Shown: one piece after another, positions 1 through 41,055 of the stretch | Numbering within the stretch: position 1 is the first letter of the stretch | Layout: each line of letters begins with the position of its first letter | Source: a virus | Taxonomy: Duplodnaviria; Heunggongvirae; Uroviricota; Caudoviricetes | Length of the DNA: 41,055 bases | IMG/VR virus record: IMGVR_UViG_2529293142_000021 | Location: 1 to 41,055 of that record | Reading direction: 5' to 3' (one strand) | The notes under the pieces: generated by a model | The model's database searches: none | What the model saw: only the letters and a program-made list of their open reading frames with translations | Told to the model about the DNA's origin: nothing | Made by a program: the position numbers and the translations under genes

Positions 1-696
1 ATGAAAATTCGAAAATACCTCCCGATCTGCATTGCGCTGGTTCTCACTGGATGCAAAGTTGAACTCACCACGATTGTTAATATGGACGATGTCCTATCCA
101 GAGAACATAAGGAAGTCACCGCCGATCTTAATTTTGAGGTGGCAGCATGCAATGATTATGAAGACTCGCGGAAAGAGTCACAAAGCCTGACGCAGGTTAA
201 AGAACAGATCCCCGGCATATTTGACGGGGCCAAATATGTCGAGTGCTACAATAAAAAATTAAATTCCTACGCACATTTTCGCGTCCCGGTTGATGTAGGG
301 GCTATTTATGAAAATATGGTACTGGCTAACCCAAATGCGGATATTTTCGTGACTTCGAAAATAGATGATGGGAATATCGCTGTGTTGGCTCTTTCCGATA
401 AAGTGAGAGCAAAATTAGATAAGGCAAAGAAATCTGCAGCGACAGATTTTGATTTTGATATAAGCGTAACAATTATTCATCCTAGCAAACCAATTAAATT
501 TGTCACACAGGGTATTTTTGTTACTAATAGCCGTGAAGTGAAAACACCAATTGATTCAGGCTCTCTGGATTGGAATACTCCTACAGATATGACGTTTACG
601 TTATCTGATGTTGGAAGGGCGTCACTTTTCAAAAACGGGGTGCATGAAATATTGATGACAGAAGCGCGAGCAATAGATCGTATTAAATTGAAGTAA
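1..696 (+). CDS. putative lipoprotein, prophage cargo next to int
   Basis: 231-aa ORF starting at window position 1 (true start could lie upstream). N-terminus MKIRKYLPICIALVLTGC is a signal peptide plus lipobox. Visibly AT-rich compared with neighbouring phage genes. Occupies the slot between prophage end and int. Confidence 0.6.
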   Translation: MKIRKYLPICIALVLTGCKVELTTIVNMDDVLSREHKEVTADLNFEVAACNDYEDSRKESQSLTQVKEQIPGIFDGAKYVECYNKKLNSYAHFRVPVDVGAIYENMVLANPNADIFVTSKIDDGNIAVLALSDKVRAKLDKAKKSAATDFDFDISVTIIHPSKPIKFVTQGIFVTNSREVKTPIDSGSLDWNTPTDMTFTLSDVGRASLFKNGVHEILMTEARAIDRIKLK

Positions 697-706
697 TAAG
701 TTAGCT

Positions 707-738
707 GTTAGCCAAACATGTCGACCTGTTTGGCTAAC
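707..738. terminator. perfect 12-bp inverted repeat between convergent genes
   Basis: GTTAGCCAAACA tgtcgacc TGTTTGGCTAAC between the lipoprotein stop (696) and the int stop (740); no strong T-run, so it could instead be a protein-binding site. Confidence 0.4.
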
Positions 739-739
739 T

Positions 740-1867
740 TTAAACTGATACTTTAATCCAGTCCTTTCCGCGATCATCGTGGTATCGGTCCGTTTGCCTT
801 TGCGATTTGTGCCCCAGCAATTCTTTAGTATCAATACCCTGATCGCGGTAGAGTCGTTCTGCTAGTGATCTTTGTTCATGAAATGTGGCTGGAGTGCCGT
901 CGCCCCAGTCAAGTGCAGCCTGGTCGCGCGCCTTGCTAAAATTCATCGTTAGCGTGTTAGCCTTCACCTGTGCCCCGCGTTCCGCTTGCGAAGTTGCGCG
1001 AAAAAAATGCACGAGGTAAGGGCTGACGGCATAATCACGGCAGCGGGCGACAACTTCGCGCAAACTCCAATTGATTGCATTACAACGGAGCGCCAGTGGG
1101 ATTGCGACCTTACTCCCTGTTTTTTCCTGCACTACATGCAGATGGTCATCCCAAATATCAGTAAATTTCATTCTTGATATATCGCCTAATCGCTGACCTG
1201 TCACGACAGCAAGTAGCATGGCGTTGCCGAGGTATTTGTGAGTGGCGTCGGCAATATCAAAAATCTTCTGCCATTCTTCCAGGTTCAGGCGTTGCCGGGT
1301 AATTCTGCGCCGAGGCTGTTTAGTTGCCAGTGCAGGGTTGTGCCCTGGCGGAACCTCGCCAGCGTGTTGAGCCTCTTTGAAAACGTCAATGAGCACAGAG
1401 CGGATAACCTGCGCCATTCTGGGCTGGCCCGCAGAAAGATATTGGTCCAGAATCTGCGCTATGTCCCGAACCGTGACATCTGTTATTAACCTCATGCCAG
1501 CGGCCTCACGTAATAGATTCACCGGCTTAAGTTTTTGTTTGTGCGTATTGACCTTAATATCATCGATCTTTAAACGCTCGTCTTGTATTTTCCAGTATCG
1601 GTCCAGCCAGGTGTTAACAGTAATAGCGCCGCCTTTGCTGGTGGAAATGAGGTCTGTAATCGCCTGGACTTGCCTGGCGTGCTGTTCAGCGATCCGCCTG
1701 TTCGCCTCAATTGCGATTTCCGTAGCGACCGTTTCATCAGTGCCGAGTGCATGAAATTTGCCGGTAATCGGGTGCTTGTATCGCCAATAAATTTTTTTAG
1801 ATTTCCGGCTATACAGAGGGTACAGGTTAGGGATTTTTACGTTGTTTTTACGTGGTCTGGCAGCCAT
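740..1867 (-). CDS. int: tyrosine recombinase, phage integrase
   Basis: 375-aa ORF; C-terminal LLGHKS...TDRY tyrosine-recombinase signature; overlaps the xis-like gene as in lambda; same length as I recall for e14 IntE. Confidence 0.9.
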   Translation of the reverse strand: MAARPRKNNVKIPNLYPLYSRKSKKIYWRYKHPITGKFHALGTDETVATEIAIEANRRIAEQHARQVQAITDLISTSKGGAITVNTWLDRYWKIQDERLKIDDIKVNTHKQKLKPVNLLREAAGMRLITDVTVRDIAQILDQYLSAGQPRMAQVIRSVLIDVFKEAQHAGEVPPGHNPALATKQPRRRITRQRLNLEEWQKIFDIADATHKYLGNAMLLAVVTGQRLGDISRMKFTDIWDDHLHVVQEKTGSKVAIPLALRCNAINWSLREVVARCRDYAVSPYLVHFFRATSQAERGAQVKANTLTMNFSKARDQAALDWGDGTPATFHEQRSLAERLYRDQGIDTKELLGHKSQRQTDRYHDDRGKDWIKVSV

Positions 1868-2093
1868 CGTTTAAAATCCTCTGTAACATTATCGGGTCTG
1901 ATTTTCTAATCACTGGCTGGGCTATGCTGCCAGTAATTTCGGCATCCTCCCTAACTCTCCAATATTTCCCCTCTTTTCTGGCTGGTGGATTAAACATGCT
2001 TTGCTTTGCGTACCGGCGCAACGTGTCCAGGCTTGGGGGATTGCTCCGGTACTTGTCTGCACGCCATTCCTCAAGAGTTAACATTTGGATCAT
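1848..2093 (-). CDS. xis: excisionase, lambda Xis-like
   Basis: MLTLEEWRADKYRSNPPSLDTLRRYAKQSMFNPPARKEGKYWRV parallels lambda Xis as I recall it (MYLTLQEWNARQRRPRSLETVRRW...). Start chosen at an internal Met; the ORF extends to 2117. Confidence 0.75.
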   Translation of the reverse strand: MIQMLTLEEWRADKYRSNPPSLDTLRRYAKQSMFNPPARKEGKYWRVREDAEITGSIAQPVIRKSDPIMLQRILNDGCQTT

Positions 2094-2134
2094 GGTTTTT
2101 TGCTCCAGACCGCCCACGAACGGGCGGGACGTTA

Positions 2135-2365
2135 TTATTGCTGATACTGTTTTAACAGAGCTTCTACGCTCCCCACGATACTGCTAACCAGTTCATCGCG
2201 ATCCCGCGCCAGTGTGTCGCGCTCTCGCTCCAGTCGTTTGCAGCGTTCTACCAGAGCTACGGCAGTTACAGGTAATAAATTAATATCAGTCACGCTGCCG
2301 TGCATTATTACAGCCAGGCGATTGAGCATGAGCCGATCCTCGCTTTCTGTTTCCAGAATTACCAT
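2135..2365 (-). CDS. hypothetical early-left protein
   Basis: 76-aa ORF co-oriented with int/xis; no motif recognised. Confidence 0.45.
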   Translation of the reverse strand: MVILETESEDRLMLNRLAVIMHGSVTDINLLPVTAVALVERCKRLERERDTLARDRDELVSSIVGSVEALLKQYQQ

Positions 2366-2384
2366 TCACTATTCCTCGTTTAAA

Positions 2385-2600
2385 TTAACGCTCTATAAAC
2401 CGCCCGTTTAATACTCCAATTGTCCAGACAAATCGAATAAACGGAATTCCGAGCGGTTTTATTTTCTCGTAATGTTTAGCTAATATTGGGCGGCTAACGT
2501 CATCAAATTTGGGTTTTGGTTCCCGCCTGACTGCCGCTTTTAATTCCTCGTTACATTGACGCGCTACAGCTCGTAACGCGTTTTCCTGATCCTGAGTCAT
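2385..2600 (-). CDS. hypothetical early-left protein
   Basis: 71-aa ORF in the early-left operon; no motif recognised. Confidence 0.4.
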   Translation of the reverse strand: MTQDQENALRAVARQCNEELKAAVRREPKPKFDDVSRPILAKHYEKIKPLGIPFIRFVWTIGVLNGRFIER

Positions 2601-2689
2601 TAGTCATTACACGGATAGTAATAATAGTCAGGGTCGCAATCGATGCATATTTTAGACTGACCGTAATAAAGCGCAAAAACCATTTTTTT

Positions 2690-3415
2690 TCAGCGCGATT
2701 TAATTAAATTGGTACTTACAATGTGCTGAACATGTCTTTCGTCAATTTTGGCGCTATAAACTTCATACACCTGGTGACCATCAATTGTTTCACCCTCCAG
2801 AGCGCGCATGCTGATATTGTTATCGAGGCGATATTGACTGCGCAGGCCGTGAATTCGTGATTCAGGATCTGGCGATTTATCAAAATATAAGCTTTTATAG
2901 TCATGGCTTAACATTGAATATTCGCTGTCAATCAGTCGTATGTCTGGGCGTTCCCAGCCATTCTCTGCCGCCTGTTCTACGTTAGCATCAATAAAGGCGT
3001 CTAAAAATTCGCTTAATTTAATAACCGGTGGTAACAGCGATTCGTCCATGACTTCTTTAAGCATTTTCTCGGCCTTGACTATCATTGAATCAGCAACACC
3101 GCTTCCGGCGAACGTTTCGCGCAGGCGTTGTGTGATCATGTCGTTGTATCGCCCCAGGTCGATGACATTTTCCATATTGCCTGGCAGGGCTGCGCGGAAC
3201 GCCTCTTTAGTGGATTTTGAAAAATCACTGTAATTAGAGAAAACATCATTAACGATACCGTTAACGCACGATTCGATTTTGGAGTCGATGATTTGCAGCA
3301 TTTTTGGGCTAGTTGAAAACGCAGCAATACGCCCCGCTAATACCTCGCCAATACTCTGACGTGCTAAAATATTAATATCGGCATCATTCAGTTGGTTTTT
3401 ATTTTGTTCGTCCAT
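2690..3415 (-). CDS. hypothetical protein, early-left accessory
   Basis: 241-aa ORF, somewhat AT-rich, between the xis region and the immunity region; no recognisable catalytic motif. Confidence 0.6.
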   Translation of the reverse strand: MDEQNKNQLNDADINILARQSIGEVLAGRIAAFSTSPKMLQIIDSKIESCVNGIVNDVFSNYSDFSKSTKEAFRAALPGNMENVIDLGRYNDMITQRLRETFAGSGVADSMIVKAEKMLKEVMDESLLPPVIKLSEFLDAFIDANVEQAAENGWERPDIRLIDSEYSMLSHDYKSLYFDKSPDPESRIHGLRSQYRLDNNISMRALEGETIDGHQVYEVYSAKIDERHVQHIVSTNLIKSR

Positions 3416-3491
3416 TTAAATTGCTCCTGATTAAATTTAGGTTGCAGAAATCCCCGCCAACGAGTGGCGTAATAATTCGCAGTGTTGCTGA

Positions 3492-3752
3492 TTACTGAAT
3501 TTGTGGTTTGCCGCGCTCGTTTAAAAACACATCAACGATGCAGTTAGATACCCGTTTTTGTTCAAACGGGCGGAGTAAATACAGATTGCCGCCGGTATTT
3601 GCTGACGCGCGCCAGGTCATGCCGTTGTGGCGTAACAGTGTGCCAGGTGCAACGGTGCTGCTGTGCTCCTGTTTTGTGCCGTAGTTACCAATCATAAGAC
3701 CCCCAAAAATTTTTGCCCTTAAGCCGGGCCGCTGAACGTTTTCCCGTCGCAC
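3492..3752 (-). CDS. hypothetical protein, first gene of leftward early operon
   Basis: 86-aa ORF; true start may be the internal MIGNYGTK Met. Lies downstream of an operator-like region at 3775-3802. Confidence 0.4.
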   Translation of the reverse strand: MRRENVQRPGLRAKIFGGLMIGNYGTKQEHSSTVAPGTLLRHNGMTWRASANTGGNLYLLRPFEQKRVSNCIVDVFLNERGKPQIQ

Positions 3753-3774
3753 CGGTGTGCTTCGATGTATACAG

Positions 3775-3802
3775 TGTCAGTTATTGACTGACTTGTGTCA
3801 AT
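3775..3802. promoter_or_regulatory. operator-like cluster (PL-like), TGTCAG/TGACA half-sites
   Basis: TGTCAG ttat TGACTGAC ttg TGTCAA shares half-site motifs with the palindrome upstream of the cro-like gene (4730-4742). Confidence 0.35.
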
Positions 3803-3916
3803 CGCGGGCTTACATATTTTTGCTGGCATTCCTGCTGGTGGAGCATAAGCGCATAAAATCTAAACGTTTTTACGCCATTATTTTTTTGCTGGAGGGGCTT
3901 TTTAGGTGTGCTGAGA

Positions 3917-4270
3917 TTATTTGTCGCGACGTTTAATAGACGTCTGATACTGCTGCTCGAGCTGGTGGAGTGCTGCTATAGCCTCAGAATAGGGGAGCTG
4001 ACGGAACGCGCGGAGTAACCGGATCTCATCGTCAGTGAGAGTGGTTAGATCTGGTGATTCTGTGCCGTAATCCAGCCAGGCTGGGGAGACGATGAGGTAT
4101 TCCGCCAGGGCGGACAATTTATCACTTCGCGGACGCGCGGTGCCGAGGGTGTACCGCCGCGCCATCTCATACGTAACAGAACAGACGGCGCTTAACTCTT
4201 TAACGGTTACGCGCCTTTTCTGCATTTCGGCAGTGAGCCGTTCAGCGAACGCGGCATATTTAGCGGGCAT
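3917..4270 (-). CDS. HTH regulator, CI-like paralog
   Basis: 117-aa protein with N-terminal HTH-like segment (VTVKELSAVCSVTYEMARRY) and a C-terminal region resembling that of the adjacent repressor (LRAFRQLP vs VYRALPP). Confidence 0.55.
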   Translation of the reverse strand: MPAKYAAFAERLTAEMQKRRVTVKELSAVCSVTYEMARRYTLGTARPRSDKLSALAEYLIVSPAWLDYGTESPDLTTLTDDEIRLLRAFRQLPYSEAIAALHQLEQQYQTSIKRRDK

Positions 4271-4276
4271 AAATTG

Positions 4277-4660
4277 TTATTTCTGGCGGGTCACTGGATC
4301 AACATTGTTAGCGTAATAATCGCGTAATGCCTCCAGCCTCATTTGAAACGCTGCGAGCATGTTGCGCTGCTCGATCGGGGGTAATGCTCTGTATACGTCA
4401 ACGAGCGCCCGTTCATCCTCGCTGAGAGCGCCCGCAGTTTTCTCGTCTTTCCCCGTGAGTAGCCAGTCCAGAGAAACATTGGCGGCGGCTGCGATTTTGG
4501 CGGCAGCCGCCTTACTGATAGTGCCTCGTTTGTGCCAGCCGTAAACCGACGACCGACTAACGTCGGCAATCCTGCCCATGTCGGCATCATTCCAGTGATT
4601 GCGCGTCGCTATCTCGTAAAGCCGCGCAGATAGCGGGGTGTCGTACGTTGTTTTTTTCAT
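4277..4660 (-). CDS. phage repressor, CI-like HTH protein
   Basis: 127-aa ORF transcribed divergently from the cro-like gene; HTH-like segment MGRIADVSRSSVYGWHKRG; position equivalent to cI. Confidence 0.65.
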   Translation of the reverse strand: MKKTTYDTPLSARLYEIATRNHWNDADMGRIADVSRSSVYGWHKRGTISKAAAAKIAAAANVSLDWLLTGKDEKTAGALSEDERALVDVYRALPPIEQRNMLAAFQMRLEALRDYYANNVDPVTRQK

Positions 4661-4767
4661 ACGGGCAATTATACGGCTTTACCTGATAGAAACAATTTAT
4701 ATTCCTGTTGACACGCTGTAAGGTTGTAGCTGACAATGTCAGTCATGGATTTACAAGGGGAACGATC
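4661..4767. promoter_or_regulatory. divergent promoter/operator region of the immunity switch
   Basis: Intergenic between divergent repressor and cro-like genes. TTGACA at 4708-4713; perfect 13-bp palindrome CTGACAATGTCAG at 4730-4742; AAGGGG Shine-Dalgarno before the ATG at 4768. Confidence 0.55.
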
Positions 4768-5181
4768 ATGACGGGTTTAGATAGAGCTATAAAAATTATC
4801 GGCAACCAGTGCCGCCTGGCTCTGGCGCTAAACGTGAGCGCCATGTCGGTAAACGACTGGGTGCATAAATACAAGGGCCGCGTTCCATCAGGGCGGGTCC
4901 AGGGAATTTTCCAAATTACCGGCGTTACTCCGCACGAGCTGCGCCCGGATTTGTACCCGAATCCAACGGACGGCCTGACCAGCTCGGCAGAGGCAGCACC
5001 GGTACGTCAGGGGGTGAGTGAGCAGGTGGGCGAATCAGTGCGCGAGTGTGCCGAGGCTCATTGCGCAGTGCTCACAAACGCGCCACCCGAGATTCAGGAG
5101 CGCGAGGCCCTCCAGGCAATAGCAGCGCTGGTCCCGTTTGTGCCTGGTCACCGGGTGTTAATCCTGCCGCGTGAGCAATAA
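4768..5181 (+). CDS. Cro-like HTH regulator with C-terminal extension
   Basis: Start taken at MTGLDRAIKIIGNQCRLALALNVSAMSVNDWV, which has a good RBS; the ORF track starts earlier at 4708. First rightward gene of the switch. Confidence 0.6.
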   Translation: MTGLDRAIKIIGNQCRLALALNVSAMSVNDWVHKYKGRVPSGRVQGIFQITGVTPHELRPDLYPNPTDGLTSSAEAAPVRQGVSEQVGESVRECAEAHCAVLTNAPPEIQEREALQAIAALVPFVPGHRVLILPREQ

Positions 5182-5193
5182 GCGGAGTATCGC

Positions 5194-6120
5194 ATGAGCG
5201 TGAAATTATCCGCGTGGGTTTGGGACGGTTGCGCGGCGGCGGGCATCAAAGGCAACAAGCTGCTGATCATGCTGCGCCTGGCTGATTACGCGAGCGACGA
5301 GGGGATCGCCTATCCGAGCGTGGCAACGATTGCACGGCAACTGGGAGCGGGCCGCAGCACCGTGATCGGGTTAATCAATGAACTGGTGCGCGACGGCTGG
5401 CTAACAAAACGAGAGCGCCGTCAGGGTCAACGCAGCACCAGTAATCTCTATACGCTGAATGTTTCGCGGTTGCGCAGAGCCGCCGCCGAGGCATACGCCG
5501 GGGGTCCAGATTCTGGACGTCCAGAAACTGAACCGCCAGAAACTGAACGTCCAGAAAACCCCAAAAAACCCGGTTCTGAGGGTCCAGAATCTGGACACGA
5601 TCCGTCAGTAAATTCAAAACAAGATCCGTCAGTAGAAAAACCTATTAGTCCGGACGCTACGCAACCGGACGCCGAACGGGGTGATGCAGATGAACTTTTA
5701 AACGGTCACCCGGAGGCTGTGATTTTCAGTGCGAAAAAGCGCCAGTGGGGGAGCCGTGAGGACCTGACCTGTGCGGAATGGATTTGGGGGAAAGTCGTGA
5801 GGCTGTACGAGCGGGCCGCTGAGTCAGACGGCGAGGTTGTACGACCGAGGGAGCCGAACTGGGCGGCCTGGGCAAACGAGGTGCGGCTGATGTGCAACCA
5901 AGACGGCAGGACGCATCGCCAGATCTGCGAGTTGTTCGAACGGGCAAACCGCGATCCGTTCTGGTGCAAAAACATTCTGTCACCGGGAAAGCTCCGCGAA
6001 AAATGGGATGACCTGTCGCTAAAACTCGCCGCGTACAGCGTGCCGCGCGAGGACCAGAATTTTAGAGCGAGCTACGACGACGTGGATTACAGCAAAGTGC
6101 CTGACGGGTTCAGGGTGTAG
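5194..6120 (+). CDS. replication initiation protein, O-like
   Basis: 308-aa ORF directly after cro-like gene; N-terminal HTH-like segment (YPSVATIARQLGAGRSTVIGLINEL); contains an internal cluster of short DNA repeats as expected for an origin inside an O-type gene. Confidence 0.65.
   Translation: MSVKLSAWVWDGCAAAGIKGNKLLIMLRLADYASDEGIAYPSVATIARQLGAGRSTVIGLINELVRDGWLTKRERRQGQRSTSNLYTLNVSRLRRAAAEAYAGGPDSGRPETEPPETERPENPKKPGSEGPESGHDPSVNSKQDPSVEKPISPDATQPDAERGDADELLNGHPEAVIFSAKKRQWGSREDLTCAEWIWGKVVRLYERAAESDGEVVRPREPNWAAWANEVRLMCNQDGRTHRQICELFERANRDPFWCKNILSPGKLREKWDDLSLKLAAYSVPREDQNFRASYDDVDYSKVPDGFRV
5500..5640. repeat. iteron-like repeat cluster, candidate origin
   Basis: GTCCAGAAACTGAAC repeated in tandem (about 5519-5559), TCCAGA(T/A)TCTGGA palindromes at about 5504-5518 and 5581-5596, GATCCGTCAGTA twice (about 5599-5634). 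Encodes the PETEPPETERPE low-complexity segment. Confidence 0.5.
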
Positions 6121-6162
6121 CACGCCAATCAATTGATTCAAATATATAAACGAGGTGAATTT

Positions 6163-6873
6163 ATGGAAACTGTACTTGATGCGCTATCAGCGATGGGCAA
6201 GGCGAGCTATCGCGAAATCGCAGCCCGCCTGGTGATTGAACCGGTAGAAGCGTTAAACATGCTGCGCGACCAACGGGAACAGGGCAAATGCGATTTTGAG
6301 GACGGCGGCTGGTTTGTCTGCGGCGGAGCTAAATCAGTGCCACGGCCCCGCACTAAAAACCCCCGCGGCGAGGATTTGCCGCCAGTCGATCCAGTGGCGG
6401 TGGCGGCGCTGTTGCGCAGCAAGGGGCCGATGACCGCAACTGAACTGGCTGTTGCGTTCGACCGTGATCCACGCGGAATGCCTGGTTGTTTGCAGGGGCT
6501 GGCGCTGCGGGGTGTGGTCGAAAAGCTCGGGCAGGGCCGCCGCGTTACCTGGTCTGTGCCGGGTTACGTACCCGCGGAACCGCAAACAGAGCCGCAGGAA
6601 ACAGCACCAGCAGTGCCAGCAACAACAGAAACCGCAGTACCGGAGGTCGCGCAGGCAGAAGCCACCCCGGCACCAGAAAAAACGGTAGCGGAGCTGGTGG
6701 ACACTATCCCGACGTTCGTCGGTCGCCCGGATGACCTGCTGATCCCCACTGTGCGTAGTATCTCTAACGAAATACGACGAACTAAATCAAAACTCGCTGC
6801 GCTCGAAAATCTGCGCGATTCAGTGCGCACAATTCGACGCTATCAGCATATTGCCCGGGAGATTTCACAATGA
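6163..6873 (+). CDS. hypothetical replication-module protein
   Basis: Start at METVLDAL; two winged-helix-like segments (ASYREIAARL, MTATELAVAF) and a Pro/Glu/Thr-rich linker. No Walker motif. Confidence 0.5.
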   Translation: METVLDALSAMGKASYREIAARLVIEPVEALNMLRDQREQGKCDFEDGGWFVCGGAKSVPRPRTKNPRGEDLPPVDPVAVAALLRSKGPMTATELAVAFDRDPRGMPGCLQGLALRGVVEKLGQGRRVTWSVPGYVPAEPQTEPQETAPAVPATTETAVPEVAQAEATPAPEKTVAELVDTIPTFVGRPDDLLIPTVRSISNEIRRTKSKLAALENLRDSVRTIRRYQHIAREISQ

Positions 6874-7091
6874 GCGCCGCGAATTTACCCGCCTGCCCGG
6901 AGTGCGGAAACAGACCTGAATACGCATTCAAAATTGACTACCAGGGCTGGCACCGTGGCGGGCTGAAATGCCCCTACGACCACCACCGCGTATCACTCGA
7001 CAGCCCGGCGGGTACGCGCAAAAACGCAGAGGAAAGGCTGGCCCCACAGTGGTGTGAGCTGGTCGCAAAAATACAGGGAGAGACAGAATGA
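6870..7091 (+). CDS. small Cys-rich zinc-ribbon protein
   Basis: 73 aa with CPECG...CPYDHH...WC; start overlaps the previous stop. Confidence 0.4.
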   Translation: MSAANLPACPECGNRPEYAFKIDYQGWHRGGLKCPYDHHRVSLDSPAGTRKNAEERLAPQWCELVAKIQGETE

Positions 7092-8407
7092 GCGACGCAG
7101 CGATGATCATTGCGCCAACAGATATTCGCGAGATGGTGCGTGAGGTAGAGACGGCTTATTACCGGTATCTCGAAGAATTCCGCATCCCGGACGATCACAA
7201 AATCGTTGTGAATTTCTCCGCAGGAAAAGACAGCACTACAACAGCGACCATTGCGCATCACCTGTTCGGCGACCGTGTTAAAAATGTTATGGCGGATACT
7301 GATAACGAGCATGAATTAACTGTCGATTTTGCTCGTAATGTCCATCATCAAATCGGTTGTAAACCTGTTCAAATTGTTAAGCGCATTTACACCGAGGCGG
7401 AGTTTGAGCGCCGTCGCCAGTCTCTCAAAGACCGCTGGCCTAAACGCCAGGCAATTAGAATGGGGGCATATCGAGGTGTAATCATGCCATCGTTGGCGCG
7501 GGCAGATACCAAATTTGGTCAGGCATGGTTACGCACCGCTGAGCGCTGGGGGATTGAGTTTGAGACACCTCTGGAGGCCGCTATTTCAGTGATGCATCCG
7601 AGCGGAAACAGCTTCCTGGATGCTGCGTTATTGCATGGCAAATTTCCAATGCTGAGAGACCGTTTTTGTACTGACGAACTGAAAATTCAGATCGCTTTTG
7701 ACGCTGCGATAAAACCACTTTTGGATGATGGAGAGGTCGTCGTTCAGTGGTCTGGCGTTCGCGCAGATGAGTCTGACAAGCGCGCCGGTTATTCGAGATT
7801 TGCGCGTGACGAGCGTGATCCAGATTTCCTCTATAACTTCCTGCCTATTCATAAATGGACAGCGGCAGATGTTTTTGCGTTGCATAAATATTTCGGTATT
7901 AAACCAAATCCTCTGTACGTGCAGGGTGCGTCCCGTGTCGGTTGCATGAACTGCGTGTTGAGCACCAAAGAGGAAATTTCTGAGACGGCTGCACGCTGGC
8001 CTGAGCATATCGAAAAACACCATGCATGGGAGAAGAAAGTACGCCTGGCATCACGCTGGGTGCATTGGATGAGTGTCGGAACGGAAAGTCAGGCATGGAT
8101 GCGGTCACAGTTGGGATTTCGCATCGAAGCCTGGATGGGAGAGGATGAATTTACCGGAGAGGAAATTATGCGGAGCAGGAAATATCCAATAAACCTCGGT
8201 ACGGATATCAAACTATACGGCTTAGAGCCAGACATTCAGCGCATTGAGTGGTCAGGATTCTACGGGCCGCGCGGGAATATGGGTGCGCCGTCAGCGATTG
8301 ATGTTGTTGAGTGGGCGAAAACCGGGCGCGGCGGAAAGGTTTATGATCTGGTGAAGGCCAGCATGAACACTGCCGTGTGCTCTTCACGTTACGGATTATG
8401 CGAATAG
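7088..8407 (+). CDS. PAPS reductase-like PP-loop protein
   Basis: 439-aa ORF with PP-loop motif FSAGKDS near the N-terminus, as in the PAPS reductase / DndC-like family. Confidence 0.75.
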   Translation: MSDAAMIIAPTDIREMVREVETAYYRYLEEFRIPDDHKIVVNFSAGKDSTTTATIAHHLFGDRVKNVMADTDNEHELTVDFARNVHHQIGCKPVQIVKRIYTEAEFERRRQSLKDRWPKRQAIRMGAYRGVIMPSLARADTKFGQAWLRTAERWGIEFETPLEAAISVMHPSGNSFLDAALLHGKFPMLRDRFCTDELKIQIAFDAAIKPLLDDGEVVVQWSGVRADESDKRAGYSRFARDERDPDFLYNFLPIHKWTAADVFALHKYFGIKPNPLYVQGASRVGCMNCVLSTKEEISETAARWPEHIEKHHAWEKKVRLASRWVHWMSVGTESQAWMRSQLGFRIEAWMGEDEFTGEEIMRSRKYPINLGTDIKLYGLEPDIQRIEWSGFYGPRGNMGAPSAIDVVEWAKTGRGGKVYDLVKASMNTAVCSSRYGLCE

Positions 8408-8430
8408 GAACATATTCAGGAAGTGGAATA

Positions 8431-8781
8431 ATGAGTAAATATACGTATTTAAAAGATTTAAGCCAGGCATATAAAAACGAAAATCAGGCAAAGAAGGACC
8501 GCTGCCGCAGCAATTATAAAAACATGCCAGAGCAACGCTGGCAGGAGGTGAGGGCTGCGCATAACCGCCGCGTACAGCGTCAGCGCCGACGCTCGGTTGG
8601 CAAATCAAATAAATTCGGGGTGCGCCGTCTTGTTTTTGGCCTGGTTTGCTATCTGATGGAATTTGAACGGATGCCAAGTTTTATTCGCTCAAATAAAAAC
8701 CCGGAGCCAATTAAAATCACATATCAAATTGATGATATTAAATCCGAAACAGCATTAAATAACAGGGAATGTATATTATGA
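8431..8781 (+). CDS. hypothetical protein
   Basis: Start at MSKYTYLK with RBS AGGAAGTGG upstream; basic, AT-rich. Confidence 0.4.
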   Translation: MSKYTYLKDLSQAYKNENQAKKDRCRSNYKNMPEQRWQEVRAAHNRRVQRQRRRSVGKSNKFGVRRLVFGLVCYLMEFERMPSFIRSNKNPEPIKITYQIDDIKSETALNNRECIL

Positions 8782-9179
8782 ATAAATATCAAAAATTACG
8801 CTCGGCGGCAGAAGAGGAAATTATGTGCCGCCAGGCCAGCGACACGTCAGACAACTGGCAGGATTTAGCAACGCCAGAAGCGGTGATTGCGCTGGTGGAT
8901 GATCTGGCAGCAACGAAACGCCGCGTAACAGTCCTGGCGGGCATGAACTCCGCATCAGTTAGATACGGCATAAAAGTGGCTAATTCTCGCGATAAATTGC
9001 GCAACCGGATATCAGAACTTGAGGCGAGCCATAGAAAGCTTCGCGACGTGCTGGCGACCATTCACAATACAATCCGAATGGATGGCGGCTATACCCCACT
9101 GGCAGCAATTCTCAATGCCGCTAAACGCGCACATGAAGAGTCAGCCATCGCCGCTGGCGTAGCTGTGGAGGGTGAGTAA
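8778..9179 (+). CDS. hypothetical protein, nin-region
   Basis: Start at MNKYQKLR; predicted helical; no catalytic motif. Confidence 0.45.
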   Translation: MNKYQKLRSAAEEEIMCRQASDTSDNWQDLATPEAVIALVDDLAATKRRVTVLAGMNSASVRYGIKVANSRDKLRNRISELEASHRKLRDVLATIHNTIRMDGGYTPLAAILNAAKRAHEESAIAAGVAVEGE

Positions 9180-9182
9180 TAC

Positions 9183-9404
9183 ATGGGGTTACTGGATTAT
9201 TATTTATTCATAACAAATAAAATCGGCTCGTGTCCTAACTGTGGGAGTTCAATATTACTCGTTGAGGAAATATATAGTCATTCAAACAATCCGCGCCGTG
9301 GTTCTCCAGTTTATTGTCCTGAGTGTGATATGTCCGGCAAAATTGGCAAGGATCTCGATTTAAATAACGCGCCATATTCATATGTGAAATGGTATGGTGC
9401 TTAA
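9183..9404 (+). CDS. small zinc-ribbon protein
   Basis: SCPNCGSS...YCPECD two-CxxC pattern. Confidence 0.4.
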   Translation: MGLLDYYLFITNKIGSCPNCGSSILLVEEIYSHSNNPRRGSPVYCPECDMSGKIGKDLDLNNAPYSYVKWYGA

Positions 9405-9413
9405 AGGTGGCAT

Positions 9414-10001
9414 ATGAATATTTTAAATAAAGAGTGGTTGCAAACCACAATTGCGGGCATTGAGGCGTTACGCGATGAAATGCCGTTCGGCCTCAATGAA
9501 GATGAAAGTAATACGCTAATTGCGTTAAAAATGGCACTCGCCTCGCTGGAAGCAAAACCAATAGGCGCTTTCCACATTACAGAGCAGCAAGTTGACGGCA
9601 CAAGTGACTACGTCAAGGATGGGGAATGGCCTATTTATAATGGGGTTATTGAAGTCTACGCCGCCCCGCCAGCGCCGGTAGTGCCAGTTATCACGTTTGA
9701 ACAGGCGATATTGGAATCCAGGCGGCTAACCCCTGCTGAAGCGTATGAGAAGGCGTGGAACGCCTGCCGCGCAGCCACGCTTCAGGGTAAATCCGAACAA
9801 CCACAAAACGCACAACAAAATATTCCAGAAAATATTCCTGGTGGCAACTCTCCGGTAACTCCGGACGATTGGATCACCGCTGTAAATAGACTATTAGATA
9901 GTGACGGCAGTCGCGGCTGCTATCACGCCATTGAGCTGGCAGAGGCCCGCGCTGAACTGGAGCGCCTGATTGCAGAGACAGCGCCACATCAGGACAATTG
10001 A
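9414..10001 (+). CDS. hypothetical protein
   Basis: 195-aa ORF; no motif recognised. Confidence 0.5.
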   Translation: MNILNKEWLQTTIAGIEALRDEMPFGLNEDESNTLIALKMALASLEAKPIGAFHITEQQVDGTSDYVKDGEWPIYNGVIEVYAAPPAPVVPVITFEQAILESRRLTPAEAYEKAWNACRAATLQGKSEQPQNAQQNIPENIPGGNSPVTPDDWITAVNRLLDSDGSRGCYHAIELAEARAELERLIAETAPHQDN

Positions 10002-10265
10002 CAATAATCACCCACCGGGGCTATATTCACCGAACGCCAGCAAAATCTGGCGTCGGGATTGGTCTCCCGGATATCTACTCAACGCATACCGCGTTAAGCG
10101 GTTTTTTATGCGTAAAGCACGGCTACACCCGCGAGTTATGGTGGGCTGTGTGAGGGCTTCTTAGGAAGCGCCGGGTTTGAGTAGCCGGTAAGACCAACCT
10201 TGCACAGTTCACCACCAGTCGATTGGTCTCGACGGTGGTGATGGTTAACCCACCGAGGTGACGCT

Positions 10266-10847
10266 ATGACTACTCAAATCACTATTTCTGATATCGCCAT
10301 TCATCAGGATAACGACGGACGTTATTCTATTAATGACCTGCACAAAGCATCCGGCGCTGAACATCGCCACCTGCCTAACTACTGGCTGGAATTGCAGCAA
10401 ACCAAAGAGTTAATCGAAGAGATCTTAAATACCGGAATTCCGGTAATTACTCCACCAGTGGTAAGCAGAAAGGGCCGTAACGGCGGCACCTACGTCTGCA
10501 AAGAACTGGTTTACGCCTACGCAATGTGGATCAGCGCTGCGTTCTCTCTCCGTGTAATCCGTGCCTACGATGCGCTGGTGGCGGAAAACAGCCAAAATAA
10601 CGCAATTACCGCCATCCCCACCAGCCCACACAGCTACTCGATCGTTACCTCATTTTGCGACGGCGAGCCGATTTACAGTCGTGTTATTCAACCTGGCGAA
10701 ATTTTGATTCATCGCGATGACCATATCGAACTGATGGCCCGCGCAGGCTACATGACGATCCACTGCAATGAGCTGGAAAAAATGGGCGCACCTGAGCTGG
10801 CGCGCCGCATCGAGGCAACGCGCAGAATGATGGATATCTGGGCGTAA
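10266..10847 (+). CDS. KilA-N domain protein, possible antirepressor
   Basis: N-terminal YSINDLHKASG...LPNYWLEL...GTYVCKELVYAYAMWIS pattern typical of the KilA-N DNA-binding domain. Confidence 0.65.
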   Translation: MTTQITISDIAIHQDNDGRYSINDLHKASGAEHRHLPNYWLELQQTKELIEEILNTGIPVITPPVVSRKGRNGGTYVCKELVYAYAMWISAAFSLRVIRAYDALVAENSQNNAITAIPTSPHSYSIVTSFCDGEPIYSRVIQPGEILIHRDDHIELMARAGYMTIHCNELEKMGAPELARRIEATRRMMDIWA

Positions 10848-10934
10848 TACCGCCCGGATAGTGTTTCAAAGTTATAACAAACCTCGAATAATTATTAATG
10901 CAAATATATTTTGCGTTAACTATTCGAGGTAGCT

Positions 10935-11579
10935 ATGAAAGACTTATACAATGATGAGTGGTCCGCCGGGTTTATCGCCCGGGTTGACCTGCTGCGCGAG
11001 CTGGACAATCAGTCAATCACACAGCCTCTCTACAGAGAGCGCGCCGACATGATTTTTACTGAAATGACGGCGCGATTCACTGCACGACTGCGGGAAACGT
11101 TGGGTGATATTGATGATCCGGGCGTCACCCTGGACGACGCAATCCGCTATTACGTGAACGGCGAACGCGGCGACCCGCTGTTAGATTACCTGTCCTCCCG
11201 CACTCGCCCATTTTGTGACGCGATGCACATTTCCAGCGATGCCTACGGAATTGCGGCATATTGCTGCGCGTTCATGATGTGGAAGGGTGATCTGAGGGTG
11301 GCATATGCGTTTTTCTCTCTGTTAATGCGCCCCCTGGTATCTGCGTATCGATACCGAATCGACGCGCAGCGCCGTGGCTCGGCTGGTGGACACCCGCACC
11401 ACCGGCTGCGCCCGGAGGCGCTGGAGCTGGCGGCGGAATATTTCACAGAAAATCCGAGGGCAACAAATGCGGACGCCGCAAAGCATATTTTAAATGTATT
11501 AAATGTTAAATATTCCGACCCTCCTCATGCTATATCGGTTGCGCGGTGGTTAAAAACCATTTACGGAGATAATAAATAA
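10935..11579 (+). CDS. hypothetical protein
   Basis: 214-aa ORF with RBS-like GAGG before the ATG. Confidence 0.5.
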   Translation: MKDLYNDEWSAGFIARVDLLRELDNQSITQPLYRERADMIFTEMTARFTARLRETLGDIDDPGVTLDDAIRYYVNGERGDPLLDYLSSRTRPFCDAMHISSDAYGIAAYCCAFMMWKGDLRVAYAFFSLLMRPLVSAYRYRIDAQRRGSAGGHPHHRLRPEALELAAEYFTENPRATNADAAKHILNVLNVKYSDPPHAISVARWLKTIYGDNK

Positions 11580-11584
11580 CGAAA

Positions 11585-11621
11585 CACAACCAGCTTATGT
11601 ACTACACAAGCTGGTTGTGTA
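11585..11621 (+). terminator. hairpin with 13-bp stem
   Basis: ACACAACCAGCTT atgtactacac AAGCTGGTTGTGT followed by tatatttgt. Confidence 0.4.
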
Positions 11622-11720
11622 TATTTGTCGCGTGAATATATTAGAGCATTATTTCCCCAGATTAATTATTTGAGACAGCAATGCCATAAAATGATACTGT
11701 ATATTTGTACAGTATCTTGT

Positions 11721-11909
11721 ATGACGGGGGATAACGTGAACGAACGCGAATTATTAGATATTGTCCGGCCTGACGGGCGTTATGAGCTGATTAGCCAGGG
11801 CGGTAAATTTATTGTGAGGCCGTTACGCGCTGACGAAATTATTATTTCCCCCGAATCACACAGAGAGTGCAAAAAACGTTTCAGTAATACGCAAACTGAA
11901 TTACAATAA
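11721..11909 (+). CDS. small hypothetical protein
   Basis: Internal start MTGDNVNERELLD of the 11625 ORF. Confidence 0.3.
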   Translation: MTGDNVNERELLDIVRPDGRYELISQGGKFIVRPLRADEIIISPESHRECKKRFSNTQTELQ

Positions 11910-12009
11910 CCCCCTCGGCTGAACACCGACCCGTCGCGCCAAATTGAGGAAATCAAAATGGCGCACAATATCTGCATTAAAGCGTCGCTGACTGCCCCGG
12001 GGGTATTCA

Positions 12010-12300
12010 GTGACTAAATTCGATCGTATCTGGCTGAGCCGCGTTGCGTCGCTCGGCTGTATTGTCTGTAAAAATCTTGGCTACGGCGAAAGCCCGGCGG
12101 AGATTCACCACGTTCGCACCGGTCAGGGCACTGCCCAGCGTGCAGGCCACCAGCAAACAATCCCCCTGTGCTGTCAGCACCACCGTGTTGGTGGTTACGG
12201 CGTAGCAATTCACTCAGGCAAAAAGACCTGGGAGAAAAAATACGGTCAGGAAATTGATCTGCTGAATCAGACGTTAACCGCGCTGGGGGAAAACGTCTGA
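12010..12300 (+). CDS. Cys/His-rich putative nuclease, nin-region
   Basis: GTG start; CIVC...HH...CCQHH metal-binding pattern; directly upstream of RusA. The Ref/HNH-like assignment is from memory. Confidence 0.45.
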   Translation: MTKFDRIWLSRVASLGCIVCKNLGYGESPAEIHHVRTGQGTAQRAGHQQTIPLCCQHHRVGGYGVAIHSGKKTWEKKYGQEIDLLNQTLTALGENV

Positions 12301-12659
12301 TGGCAAAATATTCAATCACCCCACTGGGTAAACCCCGCATGACCCGTGCTGACAAATGGAAACAGCGCCCGCCGGTGCTGCGTTACCGCGTGTTTTGTGA
12401 TGAGGTCCGCTTAAGCGGCATTACGCTGCCCGAGAACGGCGCACACGTTGTATTTGTTATGCCTATGCCAGCGAGCTGGAGCCAGAAAAAACGCGCCAGC
12501 ATGAACGGTGCGGCCCACCAGCAAAAACCGGATATTGATAACCTCACTAAATCGCTGTTAGACGCCCTGTTTGATGACGATTCTCATATTTGGGATGTCC
12601 GGGCGTCGAAAATATGGGGCTATGAGGGCGCGATCGTGGTGCAGGAAGGTGCGGCATGA
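12300..12659 (+). CDS. rusA: Holliday junction resolvase RusA-like
   Basis: 119 aa; acidic motif PDIDNLTKSLLDALFDD characteristic of RusA family; typical position upstream of Q. Confidence 0.8.
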   Translation: MAKYSITPLGKPRMTRADKWKQRPPVLRYRVFCDEVRLSGITLPENGAHVVFVMPMPASWSQKKRASMNGAAHQQKPDIDNLTKSLLDALFDDDSHIWDVRASKIWGYEGAIVVQEGAA

Positions 12660-14563
12660 AATACGGTTCCGTTTGCAGCGGTATTGAGGCCGCGAGTGTG
12701 GCGTGGGAGTCCCTCGGCTGGCAGCCTGCATGGTTCGCAGAGATTGAGCCGTTCCCCGCCGCTGTGCTGGCGCATCACTGGCCGCAGGTCAAAAACCTTG
12801 GCGATATGACGAAAATCGCCGCCGGTGTCCTCGCTGATCAAATCGAGGCACCAGACGTGCTGGTGGGCGGCACTCCCTGCCAGGCATTCAGCGTTGCCGG
12901 ATTGCGCAATGGACTGGCCGACGAACGCGGACAATTGACCCTTTCTTACGTGGAATTAGCAAATGCAATCGATGACAAGCGCCGCCAGCGCGGTGAACGG
13001 GAATCAATCATCGTCTGGGAAAATGTCCCCGGCGTGCTCAACAGCAAAGACAACGCGTTCGGATGTTTTCTGGCTGGGCTTGCCGGAGAAAGCAGTGCGT
13101 TGCAGCCACCAGGGGGAAAATGGACGCTCGCAGGTTGTGTGCGTGGACCCGCGCGAAATATTGCCTGGCGAGTGCTCGACGCTCAATTTTTCGGAGTGGC
13201 ACAACGACGCCGCCGTGTGTTCGTTATCGCAAGTGCTAGAGACGATATCGATCCCGCAAAAATACTTTTTGAGTCCGACGGCGTGCGCCGGGATACTCCG
13301 CCGCGCAGAGAGTCGCAAACGGCAGTTGCCGCTCTTACTGCGCACGGCGTTGGAGCGTGTGGCGCAGACGACAACCAGGCGCAGGCAGGACATCTAATCC
13401 CTGAGATCAGCGCATATCGCATGACCGCATTCGGCGAGTATGCTGATGATGAAACTGCATCGACAGTTAAAGCGAGAGATTACAAAGATGCGACCGATCT
13501 GGCAGTTATGACGGTCCATGGCACACAGGATCCAGACGTTAACATCGAATTAGCGCACACGCTGGGGCGGAATAATGGGCAGGAAAATGCCTGCATAGCA
13601 TTCAGCTATAAAGATCACGGCCAAGATGCAGGATATGAAATAGCGCCTACTTTGCGGGCGGGGAATTGCGATACAGGGCGGGGTAACAGCGGGCAACCGC
13701 CAGCGGTCGCCAAGGCAATGCTCGTACGCCGTCTCACTCCGCGTGAGTGTGAGCGCCTCCAGGGATTCCCGGACGACCACACAAAAATACCCTGGCGCAA
13801 CAAACTGACTGAGGACTGTCCGGACGGGGCGCGATACAAAGCGATCGGCAATAGCATGGCAGTGCCGGTGATGCGCTGGATCGGCGAGCAAATTAAACGA
13901 GCAACAGCAACGCAGGAAATTATCTGTAATCCCTACGTCGCGGCGGTTGATAAATTACGCGCGCAGAATGAACACTATTTGCGCGAAGTTGGCGATCAGT
14001 GGCGCACTCCTGATCTGCTGTTTTGGGGTATTAATGCAATATTTGGCCCACTGGTCCTCGATCTGTTTACTGACGGCGATAATTCAAAATGTCCGAATTA
14101 CTACACGGCCGAACAAAACGCGCTAACGCAAGACTGGTCCGCGCGACTCGCGGATCTGGGCGGCGCTGCGTTCGCTAATCCGCCGTACAGTCGATCGCAG
14201 TATCACGACGGACAGGCGATCACCGGCATGGCCCACATCATGAGCCACGCCCGCTCAATGCGTGACGCTGGTGGGCGTTTTGTTTTCCTGCTGAAAGCCG
14301 CGCCATCGGAAACCTGGTGGCCGGAGGACGCGGATCACGTAACGTTTATTCGCGGTCGTGTCGGTTTTGATTTGCCAGCCTGGTTTAATCCTGCTGATGA
14401 AAAACAGGCACCCTCCAGCGCAAATTTTGCGGCGGCAATTGTTGTGCTGGATAAAAACTGGCGCGGGGGCCGGTTCGGATATATCCACCGCACAGAGCTG
14501 GAAGCGAAAGGCCGCGCCGCCCTGGCGCTGGCACGGTATGCAGTCAATGAGGCCATATTTTGA
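12656..14563 (+). CDS. fused C5-cytosine and N6-adenine DNA methyltransferase
   Basis: N-terminal half has C5-MTase motifs: GSVCSGIEAAS (I), GGTPCQAFSVAG (IV), ENVPG (VI), QRRRRVF (VIII), GNSMAVPV (X). C-terminal half has a phage Dam-like region with the NPPY catalytic motif (FANPPYSRS). No cognate endonuclease nearby. Confidence 0.85.
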   Translation: MKYGSVCSGIEAASVAWESLGWQPAWFAEIEPFPAAVLAHHWPQVKNLGDMTKIAAGVLADQIEAPDVLVGGTPCQAFSVAGLRNGLADERGQLTLSYVELANAIDDKRRQRGERESIIVWENVPGVLNSKDNAFGCFLAGLAGESSALQPPGGKWTLAGCVRGPARNIAWRVLDAQFFGVAQRRRRVFVIASARDDIDPAKILFESDGVRRDTPPRRESQTAVAALTAHGVGACGADDNQAQAGHLIPEISAYRMTAFGEYADDETASTVKARDYKDATDLAVMTVHGTQDPDVNIELAHTLGRNNGQENACIAFSYKDHGQDAGYEIAPTLRAGNCDTGRGNSGQPPAVAKAMLVRRLTPRECERLQGFPDDHTKIPWRNKLTEDCPDGARYKAIGNSMAVPVMRWIGEQIKRATATQEIICNPYVAAVDKLRAQNEHYLREVGDQWRTPDLLFWGINAIFGPLVLDLFTDGDNSKCPNYYTAEQNALTQDWSARLADLGGAAFANPPYSRSQYHDGQAITGMAHIMSHARSMRDAGGRFVFLLKAAPSETWWPEDADHVTFIRGRVGFDLPAWFNPADEKQAPSSANFAAAIVVLDKNWRGGRFGYIHRTELEAKGRAALALARYAVNEAIF

Positions 14564-15240
14564 AATTAGAATCACTCCCAAAATTTTACGCACCGAAATC
14601 GCCAAATCTCGGCGCAACAGCGCCCGCCACCGGCGGCGACCGCATGACGATTACTGACGTAATGACGGCTCAGGGGTTCGTTCAGTCAAAAACGCCGCTG
14701 GGGTTCGCGTTATTTCTCGCGAAAGCAGGCATTCAGACGCCTGAGCCAGCGATTGAACTGCTGGCAAAAATCGCGTGGGAACTGGCACCGGCGTGCCGCG
14801 CTGTTAACGTGCTGCCAGGCAACCAGCGCGCTGCCGTGTGTGACGTGCTGGCAACGATGGCCTACCAGGACTACTCCCGCAGCGCCGCCAGCGTGCGCCC
14901 GTGTGACTGCTGCGCGGGTGACGGGTTTATAACTGCTGAGGTGTTTACAATGAAAATGGCAGGCGTGGTACATCGGCAGGTACGAGAGATTGAGCGCATA
15001 TTGTGCGCTAATTGTAAGGGGAAGCGAGTAATTAGCAATTCGTGCCGTTGCCACGGTAAGGGGAGGGTGTTGGATGCCTCTGGCGAGGTCCTTTTGTGGA
15101 AAGAGTGCGACCGATGTAGGGGGCGAGGATACTCTCGTTTGAAATTTTCCGCCGTACTGGTTGCGTTGCAGCGGGTGTGGCCGGAGCTAAAAAAACCACT
15201 GCTTACAATGAAGTGCAGCCATTTTTTGAAATACTGGTGA
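14560..15240 (+). CDS. late antiterminator Q-like
   Basis: Cys-rich C-terminus (CANCKGK...CRCHGKG...CDRCRGRG), last gene before the late promoter/lysis region. ORF track start is TTG at 14560; real start may be the ATG at 14644. Confidence 0.65.
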   Translation: MKLESLPKFYAPKSPNLGATAPATGGDRMTITDVMTAQGFVQSKTPLGFALFLAKAGIQTPEPAIELLAKIAWELAPACRAVNVLPGNQRAAVCDVLATMAYQDYSRSAASVRPCDCCAGDGFITAEVFTMKMAGVVHRQVREIERILCANCKGKRVISNSCRCHGKGRVLDASGEVLLWKECDRCRGRGYSRLKFSAVLVALQRVWPELKKPLLTMKCSHFLKYW

Positions 15241-15395
15241 CGCATTGCCACAGAGAAGAGGCTGCAGCCGAACAGCAATTACAGGTGGTTACGCGCTGAT
15301 TATTGCTAAAAAAAGGTGCTAAAAATTACATTGTTGCTATTCATGGAAAAATAGGATAAATTTCCTCCAACGATAGGCGTTGTATGTTCGTTCCT

Positions 15396-15450
15396 CTAAG
15401 CCCCGCCACATGGGGCTTAGTCAAAAAACACCTCTTTTTTGGTTCTTTTT
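15396..15450 (+). terminator. rho-independent terminator downstream of Q
   Basis: CTAAGCCCCGCCACATGGGGCTTAG hairpin followed by two T-runs. Confidence 0.5.
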
Positions 15451-15463
15451 ATCGTATTTTCCC

Positions 15464-15505
15464 GTGACAAGATCATGTTTACTGTTAAAATCATTCAACA
15501 TGATT
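15464..15505 (+). promoter_or_regulatory. candidate sigma70 promoter with operator palindrome for the cassette
   Basis: GTGACA (15464-15469), 16-bp spacer, TAAAAT (15486-15491); palindrome AATCAT tcaac ATGATT overlaps the -10 region. Confidence 0.35.
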
Positions 15506-15566
15506 CAGTGATGTGAATCTTTTTAAAAAAATAAAAAGCATAAATTTCAAAGAGTAAGCTCAAAAA

Positions 15567-16331
15567 ATGCAGGGTCAACCCAAGACTAAACACCAAGAGT
15601 TGGTCGAGACGCTATCATTATATATAAACTCGCGAACCCCGTTAGAGGAGCCTCTTTTGGGTGAGCTCTTACGCGAGATTAATAAGCAGTCCGTTGCCTC
15701 TCGTGCATATCTGATGGCTTTGTGGATGGAGGCTCAGAACAGGCATGATGAGACAGTGGCATGGTATCTAGAGGCGATAGCTACTTCTGGTGAGCACGCT
15801 TCTGTTGTTGCAGGTAACTATCTGAGTTACCTGAGTTGCTCAGCGCATAATCTTTTTCACAGAACAGAATTATTTCGATTGGTAGATATATATTGTACTA
15901 AGCGGATAAGAAGAATGGCCAGGAATGCAGCATTTTGCATGGGAAATGACCGGCTTGTTAACCGATTCACTGTGATGATGAAGGCTTTACTCGATGGCCA
16001 AGAACGTGAAGAAATCGAGCGTGAGGGGGCAAAAATGGTGGAAGCTATTGTCACTTTTAAAGAAGCCACTAAGCTAACTTCATCTGAAATCCAGAAGCTG
16101 TGTGATTCAGCTGAGCAAATTGCAAATAGCCATGGCGTGAATTGTGCGGGTGTTGAGTATTTTCTTAGCGGTGGATACGACAACGCCATAATTCTGTTTG
16201 CAGATACTAGCGACTCTAGCACTCTTACCACCATGAACATGGAACTCATAGGCTTGCTTGCTGATGATCCCTATATAGACCGTCCATTTACTTCATGGTT
16301 TAAGAGTTCTGATATGAAGGATCGGGTGTAA
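15567..16331 (+). CDS. hypothetical protein, gene A of the Q-holin cassette
   Basis: 254-aa ORF, AT-rich relative to flanks; stop overlaps the start of the next ORF (TAATG); no Walker A or other catalytic motif recognised. Confidence 0.65.
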   Translation: MQGQPKTKHQELVETLSLYINSRTPLEEPLLGELLREINKQSVASRAYLMALWMEAQNRHDETVAWYLEAIATSGEHASVVAGNYLSYLSCSAHNLFHRTELFRLVDIYCTKRIRRMARNAAFCMGNDRLVNRFTVMMKALLDGQEREEIEREGAKMVEAIVTFKEATKLTSSEIQKLCDSAEQIANSHGVNCAGVEYFLSGGYDNAIILFADTSDSSTLTTMNMELIGLLADDPYIDRPFTSWFKSSDMKDRV

Positions 16332-16732
16332 TGAGTGTATCAGGTCAAGATTTCATTAATTTTGCAGAGAAGTGTCTCGAATTTAATGATGAGATAGGTT
16401 TCAGGAATGTGGTAGGACGCTCCTATTATGGTGTTTACCATGAAATCTGTAGCAAACTTGAGCATTGTTATGTGCTGACTTCTCATGAAGGTGTTCGCAA
16501 TTACCTTATGAGTTCTACGCAGTGTAAAAAAGAGCCGTTTGATAAAGCCGGACTCAGAAGAATTGGTGCATTTCTTCATAGTCTTCATGTGCAGAGAAAG
16601 TGGGCTGATTACACTCTTGAACGCGAATTAGTTAAAGCTGATGCGGAATCCGCACTCAATACCGCAAAACAAGTCATGGCTGAAATCAAGGCCTTACACG
16701 AGGCGGTTTACCCTCCTCAACCTGCTGCGTAA
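16331..16732 (+). CDS. HEPN-like protein, gene B of the Q-holin cassette
   Basis: 133-aa ORF translationally coupled to gene A; contains RNVVGRSYYGVYHEI, RRIGAFLH (R-x5-H) and RKWADY, reminiscent of HEPN RNase domains. Confidence 0.55.
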   Translation: MSVSGQDFINFAEKCLEFNDEIGFRNVVGRSYYGVYHEICSKLEHCYVLTSHEGVRNYLMSSTQCKKEPFDKAGLRRIGAFLHSLHVQRKWADYTLERELVKADAESALNTAKQVMAEIKALHEAVYPPQPAA

Positions 16733-16751
16733 CTCACGAAATCCGACATGG

Positions 16752-16778
16752 AAACCCGCCTCCGAGCGGGTTTTTTTG
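16752..16778 (+). terminator. rho-independent terminator after the cassette
   Basis: AAACCCGC tccgag GCGGGTTT followed by TTTTTTT. Confidence 0.6.
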
Positions 16779-16868
16779 TGCTTTTTTCCGTAAATCTCAT
16801 TGCTAACACCACGGTTGGTGTTAATTCCTCGTAGTGAGATTTGCAGAAAAACAGGTGTTACCGCGTTT

Positions 16869-16891
16869 CCCCGTATTCCCCGGGGTTTTTT
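16869..16891 (+). terminator. GC hairpin plus T-run upstream of holin
   Basis: CCCCG tattc CCCGGGG followed by TTTTTT; preceded by nested inverted repeats at 16792-16842. Confidence 0.4.
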
Positions 16892-16936
16892 ATTCAATCT
16901 GCCACCGCTGGTGGTATCCATTTATTCGAGTCGCAT

Positions 16937-17308
16937 ATGCCGCACACGTCGAGCTGGTGGGGATTAATGCTGGAATTGTATCGGCAACATAAAACAGTCC
17001 TCGATATTTTATTGCTCGTTATTTTAGGTGTTATTGTCAGGGTATTTTATTGGGGTGGGCGTTTTCGTGAGTGCTGCGGTGATATATTGATCGGCACCAC
17101 TATTATGGTTTTTGCCGCTGCCAGATTGCCGAATATTACGATCCCCGTGCCAGGTGATGCCCCGCTGATATTCAGCCACAATGAAATAGCGTTTGTTGTT
17201 GGGATAATGGGTTATAAAGGGCTGAAGGAAATTATTTTTTGGGTGTTAAAAACCAGATTCAACATTGATTTGCGCGAGCGTATTGCGCAACGTAAAAACA
17301 GTAAATAA
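16937..17308 (+). CDS. holin
   Basis: Start at MPHTSSWWGLMLELY; hydrophobic segments with a charged C-terminal tail; immediately upstream of the endolysin. Confidence 0.65.
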   Translation: MPHTSSWWGLMLELYRQHKTVLDILLLVILGVIVRVFYWGGRFRECCGDILIGTTIMVFAAARLPNITIPVPGDAPLIFSHNEIAFVVGIMGYKGLKEIIFWVLKTRFNIDLRERIAQRKNSK

Positions 17309-17324
17309 TTTTTGGTGAAAAAGC

Positions 17325-17810
17325 ATGAGTGAGCCAGCCTGGGTTATTGAGGCCCGAAAATATATTGGTGAACGGGAATTAAAAGGCCCGAAACATAATT
17401 CGTTAATTTTGCAAATGTGGCGCGATATTAAACGCGGCGGAATTAAAGACGATGAAACGCCGTGGTGTGCGGCATTCGTCGGTGCCGTGTTGGAGCGTTG
17501 CGGAATTAAATCAACTCGGTTTGAGTCGGCTGGCTCATACCTCGGCTGGGGTGAACAGCTATTAAAACCGGCGTTCGGGTGCGTTGTTGTATTTAAACGC
17601 GACAGCGGCGGGCATGTCGGGTTTGTTGTCGGGCAAAATAGCGCGGGTGATTTGCTAGTGCTGGGCGGCAATCAGTCTGATGCGGTGAATATCAAAGCGT
17701 TCCCGCGCTCGCGGGTGTCTGGCTATCGCTGGCCCGCAGGCGTCCAGGATATTCCTGATTTTAATTTGCCCGAGCAGGTGAATATTAGTTTTTCAATTAG
17801 TGAGGCGTGA
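17325..17810 (+). CDS. endolysin, Cys-His peptidase type
   Basis: 161 aa; conserved Cys (ETPWCAAFVGAV) and downstream His (GGHVGFVVG) consistent with a CHAP/NlpC-P60-like hydrolase; lysis-cassette position. Confidence 0.7.
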   Translation: MSEPAWVIEARKYIGERELKGPKHNSLILQMWRDIKRGGIKDDETPWCAAFVGAVLERCGIKSTRFESAGSYLGWGEQLLKPAFGCVVVFKRDSGGHVGFVVGQNSAGDLLVLGGNQSDAVNIKAFPRSRVSGYRWPAGVQDIPDFNLPEQVNISFSISEA

Positions 17811-18001
17811 CGATGAAAAGATTATTAATTCTGGCGGTAATGCTGCTGGCTGGTTGTACGCACACAACGTATACAGAGGCTAAACGCGCGGACGGAACGA
17901 CGGTGAAACATATTGCTATCGCGCCGGGAACGAAAATTACCACAGCGAGCGGCGGGTGTATTGATTCGACGGGCGCGGCGGCTGAGTGTCCAATTAAATA
18001 G
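17807..18001 (+). CDS. lysis-associated lipoprotein, o-spanin-like
   Basis: 64 aa; signal peptide plus lipobox LLAGC; start overlaps the endolysin stop. Confidence 0.5.
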   Translation: MTMKRLLILAVMLLAGCTHTTYTEAKRADGTTVKHIAIAPGTKITTASGGCIDSTGAAAECPIK

Positions 18002-18306
18002 ACACTACAGAGCGTCACGCGCTGGCGCTCGATAGTGTTTATTATCAGTGACGGACCGCTGGTTTTATTTAACGAGGTGCAGTGGTGCAAAAACAAATTA
18101 TTGGTGACGCGGGCGTGTAAATAGGCGTGATTAATTAATTTTGCATATGGATTATTGCAAGGTACTCCCTAGCCTCAGAAACACCGGGAGGCAGCAGACG
18201 CGCAAAAAACGCCGCGTTTTTTGCATTTTATCGGCATCATCATCATGCGGTTAACATATTGAAATATTTGCTAAAAAAATATTTCAGATGTCGAAATGGT
18301 TAAATA

Positions 18307-18825
18307 TTGTTCACCATCATGGATCAGGAACTCAAAAATTCACGGCTCAATATTAATCAGATTGCCAGCCTGACTGATTTGCACCGGCAAACAGTTGCCG
18401 CGCGGTTAAGCGGGGTGCCGCTGGCACCCGGCAGTAATCCGAAATTAAAACTATATTCCGTCGTTGATATTCTGACGACGCTATTAACCCGCACTACCGA
18501 CCCCGCAAAAATTAACGTTGATGAACTGCTACCCACGGATCGCAAAGCCTGGTTTCAGTCCGAGCGCGAACGGCTTAAATTCGAGATCGAAACAGCGACA
18601 TTAATACCCGCCAGCGACGTTACGCGAGAGTTTGCGACGATGGCAAAAGCGGTGGTCCAGGTTCTCGAAACACTGCCTGATATTTTGGAACGTGATTGCG
18701 GGTTGCAGCCAGCGGCGGTGGCGCGAGTACAAACAATTATTGACGACCTGCGCGATCAGATTGCGCAGCGCGTTGAGCAGGCGGAAACAGAAACAGAGCA
18801 GGAGGACGCGCCGCAGGAGGATTAA
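18307..18825 (+). CDS. terminase small subunit, Nu1-like
   Basis: N-terminal HTH-like segment and acidic C-terminus; immediately upstream of the large terminase; the ~300-bp non-coding stretch before it is the likely cos region. Confidence 0.6.
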   Translation: MFTIMDQELKNSRLNINQIASLTDLHRQTVAARLSGVPLAPGSNPKLKLYSVVDILTTLLTRTTDPAKINVDELLPTDRKAWFQSERERLKFEIETATLIPASDVTREFATMAKAVVQVLETLPDILERDCGLQPAAVARVQTIIDDLRDQIAQRVEQAETETEQEDAPQED

Positions 18826-20902
18826 TGCAGCAACAGGCAACGGCGCGAGGGGCGCGAAAAAATATAGCAGCAATGATCCGCGCGCCGCGCAGGATGCCGG
18901 TTTCTGAGGCGGTCGCAAAATATATGCGCGTACCAATGGGCGCGGGCAACTCCGTGCCGTGGGATCCGCTGGTGGCACCCTACGTTATTGAGCCAATGAA
19001 TTGCCTCACGTCGCGTGAATACGACGCCGTTGTTTTTGTCGGTCCGGCTCGAACGGGTAAAACAATTGGCCTGATTGACGGCTGGATTGTCTACAACGTG
19101 GTGTGTGATCCGTCGGATATGCTGATTATTCAGATGACTGAGGAAAAAGCGCGCGAGCACTCTAAAAAACGCCTAGCGCGTACATTCCGTGCCAGCCCGG
19201 AAGTTGCGTCGCGGCTGAGTCCAAACCGCAACGATAACAACGTTTATGACCGTACATTCCTGGCGGGCAATTATTTAAAAATTGGCTGGCCGTCAATCAA
19301 TATCATGTCGTCGTCGGATTTTAAATGCGCCGCGCTGACTGATTACGACCGAATGCCGGAGAATATCGACGGTGAGGGTGACGGGTTTACGCTGACGTCA
19401 AAACGAACGACCACCTTTATGTCCAGCGGCATGACGTTGGTTGAGAGTTCGCCGGGCCGCGATATTACCGACGTGAAATACCGCAAAAATTCACCGCACG
19501 AGGCACCGCCCTGCACGGGTATTTTATCCCTGTTTAACCGTGGTGATCGGCGTTGTTGGTACTGGCAGTGTCCGCACTGCCGCGAATATTTTCGCCCCGT
19601 TGGCGACACCGTTACCGGGTATCAGGATATCGCAGATCCGGTGCTCGCCAGCGAGGCTGCATACGTTGAATGCCCGCACTGCCAGGGCAAAATAACCCCC
19701 GATCAGAAACGCGAACTAAACGCTGGCGGCGCATGGCTGCGCGACGGAGAAACTATCGATGCAGACGGCAATCGGGGTGGAGAGCCGCGCCGCTCGCGCA
19801 TCGCGTCATTCTGGATGGAAGGGCCGGCGGCGGCATATCAGACGCTGACACAGCTCGTTTATAAACGTCTCACCGCTGAGCAGGAATACGAATTAACTGG
19901 CAGCGAGGAAACGTTAAAAGCGGTTATTAACACCGACTGGGGCCAGCCGTATTTGCCGCGCGCGGCGTCAGAGCAACGCCGCAGCGAGGAATTAATGTCC
20001 CGCGCCGAGGACTACGGCGATCGGGTTGTACCGCCTGAGGTTCGTTTTTTGCTGGCGTCAGTCGATGTGCAGGCGGGGAAAAAACGCCGTTTTGTTGCGC
20101 AGGTTGTTGGCTACGGGCAGCACGGCGAGCGCTGGTTAATCGACCGTTTTAATATTGAATATTCGCTGCGCTGCGACGAAAACGGCGAGGCGCGTCGCGT
20201 TGATCCTGGCGGCTATCCAGAGGACTGGGATCTGCTAATAGATGAGGTGCTGGAAAAATCCTATCAGCTACAGTCCGACCCGGTGCGCCGGATGCCGATT
20301 TTATGTCTGGCGGTTGATAGTGGCGGCGAGGACGGCGTCACGGATAACGCGTATAAGTTCTGGCGTCGTTGCCGCCGCGACGGCTACGGGAAGCGCGTGT
20401 ATTTAATCAAGGGCGACAGCACGACACGCGCGAAATTAATAACTAAATCGTTTCCTGATAACACGAACCGCAGCGACCGCAAAGCTGGGCGCGTGGTGAC
20501 GTACCGATCTACTTGCTGCAAACCGACAGACTCAAAGACGCAATCCACAACAATCTAAAACGAGACACTCCCGGCCCTGGTTTTATTCATTTTCCCGCCT
20601 GGATCGGTGAGTGGTTTTACGACGAACTGTTATATGAAACGCGTGGATCTGACGGTAAATGGCGCAAGCCAGGCCACGGCGCTAATGAGGCGTTGGACCT
20701 GTTTTGCTATTGCCACACGCTGGCAATATTGCGCGGCTATGAGCGCGTAAAAGACTGGAGTAAGCCGCCAGCCTGGGCGGTCCCGCAGGCAGCGAATATT
20801 CAAATCGCTGCGCAACCGGCGGCACCGCCAGAGCCTGATTTAAAAACTACAGAAACAACGGGAAAGCCGTTTACGCCAGCCAGCGTGAGCGGCTTTTTTT
20901 AA
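18825..20902 (+). CDS. terminase large subunit, lambda gpA family, apparent frameshift
   Basis: Walker A GPARTGKT; Cys-rich CPHC...CPHC region; the C-terminal conserved part (NEALDL...) continues in another frame from about 20460-20520, so the gene is split into 18825-20558 and 20513-20902. Confidence 0.8.
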
Positions 20903-20911
20903 TGGGGTTTT

Positions 20912-21124
20912 ATGGAAATTTCGGAAATTAAATCCGCTCGCGATCGTGCGTTCGCCGCGTATCAGGATGCGCTGGAGGCGCAGAGCCTCGGCATGAAGGG
21001 GCGAACCCTGACGCGACAAAATATCAGCGCGCTGCGCTCAGAGTTTGAGTATTGGGATAAGCGCCTGTCTACCGCGACGCGCGGCGGCGGCCGTCAATTT
21101 TCTCTTGTCAGATTCAGGGAATAA
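20912..21124 (+). CDS. head-tail joining protein, gpW-like
   Basis: 70-aa ORF between terminase and portal, as lambda W. Confidence 0.5.
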   Translation: MEISEIKSARDRAFAAYQDALEAQSLGMKGRTLTRQNISALRSEFEYWDKRLSTATRGGGRQFSLVRFRE

Positions 21125-21126
21125 CA

Positions 21127-22665
21127 ATGGGTATTTTCAGCAGATTAACCACCGCGATCGCCCCCGTTACGTCGTTAAAACGAGCGCGGGCGCGCATTCA
21201 ACTGGACGCCATCAGGGCGTATGAGGCGGCTAAACCGTCACGTACACGAGCGACGAAACGCGAAACGCGCAGCGCAGACAATGCGGTTTTTGCCGCTGGT
21301 GTATCTCTGAGAGAGCAGGCGCGCTGGCTGGATGAAAACCACGACCTGGCGATCGGTGTGCTGGATAAACTGGAGGAACGCATTGTTGGCCCTCACGGCA
21401 TTCAGATTGAGCCGCAGCCGCTGACGCTGGCCGGAGACGTGCACGAGGATTTTGCAGCGCTGCTGGCGTCACGGTTCGCTAAATGGGCTGAAAACCCGGA
21501 CGTAACAGGAATGTTTACGCTGGCTGAGGCTGAGCGAATTTTACTGCGTTCGGCGTTGCGCGACGGCGAGGTGTTTATTCAGTTGCTGCGCGGTGCTGTC
21601 CCGGATCTGAAATACGACACGCCGGAACAATTCGCGCTCGAGCTACTCGAGGCCGATTTTGTGCCTATGTGGCCGTCTGGTGCCGACGGTTCAAACCGGA
21701 TTATTCAGGGTATTACGGTAAATCGCTGGGGCTGTCCTGTGGGTTACTGTGTTTATAAAAATCACCCTGGTGCAGGGTTCTCGACAGATACGCGCCAGAT
21801 CCCCGCAGAAAATATGCTGCACCTGGCTGTCCGTAAACGCCTGCACCAGGTGCGCGGCGTGTCGTTATTTCACGGCGTCATGTCGCGCCTGGGAGATTTG
21901 AAATCATATGAGGACGCCGAGCGCGTCGCGGCCCGCGTATCAGCAATGCTGGGTTTTTATATCAAACGTGGTGACGCGTCGGTGTACGGCGATGACGCCG
22001 ACTGGACGTCGCCAGATAACAGCTATCGGGATTTTGAGATGGCCCCCGGCATGATTTATGACCGGCTGGCACCGGGCGAGGAACTGCAAATGTTGAGCAG
22101 CGATCGCCCGAATCCTAATTTGATGGATTTTCGCAACGGGCAATTGCGTGCGCTGGCTGCTGGCGTGAGAACCGGTTATTCGTCAATTGCTCGCGACTAC
22201 AATGGCACCTACTCCGCGCAGCGCCAGGAATTGATTGAGGCGGGAGACGGTTACGCAGTAATGCAAAACTGGTTTATCTCCCGCGTAGTCCGCCCTGTAT
22301 ACCGGGAATGGCTGAAAATGTTTTTGTTATCCGGCGTCGAAGTGCCAGCTGACGTGGATCCGGAATCGCTGTTTGATGCCGTCTACATGGGGCCGGTTCT
22401 CCCCTGGATTGACCCGCAAAAAGAGAGCGAGGCATGGAAAGCTCAGATCCGTGGCGGAGCAGCTACGGAGGCCGAGTGGATACGAGCGCGCGGGCGGTCC
22501 CCACTGGCGGTCAAACTGCAACGCCGCCGCGAAATTAAATTTAATAAAACCGCTGGTCTGGTATTCGACACAGATCCGGCAAACGATAACGGGAGTCAGA
22601 GTAATGACGCAAAAAATGACGCTGGCACCGCGAGCCAGCGCCCCGGCGAGAACCGGGGCGGGTGA
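21127..22665 (+). CDS. portal protein, lambda gpB family
   Basis: 512-aa ORF after terminase and W-like gene; size and position fit a lambda-family portal. Confidence 0.8.
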   Translation: MGIFSRLTTAIAPVTSLKRARARIQLDAIRAYEAAKPSRTRATKRETRSADNAVFAAGVSLREQARWLDENHDLAIGVLDKLEERIVGPHGIQIEPQPLTLAGDVHEDFAALLASRFAKWAENPDVTGMFTLAEAERILLRSALRDGEVFIQLLRGAVPDLKYDTPEQFALELLEADFVPMWPSGADGSNRIIQGITVNRWGCPVGYCVYKNHPGAGFSTDTRQIPAENMLHLAVRKRLHQVRGVSLFHGVMSRLGDLKSYEDAERVAARVSAMLGFYIKRGDASVYGDDADWTSPDNSYRDFEMAPGMIYDRLAPGEELQMLSSDRPNPNLMDFRNGQLRALAAGVRTGYSSIARDYNGTYSAQRQELIEAGDGYAVMQNWFISRVVRPVYREWLKMFLLSGVEVPADVDPESLFDAVYMGPVLPWIDPQKESEAWKAQIRGGAATEAEWIRARGRSPLAVKLQRRREIKFNKTAGLVFDTDPANDNGSQSNDAKNDAGTASQRPGENRGG

Positions 22666-24685
22666 CGGCTGGTACGAGGTACGCGCGGCGGCCAACGGCG
22701 CACCGGCGGAAATCCTGATTTTTGAAGAGATCGGCGCGTGGGGTATTTCCGCGCGGCGACTCATTAATGATATTGCCGACGCTGATTTATTCAGCGCACC
22801 GGCGGTGGATATTCGTATTCACTCACCGGGCGGCAGCGTGCTGGACGGGTTCGCGATTTTTAACACACTGCGCCGCCTCACTGGCGTTGTGAATATTTAT
22901 ATCGACGGCCTGGCGGCCTCGATGGCGAGCGTGATCGCAATGTTGCCCGGCGCACAGGTGCACATCCCGGAAAATGCCTGGGTAATGATTCACAACCCGT
23001 GGGGCGGTGCGTGGGGCGATGCAGCCGAACTGCGCGAATACGCCGATCTGCTTGAGCGGCACGAAAAAAATATAGTTAACGCATATGTTAACAAAACAGG
23101 CATTGATGCGGAGGAGGTTAAAACGCTCATGTCTGCCGAAACCTGGCTAACCGGCGCGGAAGCGGTGGAAAAAAGGTTTGCTGATGTACTGGTGCCGGAG
23201 GTTGAAATGGCCGCCTGCATTAACGATAACGTAACAAAGGAGTTTTCACACATGCCGCAGGCAGCACAGAAATTTTTCAAACCGCGCGCAACTGGCACGC
23301 AACCACAACCGCAACCGGCGGCCCCGCAGCCTTCGCCACAGGCAACGCAACAACCGGCAGCGGCTCAACCAGCGGCACCGCAGCCAGCTGCGCAGGACGC
23401 TGCCGCGATTGCCACGCAGGCACTCGAAATGATGGCGGCGCGCGAAACCGCGCGTAAAGCGGCGGTATCGGCTGTTTTTACTAATTTTCCGGCGTTCGCA
23501 ACCCTGCAAAACACCTGCCTGACCGATACCACCTGCACTGATGCAGTGGCGCGTCAGCGCCTGCTGGATGCCCTCGCGCAGGGGGCTGCCCCCGCTGGTG
23601 GAGCGCATATTTACGCGGGTAACGGCAATCTGGTGGGGGATTCAATCAAAAACGTGATTATGTCCCGCGCTGGTTATGAGGAGCGCGAGGGGAGCAATAA
23701 CTACAGCGGCATGACGCTGGCAGAGCTGGCGCGCGCCTCGCTGGCCGATCGCGGTATCGGTATTTCCGGTGCAGGGCGAATGGAAATGATCGGGATGGCG
23801 TTTACTCATTCATCCAGCGATTTCGGCAATATTCTCATGGACGTTGCGCATAAATCGGCGTTGGCCGGTTGGGATGAGGCGGAAGAAACTTTTGATGTCT
23901 GGACCCGAAAAGGCGAACTGACCGACTTTAAAACCGCCAATCGCGTTGGCCTCGACTCGTTCCCGGCGCTGCGCGAGGTTCGCCCTGGTGCCGAGTACAA
24001 ATACGTTACGCTGGGTGATAGCGGCGCAACCATCGCGCTGGCAACCTATGGCGAGCTATTCAGCATTGACCGCCAGGCAATCATTAACGACGACCTGTCT
24101 ATGTTGACGCGTATCCCGCACGCAATGGGGACGGCGGCAAAGGCCACGATCGGCGATCTGGTTTACGCGTTGCTGTCCAGTAATCCGAAATTTGGGGATA
24201 AACCGTTATTCCATACCGATCACGGAAACTTCATTGACTCGCCGTTATCAGCAGCAGCGCTGGCAACGGGCCGCTCAATGATGAAAAAACAGAAAAACGG
24301 CAAACGGCATCTCAATATTCGCCCGGCGTTTTTGCTCGTATCAACCGCAAACGAGTCACTCGCGGATCAGATCATCAACTCCACGAGTGTTCCTGGCGCT
24401 GATAATAACTCTGGCATTTCGAACCCAGTACGCGGCATGGCGCAGATTGTTGCTGATCCGCGCATTGACGACGCGGGCGAGAAAAACTGGTATCTGGCAG
24501 CGGCACAGGGGCGCGACACGATCGAGGTTGCGTATCTCGACGGGAACGACGCGCCGGTTATTGAATCGACCAGCGGCTTTACTGTTGACGGCGTGACAAT
24601 GAAAGTGCGCATCGATGCGGGCGTATCCCCGATGGACTATCGCGGACTGCTGAAATCAACCGGCGACGGTCGCGAGGGCGAATAA
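22604..24685 (+). CDS. prohead protease (ClpP/S49-like) fused to major capsid protein
   Basis: Start taken at MTQKMTLAP (ORF track starts at 22373 inside the portal gene). N-terminal protease-like region, Pro/Gln/Ala-rich linker (PQPQPAAPQPSPQ...), C-terminal ~370-aa capsid-like domain; no separate capsid gene follows. Confidence 0.7.
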   Translation: MTQKMTLAPRASAPARTGAGDGWYEVRAAANGAPAEILIFEEIGAWGISARRLINDIADADLFSAPAVDIRIHSPGGSVLDGFAIFNTLRRLTGVVNIYIDGLAASMASVIAMLPGAQVHIPENAWVMIHNPWGGAWGDAAELREYADLLERHEKNIVNAYVNKTGIDAEEVKTLMSAETWLTGAEAVEKRFADVLVPEVEMAACINDNVTKEFSHMPQAAQKFFKPRATGTQPQPQPAAPQPSPQATQQPAAAQPAAPQPAAQDAAAIATQALEMMAARETARKAAVSAVFTNFPAFATLQNTCLTDTTCTDAVARQRLLDALAQGAAPAGGAHIYAGNGNLVGDSIKNVIMSRAGYEEREGSNNYSGMTLAELARASLADRGIGISGAGRMEMIGMAFTHSSSDFGNILMDVAHKSALAGWDEAEETFDVWTRKGELTDFKTANRVGLDSFPALREVRPGAEYKYVTLGDSGATIALATYGELFSIDRQAIINDDLSMLTRIPHAMGTAAKATIGDLVYALLSSNPKFGDKPLFHTDHGNFIDSPLSAAALATGRSMMKKQKNGKRHLNIRPAFLLVSTANESLADQIINSTSVPGADNNSGISNPVRGMAQIVADPRIDDAGEKNWYLAAAQGRDTIEVAYLDGNDAPVIESTSGFTVDGVTMKVRIDAGVSPMDYRGLLKSTGDGREGE

Positions 24686-24724
24686 TTTTATTCGCGTAAT
24701 TCGAAATAAATAACAGGTGAAATA

Positions 24725-25051
24725 ATGGCAAAAAATTATATTGAGGATGGCAAAACCCTCGACTGGACAAATACCGGCGCGAACGCGGTAAATAGTGGTG
24801 ACGCGGTTGGCGTGGGGGCGGTTGTGGGTATTGCGCACGATAATATCGCCGCCAGCGCAACGGGTGTGCTGCACATGTCCGGGGTGTTTGAATTGCCAAA
24901 AACCTCCACGGATTCTTGGGCGCAGGGTGTGAAATTATATTTAGCGTCAGGGAAATTAACCACCACATCGAGCAGTAACCCCCTCGTTGGTGTTGCGTGG
25001 GCTGCCGCTGCCGCAGGTAGCGCAACAGCAGTCGTGCGCCTGGGTGGCTAA
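24725..25051 (+). CDS. hypothetical head-associated protein
   Basis: 108 aa, Gly/Ala-rich; follows the capsid gene. Confidence 0.5.
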   Translation: MAKNYIEDGKTLDWTNTGANAVNSGDAVGVGAVVGIAHDNIAASATGVLHMSGVFELPKTSTDSWAQGVKLYLASGKLTTTSSSNPLVGVAWAAAAAGSATAVVRLGG

Positions 25052-25401
25052 TGAGTTCATTTAATGAACTGATGCGCCGCGCTGATAAAACACTGGTCGA
25101 AACGTTTAATGTTGATAATGGGGTTACGTTATTTCCGGATACTCCGCAGGAAATAACCGTGCAGGGTGTATATGACGCCCCTTTTTTTGGGGTTGATATT
25201 GCTGGTGGGCGTATATCCAGTAGCGATTCGTGCATTACCCTGCATGATTACGATTGCGTTAATTTGAAAAAACGCGACACCATTAAAATTATCGGTAAAT
25301 TATGGACTATCCGGGAAATGCAACCAGATGGCACTGGATTGACTGATATTTATTTAGACCCTAAAACAACCAGTGAAAATAGCGTTTATTCGAAATATTA
25401 G
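25051..25401 (+). CDS. hypothetical head/tail-joining protein
   Basis: 116-aa ORF; stop overlaps the previous gene; position only. Confidence 0.5.
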   Translation: MSSFNELMRRADKTLVETFNVDNGVTLFPDTPQEITVQGVYDAPFFGVDIAGGRISSSDSCITLHDYDCVNLKKRDTIKIIGKLWTIREMQPDGTGLTDIYLDPKTTSENSVYSKY

Positions 25402-25434
25402 CGGGCTTGCCCGCTTTTTTTTGAGATAAATAAA

Positions 25435-25833
25435 ATGGCAAATCCACGCAGTAACGCGCAAATGTTTGACATAGACATGAGCGCATTAACAGGGTTGCGC
25501 GATGCCGTGGAGGCAACAGAGCATCAGATGATTATGGCGTATAACCGCGCCCTGAATCGCACAGCTAAACACATGCACCGTGTTTCAGTCAGTATGATTA
25601 TTGATGCCCTCGGCTTAAAAAGCAGAAAAGTCGCTAATAAACGCACACAGCAATTTATTAAACGCCGCGATTATTCAAAAGAGGGCGCGGGGGACCTTAG
25701 TTCTGTTAAATTATGGTATGGTCTGGATGATTTTAGAATACATAATTTACGTGGGACAATGCGCCAGCCGAGAACCGGGAAACAGGAACGAGATCCGGAA
25801 ACCGGGCAATTCTTGAAAAAAAGAAAACAGTAG
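25435..25833 (+). CDS. hypothetical virion protein
   Basis: 132 aa; ends just after an A7 run (25816-25822). The downstream frame is open across this run, so this and the next ORF may be one gene. Confidence 0.45.
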   Translation: MANPRSNAQMFDIDMSALTGLRDAVEATEHQMIMAYNRALNRTAKHMHRVSVSMIIDALGLKSRKVANKRTQQFIKRRDYSKEGAGDLSSVKLWYGLDDFRIHNLRGTMRQPRTGKQERDPETGQFLKKRKQ

Positions 25834-25874
25834 CGGGAGCGTCGTTTACGCCTAAATCATCCTCACTATCCGCT

Positions 25875-26117
25875 ATGGGATGGCCTGATTCATTTGTTGC
25901 GACCCGTTTTGGATATCGCAGTATATGGAAACAGGTAAACGGTGGCCGCAATATTGAGGAAATGAGGATTCCGGTGCATGAGGCGCTGGAGGATGCTATT
26001 GATGATTATATATATCAAAATATTGGTCCTGTATTTATGGCATATTATGAACAGGATTTGCGCGGACGCGTCGCTGGTAGCGTCCATGTCAACGCCAAAA
26101 CAGGTAAACGGCTATGA
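25875..26117 (+). CDS. hypothetical virion protein, possibly C-terminal part of the previous gene
   Basis: 80-aa ORF with no evident RBS; its frame is open upstream to 25746. Confidence 0.35.
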   Translation: MGWPDSFVATRFGYRSIWKQVNGGRNIEEMRIPVHEALEDAIDDYIYQNIGPVFMAYYEQDLRGRVAGSVHVNAKTGKRL

Positions 26118-26662
26118 GCGGAAAAATTAGCGGTATGGACGCGCTGGACGAATATACAAATAATGTTCACGCCGCGTTAATGCAAATCCCATTTATTAAA
26201 ACGGTAGGGATATACCCCGAGATACCGGACGGATTCATAACACCTGCAATTTTTTTCGAGGTTGAGAGCTGGTCGGCATCAAATGATGTAATCGCGGGAT
26301 CCGCGATGACGGTCGAATTAACCTGTAATTTATATCTGGTGCGTGAATATGCAGCGGACTTATACAGTCAAAAAGCGCGCAATGCCGCATTATTTGTGTC
26401 GGGCTGGATTAACGATCGTATATTTGGCCCCATGACGCGCCCCGCCGTATTTACTGACGCGCAGGAGGGGGACTGGCAAAAATCGGGTAAATCGGTGGCA
26501 TCGCATTCTGTCTGGTGCGTTTCATTTAAACAAAATGTTGGCGTAGGTGCCGATCCGTTCGATTACCCGTCAGACGGAATATTAAAGCAAGTATTCGTAG
26601 GGTTTGCGCCGGAAATAGGCGCTGAACACGAGAGTGATTATTATGGCCCAATCGGACGATGA
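26114..26662 (+). CDS. hypothetical tail-associated protein
   Basis: 182-aa ORF immediately upstream of the baseplate genes. Confidence 0.5.
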   Translation: MSGKISGMDALDEYTNNVHAALMQIPFIKTVGIYPEIPDGFITPAIFFEVESWSASNDVIAGSAMTVELTCNLYLVREYAADLYSQKARNAALFVSGWINDRIFGPMTRPAVFTDAQEGDWQKSGKSVASHSVWCVSFKQNVGVGADPFDYPSDGILKQVFVGFAPEIGAEHESDYYGPIGR

Positions 26663-27551
26663 CAGCGAATATACAACGGCGGAGAACGCCCGCAGGCAGC
26701 GTGACGCGATAAAACGCGGCACAATAGCTGAGGTGAAAATGTCCCCACCGCGCTGCCGTGTGTCGTTTGGCGGCGAGCATAAATCAGGCTGGCTACAGTG
26801 GTTCACTCACGCAACGTCAGAGCGCGTGGACTGGAGCGCCCCGTCGGTTGGCGACCCCGTTACTGTTATCTCAGAGAGCGGAGACACGCGCAACGGCGTG
26901 GCAATGCTGGGGCTGCACATTGACAATAAACCGCCGCCCAGTTCCGACCCGCACGACCACGTAACGGCATATTGCGACGGTGCAACGCTAACCTATAACA
27001 CGGAAAATCACACGCTAACCTGGCAGGGCGTACCCGACGGAATTGTAAAAATTCTCGGCGAGTCCAAAATAGAAATTTTGGGCCGCGCAGACGTCACGGT
27101 AACTAGCGAAAACGTGGTTAATATCCACGGTGGAAAATTAATTAACGCTGACGCAGAGGTTATAAACGTCACCGCTACGGACACGATTAACGCACACGCG
27201 GATCTGGTTAACGTTATTGCTACCAGCTCAGTGAGTGTCACTGCTGCAAATAGAATATCGCTGACAGCACAAACAATCAGCGCCTGGGCACCCGGAGGGA
27301 TTACCCTGGCGGGGCCAACGCATATCACCGAAACGCTGGTTGTTGATAAACTGGCGACATTCCGCAATGATGTTTCTGTTACGGGCGATAATGGCGGCAC
27401 GGGTAATATAACAACACGCGGCAGTGTGCTGGCAGGGCAAGAAGTTCAGGATCGTCAGGGCACAATAACTGAGGTTCGCACAACATATAACGGACACACG
27501 CACACATGCCCGGACGGCGAAACAGATAACCCCAATCAACCAATGGCGTAA
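26643..27551 (+). CDS. baseplate hub/spike protein, gpV-like
   Basis: Start at MAQSDDD; repetitive beta-helix-like segments and C-terminal GHTHTCPDGET as in P2 V / Mu gp45-type spikes. Confidence 0.75.
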   Translation: MAQSDDDSEYTTAENARRQRDAIKRGTIAEVKMSPPRCRVSFGGEHKSGWLQWFTHATSERVDWSAPSVGDPVTVISESGDTRNGVAMLGLHIDNKPPPSSDPHDHVTAYCDGATLTYNTENHTLTWQGVPDGIVKILGESKIEILGRADVTVTSENVVNIHGGKLINADAEVINVTATDTINAHADLVNVIATSSVSVTAANRISLTAQTISAWAPGGITLAGPTHITETLVVDKLATFRNDVSVTGDNGGTGNITTRGSVLAGQEVQDRQGTITEVRTTYNGHTHTCPDGETDNPNQPMA

Positions 27552-27558
27552 ATAAATT

Positions 27559-27900
27559 ATGCAGGGCATGAACCGTAGCGACGGAAAGTCGCTGGCGGGG
27601 ACCGATCATATCTGTCAATCAATAGTAGATATTTTAACAACGCCGTTCGGAACCCGCGTTATGCTGCCGGAATATGGCAGCAACATATTTGACCTAATAG
27701 ATAACCCGTCAGATCCGTCGCTAGCTATGCGCATTATTATGGCTACGGCTGGAGCGCTCGCAAAATGGGAACCGCGCATTCAGGTAGATAGCGTAAATGT
27801 GGCTGCAATTGATATTGGAAAAATAACAATATCAATTATTGCGACGGACGTCGAAACCCGAAATCGACTGGAATTTAAAAATATGGAGTTGATATATTGA
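27559..27900 (+). CDS. baseplate wedge protein, gpW/gp25-like
   Basis: 113 aa, size and position typical of P2 gpW. Confidence 0.75.
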   Translation: MQGMNRSDGKSLAGTDHICQSIVDILTTPFGTRVMLPEYGSNIFDLIDNPSDPSLAMRIIMATAGALAKWEPRIQVDSVNVAAIDIGKITISIIATDVETRNRLEFKNMELIY

Positions 27901-28817
27901 TAACATCAACTGTTCAAAACTCGATAGTAAAAACTATCGACATGAGTTTGCTACCCCCTCCCGATTTCGTTATAACCCCGCTATTTTCCGACGTGAAATC
28001 AGAATTATTAGCGGAATTACAGCAATTATATCCAGTATTTAACGCGCTGTTAGAGTCCGATCCGGCAGTAAAATTGCTGGAAATAGTCGCGTACTGGCGA
28101 ATAATAGTTACTGCGCGCGTCAATCAGGGTATGTTAGCCGTGTTGCTGGCGTTCGCTAAAAATAGCGATCTGGACCAGTTGGGCGCAAATTTCGATTGTG
28201 AGCGGCTGTTAATTACTCCGGCGAACCCCGACGCAATCCCGCCCGTTGAGGCTGTTTACGAGAGCGACGACGAATACCGGCACCGGATCCAGTTGTCGTG
28301 GTACGCGCGGAACACCGCAGGCAGCACTAACGCGTATAATTATTTCGCGCTATCCAGTGATCCGGACGTATTATCCGCGCAGGCGTATGGGCCGCCGGTT
28401 ACTCAGCCCGGTTACGTTGATGTTTACGTGTTATCGCGCACCGGCGACGGTGTGCCGCCGCAATCACTATTAAACACCGTCAATTCCGCACTATCACCGG
28501 ACGACGTACGCCCGCTAACTGATTTTGTGACCGTCAAACCAGCGGCAAACCTGAATTATCAAATCGAGGCTATTATTGTTGCCGGGCTGGGGCCGGATCA
28601 AAACGTGTTATTAAACGGCGCTCAGGCTGATTTAGAAACCTACGTTAAACAGCAACATAAAATAGGGGCGACGGCAGCATTATCCGGTATTTATGACTCG
28701 ATTCACCGCGACGGCACGGAACGAGTAATATTAACGTCACCCGCCGCCGACGTGATTGCAGGCGTGGGACAGGCTCCCTACTGCACTGGTATTAAACTCA
28801 GCGTGCAAATGGGGTGA
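27897..28817 (+). CDS. baseplate protein J-like
   Basis: 306-aa ORF following the W-like gene; e14 carries a homologous J-like remnant (jayE). Confidence 0.8.
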   Translation: MITSTVQNSIVKTIDMSLLPPPDFVITPLFSDVKSELLAELQQLYPVFNALLESDPAVKLLEIVAYWRIIVTARVNQGMLAVLLAFAKNSDLDQLGANFDCERLLITPANPDAIPPVEAVYESDDEYRHRIQLSWYARNTAGSTNAYNYFALSSDPDVLSAQAYGPPVTQPGYVDVYVLSRTGDGVPPQSLLNTVNSALSPDDVRPLTDFVTVKPAANLNYQIEAIIVAGLGPDQNVLLNGAQADLETYVKQQHKIGATAALSGIYDSIHRDGTERVILTSPAADVIAGVGQAPYCTGIKLSVQMG

Positions 28818-29446
28818 ATGTGACGAGTCAAAGCATATTACCCCCGAACGCAAACGCCGCAGAGCGGGCTTTAGAGGCGGTATTATCACACGCCGGAGAT
28901 TTACCCGCAGATATTCGCATTATCAAAAACCCTGATTTATGCCCGGTTGATTTATTACCCTGGCTGGCGTGGGAATACGCGGTCACGTACTGGAATCCGG
29001 ACTGGAGCGAACAACAAAAACGCGAAATTATTAAAGCCGCCGCCTGGCAAAACAAACACCGGGGTACGCGTGGTGCCGTAGAACGAGCGTTATTAACGGT
29101 AGGATTTGAGAGCAAAATGCGGGAGTGGTTTGAAGCCACCCCGAAAGATGATCCGTACACGTTCGCAATCAAAATATATTTGCTAAAAGGCATGGGGTTA
29201 GACCTTGACTTATTCAATACCTTTATTGCTCAAATATTCGATGCGAAAAACTGCCGCTCCCTACTTAAAGAAATTAATTTCGAAACGGGCGTTGATGGTG
29301 AGTTTTTTATAGCTGGTGCACCTTATGCAAAAATAGGCGTAAATATACCGGCAGACGGCGATGGCGGTGTAAAAATTAACGGCGGCCTATATATATCAGG
29401 CTCACCAATTGTTAGTTTAAATGTGGAGATAGGGCCAAATGGCTGA
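28814..29446 (+). CDS. tail protein I-like
   Basis: GTG start; conserved LLPWLAWEYAV motif typical of P2 gpI-family proteins. Confidence 0.7.
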   Translation: MNVTSQSILPPNANAAERALEAVLSHAGDLPADIRIIKNPDLCPVDLLPWLAWEYAVTYWNPDWSEQQKREIIKAAAWQNKHRGTRGAVERALLTVGFESKMREWFEATPKDDPYTFAIKIYLLKGMGLDLDLFNTFIAQIFDAKNCRSLLKEINFETGVDGEFFIAGAPYAKIGVNIPADGDGGVKINGGLYISGSPIVSLNVEIGPNG

Positions 29447-30562
29447 AAATAAAATTTACGCTGTGTTAACTGACCGTGGCGCGCAGTTAGAAGCCGCCGC
29501 GCTGGCGTCAGGCGTTCCAGTGGTGCTGAACAAATTTGTTATCGGCGACGCGAACGGAAACGATGACGTAACACCGGATCCGGCGCGTACTGCATTAGTT
29601 CACGAGACGTATCGCGGGGATATTAAATCCGCAGAAAATAGCGGTAACCAGGTTATTTTTACGCTATACGTACCACCGGAAACTGGCGGTTATACTATCC
29701 GTGAGGTGGGAATATTAACCGATAAAGGCGAACTGTACTCAGTTGCACGTTCACCGGATATTTTAAAACCTACGGACAGTAACGGCGCACTGATTTCAAT
29801 CACGTATAAATACACCCTCGCGGTGTCCAGCACATCTACAGTTAATGTTGTGGTATACGACAACTACGTAACTCCCGAGGTAGCTGACAAAAAATATTTG
29901 CAGATAAGCAAAAATTTATCTGAAATTGCCGCTAATGGTGGTTCTGCTCAGCAGGCTGCGCGGAAAAATATTGGTATAGATGGGGACGTTGCATATAGAG
30001 ATAAGGGTAATACATTTACAACTCAAAACACCTTTAAAGACGACGTTTTTTTTGAAGACATTTTGATTTCTAAAAAACAAATAAACATAAATAAACCAGA
30101 TACCAACTTAACATTATTTTCACTTGCGGGCTGGTCAGATGTGAACGGTGATTATTTAGAAGTGTCGACGCGGGGGAAAATAATCAAAACGTTTTTTATA
30201 GATTACGCGGGGTTCACTATGATGGTCTGGTGTTACTGTGCGGCGGGCAGACGTATAAATATTGGAATGAGGGAAATCTTAAACCGGTTAAAACGATTAA
30301 CGGGAAGTCGCCAGATGCTAACGGGAACGTCGCAATAACCGTAAGCAGCTCGGGGATACAGAACGTTCAACTTGGCGCAGAGGTTGCCCACACACCGGCG
30401 GGTAATGAGGTTACGTGGGACTTTAAATGTCCGACCGGCTGTGTTCTTACTGGGATATATGTTCAGGAAACCGGCGACAGCTCAGCTGATAATATCGGCG
30501 GTGTTTATTATAAACCGATCCAAAAATACATTAATAATGTATGGACTACGATTTCCGGATGA
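29439..30562 (+). CDS. tail fiber protein, apparent frameshift
   Basis: N-terminal conserved tail-fiber region (MAENKIYAVLTDRGAQLEAA...); receptor-binding C-terminus (KTINGKSPDANGNVAIT...) continues in another frame from about 30172-30180 (G5/A4 run); split into 29439-30338 and 30230-30562. Confidence 0.7.
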
Positions 30563-30565
30563 GTT

Positions 30566-31143
30566 ATGCAAAATTTAAAATCATTTAAGCTTGTAAAACC
30601 TAAAACGAAATTACTTAAACTTAGCGAGTCTGACGGACAAAATATTTTATATCTTCAGTCCGAAGACGGCATGGATTGGTATGAATGCCAGTCACTGTAT
30701 CGCGATGACACAGTAAAAATAATGTACGACAAAGAAAACATTATTCGATCAGTTGTTGATCGCCCGGTCCCGGAGCGAGGAAATACCTATTCTGTGAGCA
30801 TGTTTTTCCCGATTGATATGAGTGTTGCGGAGGTTGAGTTGAGCACCTATCCTGCTGAGCTAACTCTCGACGGATCGTGGAAATTTGTTGACGGTGATGT
30901 ATATCAAGATGAGCAAATTGTAAATGAGCGTATTTACAAAGAAAACTCCAAAAAATTAATGAATTAGTCCGAGAGGCTCAGTCAGCAATTCTAAATTTAC
31001 AAACAGCCATAGAGATTGATATGTCATCAGATGGTGATGAGGAAAAGCTAATAGAATGGCGACGCTACCTGTGCGAGCTGAATAAAATAACAGCCACGGA
31101 TCTAAGTCAGTCCCCACTTAACACTCCTTTACGACCAGCATAA
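30566..31143 (+). CDS. tail fiber assembly chaperone, apparent frameshift
   Basis: ORF 30566-30967 ends just after an A6 run (30950-30955); the conserved Tfa-like C-terminus (...KLIEWRRYLCELNKI...) continues in another frame to the stop at 31141-31143. Confidence 0.6.
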
Positions 31144-31155
31144 ATAGGGTACCTA

Positions 31156-32667
31156 ATGAGCACTAATTTTTTACACGGTATTCGCACACTCGAATACGAC
31201 GACGGCACAAAAGAGATCAACACGGTCGATATTTCAGTTATCGGGATTGTTGGTACTGCACCGGATTCTGCCGGGGCAGCAGACGCGGAATTAATAACCG
31301 GGAGCGAGATTCTAAAAAACCGAGTTAAATTTACTGCAACAAATCAGGGTGCGCGCGGTAATTCATGGAGCGTGGAAATTATCGCGAGCGAGACAGAGGG
31401 TGGAAATTCACTGTGGCGGGATATGCCCGACGGCAGTCGGAGATTAACTATATATGTTTCTGCACCCTCTGGACTACACAGCTACACACCGGACGAAATT
31501 GTTCAGAACGTCACGATCCCAAACCCTCCCTCTGATCAGATATTTTTAACTGTCACCGCGGTGGACACAGGGTCGACCGCAGGAGCTGTGACTGCCTCAC
31601 CGTTGCAATATTTAAGCGGCGGCAGTGATGAGGCATACCCAATTAATACCCCCGCACTGATTGCTGGAAGTCCAAAAAAAGCCGCTTTATTAGGTGAACG
31701 CGGCACGTTGCCGAAAGATATTGCCGATATTTTCAATCAGGACAACGCCTTGCTTGTTGTTGTGCGAGTAAAAGATGACAAAGACGCAACAAAACAACAG
31801 CAAAATATTATCGACGGTGTCAAACAACTGGAAAAATCGAAACAGTTAACAGGAGTCACGCCGCGTATTATTATTGCACCAGATTTTAGCGCGATTGATA
31901 CAGTTGCTGCCCAGGTTGAGGCGACGGCAACTAAATTGCGTGGCGTGGGCTATATCGACTCACCGACAGCCGCAACGGCGGAGGATGTAGTGAGACGCCG
32001 CCAGAGCTATGGCGCTCGCGTTGAAATCCTGCGACCGCGCATTTTCACTACCAGCGATATAACCGGCGCATCGCGCGCATATTCGGCGACGGCAGCTGGG
32101 TTACGTGCGCGTATTGATAACGACGGTAAACACGGTTTCTGGTGGAGTAAATCAAATCAAAACATTTACGGCGTAACTGGCGTCGAACAGATTGATGATT
32201 TTATTATCGGCGAAACCAATTGCACGGCTAATCTGTTAAACGCCGAACAGGTCAGCACAATTATTCGTTACGACGGGTTCAGACACTGGGGTAACTATCT
32301 GTGCAGCCTGGATCCGCAGTGGTCGTTTGAATGCGTTCGTCGAACAGCTGACGTAATTGAGGATTCGATCGCCATCGCAATGATGAATGATTTCATCGAC
32401 CGTCCGATCGATGTTCATCTCGGCGGGGACATCATCGAAACAATTAATGCGTATATTCGCAAACTATACGAAATGGGCGCTATTAACGGTGGTCGAGCGT
32501 GGCTTGATAGTGAGCTGAATACGAAAGAAAGTTTCGCCGCCGGGAAAATTTATATTAACGTTGAATTTGCACCCAAATCACCCGCACAAACCATCACGAT
32601 TACGTACCGTATTAATAACGATTACACCGTCGATGAATTTTCTTCATTGCTGAAACAGGCCGCATAA
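31156..32667 (+). CDS. contractile tail sheath protein
   Basis: 503-aa ORF immediately upstream of the tube gene, P2 FI-like. Confidence 0.8.
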   Translation: MSTNFLHGIRTLEYDDGTKEINTVDISVIGIVGTAPDSAGAADAELITGSEILKNRVKFTATNQGARGNSWSVEIIASETEGGNSLWRDMPDGSRRLTIYVSAPSGLHSYTPDEIVQNVTIPNPPSDQIFLTVTAVDTGSTAGAVTASPLQYLSGGSDEAYPINTPALIAGSPKKAALLGERGTLPKDIADIFNQDNALLVVVRVKDDKDATKQQQNIIDGVKQLEKSKQLTGVTPRIIIAPDFSAIDTVAAQVEATATKLRGVGYIDSPTAATAEDVVRRRQSYGARVEILRPRIFTTSDITGASRAYSATAAGLRARIDNDGKHGFWWSKSNQNIYGVTGVEQIDDFIIGETNCTANLLNAEQVSTIIRYDGFRHWGNYLCSLDPQWSFECVRRTADVIEDSIAIAMMNDFIDRPIDVHLGGDIIETINAYIRKLYEMGAINGGRAWLDSELNTKESFAAGKIYINVEFAPKSPAQTITITYRINNDYTVDEFSSLLKQAA

Positions 32668-32681
32668 CATAGGGGTTAAAT

Positions 32682-33194
32682 ATGTCCAGAGGTAGCGTTT
32701 ATCGCGCGTTTACACTGTGGGTACAGGGTGAGCGTATTTGCAATTGCACCGAATATACCCCGGTTGATATGAAATTAATTGAGGATGATTTTAAAACCGG
32801 TGCGATGGATCAGGGCATTACACTCGACGGCGGCATGGAAAAAATGGCCGCTAGTTTTAAAGTCACCGGGTCAGATACTGATGTTATGGCTTATTTTGGG
32901 ATTATCCCCGGTGCAAAAACTCGTTTCGAAATTCGCGCCGCATATACTGATAACTACGGCATTAGTTTTGAACGCATTGATATATACGAAGGGTTGATTA
33001 CTGCAATTACCGATGACGCGATGGGGACTGACTCAAAAGCCGCAGTCGGTAGCACTGTTAATATCGCCCCGAGTTATTATAAGCGCACTCAAAATAGTAA
33101 ATTAATTTATGAATTGCATCCAGCAAAACTGAAACGCGTTATTAATGGCGTTGATGTTCTTGCGGGTGTTGCAAGTATTCTCCACGTATATTAA
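32682..33194 (+). CDS. tail tube protein
   Basis: 170-aa ORF following the sheath gene. Confidence 0.75.
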   Translation: MSRGSVYRAFTLWVQGERICNCTEYTPVDMKLIEDDFKTGAMDQGITLDGGMEKMAASFKVTGSDTDVMAYFGIIPGAKTRFEIRAAYTDNYGISFERIDIYEGLITAITDDAMGTDSKAAVGSTVNIAPSYYKRTQNSKLIYELHPAKLKRVINGVDVLAGVASILHVY

Positions 33195-33207
33195 TCAGGA
33201 AATAAAA

Positions 33208-33492
33208 ATGGAATCATTATTAGACAGCATGACGGTAACATTATCGCGTCCGTTCGAAATTAACGGCGTAACCGTTGAAACAATCACAGTGCGCGAGCCT
33301 AAGCTCCGCGATCGCATCTTGTTTAGCAAAGATAAGGGCGATGCAGAGGAAAAAACTGCGCGTATGCTGGCACGGCTGGCTAATCTTAACATTGAGGATA
33401 TTTACTCCCTTCCTTCCTGTGATTATATGAAAATGGAGGAAGCATTTAACGAACTGGTAAAGATCCCGACCGACCGGAAGCAGATATTATAA
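33208..33492 (+). CDS. tail assembly chaperone, gpE-like
   Basis: Start at MESLLDS with AGGA RBS; small gene between tube and tape-measure genes. Confidence 0.5.
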   Translation: MESLLDSMTVTLSRPFEINGVTVETITVREPKLRDRILFSKDKGDAEEKTARMLARLANLNIEDIYSLPSCDYMKMEEAFNELVKIPTDRKQIL

Positions 33493-33597
33493 TCCTGCTC
33501 CCGTATATAGCTAAAAAGCTGGCTATTCCTCCCGATACGCAACTAAATATGCCGTATCGGGTTTTTAATTTCTACGTAACAGAGCTAATGAAAAAAG

Positions 33598-35225
33598 ATG
33601 GCTGCTACACAGGAATTTAAAACAAAAGTTGTATTTGGGGGCCGCATAGACCCCTCTTTTAAGCGCAGCGCCGACGAACTGGACGGCGCTATAAAGCAGA
33701 CGGGTAACACCGTTTCAACGTTAACACGTAAACAGGAGAAATTAAAAGACCAGATCAAAAAAACCGAGCTTGCGGGCAAAAGTACTAAAAGTCTGGTTCA
33801 CGAATATCAAAAAGTCGGGCGTGAAATTAATATCGTTACGAAAGATCTTGAGCAATTAAATAAACAGTTAGCAAAAAAACAGCGAATTGAAAACATTGGC
33901 AGCAAAATAAAGGGCGCTGCGAAATGGGGCGGTAGAGCTGCGCTCGGCACCGCAAAAGCCGTCGGCAGCGGCGTTAAATGGGGCGCGCTTGGCGGGATTG
34001 GGCTAATTGGTGCCGCCGGAGCTGGTGCCGCCGCAATGAATGCTGAAACCGCCGAAAAATTAGGGCTGGCCCGGTCCTACGGTGTAGGAATCGAAAAATA
34101 TGCGGCGTGGGATAACGTCGGTAAAATGGCTGGCCTCAACGGTGAAAACGTTGGTGATTTATCCGAGGAATTAACAAATAAATTGGGTGAGGTCGGCAAC
34201 GAAAAAAACCTTAACCCGATGCTGTTCCAGATCGGTCTTACCAAAAAAAGGATGCAGAGCTGGGATCGGGAAAAACAATTTAACGAGGTAATGAGTCGTC
34301 TTTCGAAAATGAAAGACGAAAAACAGGCCGCAAGTCTCGCCGACCAATTAATGGGCGGTGAGGCAAATAAAATAATGACGTATATGAGGATTACTGGCAA
34401 AACATGGGAGCAGACCATGGAAGACGCCAAAAAATCCAATTTATTAACGCAGGAGGGCGCGGAGGGAGCCGCCCGCGCGCATTTCTCATTAACTAATTTA
34501 TGGGGTTCTATTTCCTCGGGATTTGCCGACACGCTCGGGAAAATTGGTGGGAAACTGGCCCCGACATTTGACTCGATGCGCGAGGGATTTACATCATGGT
34601 TTAAAGACAATCAAGGGACTATTGTTAATACTGTAAAAGAGTGGGTGAAACCGGAGAACATGAAAAAGCTGTGGGATGGCATAGTTAATTTCGGCGAGGG
34701 CTGCGTAAAATTCGGTAAAATAATATGGGTGGTGGTAAAAAAATTAGAGTGGTTAATTCCGGACGAAAAGACCGAAGAAGAAGAAAAAGTATATAAAGAA
34801 GAATACGCAAAAGCGTATCAAGAATTCATGGACTCGGGCGGAAAATATTCACCGAACGCTGGCCTGGCTGCTGATAATGTTGCACAAGCTAAAGCAAAAG
34901 AAGCCGTCGATAATATGCGTCATCCGGAGCGTAAAAAAATGCCGAGGCGATCATGTCGCTGGCTAATCCATTTGTTGAGGCACAAAAAGCGGCGGCGGCC
35001 CCTGATTCACTGCAAAATGCAACTATAAATATGGATGCGCTAAAACAAGCCGTGGCGCAACCAGCGCCGCAACAAAATAATAAAATTGAGGTTAATATTA
35101 TGGCGGCTGGTGACCCTCAATCTATCCAGGCGGCGGCGGCGTCAGGGGTATTAGACGGAATAAGACAGGCCGCGCCATCTGGCGGTCGCGGATCAATGAT
35201 GGACAGACCAGTGGCGGCGGGGTAA
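33598..35225 (+). CDS. tail tape measure protein, apparent frameshift
   Basis: Coiled-coil N-terminus and Gly/Ala-rich segments typical of tape measure proteins; reading frame changes at an A7 run (34933-34939); split into 33598-35028 and 34953-35225. Confidence 0.7.
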
Positions 35226-35229
35226 ATAA

Positions 35230-35640
35230 ATGAACGACGCACAGGATATAATGCTCGGCCTGGGTGATTTTATTTTTGCTATATCAACAGTCGCCTACAA
35301 TAAATTACAGCGTAGTGATTCATGGCGCTGGGCTGAACAAACCAGATTCAGGAAAAATGACGCGTTGCAAATGACGGGCCGCCCGAACCCAACAATCACT
35401 ATAGACGGTAAAATAAATGCCTTATTTTTAGACGGTTGCGGGATTGGGTTATTATCAGATTTGCGCGCCCTGGGTAATGAGGGCAACCCCCAGCAGCTGG
35501 TGCTGGGGACTGGTAAAGTCATGGGCTATTGGGTTATTAAAGACCTGAATGAAACGCAAAATAGTTTCTTTATGGGCGGCACCCCAAAAACGCAGGATTT
35601 TACGTTAACCCTGCAATATTATGGCGCTTCATTAGACTGA
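35230..35640 (+). CDS. tail protein U-like
   Basis: 136-aa ORF after the tape measure gene, as P2 U. Confidence 0.7.
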   Translation: MNDAQDIMLGLGDFIFAISTVAYNKLQRSDSWRWAEQTRFRKNDALQMTGRPNPTITIDGKINALFLDGCGIGLLSDLRALGNEGNPQQLVLGTGKVMGYWVIKDLNETQNSFFMGGTPKTQDFTLTLQYYGASLD

Positions 35641-35861
35641 ATATCTTTTGGCTTTTTATCGCCGAAAGCGGCCCATAATATTAATATAATCCACATCAGG
35701 AATATCCAGCCAAAAAGAACATTTAATATTACTACCATGGTGCAGCTTTTATGCCCTCTCATTAACGCAATGATTAGCGGAATAACATATAAAATAATGG
35801 ACGCCAATGGGTTAGCCATGAGCCAGATATACAGGGCTACAATCCATGTGAAAATTTCCAT
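35619..35861 (-). CDS. small inner-membrane protein, Imm-like
   Basis: 80 aa from MEIFTWIVALYIWLMANPLASIILYVIPLIIALMRGHKSCTMVVILNVLFGWIFLMWIILILWAAFGDKK; two predicted TM helices; AT-rich; antisense to all surrounding tail genes. The resemblance to T4 Imm-type proteins is from memory. Confidence 0.5.
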   Translation of the reverse strand: MEIFTWIVALYIWLMANPLASIILYVIPLIIALMRGHKSCTMVVILNVLFGWIFLMWIILILWAAFGDKKPKDIQSNEAP

Positions 35862-35879
35862 ACTTGGAACCTCATTATT

Positions 35880-36095
35880 ATGACAATCACATATACGACG
35901 CGAGACGGAGATCGGCTCGATCAAATATGCCTCGCGGTTTACGGGCGAACCCGCGTTACTACAGAGACTGTTTTATATCAGGTTTCAAACTACGGCGTAA
36001 CAGATATGTGCGCTGTGTTCCCTGCCGGGCAGATCATCACATTGCCGGAAATAGAGCCTGAACCGATTAAAAAAGAAACTCAATTATGGGACTGA
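35880..36095 (+). CDS. tail protein X-like
   Basis: 71-aa ORF directly upstream of the gpD-like gene. Confidence 0.55.
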   Translation: MTITYTTRDGDRLDQICLAVYGRTRVTTETVLYQVSNYGVTDMCAVFPAGQIITLPEIEPEPIKKETQLWD

Positions 36096-36098
36096 TGA

Positions 36099-37142
36099 AT
36101 GGGTGATTACACTAACACTGGCGTTGAGGCGTGGAAGCCTAATTTTTACATAGCTGCGGATGATGTAAATATTACAGAAAAAATCAGAAAAGGGCTTATT
36201 AATATCACCCTTACCGACTACGGCGGATCGAGTAAACAAACCGACGAAATACGCGTCGCTATCGTATCAGAAACGCTGAAAATCCCCGCGCGCGGCGTAA
36301 AAATAACGCTGGGGCTGGGGTTCGGTAATCAGATTATTGATAAAGGCGTTTACGTCGTTGATGGTGCCAGCAGTGGTGGCGAACCGCGCGTTGTTGATTT
36401 CACCGCAAAAGCCGCCCCCATGAACGCTGCAAAAGGCGCGAAAACGGTACAGAGCAAAAAAACGCGGTCCTGGATTGATCAAACCGTGGGCGATATTGTC
36501 GCAAAAATTGCGAGCGACAACGGTCTGAATCCACGCGTTTCAACCCGGTTTGCAGATACAAAAATCGAGCATATCGACCAGATCGGCGAGTCTGATATGC
36601 ATTTTATGTCACGCCTGGCAACCCGGTTTGATGCGGTCAGTAAGCCCGCTGGCGGATACTGGATATTTTTACCGCGCGGTAAAGGTGAATCAGTCAGCGG
36701 CGCACCGCTGCAACACTATACGTTAAAACGCGCTGGTAACTCGAGCTGGGGTTACTCAAGAAACGGGCAGAGCGGTGACAGCGGCGGCGGCGGTGAAAAC
36801 CCCGAACCCACATATCTGATTAAATATCACGACACGGCGACCGGGCAGATCAAAGAACTGCGGACCGGCAGCGGCGGCGATCCGGTTATCGAGTGGCCCG
36901 CGGTCGAGCCGTCGCTCGACGCAGCAAAAGAAGCGGCACCAGGGCTGAAAGGCGGTGCCGCTAAAAAAGAATTTTCAATGACATACTCATGCCCGGCAAC
37001 GCTGGATTTAATCGCGCTGACGGCGGAATGCAAGGTAACGACAGAGGGTTTTGGCAGCGAGGAAGATCGGGAGTGGACGATTAACACGCTATCCCTGACG
37101 CTGGCTGAGAACGGTTTTTCTGTTCGTATATCTATGGAGTGA
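36099..37142 (+). CDS. tail protein D-like
   Basis: 347-aa ORF with Gly-rich loop, at the end of the tail operon. Confidence 0.75.
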   Translation: MGDYTNTGVEAWKPNFYIAADDVNITEKIRKGLINITLTDYGGSSKQTDEIRVAIVSETLKIPARGVKITLGLGFGNQIIDKGVYVVDGASSGGEPRVVDFTAKAAPMNAAKGAKTVQSKKTRSWIDQTVGDIVAKIASDNGLNPRVSTRFADTKIEHIDQIGESDMHFMSRLATRFDAVSKPAGGYWIFLPRGKGESVSGAPLQHYTLKRAGNSSWGYSRNGQSGDSGGGGENPEPTYLIKYHDTATGQIKELRTGSGGDPVIEWPAVEPSLDAAKEAAPGLKGGAAKKEFSMTYSCPATLDLIALTAECKVTTEGFGSEEDREWTINTLSLTLAENGFSVRISME

Positions 37143-38977
37143 TCGCAGTGGCAAAAATATCAGGGGTGTACGCAAACGGACTCGGCGAGCCGGTGCCGGG
37201 TATCAATTTAGTGTTAACGGCTCGCGCAACCAGTTCCGGCGTGATAATGACAACGACGGCAGCGCAGCAAACTGGCGCGGGCGGTGAGTACTGTTTTGAA
37301 CTCCAGCCGGGTGTTTACGTAGTCACCGCCAGTGGTGCGTATCTCGGCGTGATTACCGTTAACCCGGATAGCGTCGACGGCACGTTAAACGCGTATTTGA
37401 CAAATTTCAGCGCGGACGAAATGACGCCAGCGGCGCTGGCGGAGGTTCAGGAGCTCGTTGCCACAGCACAAGCCGCCGCCAGTGTTGCCAGCGGTGCCGC
37501 AACGGAAGCCAGGCAGAATGCCGCCGCCGCTGCTGCTGCTGCGCAGATTTCGACGGCAGCGGCAGGTAGCGCCCGATTTGAGAATTTTGACGAAATTATA
37601 AATATTAATACAACAGCAATGCTGGAGCTGGAAAAGCCGGAGGTGTTAGATCCGGATATTACTATAACTATCACAGAGACGATTAATTATGACTACGTTG
37701 GTCCGGTAAACGGATTTTGCGACGTTGCCAGCCCGCTTGAATATAAAATTCAAATGTACGCCTACACAACAGGCGAATATTTTAACGGCGAAACAAATTT
37801 AACGGCAGACGGTAAGTTTTATTTTAAGCGATCATGGGCCGGTGCAAAACAATTCAGGTTGGTGCGCATAGCAGATAGTAAATGGATCACTACGCTGGAA
37901 TATCCATTGTGTATTAGAAGCTACTGGATGCCCGATGATGCCGATCCTGCGGTCGTCAAAACAATGAAAGATCGTTGCTATACATATGATCAAGCGGTCG
38001 CCGCCATGGCATTAATGGTCCAGCAGCATGACGCGGTGGAACGCTACGTCGCCGGGTTATGCGCGCTGGTAGAAGACGCTGGCGGGGTTAAATTTTACGT
38101 TAACAGGCTATCAGCTCAATCGCACCGAGCTTATTACAGGATGGGTAACGTGGCCTGGGTTTTATATGCTCTCGCATTCTATCTGCATAAATTCCCCACT
38201 GGTGACCAGGTTGCTACTGTTCGTGAGAAAATAGCGGCTGGATGCACTTGGGTTGATACGTTCAGAGTTATCACCCCCGGAGATCCGCGCGAGGGGCTAT
38301 ATATGGGGGGGAGTGGTAAATTTTACGACGGCGGCACCGTTTTTGATCCGGACTATATAGCAACGTGGTGCGCACTTGAGCATAACGTTGATATTTATTT
38401 TCTGTTCGAACTACTGGGCAGAATATCGGGATTCGAGAGTTACAAAAGCAAGGCGGCAGATCTGGCCGCCGATATTATTGAAAAATTCTGGATTGAGAGC
38501 GAAGGGCGTTTTCGCCAAGGGGTGCACGAAGACGCCCCGGACAACGTTGCTGCGTTAGATCAATCGAGTTGGGGCGGGATTTTTGCTGCACACGTTGATC
38601 CTGACAAGGCCGTGAGGTGCAGGAAATACATGGAAAGATTTAGATACGGCACACAGGAATGCGCTGGATATACGCCATATGATCTTGACCAGGGGTATTC
38701 CACACAAAAACGCGGCGTGTGGTGCGAGGGGGTGGGTGGTGTCGCGCTATTTGAGCGCCTGCTCGGTAATGAGGAACGCGCAATTGAATTGATAGCAGGA
38801 ATGACCCCACTCAGAAACAAATACGGGTATCGCGATTCATGCATGGATCCAACATACGACACGCTGCCAAATTGGCCCTCAACGACAAACACCGGCTGGA
38901 TGATTTTATGTTGTCAGCCCAGTGGTTTTTGGAACGTAAACGCCCCAAAACTAAGCATTGGGATCGTGAGATATTGA
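37139..38977 (+). CDS. tail fiber or tailspike with possible enzymatic C-terminal domain
   Basis: 612 aa; N-terminal about 100 aa resembles prophage tail-fibre N-terminal domains, then Ala-rich coiled segment, then a Trp/Tyr-rich helical C-terminal domain of about 400 aa. Confidence 0.55.
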   Translation: MIAVAKISGVYANGLGEPVPGINLVLTARATSSGVIMTTTAAQQTGAGGEYCFELQPGVYVVTASGAYLGVITVNPDSVDGTLNAYLTNFSADEMTPAALAEVQELVATAQAAASVASGAATEARQNAAAAAAAAQISTAAAGSARFENFDEIININTTAMLELEKPEVLDPDITITITETINYDYVGPVNGFCDVASPLEYKIQMYAYTTGEYFNGETNLTADGKFYFKRSWAGAKQFRLVRIADSKWITTLEYPLCIRSYWMPDDADPAVVKTMKDRCYTYDQAVAAMALMVQQHDAVERYVAGLCALVEDAGGVKFYVNRLSAQSHRAYYRMGNVAWVLYALAFYLHKFPTGDQVATVREKIAAGCTWVDTFRVITPGDPREGLYMGGSGKFYDGGTVFDPDYIATWCALEHNVDIYFLFELLGRISGFESYKSKAADLAADIIEKFWIESEGRFRQGVHEDAPDNVAALDQSSWGGIFAAHVDPDKAVRCRKYMERFRYGTQECAGYTPYDLDQGYSTQKRGVWCEGVGGVALFERLLGNEERAIELIAGMTPLRNKYGYRDSCMDPTYDTLPNWPSTTNTGWMILCCQPSGFWNVNAPKLSIGIVRY

Positions 38978-39040
38978 GGCAAATTGTCGGGAGTTTTTCC
39001 CCATTTATTCCCCAATAATTCCCCGTACAAAAACAGGCAT

Positions 39041-39067
39041 AAAAAAACCAGCCGTAACAGGCTGGTT
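39041..39067 (-). terminator. rho-independent terminator, minus strand
   Basis: Minus-strand ACCAGCC tgttac GGCTGGT followed by TTTTTTT, directly 3' of the tRNA-like fragment. Confidence 0.5.
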
Positions 39068-39080
39068 CTTAAGGTGTTTT

Positions 39081-39133
39081 TGGTCGGCACGAGAGGATTT
39101 GAACCTCCGACCCCCGACACCCCATGACGGTGC
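39081..39133 (-). other. tRNA 3'-half fragment (anticodon arm CAU, T-arm, acceptor 3' strand, CCA)
   Basis: Minus strand reads GCACC GTCATGG GGTGT ... GGAGG TTCAAAT CCTCT CGTGCCG A CCA. No complementary 5' acceptor strand or D-arm upstream, so not a complete tRNA. Confidence 0.4.
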
Positions 39134-39300
39134 GGGGCGTTCGGTGTTTGCATTTTGCAATTTTGCGAAAATGTAAATTAATTGTATTAATGCGTCATTA
39201 TCTGCAGATTTATAAGCCTGCCCCGATGAAAAAGCGGTTATCAAAACTCAAAAAGAGTTATCGCAAAACAAGCACTTGCAAACCATCTCAAATGATGTGA

Positions 39301-39332
39301 TTTATTAAAATATTTCCTGATATTTTAATAAA
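39301..39332. repeat. perfect 13-bp inverted repeat near the prophage-chromosome junction
   Basis: TTTATTAAAATAT ttcctg ATATTTTAATAAA, about 35 bp before the icd-homologous junction. Confidence 0.4.
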
Positions 39333-39364
39333 TATCAGTTAGTTGAAATTAAACCATCAAACTA

Positions 39365-39529
39365 CTGTTACGCCATATGGGCTGGACTGAAGCCGCAGAC
39401 CTGATTGTTAAAGGTATGGAAGGCGCAATCAATGCGAAGACCGTAACCTATGACTTCGAGCGTCTGATGGAAGGCGCTAAACTGCTGAAATGTTCAGAAT
39501 TTGGTGATGCGATCATCAAGAACATGTAA
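39365..39529 (+). pseudogene. icd: 3'-terminal fragment of isocitrate dehydrogenase gene (icdC-like)
   Basis: Translates to [53 protein letters not shown], which is the Icd C-terminus; no upstream icd sequence. Typical of e14-type integration at icd. Confidence 0.85.
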
Positions 39530-39552
39530 TCACTACATGTGTTTAATATTGC

Positions 39553-39584
39553 AACGGGCGTATAACACGCCCGTTGTTTTATTT
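39553..39584 (+). terminator. rho-independent terminator after the icd fragment
   Basis: AACGGGCG tataaca CGCCCGTT followed by a T-run. Confidence 0.6.
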
Positions 39585-39631
39585 ATGTAGGTATTATTAA
39601 TAGCATATCGAGCATATTTATATAAAACCCT

Positions 39632-39955
39632 TTACTTGAGCCCATATGGGCATATTTTTATAATGCAACTATTATGCAAACATTTATTTGTTATTTTTCT
39701 TTCTCCTGGAGGACACTCTTGACTGCTTTTGAGTAGACTCCATAAATCCTTGTTGAATGGTGCGATGTTATAAATAGTAATAGGATATTCTTTATCTTTA
39801 AGGATAATTCCAGATTTAACCGGTGTAAATATACTGCCAGGAGGGAGAAATATAGTAGATTGATACCAGATGATCATTTTCATATTACCCCATATGGCTG
39901 AAAAAGATATGCCGCATGAAGGTTGAATTATCGTGTCAATTACTATCCACTTCAT
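39632..39955 (-). CDS. iraM: IraM-like anti-adaptor protein
   Basis: 107-aa [21 protein letters not shown]...; matches my recollection of K-12 IraM, which lies just beyond icdC; low GC. Confidence 0.5.
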
Positions 39956-40412
39956 TTGTTATGTCTTATCCCACGGTATTTAATATAGTTCATTTGGATG
40001 TTCATTTCTTTATTTTGCATATGAGTATATTACCCCTTCAAAAAATAAATTAATTAAAACGATTGCTTATATAAAACAAAATTTAAAGCAAGGAATCTCA
40101 ATGGATGTTAAACAAAATGAGATTTAGTGAAAACAATAAATTATTCACTTCGTTTTAGATTTGTTTAGCTATAATGTTATACATTCAAATGACTGAACAT
40201 CCTGTAATTAAAACATAGCCTTTATGCTACTTTGTGCCAATTTGCTAAACATTATGGTTGCCTTTTTATATAACGATAATAATGAATATAAGCATGACAT
40301 GAGAATAAGGTTTCAATTTTTGAGTTATATAGGAAAGGTTTAACCTGTTCCTGGCTAAAATACATATAACTGGATGATGACTAAACCAAAACACATGTGC
40401 GTTAAGTATTGA

Positions 40413-40445
40413 AACGGGCGTATGGCACACCCGTTGTTTTTATAA
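40413..40445 (+). terminator. second copy of the icd-type terminator segment
   Basis: ACATGTGCGTTAAGTATTGAAACGGGCGTATGGCACACCCGTTGTTTTT is homologous to 39530-39584. Confidence 0.4.
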
Positions 40446-40650
40446 ATATATTAACCGTTATAAAATAACGTATAGAAAGTCAAGTGATCACATTTCAAAT
40501 ATCAATTTGATAGTATTGGCATGGTGATTATTTATGGGTAGCAATAAAAGGACAGTATTTATCATCCATAGGGATAGTCTCTGTACTTTTATTCCCATTA
40601 TGCTAATGCCTTACTGAATTATGAAGCATTTCTTAAGCATCCAACTTTAG

Positions 40651-41055
40651 CTAGATTAATGGTTTATTATTTTCTACATCTTCAATATATAAAAGCGTAT
40701 TATCAATGGCGTAGTAACTGCGTTTGTTATGATTAACATCAGTAACCCACCGGAAAACGCCCGCGCCTGCTAGTGTTGAACAGTATTCCCGAAATGTAGA
40801 TTTTCCGCAAATATGAAGCAATGCGGCCTCTTTTATTTTAGCAGGGTTCTTGGTCGTACTAACTTTTAACAGGTTCCTGGTTCCTCTTAATAACAAAACC
40901 GTGTCATCGTGAGTAATAATTCTGATGTTATCCGTAGCCAGATAATAAATGTAATGTGCAATACGGTGATGTTTTAATTCTGAATAAAACCAGGAGAAGT
41001 TTTGCTCTTTTCTCACTTGCTCAAACATCTTTTGAAAAACAACGACCTGATCCAT
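40651..41055 (-). CDS. ycgX: YcgX-like hypothetical protein
   Basis: 134-aa ORF whose start codon sits exactly at the window end; AT-rich; position after the iraM-like gene matches the K-12 order icdC-iraM-ycgX as I recall it. Confidence 0.45.
   Translation of the reverse strand: MDQVVVFQKMFEQVRKEQNFSWFYSELKHHRIAHYIYYLATDNIRIITHDDTVLLLRGTRNLLKVSTTKNPAKIKEAALLHICGKSTFREYCSTLAGAGVFRWVTDVNHNKRSYYAIDNTLLYIEDVENNKPLI

Follow-up and report, generated by a model that had tools for sequence, protein, structure and literature searches.

AT-rich lysogenic-conversion morons are found in the late regions of phages lambda (bor, lom) and P2 (Z/fun, tin, old). Among proteins that act on incoming DNA, T4 Imm is located in the cytoplasmic membrane and keeps the DNA of superinfecting phage from the cytoplasm (AF158101 annotation; PMC11436027; PMC6832632). 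HK97 gp15, a YebO-like protein, is a small inner-membrane exclusion protein that is expressed from the prophage and encoded by a moron in the tail operon, adjoining the tape-measure region, and it blocks genome entry in a manner that depends on the tail of the incoming phage (PMC3594210; PMC10883804). The literature describes the gp15 moron as carrying a promoter and a terminator of its own (PMC3594210). How T4 Imm works is still poorly understood, and a search of the literature found no experimental work on any member of the Pfam family PF14373 (Imm_superinfect) except T4 Imm, and none on prophage homologues of Imm.

Here we describe an imm-like gene (hereafter imm) that lies antisense within the tail operon of a temperate Escherichia coli prophage. 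The window, by which we mean the whole 41,055-nt stretch of DNA analyzed (IMG/VR record IMGVR_UViG_2529293142_000021), contains a lambda-type integrase, CI-like and Cro-like regulators, a lambda-family terminase and portal, a ClpP-capsid fusion and a P2-like contractile tail. A first-pass annotation, made from the letters of the DNA, had picked out an AT-rich 80-aa ORF on the minus strand between U-like and X/D-like tail genes of the plus strand, and had proposed that it is a superinfection-exclusion moron. The coordinates given for this ORF proved exact, and the profile matches of its neighbors bear out the placement (Table 1).

Table 1. Features at and around imm, in window coordinates
Feature	Position	Strand	Remarks
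gpU-like tail gene (left flank)	35230-35640	plus	PF06995, 111 bits; PHROG 76
Terminator-like hairpin and T-run	35615-35591	minus	directly after the imm stop, within the gpU coding sequence; weak
imm/gpU 3′ convergent overlap	35619-35640		22 nt
imm-like gene	35619-35861	minus	80 aa; PF14373 (Imm_superinfect); two hydrophobic segments
Inserted cassette (proposed moron), gpU stop to gpX start	35641-35879		homology break; GC 36.8%
Shine-Dalgarno GAGG	35873-35870	minus	8 nt upstream of the imm ATG; read from the sequence
gpX-like tail gene (right flank)	35880-36095	plus	PF05489, 54 bits; PHROG 46
gpD-like baseplate hub gene	36099-37142	plus	PF05954; PHROG 52
Best sigma-70-like match, TTTACA-16-TG-AAAAAT	36169-36142	minus	inside gpD, 280 nt from the imm ATG; weak

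The imm gene and its product

Sequence comparison confirms that the imm product (MEIFTWIVALYIWLMANPLASIILYVIPLIIALMRGHKSCTMVVILNVLFGWIFLMWIILILWAAFGDKKPKDIQSNEAP) is a full-length member of PF14373 and a true relative of T4 Imm. The search against Imm_superinfect-type profiles that had been suggested as a check returned PF14373 at 45.1 bits (gathering score 27.9), with residues 24-64 aligned to positions 1-41 of the 42-position profile, against which T4 Imm scores 58.2 bits. Both proteins belong to PHROG 1039 ('immunity to superinfection'), and BLASTP against T4 Imm (AF158101; protein AAD42582.1) gave 37% identity and 61% positives over 70 aa (E=2e-13). The motif that had been read as T4 Imm-like, LPxIIAxxRxH...N..FGW, is present as IPLIIALMRGH ... 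NVLFGW, and the longer family pattern, Y-x2-P-x3-A-x2-R-x-H ... N-x3-G-W-x4-W-x5-W, is found in full. An alignment of 130 family members has ten positions with a conservation of 80% or more, and the window protein matches every one of them (Y25, P28, A32, R35, H37, N47, G51, W52, W57 and W63), whereas T4 Imm departs from three of the ten, so that at these positions the window protein is the more canonical of the two.

The two hydrophobic helices of the first-pass annotation correspond, by hydropathy, to two long uncharged stretches at residues 3-34 and 39-67, which are separated by a basic RGHK, and the protein as a whole has a GRAVY of 1.15. AlphaFold2, run on a shallow alignment of nine sequences, returned one long helix at low confidence (pLDDT 68). 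The PDB contains no relative of the protein and no solved structure for the PF14373 family, there is no model for or match to it in NCBIfam or PADLOC, and a Pfam scan at E<=1 gave nothing besides PF14373.

The family assignment is correct and has already been made by public annotation pipelines: an identical protein, named 'superinfection immunity protein [Escherichia coli]' in NCBI and UniRef, is found on 108 contigs, and an 81%-identical variant annotated in RefSeq is found on more than 1000. A tblastn search with the protein against 50,697 phage genomes gave no match, for which the low-complexity filter is the likely cause given the hydrophobic query; a local tblastn without this filter recovers T4 imm. 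The family itself comprises 2490 clusters at 50% identity (profile search of 1.84 billion cluster representatives, E<=1e-3), and some members bear additional C-terminal domains. Because PF14373 is so large and includes these extended forms, exclusion need not be the function of all its members.

The gene is also supported by its conservation in related prophages. The first-pass annotation had allowed that the ORF might be a spurious call, in which case close relatives would lack it; the same ORF is instead intact, and in the same place, in E. coli prophages adjoining zinT (L008 and others; protein 81% identical) and in a prophage of Escherichia whittamii (L001; 86% identical). Compared with these two lineages, the minus frame has a dN of 0.09-0.11 with changes at 40-47 of about 50 synonymous sites, a regime comparable to that of gpU and gpX, and the other five frames over imm have either a much higher dN or stops. 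By this pattern of substitution, imm is a genuine gene under strong purifying selection, in its relatives as in the window.

Two further lines of reasoning were considered and set aside. A plus-strand read-through extension of gpU was rejected as coding, its dN being twice that of the minus frame. The gpU-phase plus frame contains no stop across the whole cassette in three lineages; only three positions in it could ever yield a stop, because the Imm protein is poor in Tyr, His and Gln. The occurrence of an intact imm beside broken tail genes was dropped as evidence of domestication, since the loci concerned had been retrieved by exact identity to the Imm protein and the comparison is thus subject to ascertainment bias.

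The start codon lies at 35861-35859 and the stop codon at 35621-35619 on the minus strand. In the L008 lineage PGAP picks an in-frame ATG further upstream, and since the counterpart of this ATG is out of frame in the window we place the start at 35861. Both this start codon and the upstream ATGAGG are kept in the L008 and L001 lineages. The imm ATG is only 18 nt from the gpX ATG, and in L008 a 16-nt gap (~4985-5003, corresponding to window positions 35862-35879) separates the two divergent starts. The L008 gap carries a palindrome, GAGGCCTC, which places a GAGG Shine-Dalgarno on both strands, as against the imm strand only in the window lineage.

At its other end, the last seven codons of imm (QSNEAP*) are antisense to the conserved C-terminus of gpU, YYGASLD*. 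The C-terminal tails of Imm variants P0007-P0009 differ beyond residue ~69, and for this reason the tail is probably dispensable. The AT-richness claimed for the gene was also found: its GC content is 37.4%, compared with 49.4% for the whole window and 45-52% for neighboring genes (gpU 45.5%, gpX 47.2%). This falls in the lowest 6% of 243-nt windows, that is, AT-rich but not extreme.

The gpU-gpX junction and the surrounding prophage

The claim that imm is a moron is supported by comparison with related phages. The order tape-measure/U/X/D is common to Alux-21 (E. coli), Mano (Achromobacter), Chris1 (Citrobacter) and yong2 (Hafnia), and in these four more distant phages nothing separates gpU from gpX, the two genes abutting or overlapping. 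In close relatives, whose gpU is ~85% identical, the slot is occupied either by imm or by an unrelated insert of ~173 bp with a 44-aa antisense ORF, and homology between the two alleles stops exactly at the gpU stop and restarts at the gpX start. The imm cassette thus probably represents a moron in the Juhala/Hendrix sense (PMC3594210), being extra DNA relative to related phages, with a deviant GC content and a swappable allele.

This tail module was found in 454 complete E. coli genomes, of which 18 carry imm and ~435 the other allele; in the latter, the 44-aa ORF is located within a truncated prophage remnant. The alternative cargo is represented by the minus-strand ORF at 3419-3553 of contig L026, with the product MRINFSSRRGISISASKKIPSGCFTFMFVVFFIIFILVKCSGSA; it is also found in L017-L022, L025 and L029, and is frameshifted in L024. 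Its product has a basic N-terminus and a single hydrophobic C-terminal segment, gave no Pfam or PHROG match and is unannotated in RefSeq, and the divergence among its copies is too small for a coding test. From these comparisons, it appears that alternative antisense small-protein genes use the U-X junction as a cargo slot.

The association of imm with this tail region extends to more diverged phages. IMG/VR contigs L034 and L035 encode an Imm homologue of 48-49% identity that is antisense between the tape-measure gene and gpX, in tail modules that share only 40-45% identity with the window in gpX and gpD. There is no gpU in L034 1410-6050 or L035 2636-6047, and the space between the tape-measure gene and gpX is taken up by the Imm homologue, which in L035 is interrupted by a premature stop at codon 5. 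A narrower-alignment pattern search of viral contigs gave three loci only. Because the homologue recurs in so diverged a module, the association between imm and the tail module is either old or recurrent. In L034, a duplicated gpX and a 5′ fragment of gpD flank an insert of ~0.8 kb encoding a 132-aa protein with a signal-peptide-like N-terminus, which suggests that this tail region contains a further site of insertion.

These observations raise the more speculative idea that the gpU-gpX junction of this prophage clade is a dedicated antisense slot for small membrane proteins, occupied by Imm in some lineages and by the 44-aa peptide in most others, with Imm as a long-term partner of the tail module and not a casual passenger; we regard this as doubtful. 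If it were true, Imm would be tuned to the adjoining injection apparatus (the tape-measure protein, gpU, gpX and gpD), its targets would be phages with related contractile tails, and the locus would offer a tractable temperate-phage system in which to work out how DNA is kept from crossing the inner membrane by proteins of the Imm type.

The prophage has several other features. Window positions 30621-40861 are 100% identical to draft E. coli contigs except for one missing A in a homopolymer, and megablast, which detects matches of ~85% identity or more, found no close match in 50,697 phages or 5,426 complete E. coli genomes. The missing A falls in the tape-measure gene, which is split into ORFs at 33598-35028 and 34953-35225 by a 1-nt deletion in an A-run at ~34933-34939; this run has seven A in the window and eight in the otherwise identical contig L002, where the tape-measure gene encodes 542 aa. 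The frameshift either stems from an error in sequencing or inactivates the gene, and in the latter case the prophage would be tail-defective. In the early region, a 635-aa fusion of a C-5 cytosine methyltransferase (PF00145) and an N-6 adenine methyltransferase (PF05869) is encoded at 12656-14563 (plus strand) and likely has an anti-restriction function. A 439-aa protein with a PAPS-reductase domain (PF01507), a domain type found in phage DNA-modification genes, is encoded at 7088-8407 (plus strand) in the replication/early region.

Although no long match to this region was found in 5,426 complete E. coli genomes, 121 of them have CRISPR spacers against the end of the tape-measure gene, gpU and gpX, and some arrays carry two such spacers. 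The matched sites lie at 35157-35196, 35212-35259, ~35324-35355, ~35523-35555, 35824-35859 and ~35884-35915, and in 95 genomes a spacer matches the first 12 codons of imm at 97-100% identity. E. coli CRISPR arrays have therefore taken up spacers from this prophage lineage on repeated occasions.

Signals for expression

A promoter for imm had been proposed in 35862-35880. This 18-nt gap holds only the Shine-Dalgarno sequence and cannot hold a promoter and, given the distance between the imm and gpX start codons, any imm promoter must lie in gpX or beyond. Within the 400 nt upstream (gpX/gpD), consensus and weight-matrix scans for sigma-70 promoters gave hits no more common than in shuffled sequences, and a conserved promoter was found neither across three lineages by weight matrix nor in the gpX genes of ten lineages by visual inspection. 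The best sigma-70-like match in the window (Table 1) is not kept in the 81% lineage, and in the more diverged L034 there was no plus-strand promoter match upstream of its imm copy.

The terminator-like hairpin that follows imm has a predicted energy of -16.5 kcal/mol and is not significant (z = -1.3), and an equivalent hairpin is absent from the L008 and L001 lineages. No plus-strand terminator was found in the cassette, so that nothing obvious would halt late transcription between gpU and gpX. Independent expression of imm as a lysogenic-conversion gene, which the first-pass annotation had drawn from its orientation and composition, is plausible; the orientation is compatible with it and does not constitute evidence for it.

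Proposed function, alternatives and known systems

We propose, by analogy with T4, that the Imm-like protein acts as T4 Imm does, blocking the entry of superinfecting DNA, but from a prophage, and we give this reading a probability of roughly 0.6. In the proposed scheme, a temperate E. coli prophage with a lambda-like head and a P2-like tail has gained a homologue of T4 Imm as a moron in antisense orientation at its gpU-gpX junction. Since it is transcribed against the late operon, imm could be made while the tail genes are silent, either in the lysogen or early after induction. Judged by its hydropathy, the 80-aa product would enter the cytoplasmic membrane as a helical hairpin, its two apolar segments of ~30 residues joined by the basic RGHK loop. 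There it would stop superinfecting DNA at the inner membrane, after adsorption and tail penetration, and the blocked DNA would be left in the periplasm. The most probable targets would be contractile-tailed phages. Counted against a DNA-entry block from a prophage is the fact that T4 Imm works in lytic infection.

The main rival to this proposal is that the protein is a true PF14373 membrane protein with a role other than blocking DNA entry, such as protecting the envelope of the lysogen or induced cell when tails adsorb to it and damage it (lysis from without, or 'secondary traumatisation'), or some other membrane function. We consider this unlikely, though it deserves more weight than the other alternatives. 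The huge size of the family and its varied C-terminal extensions speak for such a role; against it, the window protein fits the conserved positions better than T4 Imm does, consists of little more than the domain, at the same size as T4 Imm, and is encoded by a phage-borne gene in a moron slot.

Two minor alternatives concern the nature of the product and whether there is one. The product could be a small peptide that damages membranes, as a type I toxin or a holin-like protein would, and that is controlled in antisense through the gpU mRNA and serves in addiction or lysis timing. This would fit the small size and marked hydrophobicity of the protein as well as the 3′ overlap with gpU and the full antisense coverage by the late transcript, and Imm has been likened to a holin (PMC6832632). 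We nevertheless judge this improbable, because the protein matches a specific family whose characterized member is not toxic in this sense, because Rfam gave no type I antitoxin RNA or other RNA family near threshold in 35000-36500, and because type I toxins are usually shorter than 60 aa with one transmembrane helix, as against 80 aa and two long apolar segments here. More improbable still is that imm is non-functional, being either a decaying passenger in a defective prophage or a shadow of a gpU read-through product encoded on the plus strand. The frameshift in the tape-measure gene of the window, the plus frame that stays open across the cassette in three lineages and the premature stop in the L035 homologue could be taken to point this way, but the minus frame is under strong purifying selection and is the frame in which the Pfam match falls, and the openness of the plus frame, with its twofold higher dN, means little where only three positions could give a stop.

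The imm gene encodes a minimal, canonical homologue of T4 Imm in a temperate E. coli myovirus, beside the tape-measure and baseplate hub genes, and would lend itself to asking whether proteins of this type can act from a prophage and which injection machineries they act against. In practical terms, genes of this kind would bear on how susceptible E. coli lysogens are to therapeutic T-even-like phages. The apparent use of the U-X junction as a cargo slot, and the recurrence of Imm there in a much more diverged tail module, add a modest further interest.

Compared with known systems, the Imm-like protein is closest to T4 Imm, with which it shares PF14373, PHROG 1039 and a nearly equal length (80 and 83 aa). 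The layout of the two proteins is also alike: T4 Imm has uncharged stretches at 3-32 and 37-65 around RGSK, corresponding to 3-34 and 39-67 around RGHK, and in both the R-G-x-K loop and second stretch are followed by a short charged tail. The positions Y..P...A..R and W....W.....W are common to both, whereas H37, N47 and G51 of the Imm-like protein are S, S and N in T4 Imm. The genetic setting is different: in the virulent phage T4, imm is an early gene that is co-directional with its neighbors, whereas imm here belongs to a temperate prophage and is antisense in a late tail operon. The morons of temperate coliphages named above are, like imm, AT-rich accessory genes located among structural genes or beside them. 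Lambda bor, like imm, runs opposite to the late operon, although the proteins encoded by lambda bor and lom and by P2 Z/fun, tin and old are unrelated to Imm and have different mechanisms. HK97 gp15 resembles the proposed function and position of imm without any sequence relationship, PF14373 being the only family matched by the Imm-like protein. The gp15 moron is described as having a promoter of its own, whereas imm is antisense and our scans gave no identifiable promoter, and HK97 has a siphovirus tail, whereas the phage that carries imm has a contractile one.

Follow-up and report, generated by a model that had tools for sequence, protein, structure and literature searches.

In phage lambda, the core of attP lies between a P arm that carries the arm-type sites P1 and P2 and a P' arm that carries three adjacent arm-type sites, P'1-P'3. 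For integration into tRNA genes, a class in which the sublocation is the anticodon loop was reportedly described by Williams in 2002. The pseudo-tRNAs pawZ, ptwF and pauD of E. coli K-12 are displaced bacterial halves, which remain at the cognate tRNA locus and are followed by the native flank. tRNA-derived att fragments and the mosaic exchange of integration modules are both well known; literature searches turned up no specific account of proL serving as a phage attB or of module exchange marked by att relics. At icd, phage 21 and e14 are named as integrating elements in PMC12803456 (citing Hill et al. 1989; Wang et al. 1997).

The prophage analyzed here lies in a window of 41,055 nucleotides (the whole stretch of DNA under analysis, IMG/VR record IMGVR_UViG_2529293142_000021) and resembles phage 21 and e14 in the family of its integrase and in its end, which is formed by a displaced 3' fragment of icd adjoining iraM. 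Close to this right end lies a 153-bp block with sharp ends (38982-39134), which joins the 3' part of a tRNA gene to a terminator of phage type and to three 11-bp GGGGAA repeats in tandem (Table 1). The block is probably a non-functional, still pristine remnant of the att site of a proL phage, stranded by integration-module exchange, and provides a new, cleanly dissected example of these well-known processes. Like pawZ, ptwF and pauD, it is a 3' piece of a tRNA left at the edge of a prophage by site-specific integration. In contrast to those bacterial halves, the piece in the window is the phage-borne half and is located at a non-cognate locus.

Table 1. Coordinates in the window of the integrase gene, the proL-derived block with its tRNA subfeatures, and the icd-type right end.
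Feature	Position	Strand	Details
Prophage integrase, icd-targeting family	740..1867	-	Lambda-type; Pfam PF09003 and PF00589, Arm-DNA-binding N-terminal domain
Outermost part of the conserved P' arm	38982..38992	-	Homology to the att units of other phages ends here
Three tandem 11-bp direct repeats	38993..39025	-	CGGGGAATTAT / TGGGGAATAAA / TGGGGAAAAAC; candidate P' arm-type sites
Trailer and predicted intrinsic terminator	39041..39080	-	Stem GAACCAGCC/GGCUGGUU(U), loop UGUUAC, U7 tail
tRNA-Pro 3' part (core or 'O' segment of a proL-type att site)	39081..39134	-	54/54 identical to linear positions 24-77 of tRNA-Pro(GGG), proL
Acceptor 3' strand and CCA	39081-39091	-	
T arm	39092-39108	-	GGAGG-TTCAAAT-CCTCT
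Anticodon stem-loop, complete	39114-39130	-	GGG anticodon inside 39120-39123
Spacer, 37 nt, holding the swap junction	39135..39171	.	Between the proL relic and the icd-type P arm
P arm of the icd-type att site (attR arm), AT-rich	39172..39370	+	Motifs shared with icd-type P arms
icd core and displaced icd 3' end	39371..39529	+	icdC-like; ORF 39377-39529; prophage right end, attR
iraM, chromosomal	39632-39955	-	Followed by ycgX

The tRNA-derived part of the block (minus-strand sequence of 39134-39081, CGCACCGTCATGGGGTGTCGGGGGTCGGAGGTTCAAATCCTCTCGTGCCGACCA) includes the variable loop in addition to the elements listed in Table 1, and alignment to native proL showed that linear positions 24-77 of the 77-nt gene are kept. 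With positions 39145-39030 as the BLAST query, 56 nt matched an annotated tRNA-Pro at 100% identity in 5426 of 5426 complete E. coli genomes. The native gene, which is called 'tRNA-Pro (ggg)' by ARAGORN and lies between yejM and narP, is proL. The match is far above chance, as a 28-mer with up to three mismatches is expected 0.00 times in shuffled sequences. An earlier note, made from the letters of the window, had correctly recognized a genuine tRNA 3' portion on the minus strand with an anticodon arm, a T arm and an acceptor 3' strand ending in CCA, and had proposed tRNA-Met or tRNA-Ile genes for comparison on the basis of a loop GUCAUGG with the anticodon CAU. That loop was shifted: CAU corresponds to C32-A33-U34 in linear numbering, immediately 5' of G35-G36-G37, and the hairpin as drawn was two bases out of register, with CCCCG of the non-tRNA flank pairing with GGGGG of the variable region in the fold. 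A Met/Ile(CAU) identity is thus ruled out by the match to tRNA-Pro(GGG).

On the 5' side, the acceptor strand is absent and the D arm is represented by three bases of the 3' strand of the D-stem (CGC), so that the earlier description of the segment as lacking a 5' acceptor strand holds, while its claim of a missing D-arm has to be amended by this small remnant. ARAGORN found no tRNA gene in the whole window, the Rfam tRNA model scored 15 bits on the fragment against a gathering score of 29, and the 48 nt upstream of the fragment showed no likeness to a tRNA 5' half (shuffle p=0.70); a complete tRNA overlooked by eye is ruled out by these three results. The native proL promoter region is absent from the window in the alignment to native proL, and no sigma-70-like promoter was predicted on the minus strand between 38800 and 39700. 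The fragment is not a functional tRNA-Pro gene, having neither a full cloverleaf nor its own promoter. No Rfam family reached its threshold over the fragment, and the weak matches over the block (isrK-like, E=0.16; STnc50; HPnc0260), which fall far under the gathering scores, are attributable to the terminator and T-arm hairpins.

Downstream of the tRNA part, RNA folding yielded a hairpin with an 8-11 bp stem, a 6-nt loop and a U7 tail at 39041-39068, and the 121-nt segment as a whole folded with z=-3.74. The terminator that had been noticed previously at this place is thereby borne out at the level of prediction: a GC-rich hairpin followed by a U tract, as in a Rho-independent terminator. A simple consensus terminator scan did not flag it, probably because the stem runs into the T tract. 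The hairpin is homologous to the native proL terminator and differs from it by compensatory stem changes (CCAGCC/GGCTGG versus native CCAACC/GGTTGG), and the sequence downstream of the tRNA part is 96% identical to that of the prophage-occupied proL of strain LP50-1 versus ~89% identical to native flanks. The terminator is not an incidental neighbor of the tRNA piece; it is a phage-borne substitute for the proL terminator and part of the P' arm of the att site.

Beyond the terminator, the GGGGAA repeat pattern occurs once in the window, where 0.00 occurrences are expected by chance. Repeats of this type are found in all phage copies of the block and are missing from the native proL flank. They are best read as candidate arm-type sites, comparable to P'1-P'3, for a lambda-family integrase of proL-type phages, a reading based on the co-variation of the arm motifs described below, the layout of three copies plus one, and the lambda-type arm-binding domain of the integrase. 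BLAST matches to Phi06_2987, Flotzy, Eeyore and EC2641 all end at window positions 38981-38982 (query 682-683), which places the edge of the block 5 nt from the stop codon (38975-38977) of a 612-aa tail-fibre-like gene. Judged by these comparisons, the block is a whole att half-site, that is, core plus P' arm, and more than a tRNA half.

In the temperate Escherichia phages Flotzy (PP925827) and Eeyore (PP925821), the same block follows a lambda-type integrase gene at a distance of ~140 nt and in the same direction, and therefore represents their attP. Beside prophages at yejM-proL in E. coli EC2641 and LP50-1, the proL gene is intact and has this block as its 3' end, its terminator and the repeats after them, as is expected from integration in the anticodon loop with a tRNA 3' half supplied by the phage. 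In IMG/VR, at least 119 contigs contain an exact match to a 43-mer of the tRNA part. The end of an integrase gene lies 135-160 nt upstream on the same strand in ~21 of the block copies examined on these contigs. Lambda-type seeds alone overcounted copies lacking an integrase; broader seeds found integrases of other families in L052, L081 and L110. The canonical P arm of ~140 nt contains conserved central elements (…TTGATGTATATAG…CACTGTTTG..TATACA…) and a single copy of the arm-type motif, which is situated just past the int stop codon and is of the same flavor as the P' repeats. Thus, GGGGAA in the P arm accompanies GGGGAA in the P' arm in Flotzy, Eeyore, L098 and L039, and TGGTGAAA in the P arm accompanies TGGTGAAA in the P' arm in L029. 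Such co-variation in flavor between the two arms is as would be expected of arm-type sites bound by an integrase. In copies without a complete tRNA, exact tRNA identity always breaks off inside the anticodon stem, on its 5' strand and 2-12 nt past the anticodon, and these endpoints fit a crossover in the anticodon loop.

The proL-type attP therefore resembles that of lambda in its three tandem candidate arm-type repeats in the P' arm and in an integrase with a lambda-type arm-binding N-terminal domain. The P arm has one copy of the motif versus two (P1 and P2) in lambda and, unlike the lambda site, the proL-type site has a tRNA anticodon stem-loop as its core and carries a tRNA 3' end together with a terminator. 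Measured against these live sites, the block in the window shares the tRNA-Pro(GGG) segment, the phage-type terminator, the three GGGGAA repeats and the outer boundary with Flotzy and Eeyore, and is 83-96% identical over its 153 bp to proL-type attPs and prophages (Flotzy, Eeyore, EC2641 and LP50-1). It thus has the core, with identity from the anticodon loop to CCA, and the P' arm with terminator and repeats. In contrast to the Flotzy and Eeyore attPs, it has no ~140-nt P arm and no cognate integrase directly upstream on the same strand, and lies beside an icd-type attR. A further difference is that its tRNA identity extends 8 nt farther 5', to linear position 24.

That the phage sits at icd, as had already been stated in the earlier note, is confirmed by the right flank, which contains an icd 3' fragment, iraM and ycgX and is 99.5-99.9% identical to E. 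coli chromosomes annotated with icdC, ymgK/L, iraM and ycgX. The icd fragment is 96.8% identical to that of phage 21, and the relic lies ~240 bp from the icd core. The region 39135-39355 has a GC content of 32% and contains a conserved motif of icd-type P arms, GCGGTTATCAAAACTCAAAAAG (39234-39255), with a second copy, GAGTTATCGCAAAAC (39255-39269); a GGTTATCAAAAC(T)CAAAAA motif located ~140-150 nt from the icd core is common to the window, vB_EcoM-689R6 and the fEC.1 icd prophage. An icd-type attR is therefore recognized by the displaced icd 3' fragment, the icd-family integrase and the shared P-arm motifs, all of which concern the right junction, with attL lying outside the window. The e14-like elements vB_EcoM-689R6 and fEC.1 carry an mcrA-like HNH gene outside the P arm, where the window carries the proL relic. 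The prophage sRNAs svsR and co293 of icd prophages are unrelated to the block, svsR being encoded where the cI gene ends, at its 3' end.

A single integrase was found in the window, encoded 37 kb from the relic. It shares 79-80% identity with the integrases of vB_EcoM-689R6 and Kp4865-4 and ~58% with the enzymes of phage-21-like phages in which a copy of the icd 3' end is present, and its identity to Flotzy Int is 26%; from these identities, the prophage integrase is judged not to be the cognate enzyme of the proL relic. Between the relic and the icd-type P arm, the 37-nt spacer showed no similarity to a tRNA 5' half, to canonical proL P arms, to complete E. coli genomes or to phage records. 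Neither a 33-mer spanning the junction nor the AT-rich flank 39135-39345 had a match in the 5426 E. coli genomes, the phage database or IMG/VR. The 5' flank of the window copy contains none of the conserved elements of the canonical P arm and is a singleton among the 5'-flank classes, which consist of one canonical cluster of 39 and 40 others.

Copies of the block detached from proL, all of them unannotated, occur in other prophages, so that the recurrence in related prophages that had been suggested as a check was indeed found. Two copies, which lie 1.2 kb from each other and enclose a cargo gene, are present in the fEC.1 icd prophage, where the mcrA-like gene separates both from the icd arm. 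In E. coli HS, 2016-17-550 and C 237-04, the ssrA prophage carries a copy one or two genes from ssrA, and Gifsy-2 carries one. In IMG/VR, ten contigs that extend 2 kb or more upstream of the block and have no integrase of any seeded family are clear orphans, and one contig (L023) holds a second, degenerate copy of the block. The orphans in fEC.1, the three ssrA prophages and Gifsy-2 share with the window the core plus P' arm arrangement, the position at the cargo end and the use of another integration site by the prophage. In contrast to the intact copy ~240 bp from the icd core in the window, these copies are set off from the active att site by one or two genes and contain indels or substitutions. 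In the orphans found by BLAST, a set that is not biased toward perfect matches, such changes affect the tRNA part, the core and sometimes the terminator, and the HS-type orphans are mutated in both the terminator stem and the U tract. This decay is the expected look of non-functional relics. One family of orphans keeps a recognizable, decayed tRNA 5' half; of the orphan flanks resembling tRNA 5' halves, none was called a tRNA by ARAGORN. The longest members of this pseudo-tRNA family end in ...GCGCACCGTCAT, one base past the identity of the window copy. The window's own flank is not a member of the family, and the window copy may have been derived from it by truncation.

Based on these comparisons, a probable history can be proposed for the relic. 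In the live site of these temperate enterobacterial phages, which integrate in the anticodon loop of proL, the integrase gene, the ~140-nt P arm with one candidate arm-type site, the tRNA 3' part, the phage terminator and the three repeats follow one another on one strand. Upon integration, the phage-borne tRNA 3' part and terminator replace those of the host, and proL remains intact and terminated. In the window, the integration module of an icd-targeting phage has taken the place of the P arm and its cognate integrase, probably through recombination between phages; what the window retains is the core and the P' arm, abutting an icd-type P arm at the right end of the prophage. The relic would then no longer take part in integration, and its terminator may incidentally stop minus-strand transcription coming from iraM or, in the circular phage, running across the att site. 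The earlier note had likewise described a relic of a tRNA att site acquired by module exchange in a phage that now sits at icd; this core inference stands, with a different tRNA and with the arm repeats, which had been missed, added to it.

The lineage could once have used proL itself and later exchanged its int gene and P arm for the icd module, or it could have imported an icd module that was already dragging the relic, as in fEC.1. A Flotzy-type attP is judged not to have been the source, because the tRNA identity reaches 8 nt farther 5', and the source would instead be a junction of attL type or one of the pseudo-tRNA orphans (...GCGCACCGTCAT). The unmutated state of the window copy, set against the decay of other orphans, suggests that the relic is young. 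A parent arrangement, in which the same tail-fibre gene would be followed by a complete proL attP and integrase, was not found. In the tail-module relatives GF43 (near zinT), L167 and L168, the block is entirely absent, with homology in GF43 and L167 being lost right after the tail-fibre stop codon, and an exact-protein lookup of the 612-aa tail fibre returned no record. The perfect state of the block, in which the 54/54 match of the tRNA part is joined by an undamaged terminator and three repeats, would also be expected under selection for function and in this respect speaks against a relic.

Of the functional alternatives, the one that survives best holds that the block is still a usable recombination site, structurally equivalent to an attL because it combines a complete attB-type core, the full anticodon stem-loop, with a complete P' arm. 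Int and Xis from a proL-type phage residing in the same host could act on it by recombining it with an attR or attP. Such a role is unlikely. In its favor, neither the core nor any of the three arm repeats is damaged, blocks consisting of O plus P' occur with many unrelated 5' flanks and a break that always falls within 12 nt of the anticodon loop, two copies flank a cargo gene in fEC.1, and L023 holds a degenerate second copy. However, all 60 of the 60 canonical P arms retrieved run into the full tRNA-Pro 3' half, and no reciprocal P-O-X' junctions were observed among them, a result on which an integrase-mediated origin at secondary sites was also rejected. In addition, the orphans of the unbiased set are mutated in the core or overlap region and contain indels, which shows that they are not maintained as recombination sites, and most of the apparent flank classes are too short upstream to exclude an integrase of another family. 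If the site were usable after all, phages could exchange integration modules or cargo through it, or the chromosome could be rearranged between icd and proL. A broader form of the idea, in which O plus P' blocks with unrelated flanks and arrays around cargo would serve as landing pads for integrase-assisted module swapping and cargo accretion in enterobacterial phages, is similarly improbable.

It is also conceivable, although very unlikely, that the block is kept for its terminator, which would insulate the late and tail region from read-through originating at iraM and the att site or would end int-side transcripts in the circular phage, with the tRNA part as a passenger. iraM is indeed transcribed on the minus strand (39955-39632) toward the relic, the hairpin is strong and followed by U7, its stem has undergone compensatory changes relative to the native one, and it is kept in most phage copies. 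Nevertheless, a terminator hairpin of icd at 39551-39577 already lies between iraM and the relic, the HS-type orphans have lost the integrity of both stem and U tract, and neither the tRNA part nor the arm repeats with their sharp att-type boundaries would be explained.

That the region is transcribed into a tRNA-like RNA or tRNA 3' half acting in its own right, be it as a decoy or repair template against anticodon nucleases or as a regulatory sRNA, is highly improbable. The stable fold (z=-3.74) and the terminator at its end would suit such an RNA, whereas the absence of a predicted upstream minus-strand promoter and of the native proL promoter, the lack of any Rfam family at threshold and the decay of orphan copies elsewhere argue against it, and the structure is fully accounted for by an att half-site. 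Finally, a displaced chromosomal fragment of the host proL, either an attR-type pseudo-tRNA or a product of rearrangement, would accord with the lack of any mismatch between the tRNA part and the host gene but is effectively refuted by the phage version of the downstream sequence (96% identity to the LP50-1 flank versus ~89% to native ones), the absence of GGGGAA repeats from native proL loci and the position in icd-iraM-ycgX rather than yejM-proL-narP.

With the block read as a stranded proL att half-site, the appropriate annotation is an att relic derived from tRNA-Pro(GGG), comprising core and P' arm, in place of tRNA gene, Met/Ile fragment or sRNA. The relic sits at a mosaic seam, where the tail-fibre end of the phage meets an icd integration module that was imported. 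The comparison also defines the anatomy of a proL-specific attP, with an anticodon-loop core, a phage-borne terminator and co-varying arm repeats in a layout of three plus one, a type of site that is common yet little described as far as literature searches show. Orphan halves of this kind in prophages at icd, ssrA and other sites could mark the exchange of integration modules and help to set prophage boundaries.

The relic of the proL-type attachment site in this prophage, which combines the 3' part of tRNA-Pro(GGG) with a terminator and three P' arm repeats, is overlapped on the opposite strand by a weak isrK-like match that covers the P' arm and terminator and scores far under the Rfam gathering score of 50; this match is probably driven by the hairpin. 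In the early region of the prophage, a full-length isrK Hfq-binding RNA (66.9 bits) and a C4 antisense RNA (71.3 bits) each exceed their own gathering scores, and the segment that carries them is a P1/P7-type region for antisense immunity or for control of an anti-repressor. Within the AT-rich icd-type P arm, a motif that contains GTTATC occurs twice in direct orientation; the first copy is conserved in phage vB_EcoM-689R6 and in the prophage of E. coli fEC.1, at equal spacing to the icd core, and both copies are candidate arm-type or accessory-protein sites for the icd-type integrase. The 58-aa ORF that begins at an ATG complementary to the anticodon-loop CAT and extends from the relic into this arm is probably spurious.

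Features of the window discussed in the text
Feature	Position	Strand	Details
DUF7424 protein gene	1-696	+	Between the window's left end and the integrase gene
isrK Hfq-binding RNA and C4 antisense RNA	10034-10219	+	Side by side, full-length (Rfam)
Superinfection-immunity-domain ORF	35619-35924	-	101 aa; PF14373, E = 1.6e-11
Tail-fibre protein	37139-38977	+	612 aa; N-terminal prophage tail-fibre domain PF08400
isrK-like match	38979-39071	+	17.4 bits, E = 0.16 (Rfam)
58-aa ORF	39124-39300	+	Start ATG within the relic; extends into the AT-rich arm
GTTATC-motif copies	39234-39269		GCGGTTATCAAAACTCAAAAAG and GAGTTATCGCAAAAC

The superinfection-immunity-domain ORF lies between a 136-aa ORF (35230-35640) and a tail-protein-X-like ORF and opposes the surrounding P2-like tail genes, and because it runs against the grain in this way, it looks like an inserted moron. 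The DUF7424 gene probably represents cargo that lies between the integrase gene and attL, much as ymfD/ymfE/lit do in e14; the icd-side junction (attL) itself falls beyond the window. The large C-terminal part of the tail-fibre protein matched no Pfam family. The exact sequence of the whole protein was absent from a large protein collection; its closest relatives, at 76-77% amino-acid identity, come from E. coli GF43 and from a single contig in IMG/VR.

Among the loci with relic-type blocks, a family of orphan copies retains a recognizable but strongly diverged tRNA 5' half (…TGGCACATAGC…GGTTGCGCACCGTCAT), some 45 nt to the 5' side of the tRNA piece, together with a perfect 3' part (L117, L040, L105, L014, L020, L025, L119, L051, L058, L096 and others). 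No member of this family was called a tRNA by ARAGORN. The switch from diverged to perfect sequence is sharp and falls at the anticodon loop. It may have arisen because the 3' part is under selection in lysogens, or it may stem from ascertainment bias in the exact-match search.

Furthermore, the three tandem P' repeats occur in a second version, (A)TGGTGAAA or TGGCGAAA, which replaces GGGGAA some 55-90 nt beyond the tRNA end, on its 3' side, in IMG/VR loci L029, L030, L064, L066, L111, L116 and others. The P arm of L029 carries the matching repeat, which implies that the integrases targeting proL differ in arm-site specificity, with two or more types among them. In addition, two prophages carry paired proL-type relics: those of fEC.1, at 5026 and 6198 of locus L007, are 1.2 kb apart with a cargo gene between them, and those of locus L023, at 2624 and 6079, are 3.5 kb apart and enclose an SRAP gene and a 606-aa ORF. 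These pairs look as though cargo bounded by att sites had accreted serially at the end with the tail fibre.

Follow-up and report, generated by a model that had tools for sequence, protein, structure and literature searches.

The window, by which we mean the whole stretch of 41,055 nt (41 kb) that was analysed, ends on its right in the icd–ycgX region of Escherichia coli and Shigella, on the attR side of a prophage. Read from left to right, this end holds tail genes, a tRNA-Pro fragment, a phage P arm, a junction at 39365/39366, the end of icd, the icd terminator (T1), iraM, ymgK, a second terminator copy (T2), ymgL and ycgX. Positions 39366-41055 are 100% identical to the corresponding sequence of the prophage-free E. 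coli strain ECCRA-119, and likewise to that of S. flexneri SFBU0723. The chromosomal flank consists of ymgL (40488-40598, minus strand), which genome comparison showed to be common to iraM-positive and iraM-less genomes, and of ycgX (40651-41055, minus strand), a DUF1398 gene recognised by its translation and by Pfam.

Near the opposite end of the window we found int (740-1867, minus strand), whose product is a lambda-type tyrosine integrase by its Pfam domains (Arm-DNA-bind_1 and Phage_integrase) and by its identity to annotated e14-type IntE (80%); identity to phage 21 Int is 58%. With int so close to its start, the window must contain nearly all of the prophage, and attL should be situated just upstream of base 1. 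The first ORF (1-696) is a DUF7424 cargo gene between attL and int, and cargo in this slot is also present in the e14-family prophages that we examined. The tail region encodes Tail_X and GPD domains and a tail-fibre N-terminal domain, and includes P2-like tail genes (X, D). No full-length relative of positions 1-39364 was detected in a search of 5426 complete E. coli genomes. To the right of the tail genes, 39039-39134 (minus strand) corresponds to the 3′ part of a tRNA-Pro gene with its downstream hairpin and matches, at about 90%, the tRNA-Pro locus in every complete E. coli genome; ARAGORN detected no whole tRNA at these positions. Judged by sequence similarity, the phage, which now uses icd, seems to carry here the fossil of a second attachment module, namely a phage-borne 3′ end of a tRNA gene. 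The module sits just outside the icd-type P arm and has no part in the icd story.

The displaced 3′ end of icd, an icdC-type pseudogene, occupies 39365-39529 (plus strand; 165 nt, 54 codons plus stop). An Icd C-terminal fragment followed by its terminator had been recognised here by a sequence-only reading of the window, and our data bear this out. Positions 39377-39529 translate into 50 residues of the C-terminal part of Icd, and genome alignment places the start of uninterrupted icd identity at 39366, within the attR junction or core region (39355-39376, plus strand). In other genomes, RefSeq annotates the equivalent stretch as an incomplete isocitrate dehydrogenase without its N-terminus, and the fragment is as long as the copy in phage 21 and other icd phages. 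It is followed by T1, the intrinsic terminator of icd (39535-39584, plus strand), in which the terminator scan located a hairpin at 39551-39577 and then a T run. T1 folds at -13.8 kcal/mol (z = -4.6) and has the GC-rich hairpin and T run, on the plus strand, of a rho-independent terminator; the annotation of phage 21 marks the equivalent structure as a terminator. Seen from the opposite strand, T1 follows the iraM stop codon at a distance of 52 nt. Homology between icd phages and the chromosome begins at the core and breaks off exactly at the T run of the terminator. In Rfam, the T1 region (39534-39604) also resembled the tpke11 family of sRNAs, but its 26.4 bits stay below the gathering score of 43, and this is probably a mere hairpin resemblance.

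We aligned the P arms of about 30 icd prophages. In the window, putative arm-type integrase sites, GGTTATCAAAAC and AGTTATCGCAAAAC, lie at 39237-39270 (plus strand), their function being suggested by motifs common to the e14 arms. The motif GGTTATCAAAACTCAAAAA is common to the P arms of the window and of e14 and recurs in e14-family P′ arms, as does TTATCAAAA. A core-proximal block, CATC(A/T)AACTA(C/A)TG, is common to the window and e14-class P arms. For the comparison of IHF sites the consensus WATCAANNNNTTR was used: the IHF-like motif adjoining the core of the window, TATCAGTTAGTTG (39333-39345, plus strand), agrees with it at 12 of 13 positions, and perfect matches (TATCAATGACTTG and TATCAAATAGTTG) stand at the same position in the phage 21 class and in strain 268.2.

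Between the arm-type sites and the core-proximal IHF-like site lies a perfect inverted repeat (39300-39333, neither strand being assigned). Its two arms, 39300-39313 and 39320-39333, are 14 nt each, 100% complementary, composed of A/T pairs only and separated by a 6-nt spacer. The sequence-only reading had described it as a perfect 13-bp repeat at 39301-39332 flanking iraM; the repeat is real, but its arms are 14 nt long, and it belongs to the P arm of the present prophage instead of flanking iraM. In a repeat search of the whole window, every other perfect inverted repeat with a loop of ≤10 nt was shorter. When the local 234 nt were dinucleotide-shuffled 2000 times, not even a 13-nt repeat arose, and folding of the repeat gave z = -5.7. 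The repeat is absent from e14, phage 21 and the other P arms in our alignment of icd prophages, and no relatives of the P arm that contains it were found in IMG/VR or in complete E. coli genomes. Because the repeat lies within the P arm and is unique to the resident phage, we regard it as a feature of the attachment region that is unrelated to iraM. In lambda, Xis and Fis sites occupy the corresponding interval of the P arm. By analogy, the inverted repeat is probably a candidate binding site for an accessory protein of the Xis or Fis type.

Taken together, the alignments show that the icd fragment marks the attR of a prophage of the e14/phage 21 type. This prophage, with its lambda-type integrase of the e14 family, recombined with the chromosome inside icd. 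It would have supplied a substitute icd 3′ end and terminator at attL, as in e14 and phage 21; a phage-borne icd 3′ end with its terminator was indeed seen in related phages and prophages. The host's last 54 icd codons and T1 were thereby stranded as a pseudogene at attR (39365-39584), and the P arm of the resident phage contains the inverted repeat, the IHF-like site and repeats of the GTTATCAAAA type. The arrangement at icd/icdC of E. coli K-12 is the known parallel (Hill, Gray & Brody 1989, as cited in PMC13626634 and PMC6379469): there, according to these papers, e14 provides a new end for icd, and the original host end is found beyond the prophage. Like e14, the window phage is integrated inside icd, would supply the last ~165 nt of the gene and leaves a displaced host 3′ pseudogene beside iraM, and it shares with e14, besides the related integrase, the GGTTATCAAAACTCAAAAA block and the core-proximal block of the P arm. 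Unlike e14, it has P2-like tail genes and a different P-arm interior, which contains the inverted repeat. Phage 21 and related lambdoid icd phages likewise carry an icd 3′ pseudogene, which has an annotated terminator; P′ arm sites and int come next. Phage 21 differs from the window phage in its more distant Int and in arm-type sites of another type (CCCCAAAA).

Beyond T1, 39632-39955 (minus strand) is identified as iraM: its predicted product is IraM, the RssB anti-adaptor, by 98% identity to proteins of that name, and the gene is annotated as such in matching genomes. IraM ties PhoPQ (low magnesium) signalling to RpoS stability (PMC4045071 and related papers). Genome annotation and base composition delimit an AT-rich region upstream of iraM (39956-40397, minus strand; GC 23-32%), within which ymgK is annotated at 40208-40252. 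The T1–T2 segment has a GC content of 23-35%. Homologues with 57-71% identity to IraM were found in the slot between Q and holin genes of lambdoid prophages (loci L004, L005, L020-L027 and L065-L066) or in an island-like context, in one case with IS21 and ProQ genes; all other members of the IraM family that we examined belong to phages or islands. In the Stx2 prophage loci (L004, L005 and L020-L023) the IraM-family gene lies directly downstream of stx2B on the opposite strand, and the remaining lambdoid-prophage genes adjoin lpxR or psiE. Homology between chromosomal iraM and the phage copies is confined to the coding region, which counts against reading iraM as a phage relic. Earlier work found iraM in Escherichia and Shigella only, and variably present there, reported it in K-12 and not in CFT073, assigned it to e14, and placed iraL on the potB island of CFT073 (PMC4045071). 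The gene in the window resembles iraL and the iraM-like genes of Stx2 and other lambdoid prophages in belonging to the same protein family and in being strain-variable accessory cargo; unlike those copies, chromosomal iraM is fixed beside icd in most lineages.

On the far side of iraM, the sequence-only reading had pointed to a second, diverged copy of the terminator at 40395-40445. Alignment to T1 confirmed this copy and placed it at 40398-40440 (T2, plus strand): 39538-39580 and 40398-40440 are identical at 36 of 43 nt (84%), with a spacing of 860. A direct repeat of target-adjacent sequence, T1 and T2, hence flanks the insert on both sides. The 28-nt core of the terminator, with ≤3 mismatches allowed, occurs in the window at these two places only, against 0 expected. 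T2 is decayed. The terminator scan made no call on its plus strand in this window, and its fold (-5.9 kcal/mol) is no better than that of shuffled sequences and falls short of a terminator here. The weak fold results from a stem mismatch; in other lineages T2 has kept a perfect stem. MAFFT alignments seemed to extend T2 leftward into icd coding sequence, but anchored tests gave 22 of 39 matches, a value reached by 14% of shuffles and by 216 of 1588 real AT-rich segments. As this is within chance, the repeat in the window comprises the terminator only, and no significant icd coding remnant was detected before T2 in this window. The stretch to the left of T2 is instead homologous to another part of the divergent allele described below. 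Matches to T2-type sequence in IMG/VR were all over-extended prophage calls with the same chromosomal context, and matches of the terminator query in the phage database were ordinary terminator copies only, none of them of the T2 type.

Comparison of icd loci across genomes revealed a presence/absence polymorphism of 860 bp bounded by the terminator copies. Prophage-free genomes have the order icd-T1-iraM-T2-ymgL-ycgX with identical sequence, and the iraM segment is carried by 3873 of the 5426 complete E. coli genomes. The occurrence of T1-iraM-T2 in genomes that lack the prophage shows that T2 is separate from the resident prophage. The sequence-only reading had named native occurrence of T2 in prophage-free genomes as the finding that would speak against its proposal of an older integration; T2 is indeed fixed in such genomes, a result that excludes the present prophage as its source and is silent on an older event. 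In a further 1037 of the 5426 genomes, which lack iraM, icd is followed by one terminator only (T0), and the 860 bp that elsewhere separate the two copies are missing. They include CFT073, SE15, NGF1, Nissle 1917 and the type strain ATCC 11775; many iraM-less strains, of the kind of CFT073, Nissle 1917 and the type strain, are ones that we take to be phylogroup B2.

As far as the T run, T0 resembles T1; beyond it, the sequence is that of the flank which follows T2. All single-terminator sites have the T1-type loop, and a chimeric single terminator with a T2-type loop was found in none of the 5426 genomes. Repeated deletions by T1 × T2 recombination would predict such chimeras, so their absence counts against that model. 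Compared with the common allele, iraM-less genomes show about 3% divergence in the ymgL–ycgX flank (12-16 differences over 210 nt of its noncoding part), which does not exceed the variation among iraM-positive alleles, whereas the flank of the divergent allele differs by 20-40%. The iraM-less state thus lies inside iraM-bearing diversity. One iraM-less strain, SB0258h1, is only 4 of 210 nt away from an iraM-positive strain. These comparisons suggest that the iraM-less genomes probably lost the cassette by recombination between T1 and T2; the alternative is that they never possessed it. Polarisation by outgroups was attempted with a scan of GTDB species genomes for YcgX. Homologues of ycgX with 77-81% nucleotide identity were recovered at a locus other than icd in E. 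ruysiae, E. whittamii, Escherichia sp. E1V33 and SCPM-O-B-8794 (L013-L016); that of E. ruysiae (L013) stands among ORFs resembling YedE/YedF and FliE/FliF, near fliE. With the outgroup ycgX away from icd, the ancestral state of the icd flank is not directly readable, a point that weighs against an older integration at icd and was also counted in favour of iraM-less genomes that never possessed the cassette.

By way of an IraM homologue with 74% amino-acid identity, we reached a divergent allele of the icd locus, present in 19 complete E. coli genomes, in which the terminator copies stand about 6.3 kb apart. Its order is icd, T1′, an approximately 40-nt P′ arm, a hypothetical gene, an IS5 remnant, trkG, iraM′, an ariR-like gene, T2′, ymgL′ and ycgX′, as for instance in E. 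coli R32_14_1F (L069, 10105-17067) and at locus L032. The region upstream of iraM in the window is 73% homologous to that upstream of iraM′. Directly after T1′, about 40 nt match the pattern of e14-family P′ arms, GTTAG(C/G)CTGCTAACGGTTATCAAAATTTTATCAAAA. Directly before the hairpin region of T2′ stands ATCAAGAATATGT, which equals the last four codons of icd and the first base of its stop codon, collinear and identical at 13 of 13 positions. The local alignment scores 22, and none of 3000 shuffles reached this value (mean 9.3, maximum 19). T2 and T2′ share TTAAGTATT; T0, T1 and most phage copies have TTAAATATT. The common base implies that T2 and T2′ are orthologous and that duplication of the terminator predates the split of the common and divergent alleles. 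To judge from these alignments, T2 and T2′ are descendants of a copy of 'icd end plus terminator', and the common allele has apparently lost the icd-end remnant before T2 through a deletion of about 230 nt. The identity of the long allele to the common one is 65-87% and ends abruptly inside ycgX, a breakpoint that points to homologous replacement from a distant lineage, whole alleles being swapped by exchange. Pfam and PADLOC analyses of the cargo genes of the long allele and the window yielded nothing useful.

We propose that two layers of integration are superimposed at icd and that T1-iraM-T2 is the scar of an event much older than the resident prophage, a reading to which we assign a probability of roughly two in three and which rests on the comparison of alleles. 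Long before the present phage, an e14/21-type element would have entered icd and pushed the host's own 3′ end and terminator aside, of which T2 would be the vestige. The cargo of this element would have included an IraM-family gene near its attL end, in the slot that present e14-family prophages use for cargo. Through later deletions, int, the phage body and the P arm would have disappeared, together with almost the entire displaced icd sequence, leaving iraM and its promoter region. T2 would still adjoin the original downstream flank (ymgL–ycgX), and T1, now beside icd, would descend from the terminator copy brought by the old element. Much later, the window prophage would have reused the icd site. 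T1 and T2 now bracket the 860-bp iraM cassette as direct copies, and recombination between them would excise it cleanly. At least two integrations at icd, with iraM on an older relic, had already been proposed by the sequence-only reading; the other alleles support this proposal, but T2 in the window retains no significant icd coding remnant. Two further points weigh against the two-layer reading. Between T1 and T2 there is no phage-like content other than iraM in the window and the common allele, and neither an integrase nor other phage genes or arm sites were found there in the window. In addition, the P′ arm remnant after T1′ could stem from a third, later prophage and not from the event that brought iraM.

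That T2 came from the present prophage event, or that the two terminators resemble each other by chance, can hardly be true. Proximity is all that speaks for it, T1-iraM-T2 being identical in prophage-free genomes and an identity of 36/43 having 0 matches expected. A more serious competitor, which we nevertheless consider rather unlikely, holds that the single terminator is ancestral and that the iraM cassette arrived later, either by homologous replacement, one crossover falling in icd and the other in the terminator, or because an element inserted site-specifically at the terminator. T2 would then be the copy of the donor or element and no scar of E. coli, and an older integration at icd, if there was any, would have taken place in the donor lineage. 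Every single-terminator site is T1-like up to the T run, as an untouched native site would be, homologous replacement is evident at this locus from the breakpoint of the long allele in ycgX, and iraM is variably present and reported only from Escherichia and Shigella (PMC4045071), all of which suits such an import. Set against it, the flanks of iraM-less genomes fall within iraM-positive diversity, down to the 4 of 210 nt that separate SB0258h1 from an iraM-positive strain, and the order iraM-T2-ymgL-ycgX is common to an allele diverged by 20-40%. Moreover, if the crossover took place after the gene, there is no known reason for the att region to be homologous further upstream, and no phage or viral contig has T2-type sequence outside the chromosomal context.

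Local events without a mobile element, the terminator having been doubled by slippage or unequal crossing-over and iraM acquired by unrelated illegitimate recombination, seem very improbable to us. The repeat in the window is short (~43 nt) and covers only the hairpin, as such events would have it, and hairpins rearrange readily, as the flipped loop and IS200 insertions of SB0258h1 (see below) illustrate. However, local duplication explains neither why T2′ is preceded by 13 nt of icd coding sequence nor why T1′ is followed by an e14-type P′ arm remnant, and it leaves the prophage- or island-like contexts of the IraM homologues without a reason.

An attR with an icd pseudogene is textbook e14/phage 21 biology, and the variable presence of iraM has been published (PMC4045071). 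The terminator duplication that bounds iraM, the single-terminator allele and the long allele with its remnants are undescribed in the few papers on iraM, e14 and icd that were searched, and a full-text literature search for iraM together with icd and prophage returned no paper. Our placement of iraM outside e14 and every present-day icd prophage, and in prophage-free strains, contradicts that of PMC4045071. On the two-layer reading, iraM is likely to be all that survives of a far older element that used this attachment site, and a history of this kind would explain its clean absence from CFT073, Nissle 1917 and the type strain. A known parallel is DLP12, an eroded ('grounded') prophage with a 47-bp argU repeat that keeps a displaced att fragment (PMC6379469). 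As in DLP12-type remnants, a direct repeat of the 3′ end of the target brackets AT-rich foreign cargo, and the interval is absent in some strains. In contrast to them, erosion around iraM is near complete, with one gene left, the repeat is a terminator hairpin, and a younger prophage occupies the site. The locus would be a small, clear case in which reuse of one attachment site leaves nested scars; it adds another example to the well-known erosion of prophages at sites used more than once, and no new mechanism or kind of system.

A more far-reaching idea, which we put forward as doubtful, is that iraM behaves as a minimal recombination cassette that is dropped or regained by homologous exchange, so that a prophage scar, and not an active mobile element, sets its presence across phylogroups. 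If this were true, phage homology, IS200 insertion and cassette turnover would repeatedly meet at one boundary, the icd terminator, and the presence or absence of an RpoS stabiliser across E. coli phylogroups would be set by a scar.

In SB0258h1 (L019, 2528-4050), two copies of IS200C directly follow the T run of the single icd terminator, and the terminator loop is flipped, GTTAT replacing ATAAC. The hairpin edge hit by IS200C coincides with the end of phage–host homology and with the end of the T1/T2 repeat. Finally, matches to the icd fragment at 20 places, and to the iraM segment at 8, lie on records typed as plasmids in the E. coli genome set (ecoli_genomes).
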